Shown here piece after piece: positions 1 through 64,000 of a DNA stretch of 64,000 nt (positions within the stretch are counted from its first letter, which is position 1; each line of letters opens with the position of its first letter). A program made the translations under genes and the position numbers. The notes beneath the pieces are model-generated. The model made no database searches. It saw nothing but the letters and a program-made list of their open reading frames with translations, and was not told where the DNA came from. Where the stretch lies: the IMG/VR virus record IMGVR_UViG_3300008116_000002; one strand, written 5' to 3'. Source of the stretch: a virus. Lineage: Duplodnaviria > Caudoviricetes.

Positions 1-82
1 ATCAATAAAGATGGTTTGGCTCAATTTACAATACTTGCATCATCATATGATGAAGCAGAGAAAAAGGCTTGGGATTATATAA

Positions 83-418
83 ATGGCGAAGGATCAACCA
101 CTTAAATCTTACACAGCAAACGTCGTTTCTATTCTTGAAAACGGCGATGCTGTGCTTCAACTACCTGACGATCTTCTAGCAGATATGCAATGGTCCGAAG
201 GTGATATTCTTGATATGAAAATTGAGAATGGTAGTATTGTGATGGAAAAGATTAATCATGAACATGATTTGGAAGAAATCACAACAAAACAAGATATCCA
301 TTCTATCAAAAATTATCCATTCTCAAGGGAAGGTAAAGCGTTTGCATGCAAGAAATGCCGCAAAGTCTGGCTCAAAGCCAAGGAAGCCGGCAAGGAAAAG
401 TGCATACCAAAAGATTAA
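83..418 (+). CDS. AbrB/MazE/SpoVT-like small DNA-binding protein
   Basis: N-terminal 50 aa fit the swapped-hairpin pattern (AVLQLPDDLLADMQWSEGDILDMKIENGSIVMEK); C-terminal CxxC. Confidence 0.5.
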   Translation: MAKDQPLKSYTANVVSILENGDAVLQLPDDLLADMQWSEGDILDMKIENGSIVMEKINHEHDLEEITTKQDIHSIKNYPFSREGKAFACKKCRKVWLKAKEAGKEKCIPKD

Positions 419-464
419 CACTTTATTAACGAAAATTAGCAATTTAACAACCGAAACTTTTTGC

Positions 465-493
465 TTGACTCCTAATCTGTTTGGCTATATAAT
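465..493 (+). promoter_or_regulatory. sigma70-type early promoter
   Basis: TTGACT-17 nt-TATAAT. Confidence 0.8.
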
Positions 494-499
494 TATGAT

Positions 500-805
500 A
501 TGGTTAGGAAAAAACGTTCCGATCGCAGGCACATTATATACAGTATCACCAATACTGTAACCGGCGATTTCTACATTGGCATTACTCAGGGCTTTCGACA
601 GAAAGATCTTAAAGTGCGTGTTCAAAAACATATTCGCAGAGCTTTGACTGAAGACAAAGACTGGGCTTTGTGCAAATCTATTCGCCACTATGGCGCAGAA
701 ACATTCTTTTCTCAAATACTAGAAGTAGTACGTGGCAAGACTGTCGCTCATAATTTTGAGCGTCAGCTTATTGCTGATTATTCACCCTCTCTTAATACAC
801 AATAG
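500..805 (+). CDS. small GIY-YIG nuclease-domain protein
   Basis: IIYSITNTVTGDFYIGIT motif, conserved R and late E/N (FERQLI...LNTQ). Confidence 0.75.
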   Translation: MVRKKRSDRRHIIYSITNTVTGDFYIGITQGFRQKDLKVRVQKHIRRALTEDKDWALCKSIRHYGAETFFSQILEVVRGKTVAHNFERQLIADYSPSLNTQ

Positions 806-807
806 AC

Positions 808-1092
808 ATGAGCGGATATCAAAGCAAGAAACTAATTGCCAGAACAATTGATGGCAGAGATTTTGAATTTTTAGGCATGACCAAGACTGAAAGGCGAATG
901 CTTGATAAAATTTGGAGTTTCGATACTAAGGATGAGCTGAAAGAATGGCAGGAGACTCTTTCAGAGGAAAAGGCACAATTGGCAGAGTCTTTAATTCTGC
1001 TAGTGCTATTAGAACACTTCGATAGATTTATTGAGGAAGCTGGAGATTATGAATTAGCTAACGAGGTGATTAGTAAATTCACATTGCACTGA
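808..1092 (+). CDS. hypothetical protein
   Basis: Tightly packed co-directional ORF. Confidence 0.7.
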   Translation: MSGYQSKKLIARTIDGRDFEFLGMTKTERRMLDKIWSFDTKDELKEWQETLSEEKAQLAESLILLVLLEHFDRFIEEAGDYELANEVISKFTLH

Positions 1093-1099
1093 GGTTAAT

Positions 1100-1399
1100 A
1101 TGAGCAAAATAGAAGATCGAGAAAAGCGTTTCAAGCGCCTGCAACGAGACAAAAATGCTGTTAAAAAGCAACTGCGAATAGTCAAAACTGTGGGAGGGCA
1201 TTCTAGATATGAGCGAGAGCCGCATAGGCTAGAAAAGCATCATGCAATGAATTGTGGTGACCCCACCTGCTCACTTTGTGCCAATCCTCGAAAGATGTTT
1301 GGGTTAAAGACATTTCAAGAAATTAAACTTGAGCAAAATTTAGAAGTAATACGTGATACCCATAGCAATGGGCTTTTAATTGGAGAAAGTAATGAGTGA
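1100..1399 (+). CDS. hypothetical protein with Cys/His motif
   Basis: GAGG RBS; HHAMNCGDPTCSLC. Confidence 0.7.
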   Translation: MSKIEDREKRFKRLQRDKNAVKKQLRIVKTVGGHSRYEREPHRLEKHHAMNCGDPTCSLCANPRKMFGLKTFQEIKLEQNLEVIRDTHSNGLLIGESNE

Positions 1400-1619
1400 C
1401 ATCTTGAATAAAACATATGATCGATTCGATCTTGAGCAAGGCATTATGGATTGCTGGAAGGTAACTGATGATATCAGTCTATTGTATGATAATTTGGACA
1501 GCATGGACGACGATCGTCGAATGAACTACATGCTGGGCCTTATGGAAATGTACACGTTGAAATTCGAAAAGACGTGGAGTATTTTTGAACAACTTGTTCA
1601 AGACAAAAAGATCACTTGA
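1380..1619 (+). CDS. hypothetical protein (start probably about 1392)
   Basis: GGAG RBS before ATG, operon packing. Confidence 0.65.
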   Translation: MEKVMSDILNKTYDRFDLEQGIMDCWKVTDDISLLYDNLDSMDDDRRMNYMLGLMEMYTLKFEKTWSIFEQLVQDKKIT

Positions 1620-1628
1620 ATATATAAT

Positions 1629-1814
1629 ATGACTAACAGTATATTATGGGAGGACATACAAATGCGAGAATTTAACTTTTATCTAGATGCCTGGAAATTC
1701 TGCTATCTCAATGACATTTCTTATAGCTTGATTAAGCGTAAAGATTGGGCAAGTTGGGTTGTGGAGTTTGGCAATATGAAGGTAGTAGATTTGCCTACTA
1801 CTCAGGCTGCATGA
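1629..1814 (+). CDS. hypothetical protein
   Basis: ORF in operon. Confidence 0.55.
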   Translation: MTNSILWEDIQMREFNFYLDAWKFCYLNDISYSLIKRKDWASWVVEFGNMKVVDLPTTQAA

Positions 1815-2424
1815 AACAAGAACCTACAGTTTTAGAAACAGTACTATGGATTTTACTTGCAGTATTTCTGGTGCTGCTTCTAACTGTAGGTTTTGATAGA
1901 GAAGAGGGTGATGAGTCATGTGGAAATACCATTTACAGAAACAACGACCACGGAAAGTCTTGCAATCAAGAGATTCCGATGGAAAAGATGACATGAAACT
2001 TAGAGATCAGGAATCTGCGCCATTGCAAGGTTTAATCATTGACTGGGATACTGCAGATCGTATTACTGTTGCATCTCTAAAAGATCATCTTGATTCGGTT
2101 AAAAAGCATAACGAACGCATTTCTCTGCAGACTGCAGAAAAGCCAAGTAAGCATTTGCAAGAGGACTTTGTATATAACATTAGATTAATCGAAGCGATGA
2201 CTGTGGTGTTATCTTATTTTGGTCATGAAGTCTGATAAAGAACATGCTATGAAATTGTTTACCTGTAAGGTGTGTAAGCAAAAGTATTGCGACACTAAAT
2301 TGTATTTCTACGGTACGAAATCTGAAAAATGTATGTGGTGTACTAAATTTCCGAAAAAGAAAAATGATAGACAATTTACTTGACATACTACTTTATTTTT
2401 TATTAGCATTGGCATTGTTGGTAG

Positions 2425-2670
2425 TTGCCAGAACAGCAGTTGATTTTTGGAGATCCACTCATGTTAAAGACGATTAAATACGTTTCTGTTCTTTTGATTA
2501 TTTGTTCTATTGCATTCGTTTTTTATGGAATAGGCAGAGTGAGCAAACGAGATCAGATTTATGGTTTGTGTATGCAGTATCATGCTGGTCTAACTAAGGG
2601 CGATGCGGATTTTACTTGCAAAAGTATTATGGCTGGACAACGTCATGCTTTTATTGAAAGACATGACTAA
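2425..2670 (+). CDS. membrane hypothetical protein (start probably 2461)
   Basis: GGAG RBS; hydrophobic N-terminal segment. Confidence 0.6.
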   Translation: MPEQQLIFGDPLMLKTIKYVSVLLIICSIAFVFYGIGRVSKRDQIYGLCMQYHAGLTKGDADFTCKSIMAGQRHAFIERHD

Positions 2671-3161
2671 TGACCATTAGGTTGTTTCAAAAGGTATACG
2701 ACCCATTATCCATCAATGATATGGAGTCTGATACTTATCATGCATTTGAGCCTGAGTATAATGCTGCAATTGTAGCTATACCGCGAGATGAAAGTGGTCA
2801 GTTCATGGGCAAATTCAAAGTAACCATTGACTGGATAGATGGCTGAGATAATACCCTTCCCAAGCAAGTCTAATACTGAACCTATGGTATGGTCGGACTA
2901 CTGGGAAGAAACTATTCCAATAGATGATATACTTAGTATATTGGAAAGAGTGAAGAAAGAGCAAAATGATAGAGCTAACGATTAGATCAAACTATGACAA
3001 AGTTGTCATATCAAATAAACATATCATTTGGATGTTCCCGCATGACAAGGGAACAACTGTACATATAACAGGTGATATGTCCTTCGAAGTTGTTGAAAAT
3101 ATAACAGAAATCTACAAGAAACTAGCCAAAGTTTATTAACACTTTGCTAATAACTTTTCGG

Positions 3162-3190
3162 TTGACACAGGCTCCAAGTTGTGCTATAAT
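3162..3190 (+). promoter_or_regulatory. sigma70-type early promoter
   Basis: TTGACA-17-TATAAT followed by AAGGAG RBS. Confidence 0.9.
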
Positions 3191-3218
3191 TATGTTATAG
3201 TAAAGAAAAGGAGAAAAT

Positions 3219-3431
3219 ATGTACGTAGCACGAGATTTCGGTAAGGTTCGCATTGTCCATGATGGTAGCCCTTTTGATAAGGCCTACGATATTGTCGTAG
3301 AAACTCTAGATGCAGATGGCACCTGGAAGTTCTATTCTGGTTATAACTCCCTTAGCAACGATTATGCACACGCTAGCGCAAATGACGCTGCAGCAAGGGC
3401 TATCAAGAAGATGGCTGCAGAAAATGCTTGA
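3219..3431 (+). CDS. early hypothetical protein
   Basis: Promoter and AAGGAG RBS directly upstream. Confidence 0.8.
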   Translation: MYVARDFGKVRIVHDGSPFDKAYDIVVETLDADGTWKFYSGYNSLSNDYAHASANDAAARAIKKMAAENA

Positions 3432-3456
3432 CAAGTTTTCGATTTGATTATATAAT
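3428..3456 (+). promoter_or_regulatory. sigma70-type early promoter
   Basis: TTGACA-17-TATAAT; downstream TTATAGT(A/G)AAGAAAAGGA shared with the 3162 promoter. Confidence 0.9.
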
Positions 3457-3485
3457 TTAGTTATAGTGAAGAAAAGGATAATATT

Positions 3486-3803
3486 ATGAAATTGCTAATT
3501 ACCACACAAGTTTTTGAAAACTACGCTTGGCAGGAAGATGGTTCGATCGGCAAAGGCGACGATGCCTACTGGAAGGCAAAGGGCGGCGACGAGTATGTTT
3601 TGCGTGGCATTAAAACTGCCGAGGAAGCAACAACCGCAGTAATGGCATTGCGTGAAGAAATTGAACGAGCAGATGACTATGTCGTAGAAACGATCATTGA
3701 TTATCAGTTAGTTGGTGATGACTATCTCACCGAGTATGAGCGTAGTCAGTTAGAGTTTGATGGTAAGATTCTATATCCTGCAAAAGAACTAGAGTGGGCG
3801 TAA
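3486..3803 (+). CDS. early hypothetical protein
   Basis: Promoter plus AAGGA RBS. Confidence 0.8.
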   Translation: MKLLITTQVFENYAWQEDGSIGKGDDAYWKAKGGDEYVLRGIKTAEEATTAVMALREEIERADDYVVETIIDYQLVGDDYLTEYERSQLEFDGKILYPAKELEWA

Positions 3804-3958
3804 GGAGTTAGTATGGCAGATCAGTCTTTACTAGATGTATTGTATAATGAACTTGTTCATTTGGATGAGATTGCTGGTGAATTGGATGAGGAAACCAACG
3901 CAGCAATAGACAAGCAGCGCTGGAAACTTTATAAACAAATTCAAGAGTTGGAGGCAGT

Positions 3959-4288
3959 ATGACTACAGTAGCAGAAGTTATGAAAGAGGCATTTGATGCA
4001 GCTCGACAGGCTAGTCAAAGTACTTTTGATCGACTGGGCGGCGATGGTTATGCTTGTGGTTTCGCCTGGGTAGAAGTAAGCAAGGTGCGTCGTAATTCAA
4101 AGCTCGGCAAAGAATTGATCGCATATGGATTTAAGCCTAGTTGGAAGTCTGGTCAGCTTGACATATGGAATCCCGGTGGTTTGAACGTACAGAATGTAGA
4201 TATCAAAGAAGATGGCGCATATGCATTTGCCCGTGTGCTTCGAGATAAGCTGGGCATTTCAGCTTGGGCTAGTTCGAGGTTAGACTAA
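3959..4288 (+). CDS. hypothetical protein (CGFAWV family seen in T4-like phages)
   Basis: GGAGG RBS; CGFAWV motif. Confidence 0.75.
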   Translation: MTTVAEVMKEAFDAARQASQSTFDRLGGDGYACGFAWVEVSKVRRNSKLGKELIAYGFKPSWKSGQLDIWNPGGLNVQNVDIKEDGAYAFARVLRDKLGISAWASSRLD

Positions 4289-4542
4289 TGGATAATCTAC
4301 TTTGGAAGTTGAATAGTTTTCTGTACAAGCGAGCACCCAGACTGCTCGCTGTACTTCAGACCTTCACTTTTGTAGAATGGTTGATGATTAGCTTCTGTGG
4401 TTTTATAGTTTTTTATAAGTTTAGTTAATGCTTCTTATTCTTAATACCATTTTCGCATTTGTGTATTGGCAATGGTCAAAAGAAGCCTTTGACGAAGGTA
4501 GAAATGTTCTTGGATATATGAACTTGTTTATATCTGCAATGA

Positions 4543-4767
4543 ATGGCGCTGCGGTGGCGGCAAACATATTTTGAGGTTACCATGTGGGTTCTAATCGTAA
4601 TGTTAATTGGTTCACAACCATACAATCAAAATCACAATTCAGGTAGTATCAAGGCAGTAATGCAGAGCAAAGAACAATGTCTGCAGATTAAGGAAAACAT
4701 CGAACGAAACTGGACTATTGATAAGTATCGAGTCAAGGCCGGTTGCAGCTTTATGGCACATCTATGA
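4543..4767 (+). CDS. small hypothetical protein (start probably at MWVLIV)
   Basis: GAGG RBS; signal-like N-terminus. Confidence 0.55.
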   Translation: MALRWRQTYFEVTMWVLIVMLIGSQPYNQNHNSGSIKAVMQSKEQCLQIKENIERNWTIDKYRVKAGCSFMAHL

Positions 4768-4954
4768 ACACTACTCTATTCACAATAGTTACCTTTGCTC
4801 TAATTTGGTTGTCTGGTCTGCAGACAGCAATCATTTTTAAAGCTTGGCAAGAGGGTATTGAAAGAGTGCCCGTTACTCAGACATTGTTATGTTTGTTGAC
4901 TACGGCAGGCGGGATACATTATTTGATTACTTTGGTTCGGATTGCGAGTAAAAT

Positions 4955-5212
4955 ATGACTTGGTGGAAAGTAGAAACAACCAGTAAGAAATCGGTTGAGG
5001 AGATTATGTACTTCAATCTCAATGACTGGCAAATAACATATATCACAGGATATCGTTGGGGTACTATTCTTGTCGAGTCTGATGAGAAGCCAGAATTTCA
5101 TCTGGACGAGAATGATGGTGTTGATATGTATTCTACAGGCTATGATTATGAATTGGATTCGTTGGATGATGGTTGGTTCTCAGATATACGACTGAGATCA
5201 TCAAGTTTATAA
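4955..5212 (+). CDS. hypothetical acidic protein
   Basis: ORF in operon. Confidence 0.6.
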   Translation: MTWWKVETTSKKSVEEIMYFNLNDWQITYITGYRWGTILVESDEKPEFHLDENDGVDMYSTGYDYELDSLDDGWFSDIRLRSSSL

Positions 5213-5399
5213 AGTACATACCTATTCTTGCAGGTATGGCGGGGGTTGGCTATGGCATTTACTATGCAGCGAATAATATGAAAGATCCCTATAAGTGTTA
5301 CAACAACCAGCTCTTTGAACAGAAAAACGTTTTATCAAACGTGTACATATTCAACGGCGAAACCTGCATAGACGGGAGCCTCAAAGAACAGGAGTAGGT

Positions 5400-5588
5400 A
5401 TGTTACAAGCAATCGTAATCGTGTTATTAGTATTAATGTCGCTCGTAGGATGTACAAACGAGTATGATCTGTGCATCGAACGACAGAAAGAGGAATTTAG
5501 ACAACGCAACCCTAAAGCGTCTTATGGTCAGTTACAGTCCAAACAGGCAGAATTTGAAATGATGTGCTCTTCTTATAAAAGGAAATGA
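5400..5588 (+). CDS. putative small lipoprotein
   Basis: Hydrophobic N-terminus with lipobox-like LVGC. Confidence 0.55.
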   Translation: MLQAIVIVLLVLMSLVGCTNEYDLCIERQKEEFRQRNPKASYGQLQSKQAEFEMMCSSYKRK

Positions 5589-5896
5589 TATGAATGATTC
5601 TTATGTTTTTACCGGTATTTTCGTTACCATTATTATTGGCTTCTTTGTTTTGCTCGGAGTTGCAAATGACAATACAACCAAATGCATAACCACAGCAATT
5701 GAAAAAGGCTACACCGCAGTTGAGGTTCAGGCGATCTGTAAATGAGTTGGTTTTTGGTATTTTGGTTACAGCATCCACAGAACTATGCAGAATATTCTCA
5801 GTTCAAATCTGAACGTGAGTGCAAGGATAGTCAGCTAGCCTGGCAACGCAGATTGGATATTGTAAAAAGTAAAATGATTGCAGAATGTAGAGAACG

Positions 5897-6151
5897 ATGA
5901 ACGAGGCACTAGTAATACTGCAGGAAGAATGCGCAGAAGTATCTCAGATCATTTCAAAGATACATCGCTTCGGACCAGATAGTAAACCACCAACCAGCAA
6001 CGATACGAACGTAACTCTGCTTCATAAGGAGCTGGGCGATTTACTGTGTATGATCAATATCTGCGTAGAGAAGAAACTTCTTGATGTAGAGCTATTGGAA
6101 CGATACGCAGAAGAAAAACGTGAGAAGTTAAAGTTATGGAGTAATCTATGA
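5897..6151 (+). CDS. MazG-like NTP pyrophosphohydrolase domain protein
   Basis: LQEECAEV...KELGDLL helical motif. Confidence 0.7.
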   Translation: MNEALVILQEECAEVSQIISKIHRFGPDSKPPTSNDTNVTLLHKELGDLLCMINICVEKKLLDVELLERYAEEKREKLKLWSNL

Positions 6152-6336
6152 ACGAACGAATTAGAGAATTATACTACGAGTGTCAGGATGAAAGTCAAAG
6201 CACCGAGCAATGCTATCAAAAGTTCGCTGAGTTGATCGTACAAGAATGTGCTGGTCTATTTCCATTAACGTTTACGGATGAGCAATACCAGCGACGCATT
6301 GATAAGACTATTATGAAACATTTTGGAGTTGAATAA
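6148..6336 (+). CDS. paralog family member (KFAELIVQEC...HFGVE)
   Basis: Motif shared with six other ORFs at 11.2-13.2 kb. Confidence 0.75.
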   Translation: MNERIRELYYECQDESQSTEQCYQKFAELIVQECAGLFPLTFTDEQYQRRIDKTIMKHFGVE

Positions 6337-6600
6337 TGAATGATCCCTTTTTAGCTTTTGTTATCGCAATGACGCTTTTTATCGGTGTTTCATTTGGTTT
6401 CATGTGGGGCAACAACGATTCGAAAGTAGCAATTCACGAATGCCAAAAGACCCTACCCCGCAACGTAAACTGCACCATCATCGCAGTCCCAGTAGACAAG
6501 AACTAATGACAATAGTGTCTCTGATCACATTCGTTTTTGGTTTGGCCCTGGGCGTCGGTATTACCATGGGTGTAATCCTCTTTACGTTATGGGAACCTGA

Positions 6601-6792
6601 ATGATCTTCTACTCTCACACAGAGTCCACAGAAGCAGAATTCTGTACAGATACTATCTCCCCCAGAACCGGTAAGCTCTACGATTACACATACTACATGG
6701 ACTTAAGTAAACGCTATAGAGATAGAACAATGCAGGACAACGAATACTTTGATCTACAAGTTCTACATAGAATGTTCAAATGGTACAAGTAA
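6601..6792 (+). CDS. hypothetical protein
   Basis: ORF in operon. Confidence 0.55.
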   Translation: MIFYSHTESTEAEFCTDTISPRTGKLYDYTYYMDLSKRYRDRTMQDNEYFDLQVLHRMFKWYK

Positions 6793-6939
6793 AATGAACT
6801 ATATTCTCACAGTATTTCTACTTACAACGAATCCGGTAAAGACCTATATGCAAGTAGAGTATCAGACCATAGAAGACTGTATACGATACGCAAATACGTT
6901 TAATGAATATCCGTTTTATGTAGAGTGTAAGAGACGAAA

Positions 6940-7149
6940 ATGATTGAAACAGAAATCGGCAAACGAATCCCAGAACTAATAAAAGCTTTAAACTCCATTA
7001 AAACCGAATATGCATATGAACAAGTGTTTATAGGAGAAGCGATATCATTACTTCTTCTATTAAAAGATCATTTGAACCACGGTATCTCATGCTACAAGTG
7101 CCGTAATGCATATTGTTTGGAAGACTGCGAGAATACTACTCAAAAATAG
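6940..7149 (+). CDS. hypothetical protein with CxxC...C motif
   Basis: ORF in operon. Confidence 0.55.
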   Translation: MIETEIGKRIPELIKALNSIKTEYAYEQVFIGEAISLLLLLKDHLNHGISCYKCRNAYCLEDCENTTQK

Positions 7150-7267
7150 CAATATAATCTGCTGCTAGCAATCGAAAAAGCAATATAGAATGCGGTCAAT
7201 CGAGCCTAAACAAAAGGCTATATTTATGGCTAAAAAGTATGAGAGTACGTAGAGAACGTTGAGTCCC

Positions 7268-7355
7268 CCGGCATAGGGCAGAGCCCGTGAGATCTCGTAG
7301 AGCAGAGCGGCATAGGGACTGAGCAGAGCTGACTGAGCGGCTTAGGGACTGAGCG
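7268..7355. repeat. three imperfect G-rich direct repeats CGGC(A/T)TAGGG(AC/C)(T/A)GAGC
   Basis: Copies near 7269, 7308 and 7338 in non-coding DNA, followed by a T-rich block with three TTAACTCT. Confidence 0.7.
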
Positions 7356-7501
7356 GGCGGCTGATATTATGTCTTTTATTATTTTATTAACTCTTATTAT
7401 TCTTTTAACTCTCCCGTCCTGGCGAGCAGACTTATTATATTATTAACTCTAGCGACCCCTCCTCCCCAAAAGTGTTATTATTTCGTTAAGCCAAAAAAAG
7501 C

Positions 7502-7530
7502 TTGACATTTTTTCCATTTTATCATATAAT
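7502..7530 (+). promoter_or_regulatory. sigma70-type early promoter
   Basis: TTGACA-17-TATAAT. Confidence 0.9.
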
Positions 7531-7536
7531 TATGAC

Positions 7537-8466
7537 ATGATAACAGAACAAGGACAAAATCAAATGGACGTAGTGATCAAATTCAACAAAGTCAAGAATC
7601 GCTTTGAGGGTTTTGTAGATGGTAAGATGGTATCCCGTAGCAGACACGAATCATACGTCAAAGATCAGCTAGCAAAGCTGGGCTTTATGGTAGGCAGCAA
7701 CAGCAACAATGTAACACAGAAAGTCGACGAGTTTGGCATTAACAAGCGCTTCGAGTTTGTAGAGCAAATGGTCAGCATGGTCAGCAAGAAGACTATAGCG
7801 TCAGCGATTATTACAGGCCAGGGTGGCTTGGGTAAGACTCACACAGTGTTGAAAGCTCTAGAGCGTGGTGGCTACACTAACATCACAGAGCTCGCAGAGT
7901 TTCAGGTCGGTACTGTAATGAATATGAGCAAGTGCTACAAGATCATTAAGGGCTTTAGCACAGCGAAGGGCTTGTACAGAACATTGTTCGAAGGTAATGG
8001 CTCAGTACTGGTATTCGATGACTGCGACAGCGTACTGAAGGATCCAGTAGCGTTGAACGTGCTGAAGGGTGCGTTGGACTCGTATGGTGAGCGTTATATT
8101 AATTGGAACTCGGACATGCGAGACGACGACCTCCCAAGGTCATTTAAGTTCACAGGTAGCATTGTGTTCATCAGCAACATGGACTTAGATCGTATCGACC
8201 AGGCGATTCGCTCGCGAGCATTGTGCGTAGACTTAAGCATGACTCAAGAGCAGAAAGTCGAGCGTATGGAAGTTCTGGTCGAGTCGCCAGAGTTCTTAGA
8301 AGAGTATGAGATTGCAGACAAGCGCAATGCGATTGCGTTTATACGTGAGCACAAAGACAGTGTAGCAAATCTGAGTTTGCGTACGTTGATTGCGACGACC
8401 AAGATCGCTGCAGAGGGCGGCGACTGGAAACAGTTAGCAAAGTATGTAATGACCCAGGGTGCTTAA
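7537..8466 (+). CDS. AAA+ ATPase (start may be 7564)
   Basis: Walker A GQGGLGKT, Walker B VLVFDDCD, sensor/Arg-finger region IRSR. Confidence 0.85.
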   Translation: MITEQGQNQMDVVIKFNKVKNRFEGFVDGKMVSRSRHESYVKDQLAKLGFMVGSNSNNVTQKVDEFGINKRFEFVEQMVSMVSKKTIASAIITGQGGLGKTHTVLKALERGGYTNITELAEFQVGTVMNMSKCYKIIKGFSTAKGLYRTLFEGNGSVLVFDDCDSVLKDPVALNVLKGALDSYGERYINWNSDMRDDDLPRSFKFTGSIVFISNMDLDRIDQAIRSRALCVDLSMTQEQKVERMEVLVESPEFLEEYEIADKRNAIAFIREHKDSVANLSLRTLIATTKIAAEGGDWKQLAKYVMTQGA

Positions 8467-8486
8467 TAAAGTATTAACACGTCCTT

Positions 8487-8512
8487 AGCCCCAGTTCGCT
8501 GGGGTTCTTTTT
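8487..8512 (+). terminator. Rho-independent terminator
   Basis: AGCCCCAG-TTCG-CTGGGGTT plus T tract after the ATPase. Confidence 0.85.
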
Positions 8513-8593
8513 ATTCTGATAATTAGCAAAACAACAACCGGAGGCGCGCCCGTCCAATAGTTTTCCCCTATAGCCCCAATAGGCACAATCAAT

Positions 8594-8622
8594 TAGACAA
8601 GTTGTCCAAAGTGTGCTATAAT
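8594..8622 (+). promoter_or_regulatory. sigma70-type early promoter
   Basis: TAGACA-17-TATAAT. Confidence 0.8.
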
Positions 8623-8653
8623 CGAAGCACAATAAGGAAAAGGGAAAAAAGAA

Positions 8654-8938
8654 ATGGACAAAGAAATTGCAGTGTATGGAATGACCCGTGAGGACATCGA
8701 AGAGTTCTACATTAACAGTATCACAGCAAAGCTCAGCGGTCTGGAGATGGTGGTAGCAGGTATCCTAAGTGATTGTCAGGAACTAGCAGGTAACACAGAA
8801 CAAGTGCGCAAGCAACTGAACGTAGCAAAGTTTATTTTGTTCAGAATGATGGAAGAAGATGATGTGCGGGCTCAGTATCGTAAGAAGGTAGCATCGCTCA
8901 AGGATATCCCAGCAAATTATGGTAAGGAGACAGTATAA
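8654..8938 (+). CDS. early hypothetical protein
   Basis: Promoter upstream; chained overlapping ORFs follow. Confidence 0.75.
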   Translation: MDKEIAVYGMTREDIEEFYINSITAKLSGLEMVVAGILSDCQELAGNTEQVRKQLNVAKFILFRMMEEDDVRAQYRKKVASLKDIPANYGKETV

Positions 8939-9129
8939 TGTATTACGGAATGTTCACAGATGAAGGTAACAGAGTAGTTGACGGTATCGTAATTGCAGCA
9001 AGAGAGCTGATGATGGACTGGGGTAAGGTAGAGGAACTCCTAGCACTTCTAGCAACTCGCGAGGGGTTCGGCGAGGCAACAGACACAGCAGTTCGTGAAT
9101 ATGTTTATGAGGCATTGGAGGGAGTATGA
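8938..9129 (+). CDS. hypothetical protein (MYYGMFTDEGN family)
   Basis: AAGGAG RBS; stop/start overlap. Confidence 0.7.
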   Translation: MYYGMFTDEGNRVVDGIVIAARELMMDWGKVEELLALLATREGFGEATDTAVREYVYEALEGV

Positions 9130-9268
9130 GAATGACCAAAGAAGAGAAAGAGCTGTTCGAGAAGCGATTTCTAGAAGCGATGAAAAAGCGCGAAGATCTA
9201 GTTAAAGCAGGTCGCAAGGCACTTAGAGAAGCCCGTATAGAAGCCCGTAGAAAAGCAATGGAGCGAGT

Positions 9269-9457
9269 ATGAGATTCCCTAATTTAATGCAAGAAGCAGA
9301 AGCAATTATGCAGGCATGGTCAGACTTTACGTTATATGACGCAATAGTGTTCATAGCAGATGACGCACAAGAGTACTCGAAACAGGTCAGAGACGAGCTT
9401 GACGAATTGCTAAGTGACGAAGAGTTCTCAATTAACACAGTATGGAGCATAGTATGA
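9269..9457 (+). CDS. hypothetical protein
   Basis: GGAG RBS. Confidence 0.6.
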   Translation: MRFPNLMQEAEAIMQAWSDFTLYDAIVFIADDAQEYSKQVRDELDELLSDEEFSINTVWSIV

Positions 9458-9727
9458 AACAGTATAAAATCTACATTGACAAGCACGATGGCTCGAAGAA
9501 CTACACCATTTACGCAACATCCCGAGAACAAGCAGTTCAAGTATTTCGATCAACATTCGGATACAAGAACCTCATTGACATCGTAGTGGAGATTCGCTAA
9601 TGGCAGCAATAAAAGACCTTTTAATACGAATACTCGAACTCTACGAAACGGGGTACAGTATTGGGGAGATCTCTGATATAGTACAAATGCCCGTCAGCGT
9701 AGTCGAAGACACGATACAGACCTGGGC

Positions 9728-9937
9728 ATGATCTCCGGACTCGCATTATTGGTAATAGGCCTTGTTATAGGGTCTCTGTTAGGATCCCACGTAGGGCATA
9801 TGATATCGGGTGGGATTCTAGCATTACTACTATTTCACCCGCAGACCCAGGAACTGAGAGAAGTTCTGATCATGACCTACGAGAAGGCCAGCCCAGAGAT
9901 TATCAGAACAGCGACGGAAGCCCTACAGAAGCCATAG
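9728..9937 (+). CDS. membrane hypothetical protein
   Basis: Two hydrophobic segments. Confidence 0.55.
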   Translation: MISGLALLVIGLVIGSLLGSHVGHMISGGILALLLFHPQTQELREVLIMTYEKASPEIIRTATEALQKP

Positions 9938-10128
9938 GGGTTTGCTATAGGACCCCCTATAATTATAGTTTAAGGCTATGGTTCTCTAGAAGGGATATAG
10001 AGCACCTACCCCTTATTCATCCATATTCCGAATCTACTCTATGTCCTCCCCATTTCCATTTTCAAATCTTTTTCCAAAAAAATTTCCCCCAGAAAAATTT
10101 CCCAGAAATCCGCCGCCTAAAATAGTGC

Positions 10129-10157
10129 TTGACACAGAGTCCTTTTTATTATATAAT
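10129..10157 (+). promoter_or_regulatory. sigma70-type early promoter
   Basis: TTGACA-17-TATAAT then AGGAG RBS. Confidence 0.9.
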
Positions 10158-10180
10158 CTATTCACATTATAGGAGCTGAT

Positions 10181-10381
10181 ATGGACAAAACCGTTAACAT
10201 TCAATTAACCGGCCCACAAATTGATCTACTCAGAGGTGTCTTATACGAATACTACTCTACACATTCTCCGCACGACGAAAACGAAGAATCCATTCGTCTA
10301 CAATTAGAAGATATCTTAGCCGATGCTGAAACTGAGCATTTCAATAAATTTATGAATTTCTTCAAAAACATCGAGGTTTAA
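10181..10381 (+). CDS. early hypothetical protein
   Basis: Promoter and RBS. Confidence 0.75.
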   Translation: MDKTVNIQLTGPQIDLLRGVLYEYYSTHSPHDENEESIRLQLEDILADAETEHFNKFMNFFKNIEV

Positions 10382-10382
10382 T

Positions 10383-10598
10383 ATGTCCTACTCTATGTCC
10401 CGCCGATATACATCTAAGCTATTAGAAATGATGGATCAGGGCTTACTTACACCCGAGCAAGTAGCCAATATGTGTTTAGCATACATGTCCGAAGATGATG
10501 TAAAAGGTATGGTGCGTTACAATGATATTTTACAAGATGTTGAAAAAGAAATATCCGTGGATCTTACTATAGAGCAAATCAATGCTCTTGATTTATAA
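10383..10598 (+). CDS. hypothetical protein
   Basis: GAGG RBS. Confidence 0.7.
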   Translation: MSYSMSRRYTSKLLEMMDQGLLTPEQVANMCLAYMSEDDVKGMVRYNDILQDVEKEISVDLTIEQINALDL

Positions 10599-10620
10599 TA
10601 ATTTACATTAAGGAAATACG

Positions 10621-10923
10621 ATGACCAGATCATGTCCTCCATGCGATGGCTTGTGCAATCAGGGTAGAGATTGTCCTGCTACTAAGATAAAGTTTATCTA
10701 TGTCGGAGATTATTGGGTACCCTTTCCTTCTTCCGAATACGGTGGTATGTGGGCTGTTATCGCTGCTGACGATCAGGAGTGTGCTGAGATTTTAGAAAGA
10801 AACTCTACCTCTCTGTTTAATAAAGAATACGTCCATGAGATTCTCGATGCCGTGTCGAAGGCTCGGAGATTTGAATTGGCTGGGAGTGTAGAGTCGGAGC
10901 TTGTGAATAGCTTTTTTACTTGA
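10621..10923 (+). CDS. hypothetical protein with N-terminal Cys-rich motif
   Basis: CPPCDGLCNQGRDCP; AAGGA RBS. Confidence 0.7.
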   Translation: MTRSCPPCDGLCNQGRDCPATKIKFIYVGDYWVPFPSSEYGGMWAVIAADDQECAEILERNSTSLFNKEYVHEILDAVSKARRFELAGSVESELVNSFFT

Positions 10924-11246
10924 GGAAACTGGCCGTGAACGTAGAACTGGGAAAAGCTTTTGATCTAATTGAAACCTTGAATGGTATTGCACACGACAGA
11001 GCGTGGGATACTTGGACAGCAGCAGATGAGATTTCTGATTCGGCGGAAGATGATGAGGACTGGTCTAGGGCCGAAGATATGCGGGAGGAAGCGTCTGAGG
11101 AACAAGCATCGTATTTTAGAGAAGAGTTTAGTTATCTAAGTTCTGAAGAACAAGAGCTGATTGTAAAGTGTTTGTCTTTGTCCGAGGACTTTAAAGATCA
11201 GTTTAAAACATACTATGGCGAGTCTGAGTTTGACGATGAATTCTGA
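10920..11246 (+). CDS. acidic hypothetical protein
   Basis: TTG start overlapping the previous stop; very D/E-rich. Confidence 0.6.
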   Translation: MRKLAVNVELGKAFDLIETLNGIAHDRAWDTWTAADEISDSAEDDEDWSRAEDMREEASEEQASYFREEFSYLSSEEQELIVKCLSLSEDFKDQFKTYYGESEFDDEF

Positions 11247-11424
11247 TCTGATTAAACGAATGTCCGATACTGCGAAAAGCAGAGTACCCGAAGGTCTGTC
11301 GGTTGATGCTTGGATTGATAGATATAATAAGGCCCTTGTAGAACTGGTCATTCAAGAATGCATCGATATTGTTCCTTGGGAGTATGAGGCGGAGATTAAA
11401 CAACACTTTGGGGTTGAAGAATGA
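11236..11424 (+). CDS. paralog family member
   Basis: ALVELVIQEC...IKQHFGVEE. Confidence 0.7.
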   Translation: MNSDLIKRMSDTAKSRVPEGLSVDAWIDRYNKALVELVIQECIDIVPWEYEAEIKQHFGVEE

Positions 11425-11518
11425 CTATATTAGTTTGGACTACTTTCTTTTTTGGTGTGGCAGTAGGAGTTCTTATATCTATGGGCATAGTTGCTTACGC
11501 TCGCTGGTCGGTGTTATC

Positions 11519-11743
11519 ATGAACGAACGAATTCGAGAACTTGCTCGCGAGGCAGGATTACCAACTTATAATCCAGATGGTATTCCAACTAAACTTGAAA
11601 AGTTCGCCGAACTAATTATCCAAGAATGTTGTGATCTTATTATGAAAAATCAATATAGCATGGTACCCGGATTTATGGAAAGACTGTCCGCATATTCCGA
11701 GGTATGTATGCTGAAAGAACACTTTGGAGTTGAAAATGACTGA
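11519..11743 (+). CDS. paralog family member
   Basis: MNERIRELA...KFAELIIQEC...EHFGVE. Confidence 0.75.
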   Translation: MNERIRELAREAGLPTYNPDGIPTKLEKFAELIIQECCDLIMKNQYSMVPGFMERLSAYSEVCMLKEHFGVEND

Positions 11744-11845
11744 ACGTGAAATGCAGGCTATGTGGGCGGGTATCTTTGAAATAGGTAAGGGTATTACCTA
11801 TATTCTTGCCATGATGTGCATGATTAAATATTTGTTCTTTTAATT

Positions 11846-12091
11846 ATGAATAATTCATTTGACGATTTGATGTATGAGGCTGGTCTTACAGTACAGGGGT
11901 GCTGGGATCAGATGGATGAATATGATCGTAAAGCTATAATTAAATTCGCCGAGCTAATTGTGCAAAAATGCGTCTCCGAAGCTGCTTTACTTGGTATGTC
12001 CAATTATGAGAATGATGATATTACCTGGGCAGCACTTACCATAGTTAAAAATATCAAATCTCGTTTCGGAGTGGATGATGAAAATAAGTAA
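11846..12091 (+). CDS. paralog family member
   Basis: KFAELIVQKC...SRFGVD. Confidence 0.75.
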   Translation: MNNSFDDLMYEAGLTVQGCWDQMDEYDRKAIIKFAELIVQKCVSEAALLGMSNYENDDITWAALTIVKNIKSRFGVDDENK

Positions 12092-12317
12092 ACCTGCAAA
12101 AGGAATCAAGGGTTTTATTATCAGAACATTCGATGATCCTAAGGACTGGTTCTTTCGTGTATATAATGAAGATCATTCATTTACCGATTACCGAATAGAG
12201 CACTGTGATCTGGAGGTCACTATTGAATCCGAAGATGCAAATTTTTATGAACTACCAAACCAAGAAAATATTCTCGATTATTCAGAACAGGTGCTAAATG
12301 GAAGATCCCTTTATTGA
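12075..12317 (+). CDS. hypothetical protein
   Basis: Overlapping operon ORF. Confidence 0.65.
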   Translation: MMKISKPAKGIKGFIIRTFDDPKDWFFRVYNEDHSFTDYRIEHCDLEVTIESEDANFYELPNQENILDYSEQVLNGRSLY

Positions 12318-12489
12318 CATTGCTAAAGAAGCACATTATAATATTTACGAAAGTCCGTTGTGGAAAAATACTGGTCGAAGATTTGCCGAATCTATAGTTA
12401 AACAATGTCTTGACATTATAGATAGCAGTGAAGGTGATATAGACTTTGCAGTTTTTCAAATAAAAAAGAGATTTTTCAATGAAAATTAA
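12298..12489 (+). CDS. paralog family member
   Basis: RFAESIVKQC...IKKRF. Confidence 0.65.
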   Translation: MEDPFIDIAKEAHYNIYESPLWKNTGRRFAESIVKQCLDIIDSSEGDIDFAVFQIKKRFFNEN

Positions 12490-12970
12490 TAAAGAAGACT
12501 TAGCAGAACTACTTCGTAATGCTACGTTAGACAAAACTAACGTACAAAAGGTATTTGATGCTGTACGAAGCGGAGAAATGGACTTCGATGACTTTTACTA
12601 CGGTTGGTTAGACAATTTTCGTAATGAGGAATGGGAAAAGGCCTCATCCTTTAACGAATGGAAGGATGCTGTCATTGAACAAACGATGACAACGCACATT
12701 TATACCGAAGAACACGAGTATGATCCTCGTAAAGCATTGAATGATGTCATCACTTGGCATTGCAAAGTTGCTTTAGATCCAAAAGTTAGTAGCGATGCCG
12801 CTGCTATAGTTGAGGAATGTGCAAAAATTTGTATGAGTCAAGCAGATCGTAAAAATATTAGAAAACGTTTCGGTCTTCCTGTCGAAACTAACATTCAATA
12901 TCCTGGACCAGACCCCCATGGATCAATAACTAGTCAATACACCAGACAATATAATCTTCCGAAGGATTAA
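12479..12970 (+). CDS. hypothetical protein with C-terminal paralog-family module
   Basis: IVEECAKIC...IRKRFG near the C-terminus. Confidence 0.7.
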   Translation: MKINKEDLAELLRNATLDKTNVQKVFDAVRSGEMDFDDFYYGWLDNFRNEEWEKASSFNEWKDAVIEQTMTTHIYTEEHEYDPRKALNDVITWHCKVALDPKVSSDAAAIVEECAKICMSQADRKNIRKRFGLPVETNIQYPGPDPHGSITSQYTRQYNLPKD

Positions 12971-12971
12971 A

Positions 12972-13229
12972 ATGCACGAGAAAATTAAAGAACTAGCTAA
13001 TAAAGCAGGTTTTGTGATGTGGGAAGAGGATGAGAAGCCATGGAACGATGATGTCATTGATTGGTCTTCAACTTATGACAAAGAACTTCAAGAATATACT
13101 AAATTAGTTGTGTTGGAGTGTGCAAAAGTTGCCAGACAAGACATTTTATCTCGAAGCGGTATGAATCAGCAGTATGACGGTAGAGTAATTACCGAGGACG
13201 CAATTAAAAAACATTTTGGTATAGAATAA
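12972..13229 (+). CDS. paralog family member
   Basis: MHEKIKELA...LVVLECAK...IKKHFGIE. Confidence 0.75.
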   Translation: MHEKIKELANKAGFVMWEEDEKPWNDDVIDWSSTYDKELQEYTKLVVLECAKVARQDILSRSGMNQQYDGRVITEDAIKKHFGIE

Positions 13230-13230
13230 T

Positions 13231-13599
13231 ATGAGCTACTGTAGATTTTCTTCAGATAATTTTAGAAGTGACGTGTATGTTTACTATGGTGATCTTGGAT
13301 ATACTTGCCATGTTGCATCTAGAAAAATTTCTAATATAGATGAATGTCCCGAGATTAGTATTTCTCTTAGTTTAGAGGACAATCAAAAGTTTATAGAAAG
13401 ATATAGACAACGGCAGGATTGGATGGAGAATTATGCTAGTCGTATTCCCATTGAACATGAACTTGCCGGCACAACCTTTACAACAGATACCCCGGATGAG
13501 ATGGTAGAAGAACTAATTTATTTGCGTGAGCAAGGATTTCATGTGCCACAGAATGCAATAGATATGTTAACGTTACTTGAGGAAAAAAATAATGTCTGA
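13231..13599 (+). CDS. hypothetical protein (MSYCRFS family)
   Basis: Operon ORF. Confidence 0.7.
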   Translation: MSYCRFSSDNFRSDVYVYYGDLGYTCHVASRKISNIDECPEISISLSLEDNQKFIERYRQRQDWMENYASRIPIEHELAGTTFTTDTPDEMVEELIYLREQGFHVPQNAIDMLTLLEEKNNV

Positions 13600-13788
13600 T
13601 ATAAAATATGCATTTCTTATGATATATAATGCAGTCGTTGTTGTTGCCTCGGCGATGTCTGTTTACTATATTTCAGGTTGGATGATCTTTTTAATCCTTG
13701 CAGTTATGCGAGCGGAAATAATGCCTAATGATAGCGTAACGATGAAAACGATTTTGCCAACCACAAAAACTAAAACTGAGGAATCAAA

Positions 13789-14274
13789 TTGAGTTTCATA
13801 CCTACCGAAGAATATAGACAAATTTTACATCATTCTATAAATCTTTGTGTAGATGTTTTATTGAGGTATGATTATAGGTATCTTCTTATAAAAAGAACAG
13901 AAGAACCGTGTAAAGGTGTATATTGGCCTATAGGTGGTCGAGTACATAAACTTGAAACTTCTTTAGATGCAGCCAAACGAAAAATTAAAGAAGAGATAGG
14001 TATAGACTTTACTGCAGAATTAGCTCCAATTGGATTCTATGAGGATGTCTACGAAAAGAATAGTTTCGGTGATGGTCCTTATCATACTCTATCAACAGTT
14101 TGGTTAGGACATCTGTCCAAAAAAGAATTTAAAAATATAAAATTGGATTCAACCGCTTCCGAATATAAATTGGACAAGCACATGCCGGAAAGATTCAAAG
14201 TACAGACGTTTGCAGACTATGGCAGGCCTTATTGGTATTTGGATTCCATAGGTAAATCTGAAAACAAGGCATAA
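13789..14274 (+). CDS. Nudix hydrolase, GDP-mannose mannosyl hydrolase-like
   Basis: Nudix box variant GGRVHKLETSLDAAKRKIKEEIG with upstream EPCKGVYW. Confidence 0.75.
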   Translation: MSFIPTEEYRQILHHSINLCVDVLLRYDYRYLLIKRTEEPCKGVYWPIGGRVHKLETSLDAAKRKIKEEIGIDFTAELAPIGFYEDVYEKNSFGDGPYHTLSTVWLGHLSKKEFKNIKLDSTASEYKLDKHMPERFKVQTFADYGRPYWYLDSIGKSENKA

Positions 14275-14277
14275 ATA
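14270..14277 (+). promoter_or_regulatory. T4-like late promoter variant
   Basis: CATAAATA upstream of the 14325 ORF. Confidence 0.5.
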
Positions 14278-14324
14278 CTATGTCGGCGCTTGCCGTGGAC
14301 ATTTATTTTTAATCTGGAGAAATT

Positions 14325-14654
14325 ATGGAAATTATTTTAATCGCTGTTATCTTGGCCCTAGGCGGAGTTTTTTGGTATGCAATATCCAAAGAAGATAAAG
14401 AACGCCGTCATCCACTAGACTCAGTAAAAAACATTTCTGAACTTAAACCGATGCCGATTTTAACTGAAGAAATCAAACCAGAAGCTGCTCCTGTAGAGCC
14501 TCCTCCACCGAGCCCAGTACATGAGCCCGTGGCCGAAGTTATCGCAGAAGAGCCACCCGCAAAACCAAAGAAGGAGAAGAAAATGGCAGCTAAGAAACCT
14601 GAGCCAGCTAAGAAACCTGCACCAGCGAAGGCACCGAAAAAGCCTAAAAAATAA
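14325..14654 (+). CDS. membrane-anchored Pro/Lys/Ala-rich protein
   Basis: N-terminal TM helix, PEPAKK-like repeats, GGAG RBS. Confidence 0.75.
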   Translation: MEIILIAVILALGGVFWYAISKEDKERRHPLDSVKNISELKPMPILTEEIKPEAAPVEPPPPSPVHEPVAEVIAEEPPAKPKKEKKMAAKKPEPAKKPAPAKAPKKPKK

Positions 14655-14666
14655 TTTAGGTATTAT

Positions 14667-15383
14667 ATGTATTTTATATTTGACGTGGATGGCACTCTGA
14701 CACCAAGCAGAGGAAAAATAGATTCTGACTTCGAGAAATACTTCAAAAAATTTATATCAAAACACCCGGTGGCGCTTGTCACCGGGTCTGATCTAGGAAA
14801 AACAGTCGAACAGCTTGGTCAAGACATTTTAAAGGCTGTTGATTATTCTTTTAATTGTTCCGGTAATGCAATTTACCAAGGAACTACTCTAATAAAAAAT
14901 TCTGTTTGGACTGCTCCTGAGGATCTTCGAGGATATCTTTTCGAAGTTTTATCAAATTCAAAATATAGATTTAGATATGGCAATCATCTCGAACAACGTA
15001 TAGGGATGTTAAATTTTTCCGTGGTTGGCAGAGATGCTGTTGGTGTTCAAAGAAAACATTATTATGAATGGGATCTAAAAACAAAAGAACGACAAAAATT
15101 ATGTGAATACATAAACAATTATTGGAAAGATATTCATGCTGTTGTCGGAGGTGAGACAGGTATAGATATTTTCGAAAGAGGTAGGGATAAATCTCAAATC
15201 CTAGAGTTTATTCATACGCAAGAAGTGCATTTCTTCGGTGATAGGATGGATCCAGTTGGCAATGATTGGCCTTTGGGTAAAAGAATACTTGACGAAAAAC
15301 GAGGAAAAATATATCATGTTAAAGATTGGAAAGATACCTGGTCTCGATTAAAGTTTTTTGAGGAGATGGGTTATATTAATTAA
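14667..15383 (+). CDS. HAD-family phosphomannomutase (eukaryotic PMM-like)
   Basis: FDVDGTLT, RIGMLNFSVVGR, GGETGIDIF, FFGDRMDPVGND. Confidence 0.8.
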   Translation: MYFIFDVDGTLTPSRGKIDSDFEKYFKKFISKHPVALVTGSDLGKTVEQLGQDILKAVDYSFNCSGNAIYQGTTLIKNSVWTAPEDLRGYLFEVLSNSKYRFRYGNHLEQRIGMLNFSVVGRDAVGVQRKHYYEWDLKTKERQKLCEYINNYWKDIHAVVGGETGIDIFERGRDKSQILEFIHTQEVHFFGDRMDPVGNDWPLGKRILDEKRGKIYHVKDWKDTWSRLKFFEEMGYIN

Positions 15384-15564
15384 AGGGAGATATTATGTCT
15401 ACAAAGAAAAGTTCTACACGTGATCCAAATAAAACTAAAACTGGTAAACCTAAGTTGCAATCCTTGTCAGTAAACAATCTACAACAGATGTTACAAACTG
15501 CAAGACCTAAAAATGTCAACACCATTAACAAAGCCATTCTTAAAAAATCCGGAAGAGGTCGTTA

Positions 15565-16662
15565 ATGCCAATCGTTTATAATATGCCCCCTCCTAGTGAA
15601 CCTACTTTCATAGATTTAATTAATAGAGCAAGTGGTTCTGCAAATCAAATTGCTCAAAGTATAGCAGCAACTAGCGGAATATCTCAAAATGAACATCTGT
15701 ATAATTTAGTTTTACAAAAGAATAAAAAAAATCGGCATCTAAAAGATTCTTTAAAACAAAACTATTCAGGCAAGATTTACTTAACTGATCATATTTTTCA
15801 TGCAGTAAGGCACAAGCCTAAAAATTCTGAAATAGAGTTTTTTAATATGCAAACTGCGCCACAGGCATTTGAGAACTCTGTAGTTATTGTGAGTAACAAT
15901 AATGTTATGGTTGACAATAATTTAGATAAATTTATTAACTTATATCTAAATTCGCCTACAAGTGTTTTTGTAGTTTGGGACTTTGACAACCATCATTGGT
16001 TCGCTCTCTCAGGTATGCTCGCCTCAATAGCTGATCTTTATGTACCTACACATTCAGATAATTTAGAACCATTGTCCAGATATAATAATATCATGGCAGG
16101 ACCTGTTTCTTCAGGTGTTATTCAATGGCCAAAAGAATTTTTAGAAGAAAACAAGGATGTCATTACAAAAACAGAAAGAAGTAATGATCCTTTGGGTACT
16201 CATATTGAATATCCTCAATTTCTATTACGCATGAAGAATCTAAAAATTTTACACAGGACATTGCCAAGTGTTAAATTAGTAGATGGCTCTTATCATGGTA
16301 GAGAAATGCTAGATAGATTTACAGAATGGTGTTCTCATAAGTCTCATTGGATCGTACCTGTTTTGAATGATGCCCCAATTCGAATATATGACGCATTAAT
16401 TACCGGCGGCATACCTATTGTTCCAAGATCACTCAAATATCATAAAGACGTTGTTGATCTTTGGGATCATATAGTATTTTATGACTACGAGGATATTCAA
16501 TCTCCCTGGGAAATTACAAATAAAGCCAATAAGTTGTTTGATTCCCGTGGCGAACAAGGAGTGCTTGACAGACATCGCCTAATCTGTTATAATCATCATG
16601 TAGATAACAGAGTAGAAACCATTCTAAAGGCGATTGATGATGAATACGGAATTTCAACATAG
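15565..16662 (+). CDS. putative glycosyltransferase-like protein
   Basis: VVWDFDNHH; C-terminal PIRIYDALITGGIPIV resembling GT-B/exostosin-type motif. Confidence 0.5.
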   Translation: MPIVYNMPPPSEPTFIDLINRASGSANQIAQSIAATSGISQNEHLYNLVLQKNKKNRHLKDSLKQNYSGKIYLTDHIFHAVRHKPKNSEIEFFNMQTAPQAFENSVVIVSNNNVMVDNNLDKFINLYLNSPTSVFVVWDFDNHHWFALSGMLASIADLYVPTHSDNLEPLSRYNNIMAGPVSSGVIQWPKEFLEENKDVITKTERSNDPLGTHIEYPQFLLRMKNLKILHRTLPSVKLVDGSYHGREMLDRFTEWCSHKSHWIVPVLNDAPIRIYDALITGGIPIVPRSLKYHKDVVDLWDHIVFYDYEDIQSPWEITNKANKLFDSRGEQGVLDRHRLICYNHHVDNRVETILKAIDDEYGIST

Positions 16663-16957
16663 TCAGTACAATAACTTTTCCGAATCCGAAAAAGAAACAT
16701 TCAAAAAATGGTTACAGGGCTTGCTTGAAACAAGCCTTGTCCATTTGACTTTTACCAAAAAAGATGGTACTATAAGAGAAATGAAGTGTACTCTTATGGA
16801 TAACTATATTCCAAACGTACAAAAAGATTTTGGGGAAGATGCCCCTGTCAAATCCAGATCCAAAGATACAGTTTCTTTTTGGGATATTGAATCTGAGGGC
16901 TGGCGTTCTTGTCGTTACGATTCTATTACACAAATTAAATTTACTCTAGGAGAGTAA
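16634..16957 (+). CDS. SH3/Sm-like beta-barrel protein (DUF2693-like, T4 61.1-like)
   Basis: LTFTKKDGTIREMKCTL...WDIESEGWRS. Confidence 0.75.
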   Translation: MMMNTEFQHSQYNNFSESEKETFKKWLQGLLETSLVHLTFTKKDGTIREMKCTLMDNYIPNVQKDFGEDAPVKSRSKDTVSFWDIESEGWRSCRYDSITQIKFTLGE

Positions 16958-16958
16958 G

Positions 16959-18080
16959 ATGGCAAAACAAAATGCAATTGCTGCAAAAGCTGCGGCATCC
17001 ATGCTAACAGGTATTGAGCCTACAGGTTCAAAACTTGATCCTACGAACGAATCGTATAATGGCCAAATTTTAACAGTCTTCAATTGGTATAGTGCAGAAA
17101 AATCTAGAACTGATGCCTACAAGTACATTCTTGAATATGTAAAAAAGAATCGTAATAAAGATTATAAGACTTTTCAGAAAGTTAACGAAAATAAAATCAT
17201 TACAACTATTGGTTGGCTTGCTCGTCTTTGTACTCGAGGAGCACTGATATCTGAAGAGCATCGTTTACGCTTAGAACAGCATATTGACATTTTAATTAAT
17301 ACATCATTAGTGCAGGATGCGGTAGAAGATGTGGTGGAGAAAGAAAAAAAGGTTATTGTCAATATTCAAGAAGCAATTAAACAGAAAACCAAAGAATACA
17401 TTGGCGAATTAGAAGGTGCCATTGATGACTTTATAAAGTTAGATAAAGAATTTTCACTTTATAACGATTTCAAATCAAGGCAAATCCCCGCACCATATGT
17501 TCAAGACGTAAAAGAATGGGCTGAAAAGAAGTTAGAAGAATATAATGAAGTTATCGAAGGTAACGACTCACAACTTATAGAAGGGTATTCTAATTTTAAT
17601 AAGCGAAAGCTTAAGGCATTAGTTAAACTCTTTGAGCAGTTCATTGAGGACTGCGATTTATATGGTCAGTTTAAAAAGGCTAATCGTAAACCGAGAGCTG
17701 TTCGAGAAAAGCCTGCAGCACAACAAGTTAAAAGTATAAAATACAAAACAAAGGATGAAGAACTCGGGATCGAATCTGAGCGCCCAATTGATGTTGTAGG
17801 GGCACAACAGGTTTGGGTTTTTAATACAAAGACTCGTAAGCTTGCAGTATATACTTCAGAATCCACAAAAGGTATGACTGTTAAAGGAACTACTTTGCAG
17901 AACTGGATGCCCGAGAAATCTAAGCAAAAGACTTTGCGTAAACCCGATGAACAAATTAAGAGTTTGATGTCTTCGGGTAAAGTAAAGTTAAGAACTTTTA
18001 TGGATGATATTAAATCTAAAGAACAAGGTGTTAATGGTAGGATAAATATAGATACCGTAATTTTAAAAATAGTGAGGTAA
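16959..18080 (+). CDS. conserved hypothetical protein of aquatic T4-like phages
   Basis: Long ORF; WVFNTKTRKL...GTTL...KTLRKP, GRIN motif. Confidence 0.7.
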   Translation: MAKQNAIAAKAAASMLTGIEPTGSKLDPTNESYNGQILTVFNWYSAEKSRTDAYKYILEYVKKNRNKDYKTFQKVNENKIITTIGWLARLCTRGALISEEHRLRLEQHIDILINTSLVQDAVEDVVEKEKKVIVNIQEAIKQKTKEYIGELEGAIDDFIKLDKEFSLYNDFKSRQIPAPYVQDVKEWAEKKLEEYNEVIEGNDSQLIEGYSNFNKRKLKALVKLFEQFIEDCDLYGQFKKANRKPRAVREKPAAQQVKSIKYKTKDEELGIESERPIDVVGAQQVWVFNTKTRKLAVYTSESTKGMTVKGTTLQNWMPEKSKQKTLRKPDEQIKSLMSSGKVKLRTFMDDIKSKEQGVNGRINIDTVILKIVR

Positions 18081-18082
18081 CT

Positions 18083-19027
18083 ATGTCCTTTATACGATTA
18101 ACATATTGTCATTTAATTAAAATCATTTTGTCTCAGATTGGTGGCAATCCTTTACAACAAATTTATTCGCAACTAACAAATGGTGTACCAACCGTAGCAC
18201 CGAGAAATGGTTTGATACCTGCAGGATTAACCCAGGTAAAAGAACTAATTGAACAAGTAACAACTGTAATTAATACTGCGCAACAAGCTGCAGGCAACTT
18301 TAATGATACCATTGAAAGAATTGGTACACAATTTTATCAGAATCCAATTGGTACTGTCTTGGATGGTACTAAGAGTACGGCTCAAACAAGATTAGATTAT
18401 GTTAATTCTCAGTTAGCTTTACCCGGTAATTCTGGCAATGCAGATTTGCTCGCAGAAAAATCCGCATTGGAAGCTTTTATTGCATCTTTGACAACTTATA
18501 GAACTAATACAGATAGTCTATCGGGTATTGGTCAATTATCGGGATCTGCGGCAGCAGGAGGATGTTCTTTACAAGATCTATTAGGCAGCGGATGCGTTCC
18601 TAATCGAGATGTGCCAGATGTGGATTTACAAAATTTGATATCATCATTAAAACAGGGTGATGCTATTGCTGCAATTAAGGAAGCTATTAGTAGTGCGACA
18701 GGGTATTCTGATTATCAGCAAGCTTTAGCTACATTTCAAGCTACGGTAAATGGGTTTAACACTAATTTTAATAACTTAATTAATAAGGCTGCAATACGAA
18801 GTGCTGTAACATCTCAAATTACTCAGATTGTTTACAATCTACTTTCTGGCTGCGGAAATCAAGTATTTGATTTGACATTGAAGCCTGATGTGAAAGCTAA
18901 ACTAACTCCATATACTGCTGCACTAAGTGAAAGTGAAGGATATTACGATAGTTTAGGAAATAGGATTACTATTTCCGATGCTAATGTTACCCCATTAGGT
19001 TCTAATGTTAATGTAGTTATTTTATAA
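18083..19027 (+). CDS. hypothetical, possibly virion protein
   Basis: Long A/S/T/G-rich ORF, GAGG RBS. Confidence 0.65.
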   Translation: MSFIRLTYCHLIKIILSQIGGNPLQQIYSQLTNGVPTVAPRNGLIPAGLTQVKELIEQVTTVINTAQQAAGNFNDTIERIGTQFYQNPIGTVLDGTKSTAQTRLDYVNSQLALPGNSGNADLLAEKSALEAFIASLTTYRTNTDSLSGIGQLSGSAAAGGCSLQDLLGSGCVPNRDVPDVDLQNLISSLKQGDAIAAIKEAISSATGYSDYQQALATFQATVNGFNTNFNNLINKAAIRSAVTSQITQIVYNLLSGCGNQVFDLTLKPDVKAKLTPYTAALSESEGYYDSLGNRITISDANVTPLGSNVNVVIL

Positions 19028-19040
19028 GGTATTTTTCATT

Positions 19041-19922
19041 ATGATGATCGTTGATTTTAATCAGACCGCTATTTCTAATCTAATGGCTGAAGTAGGTGGT
19101 CGCAATGATATTGAAATTGAAGTTCCTTTGCTTCGCCATATGATTATTAATTCTATTCGGGGATATAAACAAAAGTTTGGAGAAAAATATGGCGAACTAG
19201 TTATTGCTTGCGACAATTATAACTATTGGCGCAGAGAAGAATTTTCGTATTACAAGGCAGGTAGAAAAAAAGCAAGAGAGGACTCTGGCTTTGATTGGAA
19301 GGTCATTTTCGAAGCTCTTAGTATGATACGAGATGAGATCAATGATTACTTCCCGTATAAAGTTATTAACGTCCACGGTGCCGAGGCAGATGACATTATT
19401 GCAGTATTAGCAGAGTGGTCTCAGACAAATGATTTGACTAGTGGATTATTTGATGAACCAAAACCTTTTCTGGTACTATCCGGGGATCATGATTTTATTC
19501 AGTTGCAAAAATGGAACAACGTGCAACAATATTCACCGATTCAAAAGAAATTTGTGAAGTCCGACGTTAGCCCTGAGAAATATGCATTTGAACATATCAT
19601 TAAAGGCGATAAGGGCGACGGCATTCCGAATGTTCTATCTGCAGATGATAGCATCGTAAATGGTGTGAGGCAAAAACCAATCACTCAAAAGAAGTTAGAT
19701 GAGTGGTTTAAGAATCCTGAACTAATGCCTCAAGATGTAGACTTTAAACAGAATTATCAAAGAAATAAAAAGCTAGTTAATTTTGATAGCATACCGGAAA
19801 AAGTTAAAACCGCTATCATAAATAGTTATGTAGATCAGCCACAAAAAGATAAAAGTAGGCTGCTTAACTTCTTTGTTCAAAATAGAATGAAGAACATGAT
19901 GGAACTTATCGAGGAATTTTAA
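19041..19922 (+). CDS. rnh: RNase H (T4-type 5'-3' exonuclease)
   Basis: IVDFNQ, AEADDIIAVL, SGDHDFIQL, GDKGDGIPN. Confidence 0.92.
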   Translation: MMIVDFNQTAISNLMAEVGGRNDIEIEVPLLRHMIINSIRGYKQKFGEKYGELVIACDNYNYWRREEFSYYKAGRKKAREDSGFDWKVIFEALSMIRDEINDYFPYKVINVHGAEADDIIAVLAEWSQTNDLTSGLFDEPKPFLVLSGDHDFIQLQKWNNVQQYSPIQKKFVKSDVSPEKYAFEHIIKGDKGDGIPNVLSADDSIVNGVRQKPITQKKLDEWFKNPELMPQDVDFKQNYQRNKKLVNFDSIPEKVKTAIINSYVDQPQKDKSRLLNFFVQNRMKNMMELIEEF

Positions 19923-20410
19923 TGAGAACTACTATACCACAAGTATTTGACGAAGTAGAAAAAGCAGCCACTAAAGAATCTAAAATTAAAGTCTTGCGAG
20001 CATATGATCATCCCGTAATTCGAAATATTCTTAGAATGAATTTTGATCCTGCGATAAAAGTTTATTTGCCCGAAGGCGAACCTCCCTTTAAAAAAGATAC
20101 TTCAGTTCCAGCGGGATATTCTGAAACTAATTTATTTGCAGAATTCAGACGCTTCTATATTTGGTTAGATCCAAACATCAATCTAACCAGAGTGAGAAAA
20201 GAGCAGTTATTTGTTCAAATGTTAGAGGGTATTCATTGGACAGAAGCGGAACTTGTTTGCTTAGCTAAAGATAAACAATTGGATACAAAGTATAAGTCTT
20301 TAAAAGATGCTCTAGTTCGAGAAGCCTTTCCGGATCTTTTGCCTGCTGAAGTTAAGGTGCCTGCTAAGATCAAACAACCAAAAAAGAAAGCTTCTTTGGA
20401 CGCATCCTGA
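19922..20410 (+). CDS. conserved hypothetical protein (rnh-adjacent); candidate -1 frameshift extension to 20547
   Basis: LPEGEPPF...QMLEGIH motif; A AAA AAG at 20380-20386. Confidence 0.8.
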   Translation: MRTTIPQVFDEVEKAATKESKIKVLRAYDHPVIRNILRMNFDPAIKVYLPEGEPPFKKDTSVPAGYSETNLFAEFRRFYIWLDPNINLTRVRKEQLFVQMLEGIHWTEAELVCLAKDKQLDTKYKSLKDALVREAFPDLLPAEVKVPAKIKQPKKKASLDAS

Positions 20411-20533
20411 CCTGGTTCAAAGAAGAGAACCAATTAAATTCCGAACCAAGGGAAACATGGTCAGATATGGGGTCTTTTCCAATAGATCCAAAGATGGATC
20501 CACGAGTTTTTAATCATGGAAAATACAAAGCAT

Positions 20534-20562
20534 TTGACAAATATTAATAAAGGTGTTATAAT
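20534..20562 (+). promoter_or_regulatory. sigma70-type promoter
   Basis: TTGACA-17-TATAAT. Confidence 0.9.
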
Positions 20563-20593
20563 ATAGTTGTAGCTAAATTGACGGAGTTATATT

Positions 20594-20983
20594 ATGACTA
20601 TGCATTTGGTTGGCCCTTGGTTGTCTACTGCCGGTAAGAAAAAGGGCAAGCAAAAATTTCGTAATGCAGAGCAAGCTCAGAAAGCTCGTGACTTAGATAG
20701 GAGTTGGCAAGAACTTTTGTCTAGTCATGGTGTGACCAATAACAAATCCAAAAAAGTTTCTAAGTTTACTTCTCGTAAATTAGTTATACCCAAGGTACCA
20801 GAAAATCGTAGCACAAAACACATTAAAAGTGTAGACTCCGGGCACCTTGGTGCGGTTTCTAGTCGTGCGCCGATGCAATATACCGGCGATAAGATTATGG
20901 GCATAGGTACTATGCATAAGTCTAACGCAGTTCCTATTTTTTCAGATAAAGAAGCAAAAGATATTTCTAGTATGAGGCGTTGA
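20594..20983 (+). CDS. conserved basic hypothetical protein
   Basis: YTGDKIMGIGTMHKSNAVP motif. Confidence 0.75.
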   Translation: MTMHLVGPWLSTAGKKKGKQKFRNAEQAQKARDLDRSWQELLSSHGVTNNKSKKVSKFTSRKLVIPKVPENRSTKHIKSVDSGHLGAVSSRAPMQYTGDKIMGIGTMHKSNAVPIFSDKEAKDISSMRR

Positions 20984-21756
20984 TGAGAACAATCGTTTTA
21001 GTTACCGGAGGCTTTGATCCTCTGCACTCCGGACATATTGCATATTTTAAAACTGCAGCTAGTTTAGGTGATACTCTAGTCGCCGGTCTAAATTCTGATG
21101 ATTGGCTTATTCGGAAAAAAGGTAAATTCTTTATGCCTTTCGTAGAAAGACAAAAAATCCTAGACAATCTTCGAATGGTAGATTGGTGCATAGATTTTGA
21201 TGACTCAGATGGTAGCGCAAAAGATGCAATTAGAAAAGTAAGAGAGTTCTGGCCTAGTTCTAAAATCATTTTTGCGAATGGTGGAGATAGAACAAGAACA
21301 AATATTCCAGAAATGGATATTCAAGATAATAATTTGGAATTTGCTTTTGGTATTGGCGGTGAGGATAAAAAGAATTCTAGCTCTTGGATATTAGAAGAAT
21401 GGAAATCGCCTAAGACAGATCGTCCATGGGGATACTACAGGACTTTACATAACTATGGACAAGAAGTTAAGGTAAAAGAACTTACTGTAGAGCCAGGTAA
21501 GTGTCTTAGTATGCAGAAACATTTTCAACGATCAGAACACTGGTTTGTGGCAGAAGGAACAGCAACTGTATATACTATTGATGCCCGCAAGACCGACACG
21601 GTACTAAAAGGCATCTATAATAAGTTTGATCATTTACACGTTAGTACTACAGAATGGCATCAACTTTGTAATGAAGGTAATACTCCATTAAAGATTGTAG
21701 AAATCCAATATGGAGATAATTGTATTGAAGAAGATATTGAAAGGAGAACCACATGA
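20980..21756 (+). CDS. cytidylyltransferase-like domain fused to mannose-6-phosphate isomerase-type cupin
   Basis: TGGFDPLHSGH (HIGH-like), ANGGDR; RPWGYY...LSMQKHFQRSEHW cupin. Confidence 0.85.
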   Translation: MMRTIVLVTGGFDPLHSGHIAYFKTAASLGDTLVAGLNSDDWLIRKKGKFFMPFVERQKILDNLRMVDWCIDFDDSDGSAKDAIRKVREFWPSSKIIFANGGDRTRTNIPEMDIQDNNLEFAFGIGGEDKKNSSSWILEEWKSPKTDRPWGYYRTLHNYGQEVKVKELTVEPGKCLSMQKHFQRSEHWFVAEGTATVYTIDARKTDTVLKGIYNKFDHLHVSTTEWHQLCNEGNTPLKIVEIQYGDNCIEEDIERRTT

Positions 21757-22031
21757 GCATACCATCAAATCCTGCAGATCGTAAAGCAATTTACGATTGC
21801 ATGAAAGAAATTAGTGATTCTATGACTCGTATTGAGAGTGAGCGAGATTTCATCAAAAATGCCATCAATACTATTTGCGAGGAACAGAATCTTTCTAAGA
21901 AGACCTTCCGTAAATTAGCGAAGGTATATCACAAGCAGAATTTCCAACAAGAAGTTCAAAGTCATGAAGAGTTTGAAACTCTCTATGAAACTATTACACA
22001 GACAACTACTATGAGCAAACAATATGCCTAA
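21753..22031 (+). CDS. dsbA: dsDNA-binding protein, T4 DsbA-like
   Basis: About 90 aa; KTFRKLAKVYHKQNF...EFETLYE pattern. Confidence 0.7.
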   Translation: MSIPSNPADRKAIYDCMKEISDSMTRIESERDFIKNAINTICEEQNLSKKTFRKLAKVYHKQNFQQEVQSHEEFETLYETITQTTTMSKQYA

Positions 22032-22281
22032 ATTCACATTCATTTCCGAGGACTTAGATCTTAATGGTTACAAAACAGGGTCCAAACTAACAAAAGAGTT
22101 TACCTGTGAAACTTTGGATGCAGTTGTTAAAGAGTTTGATATGTTTATTCGAGGAACCGGATATTCTTTTTTAGGTGAGATTGCAATAGTACCAGAAGAA
22201 GAAATTGTAATTAATGATGAAAATAACTTCACCCTTAATGAATATGAATATGACCCTAGCAATATTTTGGGGACAGCATGA
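22024..22281 (+). CDS. hypothetical protein
   Basis: Operon ORF. Confidence 0.7.
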   Translation: MPKFTFISEDLDLNGYKTGSKLTKEFTCETLDAVVKEFDMFIRGTGYSFLGEIAIVPEEEIVINDENNFTLNEYEYDPSNILGTA

Positions 22282-22472
22282 TTGCAAATCAATTCATTGT
22301 AGAAGCCAAATACTTAGATAAGATTAATCGGGTAAAGAGAAAATCTATTTTAGGTGTCTACAAAAATCTTGAAGCCGTTGAAAAAGTCAAAGAAAAAGCC
22401 ATTTCTGAAGAGAAAAAATATAAGGTTGTTTTTTCAATAACAACTAATTATGATCCTTTCATTAGAACTTGA
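22278..22472 (+). CDS. hypothetical protein
   Basis: Operon ORF. Confidence 0.6.
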   Translation: MIANQFIVEAKYLDKINRVKRKSILGVYKNLEAVEKVKEKAISEEKKYKVVFSITTNYDPFIRT

Positions 22473-22497
22473 CAACTTAATCATTAGGTGTTATAAT
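22469..22497 (+). promoter_or_regulatory. sigma70-type promoter
   Basis: TTGACA-17-TATAAT followed by AGGAGG RBS. Confidence 0.9.
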
Positions 22498-22516
22498 ATG
22501 GCTATAGGAGGAAATA

Positions 22517-23842
22517 ATGAGCCAAATTTATAATATTTTTGATCAGCTTGCTTCGGATAATTCTCGCCTTGCGAAAGAGGCGATTCTAATTAAGAACAAG
22601 TCAAACGAAATACTACAACGAGTGTTTTATTTGGCATTAGACCCATTTGTTCAATTTTATATTAGAAAAATTCCGAAGTATGAATCCAATGCACCTTATT
22701 GGGCTTTACAAGAAGGAATGGATCAGCTATCTAGGTTATCCAGCCGTGAGGTAACAGGCAATGCAGCAATTGAACACTTAACTACAGTACTATCTAAACT
22801 GGAACCTGAGGATGCAAAAATCATTGAGCGTATTATTGCAAAAGATCTCCGATGCGGGGTATCAGAAGCAACAGCAAACAAAATTTGGCCAGGTCTTGTC
22901 TCGACGTACCCGGTTATGTTGGCTTCTGGATACGACCAAAAGCTCGTTGATAAAATCCAATGGCCGGCTCTCGTACAGCTTAAGCTCGACGGAATGCGAT
23001 TCAACGCAATTGTTAAAAACGGAGAAGTAGAGTTTAGATCTCGTAATGGCAAAGAGCTTAGTATTCCAAATAAATCTTTCGCAGTTCCTTTTGTTAAACT
23101 AGCAGAACACTATAAACAGGATATGGTGTTTGATGGCGAACTGCTTGTTGCAGATTTTGCAGGCAAACCCGTCAACAGACAAACAGGCAATGGTATCTTG
23201 TCAAAATCCATCAAAGGAACCATGTCTAATGATGAGGCTTTGCAGGTAAGAGCTACACTATGGGATGCTATATCGTATGAGGATTTCACTAAGGGCGTTA
23301 GTGATGAGGCATACAATATTAGATTAGCTAAAGTATCTAATGCTATATCCCATGTCAAAAGTTTATTCCCACAATTCGGAATCTACATTGATCTAGTATG
23401 GACTAAAGAAGTAGATAACCTATATACCGCGCAAAGAATTTTTGAGAAGTTTCTTGCTGAAGGTCAAGAAGGTACTATTCTAAAATCAAAGAATGGTATT
23501 TGGGAAGACAAACGATCGAAGGGGCAAATTAAATTTAAGGGTGAACTTGAGTGTGATCTGCGTGTAGTAGATTGGGAAGAAGGCACAGGTAAAAACAAAG
23601 GTCGACTTGGTGCACTGGTATGCGAATCTGACGATGGCAAAATTCGCGTAAATGTAGGATCAGGTTATAGTGACGAACAAAGAGAAGCTTATACCAAAAA
23701 AGTAATAGGAAAAATTGCTACAGTAAAATATAATGCACGTATACAGGATAAAGGTGGGAATGTTGAGTCCTTATTCCTTCCGGTGTTCATTGAACTTCGT
23801 GAAGATAAAGATATTGCAGATGTTTCTATAAAGATAAAATGA
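22517..23842 (+). CDS. 30: ATP-dependent DNA ligase (gp30)
   Basis: KLDGMR, FDGEL, EGTILK, NVGSG, LFLPVF motifs. Confidence 0.95.
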   Translation: MSQIYNIFDQLASDNSRLAKEAILIKNKSNEILQRVFYLALDPFVQFYIRKIPKYESNAPYWALQEGMDQLSRLSSREVTGNAAIEHLTTVLSKLEPEDAKIIERIIAKDLRCGVSEATANKIWPGLVSTYPVMLASGYDQKLVDKIQWPALVQLKLDGMRFNAIVKNGEVEFRSRNGKELSIPNKSFAVPFVKLAEHYKQDMVFDGELLVADFAGKPVNRQTGNGILSKSIKGTMSNDEALQVRATLWDAISYEDFTKGVSDEAYNIRLAKVSNAISHVKSLFPQFGIYIDLVWTKEVDNLYTAQRIFEKFLAEGQEGTILKSKNGIWEDKRSKGQIKFKGELECDLRVVDWEEGTGKNKGRLGALVCESDDGKIRVNVGSGYSDEQREAYTKKVIGKIATVKYNARIQDKGGNVESLFLPVFIELREDKDIADVSIKIK

Positions 23843-24318
23843 AAATTATTTACATTGACATGGATGGTGTAATAGCAGACTTTAATCGTCGATATATTGA
23901 GCTTTTCAATCACGAACCTGGCGAAAAACGAGATGAAAAATTTGGTGAGAGGTGGAGAACTTTAATTGATGATGAGCATTTCGCTTCTTTTGATTGGATG
24001 TCCGAAGCACAAAGTCTTCTTTACTATCTAAAGTCTTTGGATATACAAAAAGCGATACTATCTTCTACCGGAGGCTTCAATGATCATAACAGTATATCCA
24101 ATCAAAAACAAAAATGGTTAACTGATCGCTCTATTAACTATCCTGCGATCTTTGTTCCTGGCAAACAATATAAACCGGGATATGCAAATAAAAATTCTTT
24201 ATTGATTGATGATACATTGAGTATTATTACTGCATTTCAGAAAGCAGGTGGTGCTGCAGTTCATCATACTAATGCAAATGAAACTATACAATTTGTAGAG
24301 AGTTGGTTAAATGACTGA
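23839..24318 (+). CDS. HAD 5'(3')-deoxyribonucleotidase-like
   Basis: IYIDMDGVIADF; LLIDD. Confidence 0.85.
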   Translation: MKIIYIDMDGVIADFNRRYIELFNHEPGEKRDEKFGERWRTLIDDEHFASFDWMSEAQSLLYYLKSLDIQKAILSSTGGFNDHNSISNQKQKWLTDRSINYPAIFVPGKQYKPGYANKNSLLIDDTLSIITAFQKAGGAAVHHTNANETIQFVESWLND

Positions 24319-24449
24319 CGAGGAAGCCACAAAAATATACGAGGACATAAGAGCATATTTTGGTAAAGATTGCCCTAATCCAGAGCAAGAACCTATAAGG
24401 TTCGCACATTATGTAAAATTATATCATTTTTATACTACAAGGAAAACTG

Positions 24450-24929
24450 ATGAGCCTAGTTGATTACGCAGAAAAAGAATTAGATCGTATTGGCATGACC
24501 GATGAAGATGAATATAATGGTATGATGCGTAAGCATTTGTTACATATGGTAAAAGAGTTTGGAGATGAAGGTCATTCTGGATTCTCTGCTGGCTATGCGA
24601 TTCAATGTCTGAAGAAACTATTTAATTTTAAACCATTGTCACCGCTAACGGGTGAAGATGATGAATGGGCAGATATTGGCGGAAACTTATTTCAGAATAA
24701 GCGATGCTCCTCAATATTTAAAGACGCAACCGGAGATGCGTATGATATTGACGGTAGAGTGTTCTGGGAATGGTATACTGATAAGGAGACAGGAGAAAAA
24801 TATAAATCCTATTACACCTGCTATGAATCAAGATTACCTGTAACTTTCCCCTATGTTGTACCTGACGAACGTATTGAAGAATATCGTAAATCTGATTCAG
24901 AGCCACCATCGCCACCACATACTGAATAA
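24450..24929 (+). CDS. conserved hypothetical protein (GHSGFSA family)
   Basis: EGHSGFSA...PLTGEDDEW. Confidence 0.7.
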   Translation: MSLVDYAEKELDRIGMTDEDEYNGMMRKHLLHMVKEFGDEGHSGFSAGYAIQCLKKLFNFKPLSPLTGEDDEWADIGGNLFQNKRCSSIFKDATGDAYDIDGRVFWEWYTDKETGEKYKSYYTCYESRLPVTFPYVVPDERIEEYRKSDSEPPSPPHTE

Positions 24930-24940
24930 GAATTGATATA

Positions 24941-25246
24941 ATGAGTTATACTAATAACTACCTAACAGATTCCGTAGATGTCACTTACAAAGATATACCC
25001 ATAGGTGGTAAACTTGTAATCGCTCAGAAGATTGTAACTAGTCTTGAGATGTCCCAAATGAATGAGTCGAATCTAAAAACATGGATAAAAGAAAATCTTG
25101 CGATGAATCTTGTTCGAAGCATGATTGACAATAATTTTATAGAATTTACTAAAATGACTTCTTCCCAGGACTATAGCGTGAAGTTTTCTGCAAGATGCTA
25201 TTTGGCCCCATCAGACGAGGTTAAGATTTTGAGAACATTACTATGA
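24941..25246 (+). CDS. hypothetical protein
   Basis: ORF in operon. Confidence 0.65.
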   Translation: MSYTNNYLTDSVDVTYKDIPIGGKLVIAQKIVTSLEMSQMNESNLKTWIKENLAMNLVRSMIDNNFIEFTKMTSSQDYSVKFSARCYLAPSDEVKILRTLL

Positions 25247-25263
25247 TATTTTCTGCACAAATT

Positions 25264-25290
25264 AATAAATATCTCGGGAGACCGAGATAT
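25264..25290 (+). promoter_or_regulatory. late promoter plus RBS-occluding hairpin
   Basis: AATAAATA overlapping perfect 9-bp stem ATATCTCGG-GAGA-CCGAGATAT that covers the SD and ATG. Confidence 0.7.
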
Positions 25291-25561
25291 GAGCGCAACA
25301 ATTTACACATTTCCGGACAGATACACCCGATGGTTCAACGGGTACAAAATTTCATTATATAATGAAGAGGAGATCTTTATTACTGTTTCTGTAATGAATA
25401 TTTTTGGTAATCTTAAAGAACGAATCACAGACTCTACTATAGAAAAGTGTGATCCATATGATATTATACATTGCTTATCAGAAGCAAAATCCTCTAATAT
25501 GTTCTCTTTAAGAACAAAACAAATAATCAATAAGATATTGAGGTCTATCGAACCCGCATGA
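25289..25561 (+). CDS. hypothetical protein
   Basis: GGAG RBS; late promoter. Confidence 0.7.
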   Translation: MSATIYTFPDRYTRWFNGYKISLYNEEEIFITVSVMNIFGNLKERITDSTIEKCDPYDIIHCLSEAKSSNMFSLRTKQIINKILRSIEPA

Positions 25562-26097
25562 ATATATTCTATCTACATAATGATCCTGTGAAGTGTGCTG
25601 AACTACATAACGATAAACATGTAGTTAAGATGATTTTAGAGTATGGGCAATTAATGTCTACTGCACATAGAGTACTTGACGGTACTCCCTACTACGGTAA
25701 AACCGCAAACGGAAGAAATATTAAACGTTGGTTATTGGATGACGAACGTGAACCTGTCCTATGGAAAGCTAGCCACATAAACCATCCATCAGGTATTTGG
25801 ACCAGAGCATCCTCAGAAAATTATACATGGCTAAATTCTTTATGGTTAAGTCTTTTAGGTGAGTATACCTTTAGATATGGCAAGAATCATTCTGCAGAAA
25901 GAATGGCGATGTATTTTAAAAGATTACCGAATAACATTCCGCAAGGAGTATTTACTGAACCTACTCCTGCTATGCCTGATAAATACAAAGTACCTAGTAA
26001 TAGTATTCAATCCTATAAAAATTATTACATAGGAGACAAGCAACACTTAGCTTCATGGAAAAAACGATTCGTGCCTAGTTGGTATGTAACTACTTGA
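25558..26097 (+). CDS. pyrimidine-dimer glycosylase-like conserved phage protein
   Basis: MNIFYL...DKHVVKMILE...HINHPS...PTPAMPD. Confidence 0.7.
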   Translation: MNIFYLHNDPVKCAELHNDKHVVKMILEYGQLMSTAHRVLDGTPYYGKTANGRNIKRWLLDDEREPVLWKASHINHPSGIWTRASSENYTWLNSLWLSLLGEYTFRYGKNHSAERMAMYFKRLPNNIPQGVFTEPTPAMPDKYKVPSNSIQSYKNYYIGDKQHLASWKKRFVPSWYVTT

Positions 26098-26106
26098 AAG
26101 GAAATT

Positions 26107-26499
26107 ATGGAAACTCATAAACTTCAGCTTGAAGAAGGTTTTGAAGATCATCGCGGTAAAATTTTACCCATCGTTCATGACTTCGCAAATGTACAAATGA
26201 TTTGGTCAAAGAAAGGCGCTTTACGTGCCAATCATTATCATAAAACAGATACACACACTTGTTTTTTAGTAACAGGTACTATGGATTACTATTGGCGTAA
26301 TCACGGTGAAACTAAAATTCACAAAGAACAGTTCGTAGCAGGAGATCTTTTTAAGACAGGTCCTTTAATTGATCATGAGATGGTTTTTACTGATGATTCA
26401 ACTATGGTTGTAGTGTCCGAGCATAAAAGAGATGCTATGACATATGATGAGGACATTGTTAAGATTACTCCATTGCACGAACAATATGAAAACGTATGA
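26107..26499 (+). CDS. cupin (NDP-sugar epimerase/isomerase-like)
   Basis: DHRGKI, RANHYHK, HEMVF. Confidence 0.75.
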   Translation: METHKLQLEEGFEDHRGKILPIVHDFANVQMIWSKKGALRANHYHKTDTHTCFLVTGTMDYYWRNHGETKIHKEQFVAGDLFKTGPLIDHEMVFTDDSTMVVVSEHKRDAMTYDEDIVKITPLHEQYENV

Positions 26500-27619
26500 T
26501 GTATGCCGCTGCTGCGGAAATGATAAGTTAGAGCCTTGGTTATCCTTACCGGATTCTCCGGTAGCCAATGCTTTATTCTATGAACCTAACTATGACAAGT
26601 TTCCCTTAGAACTAAATTATTGTTCTAACTGCGGACATTTGCAGTTAGCCTCTGCACCTGAACCAAATACAGTATTCTCAACCTACAGATACAAGTCAGG
26701 TGTTTCTAATTCATTTAGAAATCATTTTGCTGAATATGCTAACACCGTATCTGGTTTTTATGATACCCCAGGTTCGGTTTTGGAAATTGGTAGTAATGAT
26801 GGGTACTTGCTGCAGCAATTTAAAGATAAAAAGTGGATTGTATATGGTGTTGAACCATCAGAATATCTAAAACGAGATCATGTAGAAAATAAAATTCCTG
26901 TCTACACAGATTTCTTCAGCACAAAGTTAGTCGATAACAATGAATGGAGAAATTACTTCGATGTAGTATGTGCTAATAATGTTCTAGCACATATTCCTGA
27001 TATGCATGATGTGATGGAAGGCATTTCTATGGCTCTAAAGCCAAATGGTCTTCTTGTTGCAGAGTGTGGGCATCGTGATGGAATTTCTTCGGGTAAATAT
27101 CTTGACAATGTTTATCATGAACATATTGATTATTACACACCACATTCATTCTCAAAATTATGCGAGGCACATGGGCTAGTTGTTGAAAGCGTACACATGA
27201 TTAACACTCATGGTATTAGCTTCAGAGCATATGTTAGGAAAAAAGAAGGAACTTCTGAGATACCTTTAGAATCTCTAGATTCGAATTCATTTGAAAATGT
27301 CGTTGACTTAATTGCAGCTCGCCAAACTAAAATGAAGCAATTAATCGGAGATAGACAATTTATTGCATATGGAGCAGCAGCTAAAGCAGTCACCGCTCTT
27401 TATACTTTAGATATGGTTGATGAAAAACTTATCGGAGTAGTTGATGATAATGAGTTAAAGCAGGGTTGCTATTTCCCCGGAACAAATATCATGATTACCC
27501 AGCCAGAGAACATGGATAAGAATGCTCTAGTATTAATTACAGCATGGAATGTTTACGAAGATATTAAGCGTAAACTTGTAGAACGTGGACATACTGGAGA
27601 AATTCTTTGCATGCAGTAA
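26486..27619 (+). CDS. NDP-hexose C-methyltransferase family protein
   Basis: Zn-site CRCCG...CSNCGHLQL, SAM motif EIGSNDG, YHEHIDYY, YGAAAKA. Confidence 0.88.
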   Translation: MKTYDVCRCCGNDKLEPWLSLPDSPVANALFYEPNYDKFPLELNYCSNCGHLQLASAPEPNTVFSTYRYKSGVSNSFRNHFAEYANTVSGFYDTPGSVLEIGSNDGYLLQQFKDKKWIVYGVEPSEYLKRDHVENKIPVYTDFFSTKLVDNNEWRNYFDVVCANNVLAHIPDMHDVMEGISMALKPNGLLVAECGHRDGISSGKYLDNVYHEHIDYYTPHSFSKLCEAHGLVVESVHMINTHGISFRAYVRKKEGTSEIPLESLDSNSFENVVDLIAARQTKMKQLIGDRQFIAYGAAAKAVTALYTLDMVDEKLIGVVDDNELKQGCYFPGTNIMITQPENMDKNALVLITAWNVYEDIKRKLVERGHTGEILCMQ

Positions 27620-28344
27620 TTTATGGATCAGGTAAATGGTCTCAGTTACTACAAATTAAACTTAAATCATTTGGATTTGAATCTATTCTTATAGGAAATA
27701 ATCCTCTGGCAACAAAGTTTACCAGAGAAAATGTTTCTAATCAAAAACAAAGAATACCTGTTTTTATAGCATCTGCAACTAAAGATCATCTTGCAGATAT
27801 TATTCATTCGAGTAGATTCAATCCAAATATTATTTTTGTAGAAAAAGGATTCTCTGATGCTAAAGAAAAACTAGCTGCCAAGGATTGGTCTGTTTCCAAG
27901 CGAATTCCTATCTTTATCTTAAGTCAGTATAGGTATTCAAAAGTTTTTGATATTTTGGAACCCTTTAAAGAAAATATAATTAGCATTTTACATGACTGGA
28001 CTATAGAAAAGGGATTGATTTCTGAATGGATTCCTCATATAATGTCCATTGACAATTATATAAAAGGTAGCGATAATCAATTTTATGTTTCTAATGCGGG
28101 TAGTTATCTAATAGATAAAATTTCCAGTTTTAGAATAAAACATGGAGAAATGCGAGAATTAAAAACCATAGTTAAAACCGCAGATGAGACTATTGTTTTA
28201 ACATTTGGGGCAAACAACAGCATTCACATAAAAAGTAAACACGGGGTCGATGCATTTTCAACATTTGAGAATGAGGATTGTATTACCTCACAACTAAAAG
28301 ACATTATAATAAACACTGAGAATTTACGTTTAGAAAGGCTATAA
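27607..28344 (+). CDS. Gfo/Idh/MocA-like oxidoreductase (divergent)
   Basis: Rossmann-like IYGSGKWS; VFIASAT...H, FVEKG. Confidence 0.55.
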   Translation: MHAVIYGSGKWSQLLQIKLKSFGFESILIGNNPLATKFTRENVSNQKQRIPVFIASATKDHLADIIHSSRFNPNIIFVEKGFSDAKEKLAAKDWSVSKRIPIFILSQYRYSKVFDILEPFKENIISILHDWTIEKGLISEWIPHIMSIDNYIKGSDNQFYVSNAGSYLIDKISSFRIKHGEMRELKTIVKTADETIVLTFGANNSIHIKSKHGVDAFSTFENEDCITSQLKDIIINTENLRLERL

Positions 28345-29343
28345 ATGAAACTCTTAATTTTGGGCGTTGACGGATTTATTGGTTATCACCTCACTGATTC
28401 TATTTTAAAAGATGATAATTTTAAAGATTGGTCTATTACTGGTATAGATTTAAACACTGCAAGAGTAAATATGTTACCGCAGGATAGCAGATTTACTTTT
28501 CACAAAGCAGACATCATGAAAGACAGAGATCTCGTAGATTCTCTTATTCATGAATGCGATGTTGTTATGCCCTTGGTAGCAATTGCTACTCCAAAACTTT
28601 ATGTGGAACAACCTCTTAGAGTATTTCAATTAGACTTTGAGGAAAACTTGCGAGTTATTAAACTTGCCCATGCTTTGAACAAAAGAATTATTTTCCCATC
28701 CACATCTGAGGTATATGGTAAGAGTACCGCACCTTTTGATGAGGATAGTTCTGATCTGGTATATGGTCCTATTAAGTATTCCCGTTGGATTTATGCTTGC
28801 TCTAAACAATTATTGGATAGAGTAATTTTCGCAATGAATCAAGATAGTCCTTTTAGGTTCACTTTGTTCCGACCATTTAACTGGGTAGGTCCTTATTTGG
28901 ATTCGCTGGAGTCTACATCTGAAGGTTCCTCTCGTCTAATTACTCAGCTTATGGGTGATGCTATTCAACGTAAAGAAGTTACATTAGTCGATGGTGGCCA
29001 CCAGAAAAGATGTTTTACAGATGTTAGAGATGGCGTAGATGCACTGAAACTTATTTTATTGAATGAGGATAAGTCTAACGGAAAAATCTTTAACGTAGGC
29101 AATCCTTGGAATAATCTATCTGTACGAGATGTTGCTGTTCTATTGATCGATCGAATGAAGAGCAGAGGCGTTATTGATAATGCAGATATTAAAGTTAAGT
29201 CCAGCGGAGACTTCTATGGTTCGGGCTATCAAGATGTTACCAGCAGAGTTCCTAGTATTAACGCAATTGGCAATGCTTTGGGGTGGGCACCTAAATATAC
29301 TTTCCCCGATTCACTTGAGAATATTTTAGATTCCTTACAGTAA
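28345..29343 (+). CDS. UDP-glucuronate decarboxylase (ArnA C-domain / UDP-4-keto-pentose/UDP-xylose synthase family)
   Basis: GVDGFIG, PLVAIATP, PSTSEVYG, RWIYACSK, SSRLITQ, QKRCFTD, YQDV..RVPSI. Confidence 0.9.
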   Translation: MKLLILGVDGFIGYHLTDSILKDDNFKDWSITGIDLNTARVNMLPQDSRFTFHKADIMKDRDLVDSLIHECDVVMPLVAIATPKLYVEQPLRVFQLDFEENLRVIKLAHALNKRIIFPSTSEVYGKSTAPFDEDSSDLVYGPIKYSRWIYACSKQLLDRVIFAMNQDSPFRFTLFRPFNWVGPYLDSLESTSEGSSRLITQLMGDAIQRKEVTLVDGGHQKRCFTDVRDGVDALKLILLNEDKSNGKIFNVGNPWNNLSVRDVAVLLIDRMKSRGVIDNADIKVKSSGDFYGSGYQDVTSRVPSINAIGNALGWAPKYTFPDSLENILDSLQ

Positions 29344-29429
29344 CCTTACAGAATTGTTTCAGTTTTGTTGCCTTATAGATATTTCGTCATAATATAATTA
29401 TGGCGCTATAATTCATATAGGAGAAAAAT

Positions 29430-30310
29430 ATGACGAAATATCTAATGGCATTACTTTTAGCAGCATCATCTGTAGTATCAGCAGCAGAATTTACCGGAGC
29501 AGGTGCAACATTCCCATTCCCAATTTATGCTAAGTGGGCAGAGGCATATAAAGCTCAAACTGGCATTGGTCTAAATTATCAATCAATCGGCTCGGGCGGT
29601 GGCATTCGTCAAATCAAAGCAAAGACAGTTGATTTTGGCGCAAGTGATATGCCATTGAAGAAAGAAGAATTAGACAAAGAGGGTCTTGTTCAGTTTCCAG
29701 CAATCATTGGTGGTGTTGTACCAGTTTATAATCTTGATGGTATCGATGCTGGTAAACTAAAGTTGACACCCGATGTTATCGCAAACATTCATCTAGGTAA
29801 AATTACTAAATGGAATGATAAAGCAATTGTAGAATTAAATCCTGGTGTAAACTTACCTGCAATGAATATCACAGTTGTACATCGTGCTGACGGTTCGGGT
29901 ACAACATTCATCTGGACCAATTTCTTAGGCAAAGCCAACGCAGACTTTCAAAAGACTGTAGGTGAAGGCACAGCAGTTAAATGGCCAACGGGTGTAGGTG
30001 GTAAAGGTAATGAAGGTGTTGCCGCACAGGTTCAGCGTATCAAAGGAGCATTTGGTTATGTCGAATACGCATACGCAAAACGCAACAAGATCCCTTACGC
30101 AGCATTGAAGAATCGTGATGGTAACTTTGTATTGCCTGATGATAGCACATTCCAGTTCTCAAATTCTTTGATTGGAGTTATAAGAACGGTGGTCAAATGG
30201 CAACTGAACTGGAATATGTTCACATGCCACAAGATGTAATTAAATTAGTTCAGGAAAACTGGAAGAAAGACTTCCGTGGTCCAGACAACAACCCAATTTG
30301 GATAAAATAA
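29430..30310 (+). pseudogene. pstS: phosphate-binding protein PstS with internal deletion and frameshift
   Basis: TGAGATFP, YQSIGSGGG, HRADGSGTT; authentic C-terminus VLKFFDWSYKNG...NPIWIK* lies in the -1 frame at 30155-30310. Confidence 0.8.
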
Positions 30311-30404
30311 AATAAATCGGTCACATCAATAGAGTGACTCTGGAACTCGTAACCAGACACTATAAATTTACTTAGTAATATATAATGATTATAGGAGACA
30401 ATTG

Positions 30405-30665
30405 ATGCCGCTGTACGATTTTAAATGTTCCGATTGCGACACCGTGTTCGCTGTCATGTGCAAAATATCCGAAAGGGAATCGCAGGCTTGTCCTTCATGC
30501 GATTCAAAAAACTACCAAGCACATCACGTCGGCATGGCTGCACTAGGAGACCCAGTTCGCCTTGGGATTAGAACCGTCGACAATGGTTTTAGGGAGGTGC
30601 TTCATAAGATAGGTTCTAATAATGGCAGAAAGTCTAATCTAAGAGATAAACTGAGCAGAAATTAA
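30405..30665 (+). CDS. FmdB-family zinc-ribbon protein
   Basis: MPLYDFKCSDC...CPSC. Confidence 0.85.
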   Translation: MPLYDFKCSDCDTVFAVMCKISERESQACPSCDSKNYQAHHVGMAALGDPVRLGIRTVDNGFREVLHKIGSNNGRKSNLRDKLSRN

Positions 30666-30692
30666 AATATGAGAAATACTGTAATATCCATA

Positions 30693-30722
30693 GAGGAGGT
30701 CTATATCCAATAGTCCTCCTTT
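30693..30722 (+). terminator. possible terminator hairpin
   Basis: GGAGGTCTAT...ATAGTCCTCC followed by TTT. Confidence 0.5.
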
Positions 30723-30745
30723 CGTTCCATTTTACGAGGGCATTC

Positions 30746-31495
30746 ATGGCAAAAACAAAAACTAATCTAGCACAATCTGTTCAAAAGCCTCAGCTTACTA
30801 TTGCCAACACTAAGCTAAAAATAAGAATAGATGACCTGAAAACTATACAGCCATTAACGGAGAATCAGAAGTTATTTTTTGATGCGTATGATAATTCTAG
30901 AATTATGCTATTGCATGGTATTGCAGGAACAGGTAAAACATACATTGCTCTATACCATGCGCTAGAAGAAGTTCTAGATAAAGGTAGTAATTACGAAAAA
31001 ATAGTAATAGTTAGATCTGCAGTGCCCAGCAGAGACATTGGACATTTACCAGGAGACGAAAAGGAAAAAACTGAAGTTTATACAGAACCCTACATAGAAA
31101 TCTGTTCTGATCTTTTCAATAGACATGATGCGTATCAAAGGCTGACGGAGCAAAAAGTAATTCAATTTTTAATTACCTCTTTTGTTCGAGGAATAACGCT
31201 AGATAATTCCATAATCATTGTCGACGAGTGTCAGAATATGACGGACATGGAACTCAACTCAATAATCACCAGAGTTGGGGAAAGATCAAAAATTATTTTT
31301 TGCGGAGATTTTAGACAAACGGATTTGTATAAGAGAACTGATACATCTGGACTTAAAAAGTTCATGAGAATTGCGGATATGATGCCCAGCTTCAGAACAT
31401 TTGAGTTTGGAGTAGAGGATATCGTTAGATCAGAAATAGTAAAGGAATATATATTAGCAAGGCTACAGTACGAAAATACGTATGAACTAGCATAA
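30746..31495 (+). CDS. phoH: PhoH-like ATPase
   Basis: GIAGTGKT, RSAVPSRDIGHLPG, DECQN, TRVG, GDFRQTDL. Confidence 0.93.
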   Translation: MAKTKTNLAQSVQKPQLTIANTKLKIRIDDLKTIQPLTENQKLFFDAYDNSRIMLLHGIAGTGKTYIALYHALEEVLDKGSNYEKIVIVRSAVPSRDIGHLPGDEKEKTEVYTEPYIEICSDLFNRHDAYQRLTEQKVIQFLITSFVRGITLDNSIIIVDECQNMTDMELNSIITRVGERSKIIFCGDFRQTDLYKRTDTSGLKKFMRIADMMPSFRTFEFGVEDIVRSEIVKEYILARLQYENTYELA

Positions 31496-31524
31496 AATTG
31501 GGGCTTAGTGCCCCAATTTATTTT
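31495..31524 (+). terminator. Rho-independent terminator
   Basis: AAATTGGGGC-TTAGT-GCCCCAATTT plus ATTTT. Confidence 0.8.
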
Positions 31525-31529
31525 AACCC

Positions 31530-31537
31530 TATAAATA
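31530..31537 (+). promoter_or_regulatory. T4 late promoter
   Basis: TATAAATA immediately after the terminator. Confidence 0.8.
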
Positions 31538-31554
31538 ATTTTATGAGGTACACT

Positions 31555-31905
31555 ATGACAATGCCCTTAGATGTGAAAATGTTTTTGAATGCATGTGACC
31601 AAAACCCCTCAGATGAGAATATAAATCTTTATTATAAACTAATACAAGAAGAGTACGATGAATTTATTGATGCAGTAGAAACGAGTAACGAAGTAGAACA
31701 GTTAGATGCCTGTATGGATATGATCTGGGTTATTCTTGGATATTGTTATATGAAGAAGTATGACATTAAAGGGGCATGGGAAGAAGTTGCTAACAGTAAT
31801 TTATCTAAAATAGATTCTAAAACAGGCAAAGTCTTACGTAGAGAAGATGGAAAAATTTTAAAACCCAACGGATGGAAACCTCCCAATTTAAAAAAGTACA
31901 CATAA
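31555..31905 (+). CDS. MazG/PRA-PH-like NTP pyrophosphohydrolase
   Basis: LIQEEYDE...LDACMD...SNLSK...DGKILKP. Confidence 0.85.
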   Translation: MTMPLDVKMFLNACDQNPSDENINLYYKLIQEEYDEFIDAVETSNEVEQLDACMDMIWVILGYCYMKKYDIKGAWEEVANSNLSKIDSKTGKVLRREDGKILKPNGWKPPNLKKYT

Positions 31906-31908
31906 AAA

Positions 31909-32088
31909 ATGCCAACTCCCGCAGGATCCCCTGCCAGTCCACTTAGAATTGATCTAGCTAGACACGTCGGTGTCGAAGTAGGTCGTTCTGCAACTGCCCA
32001 AATTTCTTTAGGCGAAACCGCATCTAGAAATTTAGCGGGGAAACCATCGGGTACTATTAAATTATCAGACCTATGGAACAAATCTAGC
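31909..32088 (+). repeat. 180-bp direct repeat, copy 1 (copy 2 at 34360-34539)
   Basis: Near-identical 60-aa N-termini. Confidence 0.9.
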
Positions 32089-33039
32089 ATCATTACAATT
32101 GCAATAGGGTTCCTTACAAATACAGATTCTACTTTTCAAAATCGGGGCAATAATTTAGATGGTCTAAACTTTTCTACAGAAACTACTATAGATCCCGCTG
32201 CACAACTAGGTGCCAGACGAGGACATAGCGGAGCGAACTCCAGAACTAAAGGTTATGCAGCCGGCGGATATTCTGGGTGGGAAGGATGGGGAGCGTTCGG
32301 TTCGCAGACTGTAACCTCGGCAGTAGATGGTTTAGTTTTTGCAACTCAAACAGCATTTACTACATCTGCTACTGCAGGTGCAAGAGGGGAATACGGAGCT
32401 ACAAATTCTGAAACACGAGGATTTTGGGCGGGAGGAGCTAATTATAGTCGAGTAGTCACAAGCCTTGTTGATGGCATTAACTTTAGTACGGAGACTACAT
32501 TATCTACGTCCGCTTCAATTAGAGCCAGATATACTGTGCAAGGAGTTTCATCTGCATCTAGAGGATATTACGCCGGTGGAAATAATTTTGGTGCGGGATA
32601 CGGAATAGATTTTAATGAAATAGATGGTGTTATTTTTAGCAGTCTTACCTCAGTCGATCCATCTGCCGCATTAGCTACTACAAGGGGGCACACCGCCGGA
32701 ATAAATTCTAATACAAAAGGATATTGGTGCGGTGGAGGTATTAATGACAGATCTCAGGCCCAGTCTTATTCAGAAATAGATGGTATAGACTTTGCTTCGG
32801 AAACTTCGATCAATCCTGCGGTAGGACTATCGGTATCTAGAAGAGCCGCGGCAGGATTAAATTCTAGCACAAGGGGGTATGTATGCGGAGGATTTAATCA
32901 GGCTCCTTGGCTTGCTGCACCCTTACGAGAAATTGATGGTATACTTTTCTCTTCAGAAACTCAGATAAATCCATCTGCCGCGTTAGTTATTGGAAAAGAT
33001 CGTATGGCTTCTTTTCAAGATTATGGTAATAACCCCTAA
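31909..33039 (+). CDS. putative adhesin/virion protein with repeated beta-propeller-like C-terminus
   Basis: 60-aa N-terminus shared with 34360; about 6 repeats of DG(L/I)xFxxET...NSxTRG(Y/F)xxGG. Confidence 0.65.
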   Translation: MPTPAGSPASPLRIDLARHVGVEVGRSATAQISLGETASRNLAGKPSGTIKLSDLWNKSSIITIAIGFLTNTDSTFQNRGNNLDGLNFSTETTIDPAAQLGARRGHSGANSRTKGYAAGGYSGWEGWGAFGSQTVTSAVDGLVFATQTAFTTSATAGARGEYGATNSETRGFWAGGANYSRVVTSLVDGINFSTETTLSTSASIRARYTVQGVSSASRGYYAGGNNFGAGYGIDFNEIDGVIFSSLTSVDPSAALATTRGHTAGINSNTKGYWCGGGINDRSQAQSYSEIDGIDFASETSINPAVGLSVSRRAAAGLNSSTRGYVCGGFNQAPWLAAPLREIDGILFSSETQINPSAALVIGKDRMASFQDYGNNP

Positions 33040-33047
33040 GGAGATTT

Positions 33048-33719
33048 ATGAAAACAAAAACTGAATTAACAGTACAAACAGATAATATTGATAATGTACT
33101 TAAAGAAATACAAGATGCTTTTTATGACATTCCGTTTGAAAACTCAGAATTTCAAACTGAAAATTTTGTTTTAGCTGCTCAAATTACACCTGAAAGAGCG
33201 TATAGAGCGTTGGGTCTTCGTATGTACAAAAAATTATTGGCTGTTCAGGAATCCATAATTGGAATAGAAAGAGCGAAAATTGAAGAAGAAGAAATACTTG
33301 AAACACTAAAGGATCCTACGGTTAGTAATTTTCAAAAAAGAAAACTTAGACTTGACTTAAAGTTAAGAGAAATAAATCAACCCTTTTTAGAAAAATTATT
33401 AAATGACGCCATTGTGGAATTAAATATCTTATATAGACATTTTAAAGCTTTACCGAGATATACTAGACAAGAATTTGAAACCGGCGAAAAAAGACATTTT
33501 CTTGAGACAAGTAAACGAGCATTGATGGGAATTTCGAGCCATTCTGAATCTCTGTTTAATATTGAACATGATATAAATGCTTTACTTAATTTCGAAAAAG
33601 AATTTTCTGCATTGCCCTCATCTAAAAGACATTTACTTCAAGAATTAACAGAAAAAACTATGACGAACTATCTGCAGGATTTAAATACGCCAAAAGATAT
33701 TTTGCGAATTAAAAATTAA
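33048..33719 (+). CDS. hypothetical coiled-coil protein
   Basis: AAGGAG RBS. Confidence 0.75.
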   Translation: MKTKTELTVQTDNIDNVLKEIQDAFYDIPFENSEFQTENFVLAAQITPERAYRALGLRMYKKLLAVQESIIGIERAKIEEEEILETLKDPTVSNFQKRKLRLDLKLREINQPFLEKLLNDAIVELNILYRHFKALPRYTRQEFETGEKRHFLETSKRALMGISSHSESLFNIEHDINALLNFEKEFSALPSSKRHLLQELTEKTMTNYLQDLNTPKDILRIKN

Positions 33720-33727
33720 AGGTAAAA

Positions 33728-34054
33728 ATGACAACCCCAGCAAGTCCAACTCAACTGGCAGAAGTAGAAGCAGAAAATAAATCTGATACGATATTAGAGG
33801 AGAAAATATCAGACGAACTATTTGAGGAATTTGCCAACAAAGGATGGTTGGCTTTTAAACCTGAACCAACAGTTCTTCCAAAACCTCCTCCACCAAAAAA
33901 TGATGAGTTATATATCTGGGACGAAACTATTGAAAATTGGGTCGCAATTAAATCTAAAAATGACTCAGACGCGACAAATATTGAAGATGCTGTTAAGGAA
34001 GAATTAATAGTTCAACCTGAAGAAGAATTTTTATATTTTAAAATAGAAGACTAA
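33728..34054 (+). CDS. tail-fibre-assembly-like small protein
   Basis: PxPxP...YIWDETIENW motif. Confidence 0.5.
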   Translation: MTTPASPTQLAEVEAENKSDTILEEKISDELFEEFANKGWLAFKPEPTVLPKPPPPKNDELYIWDETIENWVAIKSKNDSDATNIEDAVKEELIVQPEEEFLYFKIED

Positions 34055-34079
34055 CTATTTTTAAACTAAAAGGCGTATT

Positions 34080-34331
34080 ATGAAAACATATAAAGTTTTT
34101 GATCCATATAATGGATTATACTCCGATGCTAGCACATTAGAAGACCTTAAAAAAATACTAGCAGAAAAAGCGTGGGAAGCTTTTTTAAAAATTACTAACA
34201 ATAATCCTTATACAATAGTAGAAGTTGATGAGCAAGGAAACGAAACTTGGAAAACTATGAAAGGGGAACCTATGATATCCCCCGAAGAAATAAAGAACAT
34301 GATAGAAAAATCATTACATTCCCGTAGATAA
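34080..34331 (+). CDS. hypothetical protein
   Basis: Operon ORF. Confidence 0.65.
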   Translation: MKTYKVFDPYNGLYSDASTLEDLKKILAEKAWEAFLKITNNNPYTIVEVDEQGNETWKTMKGEPMISPEEIKNMIEKSLHSRR

Positions 34332-34359
34332 TTTTTAGACTAAACTAGAGAGAATTTAT

Positions 34360-35514
34360 ATGGCAACTCCTGCAGGGACTCCCAGTAGCCCACTTAGAAT
34401 CGACCTTGCAAGACACGTTGGTGTTGAGATAGGAAGGTCTGCTACTACACAAGTTTCTTTGGGCGAAACCGCAACTAGAAATTTAGCAGGCAAACCATCC
34501 GGTACCATTAAATTATCAGACCTATGGAGTAAATCTTCAGAAATACTTGTAACTATAAGTGCAGATATAGTCAATCATACAATTAATATTTCTTCTATAC
34601 CCGGATATGTGGCGGGTAAAACTAATATAAGAATAAAAGTAAATCCTGGAGTATACGTGTACTCTACTTCTACCTCTATTCCCGCATTGACCATAACTGG
34701 AGCAACTACGGGAGATAATATTATTTTAGAAAATAATGGTTACATAATGGGTAAGGGCGGCGGTGGAGGAGATGCTAGAGGAGGTAGACCGCTAGGATAT
34801 ACTGTTCCCGGTACTCCAGGTGGACCTGCCATAAGTTTAACATATCCGGCAGCTACTATGTCAATCGCTACTACAAATGGTTACATTGCAGGCGGAGGCG
34901 GGGGTGGAGGATGTGGTGTGGGGGAATACGCGTATGGCGGAGGTGGTGCAGGTGGAGGTGAAGGGGGAGGGCGGAGAGCCCTTGCTAGTACCGCCACATA
35001 CCCCCCTTACACAGGAGGAGATGTGGCGGGCGGATTGCCAGGTAGAGTAGGAAGTAATGGTCCCGTTTTTTATGTCTCCTGGGATGCAAGTTGGGCAGCA
35101 TCGGGTGGAGGTGGCGGTAGAATTTTACCAGGTAATCGAACTCCGGGAAATCCAATTACATGGCTAGGGCGCACACCTGGAGATCCAGATTGGACTCCTA
35201 CGTATACAGGATTAGGTGGTACAGGAGGTCAAGCCGGAGGATCTGGAGGAACCCAAGCTTGGGTTGGATCTCCTACTACTGGAGGTTACGGTGGTGCTTC
35301 AGGTGAGGTAGGACAAAGCGGTCTGCCGGGCGGAGTAGGAGGTGCCGGCGGTGGGGGAGGTGGTTGGGGTGCGAGCGGAGGTGCGGGTGCGGGACAAATT
35401 GGATTTTATCTCGCAACTCCTGGTGGAAGCGGAGGTCAAGCAATTACTCTAAATGGTAAAGCGGTAACCTTTATAGGTCCCACAACCGGTAGAATATTTG
35501 GAGCGATATCCTAA
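34360..35514 (+). CDS. glycine-rich adhesin, T2/S16 gp38-like
   Basis: NNGYIMGKGGGGG, multiple polyglycine tracts, C-terminal GGQAI...GRIFGAIS. Confidence 0.7.
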   Translation: MATPAGTPSSPLRIDLARHVGVEIGRSATTQVSLGETATRNLAGKPSGTIKLSDLWSKSSEILVTISADIVNHTINISSIPGYVAGKTNIRIKVNPGVYVYSTSTSIPALTITGATTGDNIILENNGYIMGKGGGGGDARGGRPLGYTVPGTPGGPAISLTYPAATMSIATTNGYIAGGGGGGGCGVGEYAYGGGGAGGGEGGGRRALASTATYPPYTGGDVAGGLPGRVGSNGPVFYVSWDASWAASGGGGGRILPGNRTPGNPITWLGRTPGDPDWTPTYTGLGGTGGQAGGSGGTQAWVGSPTTGGYGGASGEVGQSGLPGGVGGAGGGGGGWGASGGAGAGQIGFYLATPGGSGGQAITLNGKAVTFIGPTTGRIFGAIS

Positions 35515-35519
35515 TTCTA

Positions 35520-35548
35520 TTGACTTTTATTTGAAACTATATTATACT
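35520..35548 (+). promoter_or_regulatory. sigma70-type promoter
   Basis: TTGACT-17-TATACT. Confidence 0.75.
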
Positions 35549-35553
35549 ATGAT

Positions 35554-36210
35554 ATGTTTACACATATAGATCAATCAAATTTACCAAAATTAAAACGAGT
35601 CACTAATGACGATGGTTCTCGTTTATACGAAACGCCCACCGGCGAAAAATATCCTTCGGTTACTACAATAACAGGACTCCTAAAAAGAGATATAATTTTA
35701 GAATGGCGCAAAAGAGTAGGTGATCAAGAAGCCAACAAAATTAGTTCAACCGCGGCAAGACGAGGAACTAGAATTCACACCCTATGTGAAAAATATCTAA
35801 GTAACGAAGAAATCAATCCCACTATTTTTGATTCTCAAAATTGGAATGAACTTAAAGAATATCTAGATAAGATAAACAATATTCATGTTTTAGAAAAGCC
35901 TTTATTTTCTCATCATCTTCAGATTGCAGGTACCGTTGACTGCATCGCAGAATATAACGGTAAGCTTGCAGTTATAGATTTTAAAACATCTAAACGAAAT
36001 AAAACTAAAGAAGATATCCATGATTACTTTATGCAATGCTCTGCATATTCTGTAGCATACGAGGAAATGACAGGAATACCTGTACCGAATATTCTAATAC
36101 TAATTTCAACAGATGAATATGGTGTTCTTCCTTTTGCGGAGAAAAGAGATGCATGGATTTCAGAATTTATTAAACTTAGAGAAAAATATAGACAAATACA
36201 TAAAATTTAG
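35554..36210 (+). CDS. PD-(D/E)xK exonuclease
   Basis: YPSVTTI, RGTRIH, AGTVDC, IDFKTS, YFMQCSAY. Confidence 0.88.
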   Translation: MFTHIDQSNLPKLKRVTNDDGSRLYETPTGEKYPSVTTITGLLKRDIILEWRKRVGDQEANKISSTAARRGTRIHTLCEKYLSNEEINPTIFDSQNWNELKEYLDKINNIHVLEKPLFSHHLQIAGTVDCIAEYNGKLAVIDFKTSKRNKTKEDIHDYFMQCSAYSVAYEEMTGIPVPNILILISTDEYGVLPFAEKRDAWISEFIKLREKYRQIHKI

Positions 36211-36221
36211 ATTTCGTAATT

Positions 36222-36512
36222 ATGTTCACTGATGCTTATATTTTTCTTAAAAATGACTATAAATCTTTTCCTCTTAGATTTATAGTTGAGACAACATGTT
36301 GGATAGCTGTAGTTATTAATACTATACTAATTACAATCTACGTACCGAATGTGCCCTGGTTGATTTGCTATCCAATTTGGATTGTTGCTTGTATATTTGG
36401 TATGTGGACTTCCTATACTAGAGGATATTCTGTAGGCATTATGAGCTGTGCTGTTTATGCAATAATTGACGCAATAGGACTATATAGATATTTAGCAGTA
36501 ACTAGTATTTGA
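36222..36512 (+). CDS. small multi-pass membrane protein
   Basis: Three hydrophobic segments. Confidence 0.7.
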   Translation: MFTDAYIFLKNDYKSFPLRFIVETTCWIAVVINTILITIYVPNVPWLICYPIWIVACIFGMWTSYTRGYSVGIMSCAVYAIIDAIGLYRYLAVTSI

Positions 36513-36830
36513 ATTGTTGTAACTCCTTCAAAGTGAAGGCATTCTGGACGGCGGTTCAATTCCGCCCACCTCCACCATAAGCATTCTAAACTGGCCGCAG
36601 GATCGGAGAAGGTTGAAAGCGGATTAGCTACCGCAAAGTAAACTGGAGATCAAGAATGCTTTTGATGGGGGTGACCTGGTTTCGACAGGGTGAGATAGCA
36701 GAGACGGCAACACGTCAGGCGATCGACGTTAATGAAGCAAATATAGTAATCGCAAACGACGAGTACTACGCATTAGCAGCCTAAACGCTGCTTAGGGTTC
36801 GGTGGGTTCCTCGTAACAGAATACCCACCA
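36510..36830 (+). ncRNA. ssrA: circularly permuted (two-piece) tmRNA
   Basis: Acceptor piece first (T-arm GGCGG-TTCAATT-CCGCC, CACCTCC-A-CCA ending 36577). The 5' piece GGGGGTG starts 36667, pairs with a G3-U wobble, and carries tag ANDEYYALAA* at 36752-36784. The 5' boundary is approximate. Confidence 0.92.
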
Positions 36831-36848
36831 TTTTAAAAAGGATAATAT

Positions 36849-37451
36849 ATGTCTTTTAAAACTGAATTATATGAAGTAGTAAAAAATGCTGTGCCAGAAG
36901 AACTTCTTAAGTTTGTCAATATGGAATTAGAATTATTGAAGAAGGTTAATTATCTATCCAACGGGGTAGATGAATCCAATACTACTTTCTTTCAGGACGA
37001 TCAATGTAAAAATTCTTTTCCGTGGTATAGTGCTTTTTGTACAGAAACACTTGGTCTATACCTACAGCCAAAAATAGAAGAAGTCACAGGTAAAACTCTT
37101 TATCCAACTTATACCTATATGAGGCTTTACTACACTGGTTCAGATATGGCAAGGCATACTGATAGACCAAGTTGTGAGTATTCTGCAACCATTTGTATAT
37201 CTAATGACCCTGAACCTTGGGAAATTTATTTTGAGAACTTAAAGGGCAAGGAGAAGGCAATTTATTTACAGCCTGGTGATATGATCGTTTATAAAGGTGA
37301 TATATTACCTCATTGGAGAAACGAATATAAGGGCAACAGACAAGCGCAGGTATTCACACACTTTGTAGATGCTAACGGTAAATATAGAGATTATATTTAC
37401 GATCGCAGACCATACTTAGGTTTTCCTTCAAACCCTAGAAACACTAGATAA
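36849..37451 (+). CDS. 2OG-Fe(II) oxygenase
   Basis: RHTDRPSCEYS (HxD), PHWR distal His, QVFTH. Confidence 0.85.
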   Translation: MSFKTELYEVVKNAVPEELLKFVNMELELLKKVNYLSNGVDESNTTFFQDDQCKNSFPWYSAFCTETLGLYLQPKIEEVTGKTLYPTYTYMRLYYTGSDMARHTDRPSCEYSATICISNDPEPWEIYFENLKGKEKAIYLQPGDMIVYKGDILPHWRNEYKGNRQAQVFTHFVDANGKYRDYIYDRRPYLGFPSNPRNTR

Positions 37452-37452
37452 T

Positions 37453-37986
37453 ATGAGCACACTAAAAGAACTGACTTGGGAAAAACATAAAGAAGCGGAA
37501 GACCAACCCTTTATAAAATCTATTTTTAAAGGCCAAGTTGATAAGGATCAGTATACAGATTATCTCTATCAGCTTAGGATTTTATATACGAAATTAGAAA
37601 TTCTTGGCGATGGTTTAGGTATCTTCGATGGGATGGAAGATCTAAAAAGAGCTAAAGCTATTACTTTAGATTATGCAGAACTTGCGAACGGACATACTCA
37701 GTTCCATGTTATTCGCAATTCTACTTTAGATTATTTAGATTATCTTAATACTATTCAAGATAACAAAGACAAAGTAATGGCACACATCTATGTTCGTCAT
37801 ACCGGAGATCTATTCGGAGGACAAGCCTTAGCTAAACTTTTACCTGGGCCCAATAATATGTTTAAGTTTGAAGACATACCTAATCTGGTACAAAAGATTC
37901 GTTCTAAAATTGATGTATCGATGGCACCTGAAGCTAACAGAGCTTTTGATTTTAATATTAGCATGATCAAAGAATATAATGTCTGA
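37453..37986 (+). CDS. heme oxygenase (HemO/Ho1-like)
   Basis: LKELTWEKHKEAE (proximal His), HIYVRHTGDLFGGQ. Confidence 0.88.
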   Translation: MSTLKELTWEKHKEAEDQPFIKSIFKGQVDKDQYTDYLYQLRILYTKLEILGDGLGIFDGMEDLKRAKAITLDYAELANGHTQFHVIRNSTLDYLDYLNTIQDNKDKVMAHIYVRHTGDLFGGQALAKLLPGPNNMFKFEDIPNLVQKIRSKIDVSMAPEANRAFDFNISMIKEYNV

Positions 37987-38665
37987 TACATTTGAGGTTT
38001 GGCCTAGAGCCAGAGAGTTAGCAGATAAGATTATATCTCGTTTTAATTCTTATGAGCGAGAGGATATTAATCCTGAGTATGAGATACACGTAGATAATTT
38101 TACGTGGAAAAATTACTTATGGAAGTCTGAAAAATTTAAAAGAGCTCACATAGAAATTGTAGACGCCTCTGAAACTAAAAAGATGTGGGTTATGCATATG
38201 TGCATTTATCCTCATTATAATTCTTCTGATCCAATATTTGGTTTTGATATTGTCTGCGGTAAAAATAAAATTACTGGGGCTTTTCACGATTTCTCTTTTA
38301 TTGGATTATCTGATCTTTATAATTGGTTTCAAGGAACCATGCTAAATGTTAAATGGTCTAAACCAAGAGATCTTCCTGATTGGGCAAAGAAGATCTTTAG
38401 TCCAGCAATGCTAGCAGCAGGAAACATTCAAACCGAAGAAGAGTTTAATCAATTGGAAAAAGTCGTTATAGACAATCTTGATTATTACCTTTATAATGTA
38501 GGTAAAGTAGTAACAGGTTCTGATTTTTCTTCGAGGCATGATCATTATTGTAAGAATCAGAAATTAAACCCACACACTCCTGCCATGATGGAAACTTTTG
38601 GTGTTGATAAACAGGTTTTTGCGAAATTTATGGACGAAGTTTTATTCCCAGAGAAACATGGATAA
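37979..38665 (+). CDS. ferredoxin-dependent bilin reductase (PcyX/PcyA/PebS family)
   Basis: HMCIYP...PIFGFDIV...AFHDFS, YCKNQKLNPHT; overlaps the heme oxygenase gene. Confidence 0.85.
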   Translation: MSDTFEVWPRARELADKIISRFNSYEREDINPEYEIHVDNFTWKNYLWKSEKFKRAHIEIVDASETKKMWVMHMCIYPHYNSSDPIFGFDIVCGKNKITGAFHDFSFIGLSDLYNWFQGTMLNVKWSKPRDLPDWAKKIFSPAMLAAGNIQTEEEFNQLEKVVIDNLDYYLYNVGKVVTGSDFSSRHDHYCKNQKLNPHTPAMMETFGVDKQVFAKFMDEVLFPEKHG

Positions 38666-38924
38666 AGAAATAGAATACATTTTAACAGACAGTTTAATTA
38701 TAACCAAAAAATTTAGATCACCCAATGAGTTTTCTTTACATATTGAAGAGAGGGTTTTGAGAGAAAAAATAGGATATATGGATGCGGTTATTCAATATTG
38801 TGAGGAAGTAGATATAGATATTGAATCCATATCTAAATTAATTAATCAGTCTCTAAAAGATAAAATACAGAATGAGGCTGAAGAAAATAACTTTATGAAA
38901 CGTAGAGGAAAATTGCCCCTGTGA
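38658..38924 (+). CDS. 33: late transcription coactivator gp33
   Basis: FSLHIEE...YMDAVIQYCEE...LKDKIQNEA; position before gp59. Confidence 0.85.
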   Translation: MDKEIEYILTDSLIITKKFRSPNEFSLHIEERVLREKIGYMDAVIQYCEEVDIDIESISKLINQSLKDKIQNEAEENNFMKRRGKLPL

Positions 38925-39532
38925 TTATGGATGAGTTCTCAGTGTATAAAATGTATATTGCTTTAAAGCTGCATTTTACTACAGATAATTATGATATAAC
39001 TAAAAGAAACGGAAAGGTGAGAGCTAGTAGAGATGCCTTTAATAAAAGAAAAGATCTTTTCTCTATAAGAAAAATAGCTAAGTCTTATTCCGATGAGGAA
39101 GTTGCTAATTTTTTAATTTCAAATTTTGTATCAGGTAATCGTTGGGGTGGGGTATTTGATTCTGATGCGGGGAAAACATACCTTGAATGGAAAGGTAAGA
39201 TGGAAAGCCTTTCCTACATATTTACTAATGAACTAGATAATCTGATAATGGAGTTGGAATCTCAAAAAATTAGTTTAGCTGATTCCTTTCAGATCACAAA
39301 AGCCCAGCATCCATATATATTGAAGGCTTATTTGAGAAATACTATATCTCTGGAAACTCTAACTATCATAGAAAAGGTTATGCCTTTTGTAGAAACTTTT
39401 GATAGTAAATTATCTGCAGATTTAGTATGGCCGGATGTTTCTAGACTTATTAAAAAGTATAAACCATTTTTAAAAATTGACAAAGAAAAGTACAATGGAA
39501 TATTCGAATCAAGATGTGGAACTGGATATTAA
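38921..39532 (+). CDS. 59: helicase loader gp59
   Basis: YKMYIALKLHFT..YD, F.KRKD, HPYIL, SLETL. Confidence 0.88.
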   Translation: MIMDEFSVYKMYIALKLHFTTDNYDITKRNGKVRASRDAFNKRKDLFSIRKIAKSYSDEEVANFLISNFVSGNRWGGVFDSDAGKTYLEWKGKMESLSYIFTNELDNLIMELESQKISLADSFQITKAQHPYILKAYLRNTISLETLTIIEKVMPFVETFDSKLSADLVWPDVSRLIKKYKPFLKIDKEKYNGIFESRCGTGY

Positions 39533-39728
39533 TACCAGAAAAATTAAAGAACTTGAAAAAGAACTATATGTCACAAGAGAATTATTAACCAATTGTATAG
39601 ATTCACTAAAAGAAACTCAAAGATTTATTATGAAACTCGCATATAATCAATCTGAGATTACTAAAAGGGTTTCATCTTGGCCCTATATTGTGGTGTCGTC
39701 ATCAAAAGACGATGATGAAGAAGTTTAA
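39496..39728 (+). CDS. coiled-coil hypothetical protein (start approximate)
   Basis: ORF between gp59 and gp32. Confidence 0.6.
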
Positions 39729-39751
39729 TAGTAGGAGAGTAAAATTTAACT

Positions 39752-39940
39752 ATGTCAGTTAAGAAAAAGAACTTTGATCTCGACAGAGAGAAAAAAATTA
39801 AAAACGTTCGGCAAAAAAATGTGCTAGACAAGCACAGAAAATTAATATATAATATTGCATCATCCAAGAACATTGTTTCTGAAGATGATGACGAATTAGA
39901 TTATGTGTATGCAACTGATACAAAAATCAAACGTCGTTAA
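39752..39940 (+). CDS. small hypothetical protein
   Basis: AGGAG RBS; upstream of gp32. Confidence 0.6.
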   Translation: MSVKKKNFDLDREKKIKNVRQKNVLDKHRKLIYNIASSKNIVSEDDDELDYVYATDTKIKRR

Positions 39941-39978
39941 TACATCGTTTATACAACGCTTATACAAGGAGTACTATT

Positions 39979-40905
39979 ATGGCATTTCAGTCATTATCTG
40001 ATTTAAGAAAATCTCGTGGCGGTTTCGACAAACTAATGAAGGAAGTCGAAAAGATTGCAAGCCCACAAGGAGAATCAAGAGCTGACGATCGCTTCTGGCA
40101 ACCAGAGGTAGACAAGGCAGGTAACGGTTACGCTGTTATTCGATTCTTAGCCCCACCTAAAGGAGAAGAACTACCCTGGGTTCGTATTTGGAATCATGGT
40201 TTCCAAGGACCTACAGGAAAGTGGTATATTGAAAATTCTCTTACTACACTAAATAAAACAGATCCCGTTTCAGAATATAATACTGAATTGTGGAACTCTG
40301 GGTCTGAAGCGAATAAGGAAATTGCTCGTAAGCAAAAGCGTAAGCTAACTTATATCGCAAATATTATGATTGTCAAGGATCCTGCTCATCCAGAGAACGA
40401 AGGTAAAGTATTTCTTTACAAGTTCGGTAAGAAGATCTGGGATAAGATTAAAGATCTAGCAGATCCACAATTTGAAGACGAGAAGCCAATCAATGTATTT
40501 GACTTCTGGGAAGGGGCAAACTTCAAATTGAAGATTCGTAATGTAGAAGGCTATCGTAATTACGATAAGTCTGAATTTGAATCGCCTAGTGCTTTATCTG
40601 AAGATGATTCTGCAATTGAGGAAATTTGGGGTAAGCAATACTCGTTACTTCAGTTCCTCGATGAAAAGAATTTTAAATCCTATGACGAATTGAAGAAGAA
40701 ATTCGATATGGTTATGGGACTTGCAGGTGGCACTATTTCTACTAAGAAAGCTGAAGATACTTACTTAGATGAGGAATTCGAATCTGCTCCAAAGGTACAA
40801 GCAACTGCTGCGCCTAAGCAGGTTGAAAAGGCACCTAAGAAGGAAGTAGACTTTGACGACGATGATGAGTCTTTGTCCTACTTCGCTAAATTAGCTGAAG
40901 ATTAA
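39979..40905 (+). CDS. 32: single-stranded DNA-binding protein gp32
   Basis: DDRFW, GYAVIRFL, WYIENSLTT, YKFGKKI, GANFKLK, acidic tail ...SYFAKLAED. Confidence 0.95.
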   Translation: MAFQSLSDLRKSRGGFDKLMKEVEKIASPQGESRADDRFWQPEVDKAGNGYAVIRFLAPPKGEELPWVRIWNHGFQGPTGKWYIENSLTTLNKTDPVSEYNTELWNSGSEANKEIARKQKRKLTYIANIMIVKDPAHPENEGKVFLYKFGKKIWDKIKDLADPQFEDEKPINVFDFWEGANFKLKIRNVEGYRNYDKSEFESPSALSEDDSAIEEIWGKQYSLLQFLDEKNFKSYDELKKKFDMVMGLAGGTISTKKAEDTYLDEEFESAPKVQATAAPKQVEKAPKKEVDFDDDDESLSYFAKLAED

Positions 40906-40933
40906 AAAAAAGCCCGCTTCGGCGGGCTTTTTA
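40904..40933. terminator. bidirectional Rho-independent terminator
   Basis: A8-GCCCGC-TTCG-GCGGGC-T5 between convergent transcription units. Confidence 0.92.
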
Positions 40934-41031
40934 TTTCATTCTAATTTAGTAATTCCGTCTTAAAGTTATTTTCTTCAGCCTCATTCTGTATTTTATCTTT
41001 TAGAGACTGATTAATTAATTTAGATATGGAT

Positions 41032-42849
41032 TCAATATCTATATATCGAACCATATCTTCGCACAAAATCTTTAAAATTCTCATTTGTATTTTCAGATGT
41101 CGACGAATTTGGAGTTACTGTTGTTGAATTTTTTCCAGAATCGCCTTGGCCTAAAATGTTATTGGTAACATTGTTAACTGTGCCACTAAATTTTTCTTTT
41201 GTATAATCAATAAGTTCTTCACTTAGCTTAGTTGTATCTTCTATAGTCTTTGCTAGGGCTGTACCTAGTCCGGGAGCAAGATTAATTTTCTGATCTTGTA
41301 TTGTTATTTCGCCTAATTGATCTAAAAACGGCACTATCTTTTTCTCGATATCTTCCTTAGAAAGAAAATCTAGATTGTCTGAAAATTTTTCTAATGCTTC
41401 ATTTGCTTCTTTTAGTAATTTATTGAATGCGCCTTGATTCTGCAATTCATCATATTCTTGTCGCAGTTTTGCTTCTTCATTTTTCTGTGCTATAATATCT
41501 TTTTCTCTTTGTTCGGCTTCATCTAGTTTCGCCATTTGTCCTTCGGTGAGTTTCTGCCCATTTATCATTCCACCTTGAGATTTAACCCATCTTGCATATT
41601 GCCCTTCGGTCCATTTCGTTCCGTCACCCAACGGGCTATCTAGATAACGTATATCTCCCATTGTACCTCTAACATCATAGGTTTCACCTGGAGCTAAATC
41701 TCTACTAGCATTAAAAGGCCCAGGCATATTTCCGAATAATGATCTATTAGAAGGCGAATACGGACTTCCGAATAATCTACTAGTATTTCTCGCGCCTTTA
41801 TTTGGCAAACCCCCTTTAACAATATCCTCAATAGTTGCATCTGGATCATCAGGTAATAACATAGTAAGTCCTAATGCAGCTAATGCCCCCGCAAGCCCTC
41901 TTCCTGCACCACCTGGAGAAAATCTACTAGGTCTTCCTGTTCTAACATTCTCGGCATCTACAACTCGAGGACCATACTTTCCTTCATTCCAGGGGAAACG
42001 CGATTTGTAATTTGGGTCGAAGGGTGCGCCTCTGCCCGGACCTTCCAATAGAAGGCGGTTACCTCCTGGTCTTGTTGTGGGGCGGGTGCCTCCTCCGCTC
42101 GGGTTCTTTCCATCAGGAGGTAGGACAACAGGAGGCTGGCCCCCAGGTTTCTGTCCACCAGGGAAATTGGCCCCAGGCATTCCAGGAATCGTAGGAAATA
42201 ATCTAGATAATTTAGTAATTCCGTCTACTAATTTATCGAACCCATTAAGTAAACCTTTAAAACCGGACATTAAAGTACTTGATAATAAAGAGATCGCACC
42301 AACTATTCCTGCAAGAAGAATTTTACCTAAGCCAGATAACATTCCTCCAGATGCGCCGCCGCCCATATCTAAACCCGACATTCTTCTAGCAATAGCTTCG
42401 GCAAGCTTTTCTCTCTCAATTGCACGTTTAGAATCTGTACTTTGCCTAGCTATAAAATCTATATTTCTAGCTTGTCTTTCGGTTATATCCCTAAGTGCGC
42501 TCATTTCCTCCATCATTTTTTGTTGATATTTAGATGGGCCGAATACCTTACTAAATAAATTTGTAAAGAACCCTTTATCGGGTTGCGCTTTACCTCCAAA
42601 GGATGAGCCGAAAGATCCCTTGCCCTTTCCTGCTAGATAACTTTTTATTTCTGAAATACCGCTACCAAGTTTAAAAACTTCCCTTTGTATATCTTTATTT
42701 TCTTTATTAGATGAAGATCTCCTATTCTTAAAGATTTCATCAGATATAGTATGCAATATCTTCGATTGTTCTCGAAGACTATCATTTTGTGCCTTTAGGC
42801 TATCTATGATAACTCTATCGGTTGGGTTCAACTTATCGAAAGGTAACAT
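41032..42849 (-). CDS. putative tape-measure/baseplate hub protein (gp29-like position)
   Basis: 605 aa, helical, with amphipathic G/L-rich segment; directly follows gp26/gp51. Confidence 0.5.
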   Translation of the reverse strand: MLPFDKLNPTDRVIIDSLKAQNDSLREQSKILHTISDEIFKNRRSSSNKENKDIQREVFKLGSGISEIKSYLAGKGKGSFGSSFGGKAQPDKGFFTNLFSKVFGPSKYQQKMMEEMSALRDITERQARNIDFIARQSTDSKRAIEREKLAEAIARRMSGLDMGGGASGGMLSGLGKILLAGIVGAISLLSSTLMSGFKGLLNGFDKLVDGITKLSRLFPTIPGMPGANFPGGQKPGGQPPVVLPPDGKNPSGGGTRPTTRPGGNRLLLEGPGRGAPFDPNYKSRFPWNEGKYGPRVVDAENVRTGRPSRFSPGGAGRGLAGALAALGLTMLLPDDPDATIEDIVKGGLPNKGARNTSRLFGSPYSPSNRSLFGNMPGPFNASRDLAPGETYDVRGTMGDIRYLDSPLGDGTKWTEGQYARWVKSQGGMINGQKLTEGQMAKLDEAEQREKDIIAQKNEEAKLRQEYDELQNQGAFNKLLKEANEALEKFSDNLDFLSKEDIEKKIVPFLDQLGEITIQDQKINLAPGLGTALAKTIEDTTKLSEELIDYTKEKFSGTVNNVTNNILGQGDSGKNSTTVTPNSSTSENTNENFKDFVRRYGSIYRY

Positions 42850-42852
42850 GTA

Positions 42853-42987
42853 TTATCCCTTAAATGCTTTTTGTTTCAATTTTTCGTTTTGTTCGCTAAT
42901 GTGTTCTATAAGCATAGTGACGTAAATATCTCTTTCCCATGGTAACATATTTTCTATTTCAGTTAACGAATAATTATGACTATTCAT
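42853..42987 (-). CDS. 51: baseplate hub assembly catalyst gp51-like (not in ORF track; frame open back to 43050)
   Basis: MNSHNYSLTEIENMLPWERDIYVTMLIEHISEQNEK. Confidence 0.8.
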   Translation of the reverse strand: MNSHNYSLTEIENMLPWERDIYVTMLIEHISEQNEKLKQKAFKG

Positions 42988-43037
42988 TAATGAAAAATTT
43001 AACTTATAATAGTTAAGAAGACCCTCATGAGAAAGAG

Positions 43038-43730
43038 TTAAACGAAAAAATTTTGTAGACCTTCTAATTTAACTTCATTCTTAGTTCCACACTTACTACA
43101 ATTTTGCTCAACAGTTTGAGTAATTTTTGGCATGGTAACAAAGAATTTTTCTAACTTTTCAAACTGACTTCTTGAAAAAGAATTAACAAATTCTATTAAC
43201 TCTTCTTTTGTATAATCTGTGTATTGTTGCTCATCTGTAAATACCACTTTGATACAGGATGACAGCATCTCTACAATGTTTTCCGAATTAAAATTTTCAT
43301 ATATTGATGCGATTTCATCAAAAACAGGATATCTCATCTCCAATCCAATAGTATCAGTAATTAAAATTTTGGTAGTATGCTCAGAATTTTTTTTAACTTC
43401 TGCCCGAGTAATATCTAATTCAAATTCAATCTTATTTTCACAATTATTACAAGTTAAAGTTAAGGAAGTTTTTTCTCCTATTGATTTCGCTCTAATATTA
43501 ATGAACAAATATTCAATATCAAAATTAGGAAGTTCTTTAACTTTTAGTTTATTAAATGTACAAACATCTACTAAATCTGTAACTATTTTATAAATTTCTT
43601 CAGAATCCGACTCTAATGCGGTTAAGAGAATTTTATATTCTTTAACTAAGAATGGTCTATATTTTACTTTTTCTTCGGTAGAAGGTAAAATCAATTCATA
43701 GGTTGGTGTTTCTAATTTAGGTAAAGCCAT
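43038..43730 (-). CDS. 26: baseplate hub assembly chaperone gp26
   Basis: MALPKLETPTYEL...RPFLVKEYK, DIEYLFINIRAKSIGE, CxxC, LEGLQNFF. Confidence 0.88.
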   Translation of the reverse strand: MALPKLETPTYELILPSTEEKVKYRPFLVKEYKILLTALESDSEEIYKIVTDLVDVCTFNKLKVKELPNFDIEYLFINIRAKSIGEKTSLTLTCNNCENKIEFELDITRAEVKKNSEHTTKILITDTIGLEMRYPVFDEIASIYENFNSENIVEMLSSCIKVVFTDEQQYTDYTKEELIEFVNSFSRSQFEKLEKFFVTMPKITQTVEQNCSKCGTKNEVKLEGLQNFFV

Positions 43731-43744
43731 GTTATGTCCTCAAT

Positions 43745-44578
43745 TTATGGTATCGTTTCAATGTCTGGAGATAGTATAGGCCCATCTCCTAAACCGCTTT
43801 CTACTCTGTTTGGTTGCTCTCGACGTATTCTAATACTACGGTCGTCTTCAGTTTCTCCCTCAAGATATTCTGTATCTCGTCTTACTGTGTTTGCTATAAT
43901 ACCTCTTTCAGTGTTTATACTTGGCAATGATCCCCTTTCATCAGTATTTTCTAAGATACTCTTTAGTAAAGGATTATTGGTATTTACAACTTGTTGCTCC
44001 CATACTTCAGGATACCTAACCGCATTAGGAATCTTATGATAAGGAAACCATCTTCTATACGAAAAGGTAACATTTAGTTTGTGTACTTGATTTTGTGTAC
44101 TATTGTTAAGATCAAGTAAAGCCACGCTTCTAGGAAAAGCATCTTCCAATGTTATCGCATATGTGATATTATCTTTTTCGTCTAACTGAAATATAGTAAT
44201 AGGTACGGTATAATTATCTGCATAATGCACAAAATATTGAAACGGGTCTACGATTATATTAGTCCAAGCATCAAAAAATCCTTTTACATCCATATCCGTA
44301 TCAAGCAAAAATGTCATAGTTATACCTTCTCCTCCATACTCAGAATTAAAAGGTCTTTGATATGCTGGTCCGTATACTCTTTGCTGTTTAACACCTATTG
44401 TTTTAGATGGCAAATTTGCGGATTCGCAAAATAGGCTTATCAATCTGTTAGTCCAAATAGTCTGCGTAAGATCTGCCAAACCTTTTGGCGTTGGAAAGGA
44501 TATTTCAAATCTATTAGGTTTAGCTAATCCTCTAATTCTTACTTCAGTTTGAAAATCGCTTATAGAAAAATTTGCCAT
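43745..44578 (-). CDS. 54: baseplate-tail tube initiator gp54-like
   Basis: GLAKPNRFEI, CESANLP, EDAFP, VTFSYR. Confidence 0.8.
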   Translation of the reverse strand: MANFSISDFQTEVRIRGLAKPNRFEISFPTPKGLADLTQTIWTNRLISLFCESANLPSKTIGVKQQRVYGPAYQRPFNSEYGGEGITMTFLLDTDMDVKGFFDAWTNIIVDPFQYFVHYADNYTVPITIFQLDEKDNITYAITLEDAFPRSVALLDLNNSTQNQVHKLNVTFSYRRWFPYHKIPNAVRYPEVWEQQVVNTNNPLLKSILENTDERGSLPSINTERGIIANTVRRDTEYLEGETEDDRSIRIRREQPNRVESGLGDGPILSPDIETIP

Positions 44579-44581
44579 TTG

Positions 44582-45151
44582 TTATTTGTACTTTCTTTTA
44601 GTGTTTTTCCAAACCTTGCCCATACTTTGTTGTTTAAATCCTTCAACCGGTAGCATGCTGGCGGTTTCCCAATCGGCAAAATTTACTTTCAGGAATCTAC
44701 TTCGCAATTGCGTATTAAGATATCGTTTTACGCAAGCAGTCGCAGCTAAAAATCTTGAAGAACTATTTAGTATTTGCCAGGATATTTTAATTTTAGTATT
44801 TTCGTCGACTCTGCTATCTGTGGCTAATTTTTTTAAATCTCCCAACAACTTAAATCTTGCGCCGTATGGAAGATAGTGCAGATTAATTCCTATAAATCCG
44901 TCAGCAGTTTTGGAGAAAGGAAGAACTAATGGGACGGTATCATAATAGGGTAATACGTTTTTATATTTTGGATCATATAAAAACATATACATATATCCAG
45001 GAGTAACCACATTTGATAATCTTTGTCCGCGTATCAGTTGTTGCCCCGTTAGTCCTGAGGATAAATTTATGACAGTGTTTTTATACCAGCGAAAAGCTTT
45101 ATCCTGGTCACCCTTCTGCATTCTAATCTGAGTAAAGATATTTTCAGCCAT
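44582..45151 (-). CDS. 2: DNA end protector gp2
   Basis: MFLYDPKYK..LPYYD..PLV, GINLHYLP, CVKRYL. Confidence 0.9.
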   Translation of the reverse strand: MAENIFTQIRMQKGDQDKAFRWYKNTVINLSSGLTGQQLIRGQRLSNVVTPGYMYMFLYDPKYKNVLPYYDTVPLVLPFSKTADGFIGINLHYLPYGARFKLLGDLKKLATDSRVDENTKIKISWQILNSSSRFLAATACVKRYLNTQLRSRFLKVNFADWETASMLPVEGFKQQSMGKVWKNTKRKYK

Positions 45152-45599
45152 TTGCGATTCCTAAATCTTTTTCGGTTAAAATCATAAATTTCATATTACG
45201 GTCCTCACAAAATTCAAAGGCTGCTTTCCACTTAGCTTCATTTACCCCATATTGAAAAACTTCATCTATAAATTTTTTGGTTTTTCTGGCAGGGATCTGC
45301 GGGGGTTTCGTAAATCTTTCAGGCTTAATTTCTATTAAATATTTCTCCGCAATTCCCCGTTTGTTTTTAATCTTAATATAAAAGTCTACGAAATACCTAT
45401 GTACTTTTTTATCAATGGGGGAAACGTAGGGAACAATGACGATCTCAGAACCCCATTCCTGAACGGATGAATTCAAATCGCACCATTTCATAAACCTAAG
45501 TTCCCATAGAGAGCGATAAACAATATTAGTCACATCTCCCTTGTATTTCGAAGGATTTTTCGGTCTAAACTTCCCTTTGTAAGTTTTGGTGTACAACAT
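45144..45599 (-). CDS. 4: head completion nuclease gp4
   Basis: YRSLWE, WGSE, HRYFVDF, EIKP, NEAKWKAA, ILTE. Confidence 0.92.
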   Translation of the reverse strand: MLYTKTYKGKFRPKNPSKYKGDVTNIVYRSLWELRFMKWCDLNSSVQEWGSEIVIVPYVSPIDKKVHRYFVDFYIKIKNKRGIAEKYLIEIKPERFTKPPQIPARKTKKFIDEVFQYGVNEAKWKAAFEFCEDRNMKFMILTEKDLGIANG

Positions 45600-45603
45600 T
45601 TCC

Positions 45604-45635
45604 TATAAATAATATTAGATTCAACAATATTTATT
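45604..45635. promoter_or_regulatory. pair of oppositely oriented late promoters
   Basis: TATAAATA (+, 45604-45611) and AATAAATA (-, 45628-45635) in the 43-bp gap between divergent genes. Confidence 0.75.
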
Positions 45636-45642
45636 AAAGAAA

Positions 45643-46812
45643 ATGGCAAAAGGTATCTACGATCCCGAAAAAGATTCCGTTGACAGTATACGAAAGAAAT
45701 ACGAAGCGGAATATAAAAATCAGTTCAAGGGTGCGTACAATATAGGAACCCATGAATACCCTGAGGGGCTTCGGGTAAAACCGGATCTTCAGCACTACGT
45801 GGCGTTCTATATTAACGTCAGAGAAAAGAGCTCGACGTCGATTATTCAATCCAGAAGAAATCCTTTTGAGGATTATGTTGTAGATGAAAAAACTCAAAAA
45901 GAAATTGACGCTATTGCCGCACAATCGAGGACCGGTAGAATAACTCAAGCGGATGCGGAGTCCGCAGTAGCAACCGCAAAAAACTATGCAGGTAGGATAG
46001 TTGCGGGTGCGACCTTAATAGGGGCGGGATTAAGCTCCGGTATACGAGGCGCAGGAAAAGCACTGATCCCAGCAACTTTAGCGGGGGGTGTCACGTCAGT
46101 AGTCACAAATATGATAGATAATGCAAATTTTCAGGCATTCAAATCTGGTAGAACTTCTAGATTAAAGGATGTCATAACATTAAACATAGAAGAAAGGCCT
46201 TCGGTAAGATATGGCGTTAATTATACCAACTCTGATGTGGCTGGCTTACTTGGACTGGGTGGAATCTTTATTCAAGGTTCCGCGGCTCTAACAGCTAAAA
46301 ATTTAAAAAATGCCGAACCTGAATTACAAGCTAGATTTCTAAGTGAGTTAGCTAGAATTCCTTCTCTTGGTCAGGGCGGAGGCATTATTAATGATCTAAG
46401 AGAATTATCATCAAGAACAAAAACCAATCCATTTCGGGAAACTTTGTTTGAATCGGTTAATTATAGAAGTTTTACTTTTAGATATAGATTTTTTCCAAAA
46501 AGTGTTTCCGAAAGTCGAAGAATAAAAGATATAATACAATTATTTAAGATACACATGCATCCTGAATTAACTGCACAAAAATTGTTCTATGTTTATCCTT
46601 CAGAATTTGATATACAATATTTCTACAAAGATAAAGAAAATGATTACCTACATAAATTTACTCGATGCGCACTAACAGATATGGCAGTCGATTACGGTGG
46701 CGAACAGTTTTCTACGTTTCAAGATGGTGCCCCAGTTGAAGTAGGATTATCGTTGACGTTTACAGAATTAGAAAGTTTAACTTCCGGAGCTATTGATTCC
46801 TATGGCTATTGA
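45643..46812 (+). CDS. 48: baseplate tail-tube cap gp48-like
   Basis: NPFRETLFESVNYRSFTF, YPSEFDI, CALTDMAVDYG. Confidence 0.82.
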   Translation: MAKGIYDPEKDSVDSIRKKYEAEYKNQFKGAYNIGTHEYPEGLRVKPDLQHYVAFYINVREKSSTSIIQSRRNPFEDYVVDEKTQKEIDAIAAQSRTGRITQADAESAVATAKNYAGRIVAGATLIGAGLSSGIRGAGKALIPATLAGGVTSVVTNMIDNANFQAFKSGRTSRLKDVITLNIEERPSVRYGVNYTNSDVAGLLGLGGIFIQGSAALTAKNLKNAEPELQARFLSELARIPSLGQGGGIINDLRELSSRTKTNPFRETLFESVNYRSFTFRYRFFPKSVSESRRIKDIIQLFKIHMHPELTAQKLFYVYPSEFDIQYFYKDKENDYLHKFTRCALTDMAVDYGGEQFSTFQDGAPVEVGLSLTFTELESLTSGAIDSYGY

Positions 46813-47410
46813 TTTCTTTTCAGATTTTCCGAAAATATCATATACTATAGATGACTATGAAACTAGACAAGTTGTCGTGGACATATTTAAGCGAGTTATC
46901 TTATCTAAAGAATATTTAGACAATTCCTTATATTTTGAAGAATATGATGTTTTGCATGGAGAAACGCCCGAGGAAGTTTCCTATAGATTTTATGGCACAA
47001 CGAATTTAAACTGGGTAATTTTAATGTTTAATAATATTATGGATCCTCGTTTTGAATGGCCTGTTTCAGAAGAAACCTTATATAAAATTACAGAGAAAAA
47101 GTACGGAGCAGCTCAAAACGTATTTGCTATTAATCGAGCAAAAAATAATAAAGGTTATATCGTTGAGACGTTCTTTATTCTTACAGAAGATTCTACACAC
47201 GAAGAACCTATAAGATTACTTGTAGAAAATCCAACAGATGAGGGTATCAATACTCCAATCGCATATCAGGATTCTACAGAAATTGCAGACTATGAAAGTA
47301 ATTTTGAAGTTGAAACTGAAAAAAATGAAAAGAATAGAAGTATTAAAATACTAAAACCTGCAGTAGTACAAGAAGTTATTTCTAACTATAAAAAATTAAT
47401 TACTATTTAA
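46802..47410 (+). CDS. 53: baseplate wedge subunit gp53 (LysM-like)
   Basis: FSDFPKISY, GETPEEVSYRFYG...WVILMFN...WP, RSIKILKP. Confidence 0.88.
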   Translation: MAIDFFSDFPKISYTIDDYETRQVVVDIFKRVILSKEYLDNSLYFEEYDVLHGETPEEVSYRFYGTTNLNWVILMFNNIMDPRFEWPVSEETLYKITEKKYGAAQNVFAINRAKNNKGYIVETFFILTEDSTHEEPIRLLVENPTDEGINTPIAYQDSTEIADYESNFEVETEKNEKNRSIKILKPAVVQEVISNYKKLITI

Positions 47411-48768
47411 TGGCCGCTCCACTAGAAGAAATCTTAGATGTACCCGGGCAGGTTCAAATTGATAACCTTGTTCTAATATCTTTTAGAAAGAATACCTACC
47501 TAAATATTACAGATTATCTTATAGAATTAAATCTTTTTGAAAGTATTTTTAATCCATTTGTAACTGGAGAAATACTTTTAACAGATAGTAGAAATTTAAT
47601 TCGAGCATTCGGGCTTGTTGGTGGAGAGTACTTATCAGTTACGTTAAGAACTCCTACATTTTCTTCGGATAAAGGTATTTCAAAAATTTTTAAAATATCT
47701 TCATTAGAAGATAAAACATATATTAAAGACGGAGGTACTTTAATATACAAATTGACTTTTACTTCTATAGAAATGTTTCAGGATTTATTGAATCCAATTT
47801 ATAGAGCATACGAAGGAAAACCTGAAGAAATAATAAAAAACTTATATGAAGAATATTTGATGACAAATCGTAATATTCGCCTTTCCGGAGAACCAGTTGC
47901 GGACATAAAAACTCCGTTAACCTTTTTCGGGGAAACCTCTAATACGTTAAAATTTGTTAGTCCGGGTTGGTCACCCCTACAGTGTATAAATTGGACGTGT
48001 AGTAAAACATTGCCGGCAAACGGAAAAAGCGCAAATTTTTTATTTTGGGAAACAACTAAAGGATTCTATTTTGGAAATTTAGATACCATACTTAATAGAC
48101 CTGAGGTATCTTCGATAGGAAATTATGTATATTCTTCTCCAAAAATAGTAACCACCGATGAGGATGATATTGCGAATTTAAGCTTTATGTTTAATATACG
48201 ATCATTAACCGTGCCGAAAGTTTTTGATCAATTACAAAATTTAATGTATGGTTATATTTCAAATAGGGTAATTGACGTAGATATTATTAATAAGGTATAT
48301 GAAACTATAGATTATGATCATGGCACCAATTTTAATAACTATTCTCATTTAGAAAAAAAAGAAGCGGTTCCTTTTTTCGACGATACTGTTGAAAGTAACC
48401 CGGCTACCTACAGAAAAGTAAATTTTTCTAATCCAGGATTGCACACCGGATTTCTGAAAAATTTTAGTGAGCGAGAAAAAAATATCTGGGGAAATAGAAG
48501 ATCTAACGTGTTGGAACTGAATAATTTTAGAATGGAATTAGTAATTCCAGGAAGAACAGATATTGAGTGCGGGCAAACAATGTATGTTAGATTGCCTAAA
48601 AAAGATCCTGGGGGATTAACTCAAGAAAATAAAACATTATATCAAGATGACGATATGTATTCTGGGTATTATTTAATAACTAGTTTAAATCATAAAATTA
48701 ATCCAAGAACTCATTTTATTACTATGACAGTAACTAAAGATAGTTTATCATATGAGGTACTTAAATAA
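47410..48768 (+). CDS. baseplate hub protein (gp27-like position)
   Basis: FESIFNPFVTG, FLFWETTKGFYF, SGYYLITSLNH; lies between gp53 and gp5. Confidence 0.6.
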   Translation: MAAPLEEILDVPGQVQIDNLVLISFRKNTYLNITDYLIELNLFESIFNPFVTGEILLTDSRNLIRAFGLVGGEYLSVTLRTPTFSSDKGISKIFKISSLEDKTYIKDGGTLIYKLTFTSIEMFQDLLNPIYRAYEGKPEEIIKNLYEEYLMTNRNIRLSGEPVADIKTPLTFFGETSNTLKFVSPGWSPLQCINWTCSKTLPANGKSANFLFWETTKGFYFGNLDTILNRPEVSSIGNYVYSSPKIVTTDEDDIANLSFMFNIRSLTVPKVFDQLQNLMYGYISNRVIDVDIINKVYETIDYDHGTNFNNYSHLEKKEAVPFFDDTVESNPATYRKVNFSNPGLHTGFLKNFSEREKNIWGNRRSNVLELNNFRMELVIPGRTDIECGQTMYVRLPKKDPGGLTQENKTLYQDDDMYSGYYLITSLNHKINPRTHFITMTVTKDSLSYEVLK

Positions 48769-51302
48769 TGGTAGAATTTATTTGGTGGGTTGGTGTAGTT
48801 GAAGATAGAAATGACCCCGAAAAACTAGGTAGGTGCAAGGTTAGAATTTTTGGTTATCATACTGAGGATAAAACTATACTACCAACAGACGATTTGCCTT
48901 GGGCGATTCCAATACAGCCGATAAATTCTGCATCGGTTTCGGGGATAGGTTTTACTCCAGTCGGAATTGTAACTGGAACTTGGGTCACCGGTTGGTTTTT
49001 AGATGGCGAGGATAAGCAACAACCTGTTATGTTGGGAACTATTCCTGGAAAAACTCCTGCCAGAGAAGAAGCGAAAGAAAAACAAAAACAGGACTCTGCG
49101 GACGATACAGTATTAAAGGATAATACGGGAAGTCCAATATACGAAGAGAGCGGTAACTTCATTTTTAAAAGCGCAGAGGTAACAAGTTTAAGAAATTCGT
49201 TTGATCCTTTAAAACCTACAGATATTGATATTCTTTTTAATAGTATTGCAAATAAAGTATCGTCTAATAATCAAACTAAGATCGGTACCAATAATGAATT
49301 AGGAAAATATCAATTTACGATATCTGATTTAATGGTGTTAGGATATTTGAGACTACCTTCTGATGGGAATATACTAAAAGAAATAGTTGACGATAGATCA
49401 TTTTGGGTCGGTTTAAATGGAATAACATCTAAGCAGGAATTTTTATCAAACAGGCTTCTTCAAGAAGAAGCAATGTTAAGATTAACTAAATCTAATTACG
49501 ATAAATTAATTTCTTTGGATAAAATTTCTACAAAAGATGATCCTAAAGTAATTGCAGGATTTTTAGCAAGTGCACACGTATTTGGGGTAACTGGTGCAGA
49601 CGATTTAGAAAGAAAAGATGCCTACGGTAGACAAGCAAAAGAATTTTTTAATTTGGGTGTAGTATCGCTTGGCGGGAATTTAAATACTGATATAGATATC
49701 AAATATTCTGAAGTTGAAAATTATTTACCTGAAATAAATGACGGCAATATTACAAATGAGGACCTAGCATTGAGCCCAGGATTTTCTGATCCAAACAGAA
49801 AATATCCAAAGTATGAGTATGAAGGATTATCCGACATTAATAAACTAGCAGTAGGTAACAGGTCGCATCTGTTATTTAAAATAAAAGAAGCACAAAAAAC
49901 AGAAAACATACAAATAGGTAGAGCGGAAAAACGTTGGAGTGAGCCCGAGCCTGCATATGCTGCGTCATATCCATATAATCAAGTAATTGAAACTGAAGCA
50001 GGGCATGTAATAGAACTTGACTCTACTCCTAACGCAGAAAGAATACACATATTTCATAAAAAAGGTACCTATATAGAAATAGATGTAAACGGCACTATGG
50101 TAAGAAAAGTATTAGGCGATAACTATGAAGTTTTAGATCGTAATAATTTTGTATATGTTAAAGGTGCGAATAATTTAACTGTAGAAGGCAAAACTTCAAT
50201 TTATGTAAAAGATAATGCCGTCATTGAGGTTGATGGAGACGTATCTGTAACAGGTCACAGAGATGCGGTAGTTCAAGCTGCTAGAAACTTAGCTGTTTCT
50301 GGAAAAAATTTGGTGTTATCAGGAAAAGATGGAGTTAATATAGTTTCGGATGGAGCTATTAATTTGCAGGCAGGAAGCGATATAAACATAAACTCCAAAA
50401 ATAATTTGTCTCTGCAGGCAACAGGTACAATTAGCATAAAGGCATCCATTAACTTATTAATGGATGCAATACTAGTTAAGACGCAGATGGGAGCAAACTT
50501 TGTTAAAGATTTGGTTATTCGAGCATTTGATCCTCCGGAATTAAGAAATCCCGTTAGATCTTCAGTTCCTGTTTTAGAAAGAACAAGTTTTTTTCAGGAA
50601 GATTTATTATTTGATGCAGGGGAAGAAGAGGGGGATGAATGGAGACGAAATAGAGAAGCAACAGGTGAGACATCTAAATTTCTTAAAGTGCGCTGGGAAT
50701 TACCACCACAAGGAAAATCTTATCGTTCTACACAACCTAGTACCCGCGTATCATGTGATGTTTGTAATCAGTTTGGAAGAATGTTTCCTAGATCATTTAA
50801 ACTATCAAAAAATTTCACAATAGAACATATGTTAACTGGGGACTGGGCTCCTCAAAAAGTACAAGCACAACGAGGATTGTCGGAAAAGCAAATTGTTTGT
50901 AATGCAATGCAAATTGCAGAAAATTGTCTCGAACCATTACTTAAAAGGTATCCAAGGTTAAAAATTACCAGTTGGTTTCGAGATGTTAATATTTTAGACG
51001 AAAACGGAAAATCTGTTGGTATGAGCGACCATGGATTAGCTGCAGCAGTCGACATACAAGTTAATAATCTTTCTTTGCAAGATCATCTTTCTGTTGCGCA
51101 CTGGTGTCTAAGCAATATACCTTATAGACAACTTCTTTTTGAGTATAAATTATATCCAGGTAGTGCAGATCCAAGAACTGCATGGATTCATATTGCGTTA
51201 TTATTGGATGAAAATGGAAAAATTATTGAGTCTTCAAAACCTCCAGTGCAGACATGGCAAGATGATCGCCCAATACTTGTAGGTCTTCCTGTTGATGTTT
51301 AA
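48768..51302 (+). CDS. 5: baseplate hub/spike gp5 with lysozyme-like insert and C-terminal M15A peptidase
   Basis: WWVGVVEDRNDPEKLGRCKVR, YPYNQVIETEAGH; ITSWFR...SDHGLAAAVD...WIHI. Confidence 0.88.
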   Translation: MVEFIWWVGVVEDRNDPEKLGRCKVRIFGYHTEDKTILPTDDLPWAIPIQPINSASVSGIGFTPVGIVTGTWVTGWFLDGEDKQQPVMLGTIPGKTPAREEAKEKQKQDSADDTVLKDNTGSPIYEESGNFIFKSAEVTSLRNSFDPLKPTDIDILFNSIANKVSSNNQTKIGTNNELGKYQFTISDLMVLGYLRLPSDGNILKEIVDDRSFWVGLNGITSKQEFLSNRLLQEEAMLRLTKSNYDKLISLDKISTKDDPKVIAGFLASAHVFGVTGADDLERKDAYGRQAKEFFNLGVVSLGGNLNTDIDIKYSEVENYLPEINDGNITNEDLALSPGFSDPNRKYPKYEYEGLSDINKLAVGNRSHLLFKIKEAQKTENIQIGRAEKRWSEPEPAYAASYPYNQVIETEAGHVIELDSTPNAERIHIFHKKGTYIEIDVNGTMVRKVLGDNYEVLDRNNFVYVKGANNLTVEGKTSIYVKDNAVIEVDGDVSVTGHRDAVVQAARNLAVSGKNLVLSGKDGVNIVSDGAINLQAGSDININSKNNLSLQATGTISIKASINLLMDAILVKTQMGANFVKDLVIRAFDPPELRNPVRSSVPVLERTSFFQEDLLFDAGEEEGDEWRRNREATGETSKFLKVRWELPPQGKSYRSTQPSTRVSCDVCNQFGRMFPRSFKLSKNFTIEHMLTGDWAPQKVQAQRGLSEKQIVCNAMQIAENCLEPLLKRYPRLKITSWFRDVNILDENGKSVGMSDHGLAAAVDIQVNNLSLQDHLSVAHWCLSNIPYRQLLFEYKLYPGSADPRTAWIHIALLLDENGKIIESSKPPVQTWQDDRPILVGLPVDV

Positions 51303-51316
51303 GAATATTTTACCCC

Positions 51317-51324
51317 AATAAATA
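51317..51324 (+). promoter_or_regulatory. late promoter variant
   Basis: AATAAATA just before gp25. Confidence 0.65.
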
Positions 51325-51330
51325 TCTAAT

Positions 51331-51729
51331 ATGGCCACTTCTAGAGCAACTAAAAAGTTTGTAGATTTAGATCTTTCTTTTAAGGTGAACCCTTTCACCA
51401 AAGATCTTTATCTAAAAACGGATGAGGAAGCAGTTAAAACTGCGGTAAAACATCTCATTCTAACTAAAAATTTTGAGAGACCTTTTAGACCAGAAATAGG
51501 CACACAAGTTACTGCATTGATGTTTGAGAATTTTACGTCTGCAGTAAAAATTGCAATGGAACGAACAATACGTGAAACTATAGAAAAATATGAACCAAGA
51601 GTTAGATTAGTCGATATAAAAATAACTGAAAATTTAGATGATAATGATTTAACTGTGACTATAGTATTCACCTTAAAAAATACGGATACTCCTATAACGA
51701 TATCCACATTACTAAGTAGAGTAAGATAA
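51331..51729 (+). CDS. 25: baseplate wedge subunit gp25
   Basis: DLDLSF, ERPFRPEIG, IEKYEPRV. Confidence 0.92.
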   Translation: MATSRATKKFVDLDLSFKVNPFTKDLYLKTDEEAVKTAVKHLILTKNFERPFRPEIGTQVTALMFENFTSAVKIAMERTIRETIEKYEPRVRLVDIKITENLDDNDLTVTIVFTLKNTDTPITISTLLSRVR

Positions 51730-53571
51730 ATGGCAAACTATAGAATTTCGGAATTAGATTTTGATGAGATCAAAATCAATCTAAAACAATTCTTAACAAA
51801 TTATAGAGATAAGAATAATAATCTTATTTTTAAAGATTATGATTTTGAAGCATCCAGTCTGTCTATTCTTTTAGATATTTTATCTTATAACACATATTAT
51901 AACGCATACCTTGCCAATATGGTTGCAAATGAGATGTTTTTAGATTCTGCAAGCAAAAGAGAATCTGCAGTTTCAATCGCAAAACATCTAGGATATACTC
52001 CAATATCTTACAGAAGTGCAAGAGCAAAAATCTCTTTTGTTGCGGATACTCCCCAAGGAAGTCCTGCTACACTTACACTACCAAAATTTTCAGCATTCAC
52101 TACTACTGTAGATGGTGTGTTATTTGCCTTTTCTAATTTAGATTCTGTTACAGTAAGACCAACTGAGGGTAGATATATTTTTAATGATGTAACTATAGTA
52201 GAAGGAGAACCTCTAAGTTATACTTATAGAGTAGATGTATCTGGACCAGGCGAAAAATATGCAATTCCTAACTTAAATATTGATACCACAACTATAAGAA
52301 TAACAGTACAAAACTCTTACTCTGATACTACGCAAACGGTTTATACCAGGGCAGGAAACTTAGATGGTTTAACGGGAGAATCTTTAGTATACTTCTTAGA
52401 AGAAAATCCAACCGGAAATTATGAAATCTTTTTCGGTGACGGTGTACTAGGTAAAAAATTAATATCAGGTAATTTGGTAAAGATAGAATATTTAGTTAGC
52501 AATGGTTCGGTTTGCAACGTATCAAGCGAAATCGAACAAATATTCAATATATCTACTGTAGTAAATAACCTAAGAGTATCCTCTCCGATTATTGCGACTG
52601 AAAATTCTACGGGCGGAGATGAGCCTGATACCTTAGACGAAATTAAATTTAAGGCTCCTAGATTCTTATCATCATTTAATAGAGCAGTCACTGCAAATGA
52701 TTATAAGTCAGTAATAGAGGCAAATTATCCTTTAGTGGAATCCGTATCTGTTTGGGGTGGAGAAGAAAATGATCCGCCTAAATATGGTAAGGTCATAATT
52801 TCATTAAAACCATATTCAGGATATACTATTAATCAGGAATTAAAAGACAAAATATCTAATGAGATTCTTTTAGATCGCAAGGTAATGTCAATTGTTCCAG
52901 AATTTGTGGATCCTAATTATCTCTATATTACTTTAGATATTAAGGTTAAATTTGACGCTAAAAATTCTAGATATACAATTTCAGAATTAGAATCTTTGAC
53001 CAGGAATACTGTGCAGGAGTATTTTAGATTTGAACTACAAAAGTTTAATAAGCCCTTTATATATTCTAAGTTATCTAAACAAATAGATGCTTTAGATAAT
53101 TCAATCATAGGAAATTTAAGTTCCTTTAGAGTCCAAAAAAGAATCAACCCCATAGTAAATGGTAATAATGGATATACAGGAACAACTTTAATAAAATTTG
53201 CTAATAAACTAGTTTCAGGTACTCTGCAATCTACAGGATTTTATTATAAAATAAATGAAACCATATTCTCTGTTTATATGAAGGATGTATTAACATCTCA
53301 GGATACTGGGACTGTTAATTTATATGATTTAATTAATGATGGTTTATTAGTTTCAAATATAGGCACAGTAAATTATTCCGCCGGCACGGTTTCTATTCCT
53401 TCTTTAGTACCTGCAGGATTTTATGAAAATGCAACAGATATTAGAATATCATCTAAAATACAGGATTTAGATATTACATCTTCTAAGGATTTAATATTAG
53501 TTATTGATGACAGCATCTCGAATGTTTTAATTAAACGTGCTGCAGGATTAACAATAAACATTACTACGTAA
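51730..53571 (+). CDS. 6: baseplate wedge subunit gp6
   Basis: ELDFDEIK, DYDFEAS, NEMFLDSA, RAVTANDY, WGGEENDPPKYG. Confidence 0.93.
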   Translation: MANYRISELDFDEIKINLKQFLTNYRDKNNNLIFKDYDFEASSLSILLDILSYNTYYNAYLANMVANEMFLDSASKRESAVSIAKHLGYTPISYRSARAKISFVADTPQGSPATLTLPKFSAFTTTVDGVLFAFSNLDSVTVRPTEGRYIFNDVTIVEGEPLSYTYRVDVSGPGEKYAIPNLNIDTTTIRITVQNSYSDTTQTVYTRAGNLDGLTGESLVYFLEENPTGNYEIFFGDGVLGKKLISGNLVKIEYLVSNGSVCNVSSEIEQIFNISTVVNNLRVSSPIIATENSTGGDEPDTLDEIKFKAPRFLSSFNRAVTANDYKSVIEANYPLVESVSVWGGEENDPPKYGKVIISLKPYSGYTINQELKDKISNEILLDRKVMSIVPEFVDPNYLYITLDIKVKFDAKNSRYTISELESLTRNTVQEYFRFELQKFNKPFIYSKLSKQIDALDNSIIGNLSSFRVQKRINPIVNGNNGYTGTTLIKFANKLVSGTLQSTGFYYKINETIFSVYMKDVLTSQDTGTVNLYDLINDGLLVSNIGTVNYSAGTVSIPSLVPAGFYENATDIRISSKIQDLDITSSKDLILVIDDSISNVLIKRAAGLTINITT

Positions 53572-53572
53572 A

Positions 53573-54949
53573 ATGGTAATTAAAGTTTTCGATACAAAAG
53601 ATCTTTTGGGCCCTTTAAAAATATTGGGTGTATCTAAGCCTGATACTTTTGCGGGATATAGAGAAGGGTGGTTTTACCCTCTTTATACAACCAGAGGGGA
53701 GGCAATTCAAGAAGATCTAGATAGAGGCGGTAAGGGAATTTATAGAGTACTAACTTTCTACAATAGAAAGGGAGAATTTTATATACCTGAAAGTTTCATC
53801 AATATAGGTGAAGCGAAGGATCCCTTAATTTATACGGTGCATCAAGGAGACGGTGCCGAAAATCCTTTTAAACGAGTACAAAATAGATTATCGCTTTTAA
53901 TAGAAGAACAACTTCCGGATTTTATACAAACAGACTATTCTATGTTTGTAACATTTTTAAAAGCATATTATGAATTTTTAGAACAGAATAATGAAGCTCA
54001 AGAAGTTCTGCAGGATATAACTAAGTATTCGGATATAGATAAAACCTCAAGTGATTTAATAACCAAATTTATTAAAAATTATGCATATGACATACCACAA
54101 TCAAGCATATCAAATAATAGATTTTTAGTAAAGAAAATAAGAGAAATCTACAGCAAAAAAGGAACAGAGCCAGCATATGAAATGCTATTCAACATTTTAT
54201 ATAAAGAATCTATTAGTTTCTTCTATCCATACGAGGTGGTGCTAAAGCCTTCCACAGGAAAATGGACTAAACGATTTGTTCTAAGAGTTCAGCAAACAAA
54301 TCCAACACAAAATATTTTTGGTTTTGAAGATACTGAAATTATAGGGAAGACTTCTAAAGCAAGAGCAATAGTTAGTAAGGTAATTAAAATAGATTTACGA
54401 GGATATGAGGTTTATGAATTAGTTTTAGATTCAACAAGTTTATTCGGAGAGTTTTTAAGAGATGAAGAAATTGAGGCAACTAAAACAATTCTATTAAGTA
54501 ACGAAAATTATTCTGTAGCTCCACTTAGTGCTAAGGTATATTCTATACTAAGTAAAATTGATATTATAGACGGAGGGGTGGGGTATAGTAAAGGACACCC
54601 AATAACAGTAACTGATGCTACAGGAGTTTTGGCAACAGTTAAAGTTAATAGTGTAAATAGATTCGGTACTATTACTGGATTTGATATAATAGAACCAGGT
54701 GTAAATTATAGTGTTAATTGTGTAGTTAGCGCCGGTCTTCCTACTGCACAGTTAAAAGGAACCTATTCTTTTTATCGAGGTGCTGTGACAGTAACATTCC
54801 CCGAGCAGCATGGATTATCTAAAGGGAAACACCTAAGTGTAAATTACACTGGTAATATTTTCAGTCCTTTAGATAATACTTCACATACCGCAACTATTAC
54901 GTCAATACCTAACGTAAGAACAATTAGATTTAGATATCCTGGATTTTAA
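53573..54949 (+). CDS. baseplate wedge gp7-like, N-terminal part
   Basis: QLPDFI...FLKAYYEFLE, YSKKGT...LFNILY. Confidence 0.75.
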   Translation: MVIKVFDTKDLLGPLKILGVSKPDTFAGYREGWFYPLYTTRGEAIQEDLDRGGKGIYRVLTFYNRKGEFYIPESFINIGEAKDPLIYTVHQGDGAENPFKRVQNRLSLLIEEQLPDFIQTDYSMFVTFLKAYYEFLEQNNEAQEVLQDITKYSDIDKTSSDLITKFIKNYAYDIPQSSISNNRFLVKKIREIYSKKGTEPAYEMLFNILYKESISFFYPYEVVLKPSTGKWTKRFVLRVQQTNPTQNIFGFEDTEIIGKTSKARAIVSKVIKIDLRGYEVYELVLDSTSLFGEFLRDEEIEATKTILLSNENYSVAPLSAKVYSILSKIDIIDGGVGYSKGHPITVTDATGVLATVKVNSVNRFGTITGFDIIEPGVNYSVNCVVSAGLPTAQLKGTYSFYRGAVTVTFPEQHGLSKGKHLSVNYTGNIFSPLDNTSHTATITSIPNVRTIRFRYPGF

Positions 54950-54951
54950 AA

Positions 54952-57900
54952 ATGTCTGACAAAAATTTAAAAGAATATATAGTAACTCTACATAGTTACG
55001 AACACCTAGATAGTTTCTATGAGGATATGGAAACACCGGGTGGTAACCTATATATTCCTGATCGGGCAGTGGATTTAGTTAATCGTAGACCCATAAGTCG
55101 AAATACTCACTATTTACTTACAGAAGAAGAAGCTCGTTTAATCAGACAGGATCCAAGAGTTTTAGATGTGGATATTCCTGTTGACCATAATCCTCTTACA
55201 GTTAGGAGTTATTCTTGGTCACAAACCAATACTTTTAGTCCGCAGCTGCCGCCTTCAACGACGGATAAAAATTGGGGGCTTCTTTATTCAACCTCAGAAA
55301 CAATAAACAGTTCTTTAGATAGTTTTTCTTCGGTTTCCGCTACTGTAACCAGACCTTTTTCGGGAAAAAATGTAGATTTGGTTATGGCTGAATCAACTAT
55401 TAAGAAAAATCACGCAGAATTTGCTAAAAACGCTGATGGGACAGGCGGATATAGAACTATAGAAACCAATTGGTATGGATACGGTCTTGGTTCGCCCCCA
55501 ACAGTTACACCTCAAGAAACCTCACCATATAATTATAGTTATGTCGGATTTCATGCAACCCATACCGCAGGTACTGCAGCGGGGAATACTCAGGGCTGGG
55601 CGAAAGATTGTAATATCCATTTTAATGTTCCAATTTATGCAGGATCTTTTCCAAATTATCAGGGCCCCTGGGATTATATTAGAACATGGCATAGCTGGAA
55701 AAAAGTTAATGCTATAAATCCAAATACAGGAATACATAATCCTACAGTTGTTTCTTTAAGTACAAACGTTAGAACAAAACTTTTTACCTTTGGATTGGGA
55801 ACGATACATTATAGGGGAGTATCATATCCTGGTCCTTGGGCTCGTAATCCTTCTCGCACAGATCGAGACAATCCGGGGGCATGGACTAACGGAACTGTAA
55901 GTTTAGCGGATGTAGGTTTTAGAGAAGTAAGGTCTGACGATAATATACTTTGGTATGTATTCGCTGGGCAAAGCATGGTTGCAGAAAATGCTGATTTAAC
56001 TGACGCGATTAATGATGGGGTAATTATAGTTCAATCTGCAGGTAATCATTCTTCTAAGGTGGTGCGCCCAGGCGATCCAGATTATAATAATTATGTTATT
56101 GCCTTAGATGATGGCAAAACCTATTATCAAAATAGAAATGAATGGACAGCAGATGTTATTGCAGTTGGCAATCATACTGCCGCAAGAAGACTAGGATATA
56201 CCACAGATACTGGACCTGCTATTACGATTTGGGCCCCTGGCACAAACATTATCTCCTCAATATCAGACAGTGCAGAAAGAAATGAGTTTTCTGATCCGCG
56301 CGGATTAAACAATGATAAGTTGCTCTCAATATCTGGTACTAGCATGGCAGCGCCGCAGGTCGGCGGAGTTCTTGCCTGTTTGGCAGAACTGTGGCCTTCG
56401 GCGACGCAATCGCAAATGAAGAATTTTATTCTAACTCATGCTAGAAGTAGAATGACTAGTTCTGCGTTTACTATCTTTCCAAACACCCTTTCATATAGAG
56501 ATTCAGATACAACAGATAAAACTTTATATTATCCAAATTTTAGTTTTAGTGTTTCTCCGAACAAATCTTCAGTGTCATCTGATGAAATAGTTGTTATTAA
56601 CATAACAGGTTCTATAGATTCACCCCTTACCTGGGAATCTTGGTCAGCAAAATATAACATTCCCCAAGATGAGGGACAACTTGTTGCGGCTGCATTATAC
56701 ACTAATAACAACTTGTTAGGAAATTATGGACCTTCATCTACTCCTTTTTATGGTTTGTATAGAGAACCAGATGCCGAAGGGTTAGCATATTGGCATAGTC
56801 AATGGATAGCAAGTGGTAAAAATCTTGAGACAGTTAAGCCCGCATTTGCTCTAGGAATACCTTCAAGTGATACTATAGATTATGCAAGAATTAGAACTAA
56901 TTCGAAGACCTTTTTAGAAACCAACAACGGTAGTGTTTTTTACGATGGTGCTTTCGATTTGCCTGTTGGGTCTAGAGTATATCTTACAGAAGAAGGTAAT
57001 GCAACTGCACAGGATTTTATTGATGGATTAACTAAAATTCCTGTAACTATTACTGGACCAGTTACTACTGTTACTCGCAAAGTCAGCCCGAATAGAACAA
57101 CATCAAGAACAAGTACTTTAAAATTACGCACAGGTGGATATTCTGGCACTGTACAAGCAACTGCTTCTTCTATATCTATTATAGGAGTTGCACCACCTCC
57201 CCCTCCACCCGTTGTATCTACTTATAGTTTCGGAGGTATTCCGACCTCAATCAATGAGGGAGCTACAGGAACATTTAATGTAAATACAACTAACGTAGAT
57301 AATGGTACAACTTTATATTGGACAATTAATAATGGTACCTCAGTAAATGCGGATTTTACCGCAGTTTCAGGATCCTTAATTATTAATGGTAATACTGGGT
57401 CATTTACAATAACACCAACTGCTGATAATTCTACAGAAGGAAATCAAACCTTTACCGTTCAACTTAGAACAGGTAGTATATCTGGAACAATTGTTGCAAC
57501 AAGTTCTAGTGTAACTATAAATGATACTAGTTTAAATCCTGCGCCTGCAACACCTACATATGGATTTAGTTTGGTTCCTTCTGCGATTTCAGAAGGAAGC
57601 GCTGAAACATTCGGTGCAACTACAACTAACGTAAGTAATGATACAACTTTATATTGGACAATTAGCCATGGCACAACAGTAAGTGCGGATTTTAGCGCTT
57701 CGTCGGGATCATTTACCATAACAAATAATCAGGGATCCTTTTCAATAACACCTATAGCGGATAACACAACTGAAGGTCCTCAGGTTTTCACAGTTCAACT
57801 TAGAACAGGTAGTATATCTGGAACAGTTGTTGCCACAAGTTCTAGTGTTACCGTAACTGATTCAAGTACCACGCCTCCACCATCTACGCCCATTTATCAA

Positions 57901-58116
57901 TTTCCTGGAGAAATTCCTACATCCATAGATGAGGGAGATAGCATTACGTATAATTTTTCAACAACGAACGTACCGAATAATACAACTTTATACTGGACAA
58001 TTGCACATACAAGCACAGATGCTTCAGATTTTTTAGAAACATCTGGGACATTTACTGTAACAAACAACTCTGGGTCGTTTATAGTAAGACCTAAATCGGA
58101 TGCGACACCCGGTTAA
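54952..58116 (+). CDS. S8 subtilisin-like protease with DUF4214-like module and Calx-beta-like repeats
   Basis: HATHTAGTAAG, SAGN, SGTSMAAPQV; repeats SINEG...LYWTI...FTVQLRTG. Confidence 0.85.
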   Translation: MSDKNLKEYIVTLHSYEHLDSFYEDMETPGGNLYIPDRAVDLVNRRPISRNTHYLLTEEEARLIRQDPRVLDVDIPVDHNPLTVRSYSWSQTNTFSPQLPPSTTDKNWGLLYSTSETINSSLDSFSSVSATVTRPFSGKNVDLVMAESTIKKNHAEFAKNADGTGGYRTIETNWYGYGLGSPPTVTPQETSPYNYSYVGFHATHTAGTAAGNTQGWAKDCNIHFNVPIYAGSFPNYQGPWDYIRTWHSWKKVNAINPNTGIHNPTVVSLSTNVRTKLFTFGLGTIHYRGVSYPGPWARNPSRTDRDNPGAWTNGTVSLADVGFREVRSDDNILWYVFAGQSMVAENADLTDAINDGVIIVQSAGNHSSKVVRPGDPDYNNYVIALDDGKTYYQNRNEWTADVIAVGNHTAARRLGYTTDTGPAITIWAPGTNIISSISDSAERNEFSDPRGLNNDKLLSISGTSMAAPQVGGVLACLAELWPSATQSQMKNFILTHARSRMTSSAFTIFPNTLSYRDSDTTDKTLYYPNFSFSVSPNKSSVSSDEIVVINITGSIDSPLTWESWSAKYNIPQDEGQLVAAALYTNNNLLGNYGPSSTPFYGLYREPDAEGLAYWHSQWIASGKNLETVKPAFALGIPSSDTIDYARIRTNSKTFLETNNGSVFYDGAFDLPVGSRVYLTEEGNATAQDFIDGLTKIPVTITGPVTTVTRKVSPNRTTSRTSTLKLRTGGYSGTVQATASSISIIGVAPPPPPPVVSTYSFGGIPTSINEGATGTFNVNTTNVDNGTTLYWTINNGTSVNADFTAVSGSLIINGNTGSFTITPTADNSTEGNQTFTVQLRTGSISGTIVATSSSVTINDTSLNPAPATPTYGFSLVPSAISEGSAETFGATTTNVSNDTTLYWTISHGTTVSADFSASSGSFTITNNQGSFSITPIADNTTEGPQVFTVQLRTGSISGTVVATSSSVTVTDSSTTPPPSTPIYQFPGEIPTSIDEGDSITYNFSTTNVPNNTTLYWTIAHTSTDASDFLETSGTFTVTNNSGSFIVRPKSDATPG
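56629..56949 (+). repeat. 321-bp module, copy 1 (copy 2 at 62616-62936)
   Basis: Same-length 107-aa paralogous segments in two different genes. Confidence 0.9.
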
Positions 58117-58142
58117 AAAAAGTAACTAAGGGAGATATTTCT

Positions 58143-59732
58143 TTGGCAGCTCAAACATTTGTAATTCAAGTTAGAACGGGTGGGGTCACTGGACCTGTTA
58201 TTGCCACAAGTCCTACTATTACATTAAATGATACTAGTACCGTATCTTCTCCTTATACGTTAACTACCAGTGCAAGCGAAATAAATGAAGGCTCTGAAGT
58301 AACTATTAGTGTTTATACTGTTGGTCTACCAAACGGAACTCTGTTACCATATACAATTTCTGGATCAGGAATAGACTTAGATGATTTCGTTGGATTAACA
58401 TCCTTATCTGGTTCTTTTAGAATAACAAATAATTTTGGAAGCGTAAGGTTAGTTCTAAAAAATGATCTAAAAACTGAATTAGATGAAACGCTAACATTAA
58501 CATTGACCAGTACAGGAAATAATGAGAGCATTAATGTAATTATACGAGATACGTCTAAGACTACTAGCTTAGCAAACTTTTTTGTCAGTTCCCCGGTATC
58601 AGTAGTAGAAGAAGGTCAGGTTGCGAGATTTGATATTAGAGCAACTAATTTAGAACCAGGTACAGTTGTTCCTTATAGAATTTTAGGTATATCCCAAGAG
58701 GATTTAACTGGAGATTCCCAAACTGTAGGATATGTAACTTTTGTATCGGGTGCAGTTGAGGGAGAAACTTATGCAAATGTAAGTTTGTCAATATATGAGG
58801 ATTTTATAACTGAGGGACCTGAAAGTATAGTTTTACTTTTAGAACCAAGTTTTCCTTATACGTTACAATTATCTTCAACCATTTCAATAAAGGACACTAC
58901 TCTTAATCCCGGACCTACGTATAGTATAACTGCAAATAAAAATAGAGTATTCGAAAATGATACTATAGTATTTACGTTAGTCGCAACAAATGTACCAGCG
59001 GGTGGTATTGTTCCTTGGCAAATTGCAGAATTCGAACCAGACACTCCCGAAATAACTGTAAGCGATTTTTCGGGCATAACTAGCCTTACCGGAAACTTCC
59101 CTCCTCTGGTAGAAATTTCTACAGGGGTTTTTAGCTCAAATATAACTTTATCTATACGAGATGATTTAGTTTTTGAACAGTCTGAATATTTTTATGTGTT
59201 TATACCAGGCACAAGAATAGGTTCTCAGGTTGTAGAAATTATAGATTCAGGTAATACATTAATAACATCCGACGCTACTTTTTCCGGAAATATATTGGTT
59301 AATTTTTTAGACCCCGCGGTGTTACGGGCAAATTTAGGTAGTTTAGCTTCGGGGGTTAGTTATTGGCAAGACACCACAGGACTAATCTCAGAGAATATGG
59401 TTATACAAGGAAAAACGCCATATGCAACTGAAGACTCCTTGGCATTGTATCAACCATTTTCTTACGTAATACGCTCAAAAGTTTCTATAGAAGAGTGGAG
59501 AGACTCAATAAAGGCTCTATTGCACCCCGCAGGAATGGTTATTTTTGGGGAAATAAATAATGAAACAACTACGGAAAACTTGTTAAGTTTAGAGGTTAAA
59601 GCAGTTTCTGATTCCACAATACGAACACAGGATTCCTTAACTATAGATGATACGGAAGTAAATGCAAGTACAACATCTATAGGTGGCTCAAATGTAACTG
59701 TAGATTCTCTGACATTTTCCTTTAATCTTTAA
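58143..59732 (+). CDS. Calx-beta-like repeat protein ending in gp7-type C-terminal domain
   Basis: Starts mid-repeat (AQTFVIQVRTG); ends YQPFSYVIRS...LHPAGMVIFGE. Confidence 0.75.
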   Translation: MAAQTFVIQVRTGGVTGPVIATSPTITLNDTSTVSSPYTLTTSASEINEGSEVTISVYTVGLPNGTLLPYTISGSGIDLDDFVGLTSLSGSFRITNNFGSVRLVLKNDLKTELDETLTLTLTSTGNNESINVIIRDTSKTTSLANFFVSSPVSVVEEGQVARFDIRATNLEPGTVVPYRILGISQEDLTGDSQTVGYVTFVSGAVEGETYANVSLSIYEDFITEGPESIVLLLEPSFPYTLQLSSTISIKDTTLNPGPTYSITANKNRVFENDTIVFTLVATNVPAGGIVPWQIAEFEPDTPEITVSDFSGITSLTGNFPPLVEISTGVFSSNITLSIRDDLVFEQSEYFYVFIPGTRIGSQVVEIIDSGNTLITSDATFSGNILVNFLDPAVLRANLGSLASGVSYWQDTTGLISENMVIQGKTPYATEDSLALYQPFSYVIRSKVSIEEWRDSIKALLHPAGMVIFGEINNETTTENLLSLEVKAVSDSTIRTQDSLTIDDTEVNASTTSIGGSNVTVDSLTFSFNL

Positions 59733-59738
59733 TAAATA
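59731..59738 (+). promoter_or_regulatory. late promoter variant
   Basis: AATAAATA before gp8. Confidence 0.65.
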
Positions 59739-59742
59739 ATAG

Positions 59743-61047
59743 ATGCCGAATTTAGTCACAAAACAATTTAAAATAAGTAATTCAAAGAATTTCATAGAAC
59801 AATTTTCAAGTTCTAGTGGAAATTCTTTGTATATGTTTTTAGCCAAACCTAGCGCTTGGGCGCCCGAGTCTGACACCCCGCCCGACCCTACAGATACTCA
59901 AAGAGATTATGCTAAGATTTGGGATGAGATTATAGCATTCAAAAAAATATCACCAGCGAATATTGTGAATGTAATTCGGAGGGTAAATTGGGTAGAGAAC
60001 ACGATTTACTCCGAATACGATAACGAAGATTTTAATCTTTTAAGTAAAGATTTCTTTGTCCTTAATAGAGAACTTGACGTATATAAATGTATCAGTAACA
60101 ATAATGGATCCCCTTCTAGAGTGGAACCTACGGGTAAAAGTTTAAATATTTTTATTACATCAGATGGTTACAAATGGAAATATTTGTATAGTATTTCTAA
60201 TTCCGATAGATTAAAGTTTCTAACAGATAATTGGATGCCTGTTAGAAAAAATGACGATGTTGCCTCAGTTGCAATAGATGGTGGCATAGAAAATATTAAG
60301 TTATATTCTGGAGGGATTGATTATTCCGCAAGAGCAAGAGTAATTGTAGAGGGTGATGGCATATCTGCTAATGTCGGAACTAGACAAAGCTTAGGCGTAA
60401 TATATGATTTCGTATATCTTAACAGTGGTAGTAAATATAGATTCGCAAATGCGTATGTTTTAGATAGTGGAAATTCTCAGGGAAGAGGAGCAAACATACG
60501 AGCAATTATAAGCCCTATAGGTGGACATGGTTCAGATCCAATTTCAGAATTGGGAGCCCATTACATAATGATTAATGCAGTAACAGAATATAATGAAGGC
60601 ATTGGAGATTTTCCTGCAGGATTTACTTACAGAAAATTGGGACTAATAAAGAACCCAAAAAGTACTTCCGGTCAGGTGGCGAACGTATTAACATTAAGTG
60701 GTTTATCTGGAATATCTCTATCTAATGTAAATGGTATATTTTTAAATAACGAATTTATAGAGGGTATAACATCCTCCGCAAATGCCTTTGCAGTTACATC
60801 TAATGTAGTTTCGGGTAATGGTTTTGTTAGATATGTACAAGTAATAGATTTAACTAAAAACTTTGGTTCTTTTACTATCGGTGAAAATATTATAGGAAAA
60901 ACTTCTGGGGCGACTGCTAGAGTAGCAAATGTTTTAAGTGCGGAAGTTATTTCAGATACGGGTGAGATTTTTTATATAGAAAATAGAATACCAATAACTA
61001 AATCTCCAGATCAGACAGATAGTTTACATCTTGTACTAGAATTTTAA
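59743..61047 (+). CDS. 8: baseplate wedge subunit gp8
   Basis: RRVNW, VYKCISN...EPTG, DGYKWKYLY, GGHGSD, YIENR. Confidence 0.9.
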   Translation: MPNLVTKQFKISNSKNFIEQFSSSSGNSLYMFLAKPSAWAPESDTPPDPTDTQRDYAKIWDEIIAFKKISPANIVNVIRRVNWVENTIYSEYDNEDFNLLSKDFFVLNRELDVYKCISNNNGSPSRVEPTGKSLNIFITSDGYKWKYLYSISNSDRLKFLTDNWMPVRKNDDVASVAIDGGIENIKLYSGGIDYSARARVIVEGDGISANVGTRQSLGVIYDFVYLNSGSKYRFANAYVLDSGNSQGRGANIRAIISPIGGHGSDPISELGAHYIMINAVTEYNEGIGDFPAGFTYRKLGLIKNPKSTSGQVANVLTLSGLSGISLSNVNGIFLNNEFIEGITSSANAFAVTSNVVSGNGFVRYVQVIDLTKNFGSFTIGENIIGKTSGATARVANVLSAEVISDTGEIFYIENRIPITKSPDQTDSLHLVLEF

Positions 61048-61058
61048 GGAAAAATAAA

Positions 61059-64000
61059 ATGGCAGTAGATACTAGCGTTTCTCCATATTTCGATGATTTT
61101 AACGATTCCAAAAATTATGTTAGGGTTCTCTATAAACCCGGCGTCGCGGTACAAGCTAGAGAATTAACTCAAACACAGACTATACTTCAAAATCAGATTA
61201 AGTCTGTAGGTAATTTTTTATTTAAAGATGGTGCCAAGGTAACGGGCCCTAAACCTTCAGTTAATCTTGATGCTAGAACAGTTAAATTAAAACCTAATGA
61301 TTCTAGCGGGCAGGCTTTAAATTTAAATAACTTACTTAATACCTTTGTTACTGCGACTAATTCTGATGTATTGGGTTATGTAGATTTTGTTTTTACTGCG
61401 GATGATCCTAACATAGGCGACCCTCCCAGTGTAGTTATATCTTTAAAAAGATTTAATTCTACCAACGATGGAATGTTTGATCAAAATACAGAATTAAGTT
61501 TTTACCTAGATTATACTGATGCTTTACTTAAAAACGCACCGAACTATACTGCAGTTACGGCTGAAGATATAACTAAAAACGCATCAACAACTTTAAGTGC
61601 ATTTTCTTCAACTGCACTGTTAGATAATCCAAGTACAATTATTCAAGTTGGAGATCTTTTAGTTCATCCTGGATTAACTAAAAAGGTGTATGTTACTGCA
61701 CTTACAAGCACAACTCAAATTGAATTAAGTGAGGCTCCGGGAGTTACTTTTGGTAGCGAAAACGTTTCGTATGTCAATAAAGCAACTAATCCTACTTCCA
61801 TCTTTATTCAAGATGATGCGACTTTTTATAAATCGGGATTTTTCGTAAAATCAAATACTCAAAGTATTGTTCCAGATAAAAATACATCATATCCCACAAA
61901 GTTGATCGCATTTCTAAGTGATCAACAAATTATAACTAGTAATGATGACGCTAGCCTTTTAGATCCTGCACTTGAAAACTCAAATTATTTAGCACCAGGC
62001 GCGGATAGATTAAAAGTAGATTTAAATTTGGCCAGCTTAGATGTCATCGACGGACAAGCTACAGAAGATTCTCAAAATTTAATTCCTCTTTTGTTTTTTA
62101 ACAGAGGAAAAATAGAGTACATAACTGAAATTTCTAATGACGCAGAATTAGACAGAAAACTTGCGGAAAGAACATACGACGAATCGGGTAGTTACGTAGT
62201 AACGCCTTTTCAAATTATGCCCGAAAATACACTGGAGGAAGATAGTAACTTAGAGTTTACCATATCACCAGGCAAAGCGTATGTTGGTGGATATATGGTT
62301 AGAACCATCGATGCCACACGAATTACCGTACCTAAACCAACAGCAACTGAAACTAAAACTAATCACAACATTAATACCACGTATGGAAGTTATTTTAGAG
62401 TAAAAACGGTAACAAACTCTCTAACCAATCCTGCTGATCTTGAAGCAGCCTCAATGTTTTTAGAGTTACATAACGTAGAAAACCCTACAAGTACATCTTC
62501 TTTAGTTGGAATTATTTCATTTAAAAATTTAGAGTATGATACCTTTGTAAGCGGTGACTCTCCAGAGTATAAATTATTTTTCCATAGCTATTCTCCATCT
62601 AAAGATGTTCCTGCAACTTGGGATGCTTGGTCTGCGAAGTATAACATTCCTGCAGACGAAGGCAAATATATTGCAGATCAGTTATATACCAATAATGACT
62701 TATTAGGTAATTTTGGACCAGCATCGACTCCCTTTTATGGATTATTTAGAGAACCTGATACCGCGGGGGTGGCATTTTGGCACGGGGAATGGATTAAAAG
62801 CGGCAAAGATATTGCGAAAGTTAAAGCAGCATTTGCCTTAGCGATTCCTGCAGCAGATACAGCAGATTATGCAAGGGTAAGAACTAATTCTAAATCTTTT
62901 TTAGAAACATTAAATGGTAGTGTTTTTTATGATGGGTTACTTAATGTTAGAAAGATTAAAAGTATTATAGGGGTTGCCAACAATTTAACTAGCCAAGGCA
63001 CAAGTGCTACCTATAGCTCACCTTTCTTTAAAGCACTAATTTCAACCAGCGGAGTGGCGCAGAATGGTGACACTATTATCTTCGATAAGGATAAGCCTTC
63101 AGATAGTTTAGTTTATCCTATCAATAAAACATACATAAAACGTGTAGATAAAATTAGAACTATCTACAATAAGGTTGTTAAAAATGCGGTCTTTGCCGGA
63201 GGAACATTCTCTACAACATTATCTTTGCCCGAAACTTTCGCATTGGGGGATGGCACGATACCTCCTAGTACAGCAAGAGCAAATTTTACTGTTCTTGTTA
63301 AATCTGGAGCAACAGCTTCCATAAAACTGGGAGCTTTCAATTTTGAGACAGGAACGGTAACCATATCAGGAGATGCAGCAACATTAACTATTGATACCGG
63401 TGATGCTACATTTACTGGTTTAGCAGATGTTAGTTTAACTGTAGAAAATGATGAGACAGTTCCAAGGGTAAAAACTTTAGTAGAAAATCAGGCAAAGTTA
63501 ATAGATGTTGAACTAGCAGATCTTAAATATTCATTATTAAAATCAGACATTTTTTCTTTTGGTGGCGCACATAAGATATCTGATCCTACTCTTTATACTG
63601 GAGCGTGGAGTTCCTCTACAAACTATGATTATGATAAAATAGTACATTATTTAGGATCAGTATATAAAGCTAAACTTCCAACGTATAATGTTTCCCCTGC
63701 ATACTCAAATGCTTGGGCAATAGTAGAAAAAGAAGAAGCTTCCAGATACACATTCGATAATGGTCAGCGTGATAGTTTTTATGATCATGGCACAGTAACC
63801 TACGTAGGATCCGCAACCCCACCCGGTAATGTTCTAATAACATTCTCATACTTTACTCATACAGGGGATGGTCCTATTGTGGTTCAATCATACCCTGAAG
63901 ATATGTATACTAGAATTCCTGTATATCGTTCAGTTATTGATGCCAAAGATTATACTTTAAGAGATTGTATAGATTTTAGACCGAGAAGAGCAGATGATTC
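61059..64000 (+). CDS. large virion structural protein (DUF4815/VrlC-like), truncated by window end
   Basis: PYFDDF...VQARELTQ.QTILQNQI, APGADRLK, RTYDESGSY, PGKAYV, DCIDFRPR. Confidence 0.85.
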   Translation, partial: MAVDTSVSPYFDDFNDSKNYVRVLYKPGVAVQARELTQTQTILQNQIKSVGNFLFKDGAKVTGPKPSVNLDARTVKLKPNDSSGQALNLNNLLNTFVTATNSDVLGYVDFVFTADDPNIGDPPSVVISLKRFNSTNDGMFDQNTELSFYLDYTDALLKNAPNYTAVTAEDITKNASTTLSAFSSTALLDNPSTIIQVGDLLVHPGLTKKVYVTALTSTTQIELSEAPGVTFGSENVSYVNKATNPTSIFIQDDATFYKSGFFVKSNTQSIVPDKNTSYPTKLIAFLSDQQIITSNDDASLLDPALENSNYLAPGADRLKVDLNLASLDVIDGQATEDSQNLIPLLFFNRGKIEYITEISNDAELDRKLAERTYDESGSYVVTPFQIMPENTLEEDSNLEFTISPGKAYVGGYMVRTIDATRITVPKPTATETKTNHNINTTYGSYFRVKTVTNSLTNPADLEAASMFLELHNVENPTSTSSLVGIISFKNLEYDTFVSGDSPEYKLFFHSYSPSKDVPATWDAWSAKYNIPADEGKYIADQLYTNNDLLGNFGPASTPFYGLFREPDTAGVAFWHGEWIKSGKDIAKVKAAFALAIPAADTADYARVRTNSKSFLETLNGSVFYDGLLNVRKIKSIIGVANNLTSQGTSATYSSPFFKALISTSGVAQNGDTIIFDKDKPSDSLVYPINKTYIKRVDKIRTIYNKVVKNAVFAGGTFSTTLSLPETFALGDGTIPPSTARANFTVLVKSGATASIKLGAFNFETGTVTISGDAATLTIDTGDATFTGLADVSLTVENDETVPRVKTLVENQAKLIDVELADLKYSLLKSDIFSFGGAHKISDPTLYTGAWSSSTNYDYDKIVHYLGSVYKAKLPTYNVSPAYSNAWAIVEKEEASRYTFDNGQRDSFYDHGTVTYVGSATPPGNVLITFSYFTHTGDGPIVVQSYPEDMYTRIPVYRSVIDAKDYTLRDCIDFRPRRADD

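Follow-up and report, generated by a model that had tools for sequence, protein, structure and literature searches.

The locus lies in a 64,000-nt window (the whole stretch of viral DNA that was analyzed) that has a GC content of ~36%, is coding mostly on one strand, and contains T4-type genes, specifically those for gp32, gp59, gp33, DNA ligase, and gp5/gp6/gp25/gp48-type baseplate proteins. Proteins of the window were 35-57% identical to those of the nearest deposited phages, HTVC008M, Melnitz, Mosig, and marine cyanomyoviruses, and megablast returned no near-identical deposited phage at the DNA level. Metagenomes of freshwater and lakes, generated in many studies, contained the DNA of the window, with 91-100% of sampled words recovered. 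The window is a T4-like myovirus from freshwater. Additionally, a 159-codon ORF at 24450-24929 (+) matched Pfam PF25185, the Type I Thoeris inhibitor Tad3 (E = 1.8e-40), and is probably a phage anti-defence gene.

The locus begins with a PD-(D/E)XK exonuclease gene (35554..36210, +; PHROG 298, E = 1.4e-70), an upstream neighbor that is conserved in Melnitz, HTVC008M, and most IMG/VR relatives. It is followed by a 96-codon ORF (36222..36512, +, from the ORF list) that ends 3 nt before the tmRNA gene; this ORF had no PHROG or Pfam match, and a weak relative of it was present at a few loci. The interval between the tmRNA and gp33 holds three inserted genes, namely a 200-codon ORF (PHROG 2954) and, at 37453-38665 (+), genes for a heme oxygenase (PF01126) and for a bilin reductase that is ferredoxin-dependent (PF05996); no photosystem genes were seen in the window. 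The conserved landmarks downstream of the tmRNA slot are the late-transcription coactivator gp33 (38598-38924, +; Pfam PF16805), the ORF of which overlaps the end of the bilin reductase by 68 nt, the helicase loader gp59 (38921-39532, +), and the single-stranded DNA-binding protein gp32 (39979-40905, +), with PHROGs 269 and 224 covering gp59/gp32. Ahead of the nuclease is a candidate sigma-70-like promoter, TTGACT-17-TATACT (35520..35548, +; 10/12 matches in a consensus scan), which may drive a transcript that spans the nuclease, the small ORF, and the tmRNA; the count of sigma-70-like sites in the region was not above that in shuffled sequences, and the site is thus given as a candidate only. 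Two promoter-like sites directly upstream of the tmRNA (TTGACG-17-TATTTA at 36466 and TAGTAT at 36503) fell below the scan criteria and were set aside, and a consensus scan of the region found no terminator. In the IMG/VR contig with the closest tmRNA relative (L005), two TATAAAT motifs sit directly upstream of the tmRNA at ~5090-5145; these resemble T4 late promoters, and the window has none in that place.

A circularly permuted, two-piece tmRNA with the tag ANDEYYALAA had originally been predicted at 36510-36830, and every detail of that prediction could be read directly from the sequence. ARAGORN, which had been proposed as a check, made a single gene call across the window: a permuted tmRNA with the same tag. 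Permuted-model searches agreed, with both Rfam families above their curated thresholds: RF01850 (beta_tmRNA) matched at 178.5 bits (E = 1e-55; cut-off 84) over all model positions 1-331, and RF04321 (tmRNA_permuted) matched full-length at 155.2 bits (cut-off 47). The parts are in permuted order, with the 5′ acceptor strand and tag frame located downstream of the T-arm, 3′ acceptor strand, and CCA.

All parts of the gene are on the plus strand. The 63-nt acceptor piece (36515..36577), delimited by the Rfam alignment and by covariation in 47 homologues, comprises the outer P2 strand (36515-19), a middle P2 segment (36525-39) that can pair either locally, as a CCUUC/GAAGG hairpin, or across the two pieces, the P2a strand (36540-46), the T-arm (36550-66; GGCGG-UUCAAUU-CCGCC, a GGCGG/CCGCC stem with a canonical T-loop), the 3′ acceptor strand CACCTCC (36567-73), and, at the 3′ end, the discriminator A (36574) and an encoded CCA (36575-77). 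Next comes an 89-nt spacer (36578..36666), which maturation would remove and in which the minimum free energy (MFE) fold places a 9-bp stem (36579-87 with 36654-62) that prolongs the acceptor stem. The coding piece (36667..36834), delimited by Rfam, covariation, and the MFE fold, then opens with the 5′ acceptor strand (36667-73, G3 being 36669) and the D-loop-like CUGGUUUCGA (36674-85), continues with the 3′ strands of P2a (36686-92) and P2 (36703-12) and the first hairpin of PK1 (36713-28), and, beyond the start of the tag frame, has one hairpin around the stop codon (36776-91) and a further one, the 3′ hairpin (36801-29), after which comes AUUUU. The D-loop-like segment CUGGUUUCGAC is an exact match to the Rfam model consensus. 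As predicted, GGGGGTG (36667-73) and CACCTCC form seven acceptor pairs, the third of which is the G36669·U36571 alanine determinant, and the halves are further joined by CATTCTG (36540-46) with CAGGGTG (36686-92) and by TGTTG (36515-19) with CAACA (36708-12). The locus is hence confirmed as a real phage-encoded, circularly permuted two-piece tmRNA gene.

Related loci were common among uncultured phages. With the nuclease as bait, 20 of the best 80 IMG/VR relatives had a permuted tmRNA just downstream, and Rfam assigned five of 14 syntenic loci scanned to the beta class and nine to the alpha class. The acceptor-piece motif, used as the sole bait, recovered at least 119 viral contigs from IMG/VR, and among the motif matches listed (119 viral contigs) 103 had a permuted tmRNA, making this number at least 103. 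Nearly all of the 119 listed loci had the order nuclease-tmRNA-gp33/gp59/gp32 and a GC content of 0.32-0.44; because of this low GC and these neighbors, the contigs are taken as T4-like phages and not bacterial fragments. In more than 100 T4-like contigs of IMG/VR, the tmRNA at this site is beta-like. Among deposited sequences, in contrast to these, blastn against 50,697 phage records found no match in T4-like phages to either the window tmRNA or the beta-like tmRNA of L092, and the sole matches were to a 47-77-nt acceptor part in Mendera-like phages of Stenotrophomonas. In this latter group, which includes the phages Mendera, Moby, YB07, IME-SM1, and others, the acceptor part of a permuted tmRNA is 82% identical over 77 nt to that of the aquatic phage family (for example, MN098328.1 68060-68136), and many of the records carry no annotation there.

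Folding without any model gave the T-arm, the acceptor stem, the 9-bp spacer stem, the stop-codon hairpin, and the 3′ hairpin. The stability of the fold was far beyond chance: the z-score was -3.1 over the entire gene and -4.5 over the acceptor/spacer part, and none of the shuffled sequences matched it. The original prediction would have been undermined by cross-piece helices that did not covary, and in an alignment of 47 homologues these helices did covary. Pairs in P2a and outer P2 were canonical in 96-100% of cases, and double compensatory changes were seen at no fewer than five of them, including 36540-92 (U-A 23, C-G 18, A-U 5) and 36541-91 (G-C 22, A-U 20, C-G 5) in P2a, and all 5/5 pairs of outer P2 covaried. 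In the acceptor stem, 7/7 pairs were 100% canonical; the G·U pair was invariant (47/47), and two others covaried, for instance 36569-36671 (U-A 26, C-G 12, G-C 8). The T-stem was close to or fully canonical and covaried at three pairs, and the first hairpin of PK1 (36713-28) was both present and covarying across the same 47 homologues. One candidate for the second PK1 stem (36719-23 with 36749-53) was rejected, as it had no covariation and was disrupted in most homologues.

Other elements could be followed in smaller or larger sets. For the P2 middle, the local hairpin and the cross-piece alternative were both fully compatible with the sequences of a 23-member clade. In 23/23 close relatives the 3′ hairpin was kept; its stem sequences are unrelated among them, and its loop is conserved. 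An apparent lack of pairing of the spacer stem and of this hairpin in MAFFT columns was an alignment artefact, and per-sequence folding paired both. Within 36793-36811, a conserved AGGG (GGGG in relatives) upstream of the 3′ hairpin could pair with the conserved loop-start UCCU/CCUU and would make a pseudoknot, for which covariation is uninformative because both sides are invariant. Among 100 unique phage homologues the acceptor stem closed in 99, and spacers had a median length of 71 nt (range 3-237), beside which the 89 nt of the window is typical. The window spacer (36578-36666) contains no ORF; a few IMG/VR tmRNAs (L086, L116, L104/L185, and L166) have spacers of 138-175 nt that hold ORFs of 40-50 codons.

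ARAGORN placed the tag frame at 36752..36784 (+), as had been predicted: it opens at the alanine resume codon GCA, translates as ANDEYYALAA, and closes with an ALAA-type degradation signal before the stop codon TAA. Across 65 homologues with ten-codon tags, several synonymous codons were used at each of the Asn, Asp, Glu, Phe/Tyr, Leu, and Ala positions, for example AAC/AAT 50/13 for Asn and GAT/GAC 42/19 for Asp, with five codons at Leu8 and four at Ala10. Read at the codon level, synonymous codons at conserved residues show the tag to be under coding constraint. The tag strings had no match in a literature search.

These patterns bear on what the RNA does. That the gene is a non-functional remnant, such as an attachment-site fragment, a pseudogene, or an assembly chimera, might be imagined, given that tmRNA genes are often integration sites and that fragments of them occur in prophages (PMC9004378). 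We regard this as extremely improbable: both halves are complete, the compensatory changes and the synonymous changes in the tag show continuing selection, the arrangement has been assembled independently in more than 100 contigs and many metagenomes, and its context is a lytic T4-like phage. An RNA that serves chiefly to manipulate host trans-translation, by competing for SmpB or by substituting the host tag, has somewhat more to recommend it but is still unlikely. A minimal RNA with a tRNA-like domain from mycobacteriophage DS6A inhibits tmRNA (PMC4131195), tagging of host proteins has been proposed as an alternative role (PMC9004378), and phage tags are more varied than one host would require. 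Against such a role, the gene appears to keep all elements of a complete tmRNA, and its tag retains the canonical ALAA end under coding constraint, as would be expected of ordinary tagging and degradation more than of a decoy.

We therefore consider it highly probable that the locus is the functional ssrA of a freshwater T4-like myovirus, encoding a two-piece tmRNA of the Rfam beta_tmRNA class. From the layout of the gene we infer its processing, alanine charging, use of SmpB, and benefit to the phage. One precursor transcript, probably including the upstream nuclease and small ORF, would be made, with the spacer-closing stem keeping the halves in register. Host tRNA-processing enzymes would cut this precursor, with RNase P generating G36667 as the 5′ terminus and trimming from the 3′ side halting at the encoded CCA (36577), such that the products would be the 63-nt acceptor piece and a coding piece of ~165 nt, kept together by the 7-bp acceptor stem and P2 helices. 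The G·U at position 3 would direct alanine charging by the host alanyl-tRNA synthetase, and the RNA, assisted by SmpB and EF-Tu of the host, would be taken into ribosomes that had stalled on broken mRNAs. There, translation would restart at GCA (36752) and append ANDEYYALAA, the LAA end of which would mark the protein for degradation. No SmpB gene was found among ten window ORFs scanned against Pfam, so the RNA would rely on the SmpB of the host. The likely benefit to the phage is that the scarce ribosomes of its host would be kept free while host mRNA is destroyed.

Two freshwater metatranscriptomes from different studies contained contigs 100% identical to the locus. The contig from run X25 spans 36667-36817, and its first base is the predicted mature 5′ end of the coding piece, while that from run X20 (36587-36760) includes most of the spacer and part of the coding piece and would resemble a precursor or intermediate; both are assembled contigs, by which ends are not proven and for which DNA carry-over is possible. 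For run X20, the sampled words of a 3-kb stretch lay without exception inside the tmRNA. An RNA contig from run X19 covers 36221-36400, in the upstream 96-codon ORF, and in a fourth run the acceptor piece of a relative was joined to its own upstream sequence. No weight is given to the lack of RNA contigs over 36401-36510 and 36818-37100, nor to the small shares of words that other RNA runs contained. We count these data as a weak to moderate hint of expression, and as a first, weak sign that such a phage tmRNA is present as RNA in lakes with the expected 5′ end.

We also considered the origins of the gene. The original prediction had allowed that the permuted architecture was either host-derived or an independent permutation. 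A separate permutation event is disfavoured because the gene fits the beta model over its full 331 positions, with the spacer at the same place as in the betaproteobacterial model. The other branch of that prediction, when taken as a recent capture of a host ssrA, for example via a temperate intermediate, from a betaproteobacterium such as a member of the Methylophilaceae, would account for the very high score of the betaproteobacterial model and for the genomic GC of OM43/LD28, which resembles the ~36% of the phage. On this view, the class of the tmRNA would reveal the host. The OM43 host is also on the beta/gamma branch of two-piece tmRNAs (PMC9004378). Nevertheless, the P2 signature of the phage clade occurred in just two of 185,579 bacterial species-representative genomes, both times on short MAG contigs with phage-like genes, and the slot is conserved across phages whose flanking proteins share only 30-60% identity. 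Moreover, Melnitz infects OM43 but has an alpha-class gene, and the syntenic relatives are a mixture in both T-loop type and Rfam class. Together, the rarity of the signature, these mixed T-loops and classes, and the uncoupling of the tmRNA from the adjacent nuclease described below make recent host capture very unlikely.

The two MAG contigs with a phage-clade tmRNA, L202 (CAZCDW010000126.1) and L203 (CALMJT010000228.1), were binned as 'Bifidobacterium' and 'Alteromonadales', respectively. Each bin had its own tmRNA of another kind, the 'Alteromonadales' contig also has an endolysin, and the two are probably mis-binned phage DNA; an inference of hosts from these bins was discarded since the contigs look like such DNA. 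Beta-class comparators from bacteria were likewise sought, and 0/151 genomes in the class of G001 were over the cut-off, the MAG contig itself excepted. One pattern match in 401 genomes of the phylum turned out to be a one-piece tmRNA, and the pattern was present in 0/81 genomes in the order of the genome that carries it.

Mixing of characters was evident in individual relatives, such as L031, which scored as beta_tmRNA yet has an alpha-type T-loop (GGGGCAGTACC), and L020 and L023, which scored as alpha_tmRNA yet have a canonical T-loop. Distances between tmRNAs were nearly independent of those between the adjacent nucleases (Mantel r = 0.10; 50/999 permutations as high). Specifically, L012 and L020 have nucleases that are 1% apart and tmRNAs that are 33% apart, with different T-loops and the tags ANDNVAFAGYALAA and ANDNVAFALAA, as though the tmRNA had been replaced while the rest of the background stayed nearly the same. 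Conversely, L087 and L129 have tmRNAs 3% apart and nucleases 56% apart. This near-uncoupling of the tmRNA from its neighbor suggests cassette exchange. We tentatively propose, as a possibility with rather less than even chances, that the slot between the nuclease and gp33 is a tmRNA cassette site, at which alpha-like, beta-like, and mixed genes are swapped independently of their flanks from a phage pool largely absent from bacterial chromosomes. If this cassette reading is true, then tmRNA class is a poor pointer to the host, the argument made for a host transition of Melnitz is weakened, and phages could have carried permuted tmRNA genes between bacterial classes.

General knowledge of tmRNA is unchanged by this finding. 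New is the beta-class version, which is widespread among uncultured T4-like phages of freshwater and aquatic origin and absent, by blastn, from deposited T4-like genomes. The apparent mobility of the cassette cautions against inferring phage hosts, or past host switches, from tmRNA class. A culturable member of the group would allow investment in ribosome rescue by phages of slow-growing aquatic bacteria to be tested.

With respect to published systems, the premise of the original prediction, by which the familiar tmRNAs of phages are one-piece, is outdated because surveys already count permuted forms in phages. In one, 402 of 18,146 phage genomes carried a tmRNA, with 133 unique sequences (Buchholz et al. 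2022, PMC9004378), and 53 phage tmRNAs, mostly from aquatic phages, were permuted according to ARAGORN, including those of Melnitz, HTVC008M, Mosig, S-CRM01, S-SSM7, S-CAM1/3, and the phiCbK group (PMC9004378). A 2025 tmRNA database lists 79 unique phage tmRNAs (PMC11915505). Phage two-piece tmRNAs, also in the same T4-like slot, are thus already published.

The closest named comparisons are Melnitz, HTVC008M, and Mosig, which, like the window, are T4-like aquatic myoviruses (Kyanoviridae-type) with a permuted tmRNA in this slot. The proteins that flank the gene share 36-57% identity between these phages and the window. In Melnitz, an OM43 myophage with a two-piece tmRNA (Buchholz et al. 2022, PMC9004378), the annotated ssrA is preceded by a PD-(D/E)XK nuclease with two small ORFs and followed by gp33, gp59, and gp32, a slot like that in the window, and the gene order around the tmRNA of HTVC008M is the same as in Melnitz. 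The genes themselves differ: those of Melnitz (106.7 bits) and HTVC008M (83.8 bits) score as alpha_tmRNA and have an alpha-type T-loop and longer tags, whereas the window gene is beta (178.5 bits) with a canonical T-loop and a ten-residue tag. Melnitz also has a glutamine riboswitch after the tmRNA, and Rfam found none in the window. S-CRM01 (74 bits) and S-SSM7 (109 bits) are T4-like phages with two-piece tmRNAs as well, but of the cyano_tmRNA class and at genome positions unlike the window slot, the S-CRM01 gene being beside tRNA genes. Phage ssrA genes of the mycobacteriophage Bxz1 group and Bacillus phage G are in standard order and not permuted (PMC4131195).

Among bacterial systems, the two-piece tmRNA of Caulobacter has the same general architecture as that of the window and is of the alpha class. 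Its function was reportedly shown by Keiler, Shapiro and Williams in 2000 (as cited in PMC9004378), and to our knowledge no other two-piece form has been shown functional. The betaproteobacterial two-piece tmRNA (Sharkady and Williams 2004, as cited in PMC9004378) was compared with the window through its Rfam model (RF01850). The window differs from this model in having a longer spacer (78 unaligned nt in the Rfam alignment versus 16 in the consensus), in being without the last hairpin of the model, and in the P2 middle, a clade-specific sequence that the search of 185,579 species genomes found in no bacterial chromosome. The window gene resembles the betaproteobacterial form in that it matches the model in full length, piece order, spacer position, and P2 layout, and shares with it an ANDE-type tag ending in ALAA and a conserved hairpin after the tag.

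Follow-up and report, generated by a model that had tools for sequence, protein, structure and literature searches.

A conserved slippery heptamer at the 3′ end of gp26 probably joins gp26 and gp51 into one recoded tail assembly chaperone gene in T4-like phages

The window analysed here is a stretch of 64,000 nt from a virus of the Caudoviricetes (IMG/VR record IMGVR_UViG_3300008116_000002). On its minus strand a gp26-like gene is followed by a small gp51-like open reading frame and then by a large open reading frame that resembles a tape measure gene. The gp26-like and gp51-like sequences are in different frames, and the question is whether they represent two genes or a single gene that is read in two frames. 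The initial annotation proposed the latter, a -1 frameshift pair in the manner of lambda G and GT. The features concerned are given in Table 1.

Table 1. Features at the gp26–gp51 junction and in adjacent genes, listed from the gp2-like gene toward the tape-measure-like gene (positions are those of the window)
Feature	Position	Strand	Basis
gp2-like DNA end protector gene	44582..45151	-	phrog_429, E-value = 4e-49
Tail-tube-like gene, gp54-like by synteny with Vibrio phage nt-1	43745..44578	-	phrog_45, E-value = 5e-40
gp26-like gene, short tail assembly chaperone form (TAC-N), 230 aa	43038..43730	-	PF12322, phrog_150
SD-like GAAGG (Glu-Gly codons), possible dnaX-type stimulator	43060..43064	-	inferred; 9 nt upstream of the heptamer
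Slippery heptamer T_TTT_TTC	43044..43050	-	invariant in all relatives carrying the -1 extension; absent from T4-type gp26
gp26 zero-frame stop TAA	43038..43040	-	sequence and open reading frame list
-1 frame extension, 63 codons and stop	42853..43044	-	open frame; alignment with T4 gp51; coding-type codon-position entropy
gp51-like open reading frame as called by the ORF finder, 44 aa	42853..42987	-	phrog_634, E-value = 4.5e-17
Tape-measure-like gene, 605 aa	41032..42849	-	position, size and composition only

The 3′ end of the gp26-like gene reads ...CAA AAT TTT TTC GTT TAA. Relative to the gp26 frame, the TTTTTTC in this segment has X_XXY_YYZ phase, i.e. T_TTT_TTC, and only the codon GTT separates it from the gp26 stop, so that the slippery site one codon ahead of the stop, as initially annotated, is confirmed by both sequence and phase. 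Upstream of the heptamer the -1 frame displays stops every few codons and opens just 7 codons before it. Downstream it is free of stops to position 42853, which bears out the claim that this frame stays open into the gp51-like open reading frame; the ATG of the latter, at 42987, is in the -1 frame relative to gp26. The -1 frame product is FFRLTLSHEGLLNYYKLNFSL-MNSHNY... and the predicted fusion consists of gp26 residues 1–229 and the 63 aa extension, 292 aa in all, compared with 230 aa for the short form. The large open reading frame, for which the initial annotation gave a start 4 nt after the gp51 stop, begins at 42849, three bases past that stop.

The gp26-like protein shows a match to Pfam PF12322 (T4_baseplate) over profile positions 2–218 of 219 (E-value = 2e-63, 214 bits against a family cut-off of 24.5 bits) and to phrog_150 (E-value = 5e-66). 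In the AlphaFold2 model (pLDDT 86.8, pTM 0.80), residues 1–90 give the best structure match with 3fgx, an uncharacterised Bacillus protein (Z = 8.1, rmsd 3.8, 85 residues aligned). The HK97 tail assembly chaperone 2ob9 (Z = 7.1, rmsd 4.1, 84 aligned), YqbN 3klu (Z = 6.6) and the PLE protein 5ir0 (Z = 5.1) come next, a Z below 8 being not decisive by the tool's own note; unrelated structures remain at Z of 4.5 or less, below these four. Foldseek gives a probability of 0.72 for gp26 with 2ob9, and the whole gp26 model finds no match in the PDB at E ≤ 0.001. The resemblance of the predicted N-domain to the HK97 chaperone is suggestive. Beyond the N-domain, weak matches to small zinc-ribbon proteins are found. 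Two CxxC pairs (residues 94, 97, 215 and 218) hint at a zinc ribbon in the C-terminal part of the chain. Three of these four are missing in cyanophage S-SSM7, and in alignment A2 the only invariant cysteines are C57 and C94, thus the metal site is not conserved across the family.

The 44 aa gp51-like open reading frame overlaps positions 76–116 of the 121 in phrog_634, the 'baseplate hub assembly catalyst'. It also matches the tail of phrog_150 (profile positions 252–277 of 282), which indicates that some members of this family hold both parts in one chain. Inspection of the sequence reveals no Shine-Dalgarno (SD) sequence before its ATG. These features, and the poor conservation of the ATG described below, make the 44 aa open reading frame most likely just the terminal portion of the extension and no independent gene.

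The phage of the window is part of an uncultured clade, with a gp26 no more than 45% identical to that of any cultured phage. The close relatives compared with it are 80 IMG/VR loci whose gp26 is 52–83% identical to that of the window; the junction is intact in 78 of these, and 56 junctions are unique. Sequence counts across relatives are phylogenetically non-independent. The gp51 homology starts 53 nt past the gp26 stop and in the -1 frame in all 78 intact junctions. Among the 56 unique junctions AAT, TTT and TTC are all invariant, and directly upstream the conserved Glu, Gly, Leu and Gln residues are encoded by 2, 4, 6 and 2 synonymous codons, respectively.

The site also occurs in more distant phages. 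In cyanophage S-SSM7 and Vibrio phage nt-1, GAT TTT TTC precedes the same -1 open reading frame, and TTTTTTC is 100% invariant in 77 unique cyanophage and KVP40-type junctions. The codon that precedes it in these 77 is GAT, AGT, TCT, GCT, GGT or AAT, coding for Asp, Ser, Ala, Gly or Asn, and its third base is always T. Six distant cultured phages (Methylophilales phage Melnitz, Pseudomonas phage Milchi, Stenotrophomonas phage Ps15, Acidovorax phage ACP17, Aeromonas phage AsFcp_4 and Delftia phage PhiW-14) carry T_TTT_TTY followed by a -1 open reading frame with the gp51 motif; the run in Melnitz has eight consecutive T. This open reading frame is unannotated in GenBank for ACP17 (L169:3262–3416) and AsFcp_4 (L170:3217–3384). 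Conservation of the heptamer was the first check proposed by the initial annotation, and the 56 window-clade junctions, the 77 of cyanophage and KVP40 type and the six distant phages all keep the site, with the heptamer itself invariant in about 130 unique junctions of the two clades.

A second conserved element lies upstream. The Glu-Gly codons of the relatives read GAGGG or GAAGG and end 9 nt before the heptamer, GGAGG is found in many cyanophage-type sequences, and G is invariant at positions -11 and -10. The Glu codon is GAG in 46 of 63 (73%) and 69 of 77 (90%) unique genes of the two clades, compared with a GAG share of 13% and 29% among Glu codons elsewhere in the same genes. This is an enrichment with an odds ratio of about 18–21, for which p-values are overstated as the sequences are related. 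Downstream, RNAalifold on 26 junctions gives a consensus structure of −3.4 kcal/mol with 0 compensatory pairs. The window itself displays a 6 bp hairpin 5 nt past the heptamer, which was rejected as a conserved stimulator (z = −0.99). By analogy with dnaX, the GAGG-type element is a putative frameshift stimulator. It is conceivable, and we put it forward tentatively, that the shift is a structure-less one of the dnaX type driven by the SD-like GAGG(G) 9 nt upstream. If so, the stimulator would be conserved in all T4-like phages other than those of the T4 group, and the short 'gp51' of more than 500 phage genomes, whether annotated or missed, would represent no independent genes. The main text of PMC4066793, which deals with frameshift efficiency, contains no mention of the heptamer TTTTTTC.

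Comparison of these sequences indicates that a programmed -1 frameshift signal is real and deeply conserved. Very probably gp26 and 'gp51' are one recoded gene, in which a -1 shift on the heptamer gives the predicted long chaperone. Most ribosomes would end at the gp26 stop and produce the 230 aa chaperone. A minority would slip back one base on U_UUU_UUC, where the two tRNA-Phe would re-pair from UUU-UUC to UUU-UUU, and would then read CGU UUA ACU... in the -1 frame to form the 292 aa protein with the gp51 motif. One gene would thus yield a short and a long chaperone through -1 slippage of some ribosomes on TTTTTTC. By analogy with lambda, the part common to both forms would hold the product of the adjacent tape-measure-like gene, with the extension bringing in a tube or hub protein; these are the presumed binding partners of the short and long forms.

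The same gp26–gp51 fusion would result if RNA polymerase added an extra U in the T6 run. We consider such transcriptional slippage very unlikely, even though the conserved element is a homopolymer run, which reaches eight T in Melnitz, and downstream RNA structure is not conserved. Six T is a short run for efficient slippage by bacterial RNA polymerase (reviewed in PMC5009743), and the run stays TTTTTTC, without lengthening, across about 130 unique sequences. The enriched SD-like element, at a spacing like that in dnaX, fits a ribosomal mechanism. Moreover, the 'other mechanism' referred to in PMC10885494 is two separate genes, and in PMC12846349 the poly-T motif is described as a -1 frameshift signal. 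We infer that the slippage is ribosomal, and likewise its efficiency.

The 20 spacer codons that precede the gp51-like ATG bear on a further reading, a separate small gp51 made from its own start or by termination-reinitiation, with the T run merely reflecting a conserved Phe-Phe. In the -1 frame the mean column entropies of the spacer at the three codon positions are 0.44, 0.22 and 1.02, similar in pattern to the 0.66, 0.30 and 1.02 of the 'gp51' open reading frame proper. This supports protein-like evolution of the spacer in the -1 frame, i.e. the protein-level constraint that the initial annotation had suggested looking for before the ATG. Stops in the 19 codons after the heptamer are found in the -1 frame of 0 of 56 unique junctions, compared with at least one in the 0 and +1 frames of 56 of 56, and in every homologue examined the stretch from the site to the gp51 motif is free of stops. 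The ATG of the window is replaced by ATA, ATC, ATT, GTA or GTT in 22 of the 56 unique relatives, and 37 of 56 have neither ATG, GTG nor TTG in the spacer. Spacer conservation together with loss of the start codon thus points to a conserved peptide that has no start of its own and is reachable from the gp26 frame alone.

A separate gp51 is for these reasons slightly less likely again than transcriptional slippage. The ATG in the window is in frame, and gp51 is annotated as a gene in databases. Relatives of the cyanophage and KVP40 type often have an ATG that overlaps the gp26 stop or lies a few codons past it, and separate initiation is possible in these. However, the start is not conserved and in the window it is without an SD sequence, so that gp51 made solely from its own ribosome binding site and ATG does not agree with the sequences. 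Ahead of any ATG, the residues R-L-T/S-L/M-S-H show protein-level conservation and line up in frame with T4 gp51. The codon preceding TTT TTC ends in T whatever the amino acid, and T4-type gp26 retains the Phe-Phe without the T run.

In the T4 group two separate genes are present. A Mosigvirus and four other T4-type genomes show gene 26 followed by gene 25, with gene 51 separate and divergently transcribed. The 250 aa T4-type gp51 contains PF12322 over residues 1–201 (E-value = 5e-59) and phrog_634 at its end, and a mafft alignment places it collinear with the conceptual fusion of the window across the junction, the 'spacer' included. T4-type gp51 is a gp26 paralogue with the extension attached. 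The Phe-Phe of T4-type gp26 is encoded by TTC TTT or TTC TTC after GAA. The T run is kept only where the extension sits in the -1 frame, and the T4 group constitutes a natural control. A tree of the gp26 domain, made to date the T4 duplication, is unresolved with T4 gp26 and the gp51 N-domain both on long branches, and gives no direction of duplication. The C-terminus of T4-type gp26 (L173–L176, about 2100–2130) reads Phe-Phe-Arg-Tyr/Cys-Leu, similar to the Phe-Phe-Arg-Leu-Thr-Leu that starts the -1 extension in frameshifting relatives. This end may be a relic of a formerly fused form. Overall, the proposal that gp51 is the frameshift extension of gp26 is supported, and each of the refuting conditions named in the initial annotation came out in its favor.

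Elsewhere in these genes T is the third base of only 36–42% of codons, and TTC makes up 25% of the Phe codons. From these shares, about 7% of independent lineages would be expected to carry NNT TTT TTC; it is observed in all, thus codon usage does not explain the pattern by chance. A functionless coincidence of a heptamer and an open -1 frame, for which it may be said that T runs are common in an AT-rich genome and that 20 open codons are only mildly unlikely in a single sequence, is hardly credible given this expectation and the retention of the site across clades, including in phages of high-G+C Acidovorax, Delftia and Stenotrophomonas.

The 605 aa protein encoded behind the extension shows no Pfam, PHROG or tblastn match, and BLASTP against the syntenic proteins of S-SSM7 and nt-1 is not significant. 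It displays glycine-rich hydrophobic stretches, and a language-model feature match to the PF25671 T4_Tape_measure cluster (0.91) is weak and serves as a lead only. Its assignment as a tape measure by position, size and composition is likewise a lead. Syntenic open reading frames in relatives (L001–L076) consist of 485–635 aa with 17–44% identity, vs. 52–83% for gp26; the tape-measure-like protein evolves far faster than the presumed chaperone. A complex prediction for gp26 (A2) with the tape-measure-like protein (A3) gives a score of 0.00, which counts neither way on binding. On the other side of gp26, the gene order gp2-gp54-gp26 is common to the window and Vibrio phage nt-1. In Delftia phage PhiW-14 (L171, 3259–3465), a terminator comes after gp26 and the -1 open reading frame, and then a helicase gene on the opposite strand. 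With no tape-measure-like gene behind the pair in PhiW-14, adjacency to such a gene is not universal.

An inverted repeat is found near the end of the tape-measure-like gene, with arms at 38812–38898 and 40958–41044 (87 nt, 99% complementary, 2059 nt between). It encloses three small open reading frames and a gene resembling T4 gene 32, which we take to encode a single-stranded DNA-binding protein. The final 13 nt of the tape-measure-like open reading frame lie within the second arm, which also overlaps a 47 aa open reading frame that repeats part of a 108 aa open reading frame at 38598–38924. The segment could be invertible, recombined or an assembly artefact. A strong hairpin resembling a bidirectional terminator (40907–40932, 11 pairs, T runs on both sides) separates a plus-strand gene ending at 40905 from the minus-strand tail gene block.

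Vladimirov, Gautam and Davidson (Virology 2022;566:9–15, doi 10.1016/j.virol.2021.11.003), as cited in PMC10885494 and PMC12846349, identified the tail assembly chaperones of T4-like phages as gp26 and gp51. The PRFect paper (PMC10885494), where it cites this work, states that some T4-like phages have a short gene and a long fusion gene with no frameshift. The initial annotation had expected a link between the T4 hub chaperones and the G/GT system. The architecture of T4-type gp51 and the HK97-like N-domain support it, but the link is not new and, going by these citations, appears to have been published in 2022 for T4-like phages. Since the principle appears to be published, the scientific surprise is small; the window represents a new member, from an uncultured clade, of an already described recoding system. 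If the recoded gene is accepted, T4-type contractile tails would use the same short/long chaperone logic as lambda-like tails. Sullivan et al. (2010; PMC3037559) reported that cyanophage and vibriophage gp51 is without the first ~200 residues of T4 gp51, and did not mention a frameshift; a frameshift would explain why 'gp51' in these phages is one fifth of the T4 gp51 length. The practical value is in annotation. A tblastn search with the extension matches 562 phage records, mostly from its first residues. Some of these records list the extension as a small gene of its own and some as hypothetical, and others carry no annotation for it; the long chaperone form is missing from every record examined individually.

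A -1 frameshift is conserved in the tail chaperone genes of long-tailed phages (Levin et al., 1993; Xu, Hendrix and Duda, 2004; reviewed in PMC5009743, which also summarises the model of lambda gpG, gpGT, gpH and gpV). The pair in the window and T4 gp26/gp51 belong to the same family (PF12322, phrog_150, phrog_634), and in both the short and long proteins share the N-terminal part. However, T4 and its close relatives carry separate divergent genes without the slippery site, whereas in the window a single gene is present. As in lambda gpG/gpGT, a -1 shift would take place close to the 3′ end of a small gene that immediately precedes a tape-measure or tape-measure-like gene, and a common N-terminal part is combined with a C-terminal extension; the predicted fold of the gp26 N-domain also shows a suggestive similarity to that of the HK97 chaperone. 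The differences from lambda are that its heptamer is G_GGA_AAG rather than TTTTTTC, that gp26 of the window is twice the size of gpG and has an additional zinc-ribbon-like C-terminal part, that gpG and gpT show no sequence similarity to the window proteins, and that the phage of the window has a contractile T4-type tail with a hub.

The dnaX gene of Escherichia coli has an A_AAA_AAG heptamer, an SD-like stimulator about 10 nt upstream and a downstream hairpin, and its -1 shift truncates the protein. The GAGG/GAAGG found 9 nt upstream of the heptamer in the window and its relatives, enriched beyond codon usage, would be the counterpart of this stimulator. In contrast to dnaX, a conserved downstream hairpin is absent, the heptamer is different, and the shift would extend the protein. 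In gene 10A/10B of phage T7 (mentioned in PMC12846349), a -1 frameshift takes place on T-rich sequence close to where the capsid gene ends. It resembles the window in that a T-rich tRNA-Phe site lies near the zero-frame stop and gives a minor product extended at its C-terminus, but the protein is a capsid protein, not a chaperone, and is non-homologous. The pair in the window would be the counterpart of T4 gp26/gp51 and, functionally, of lambda gpG/gpGT.
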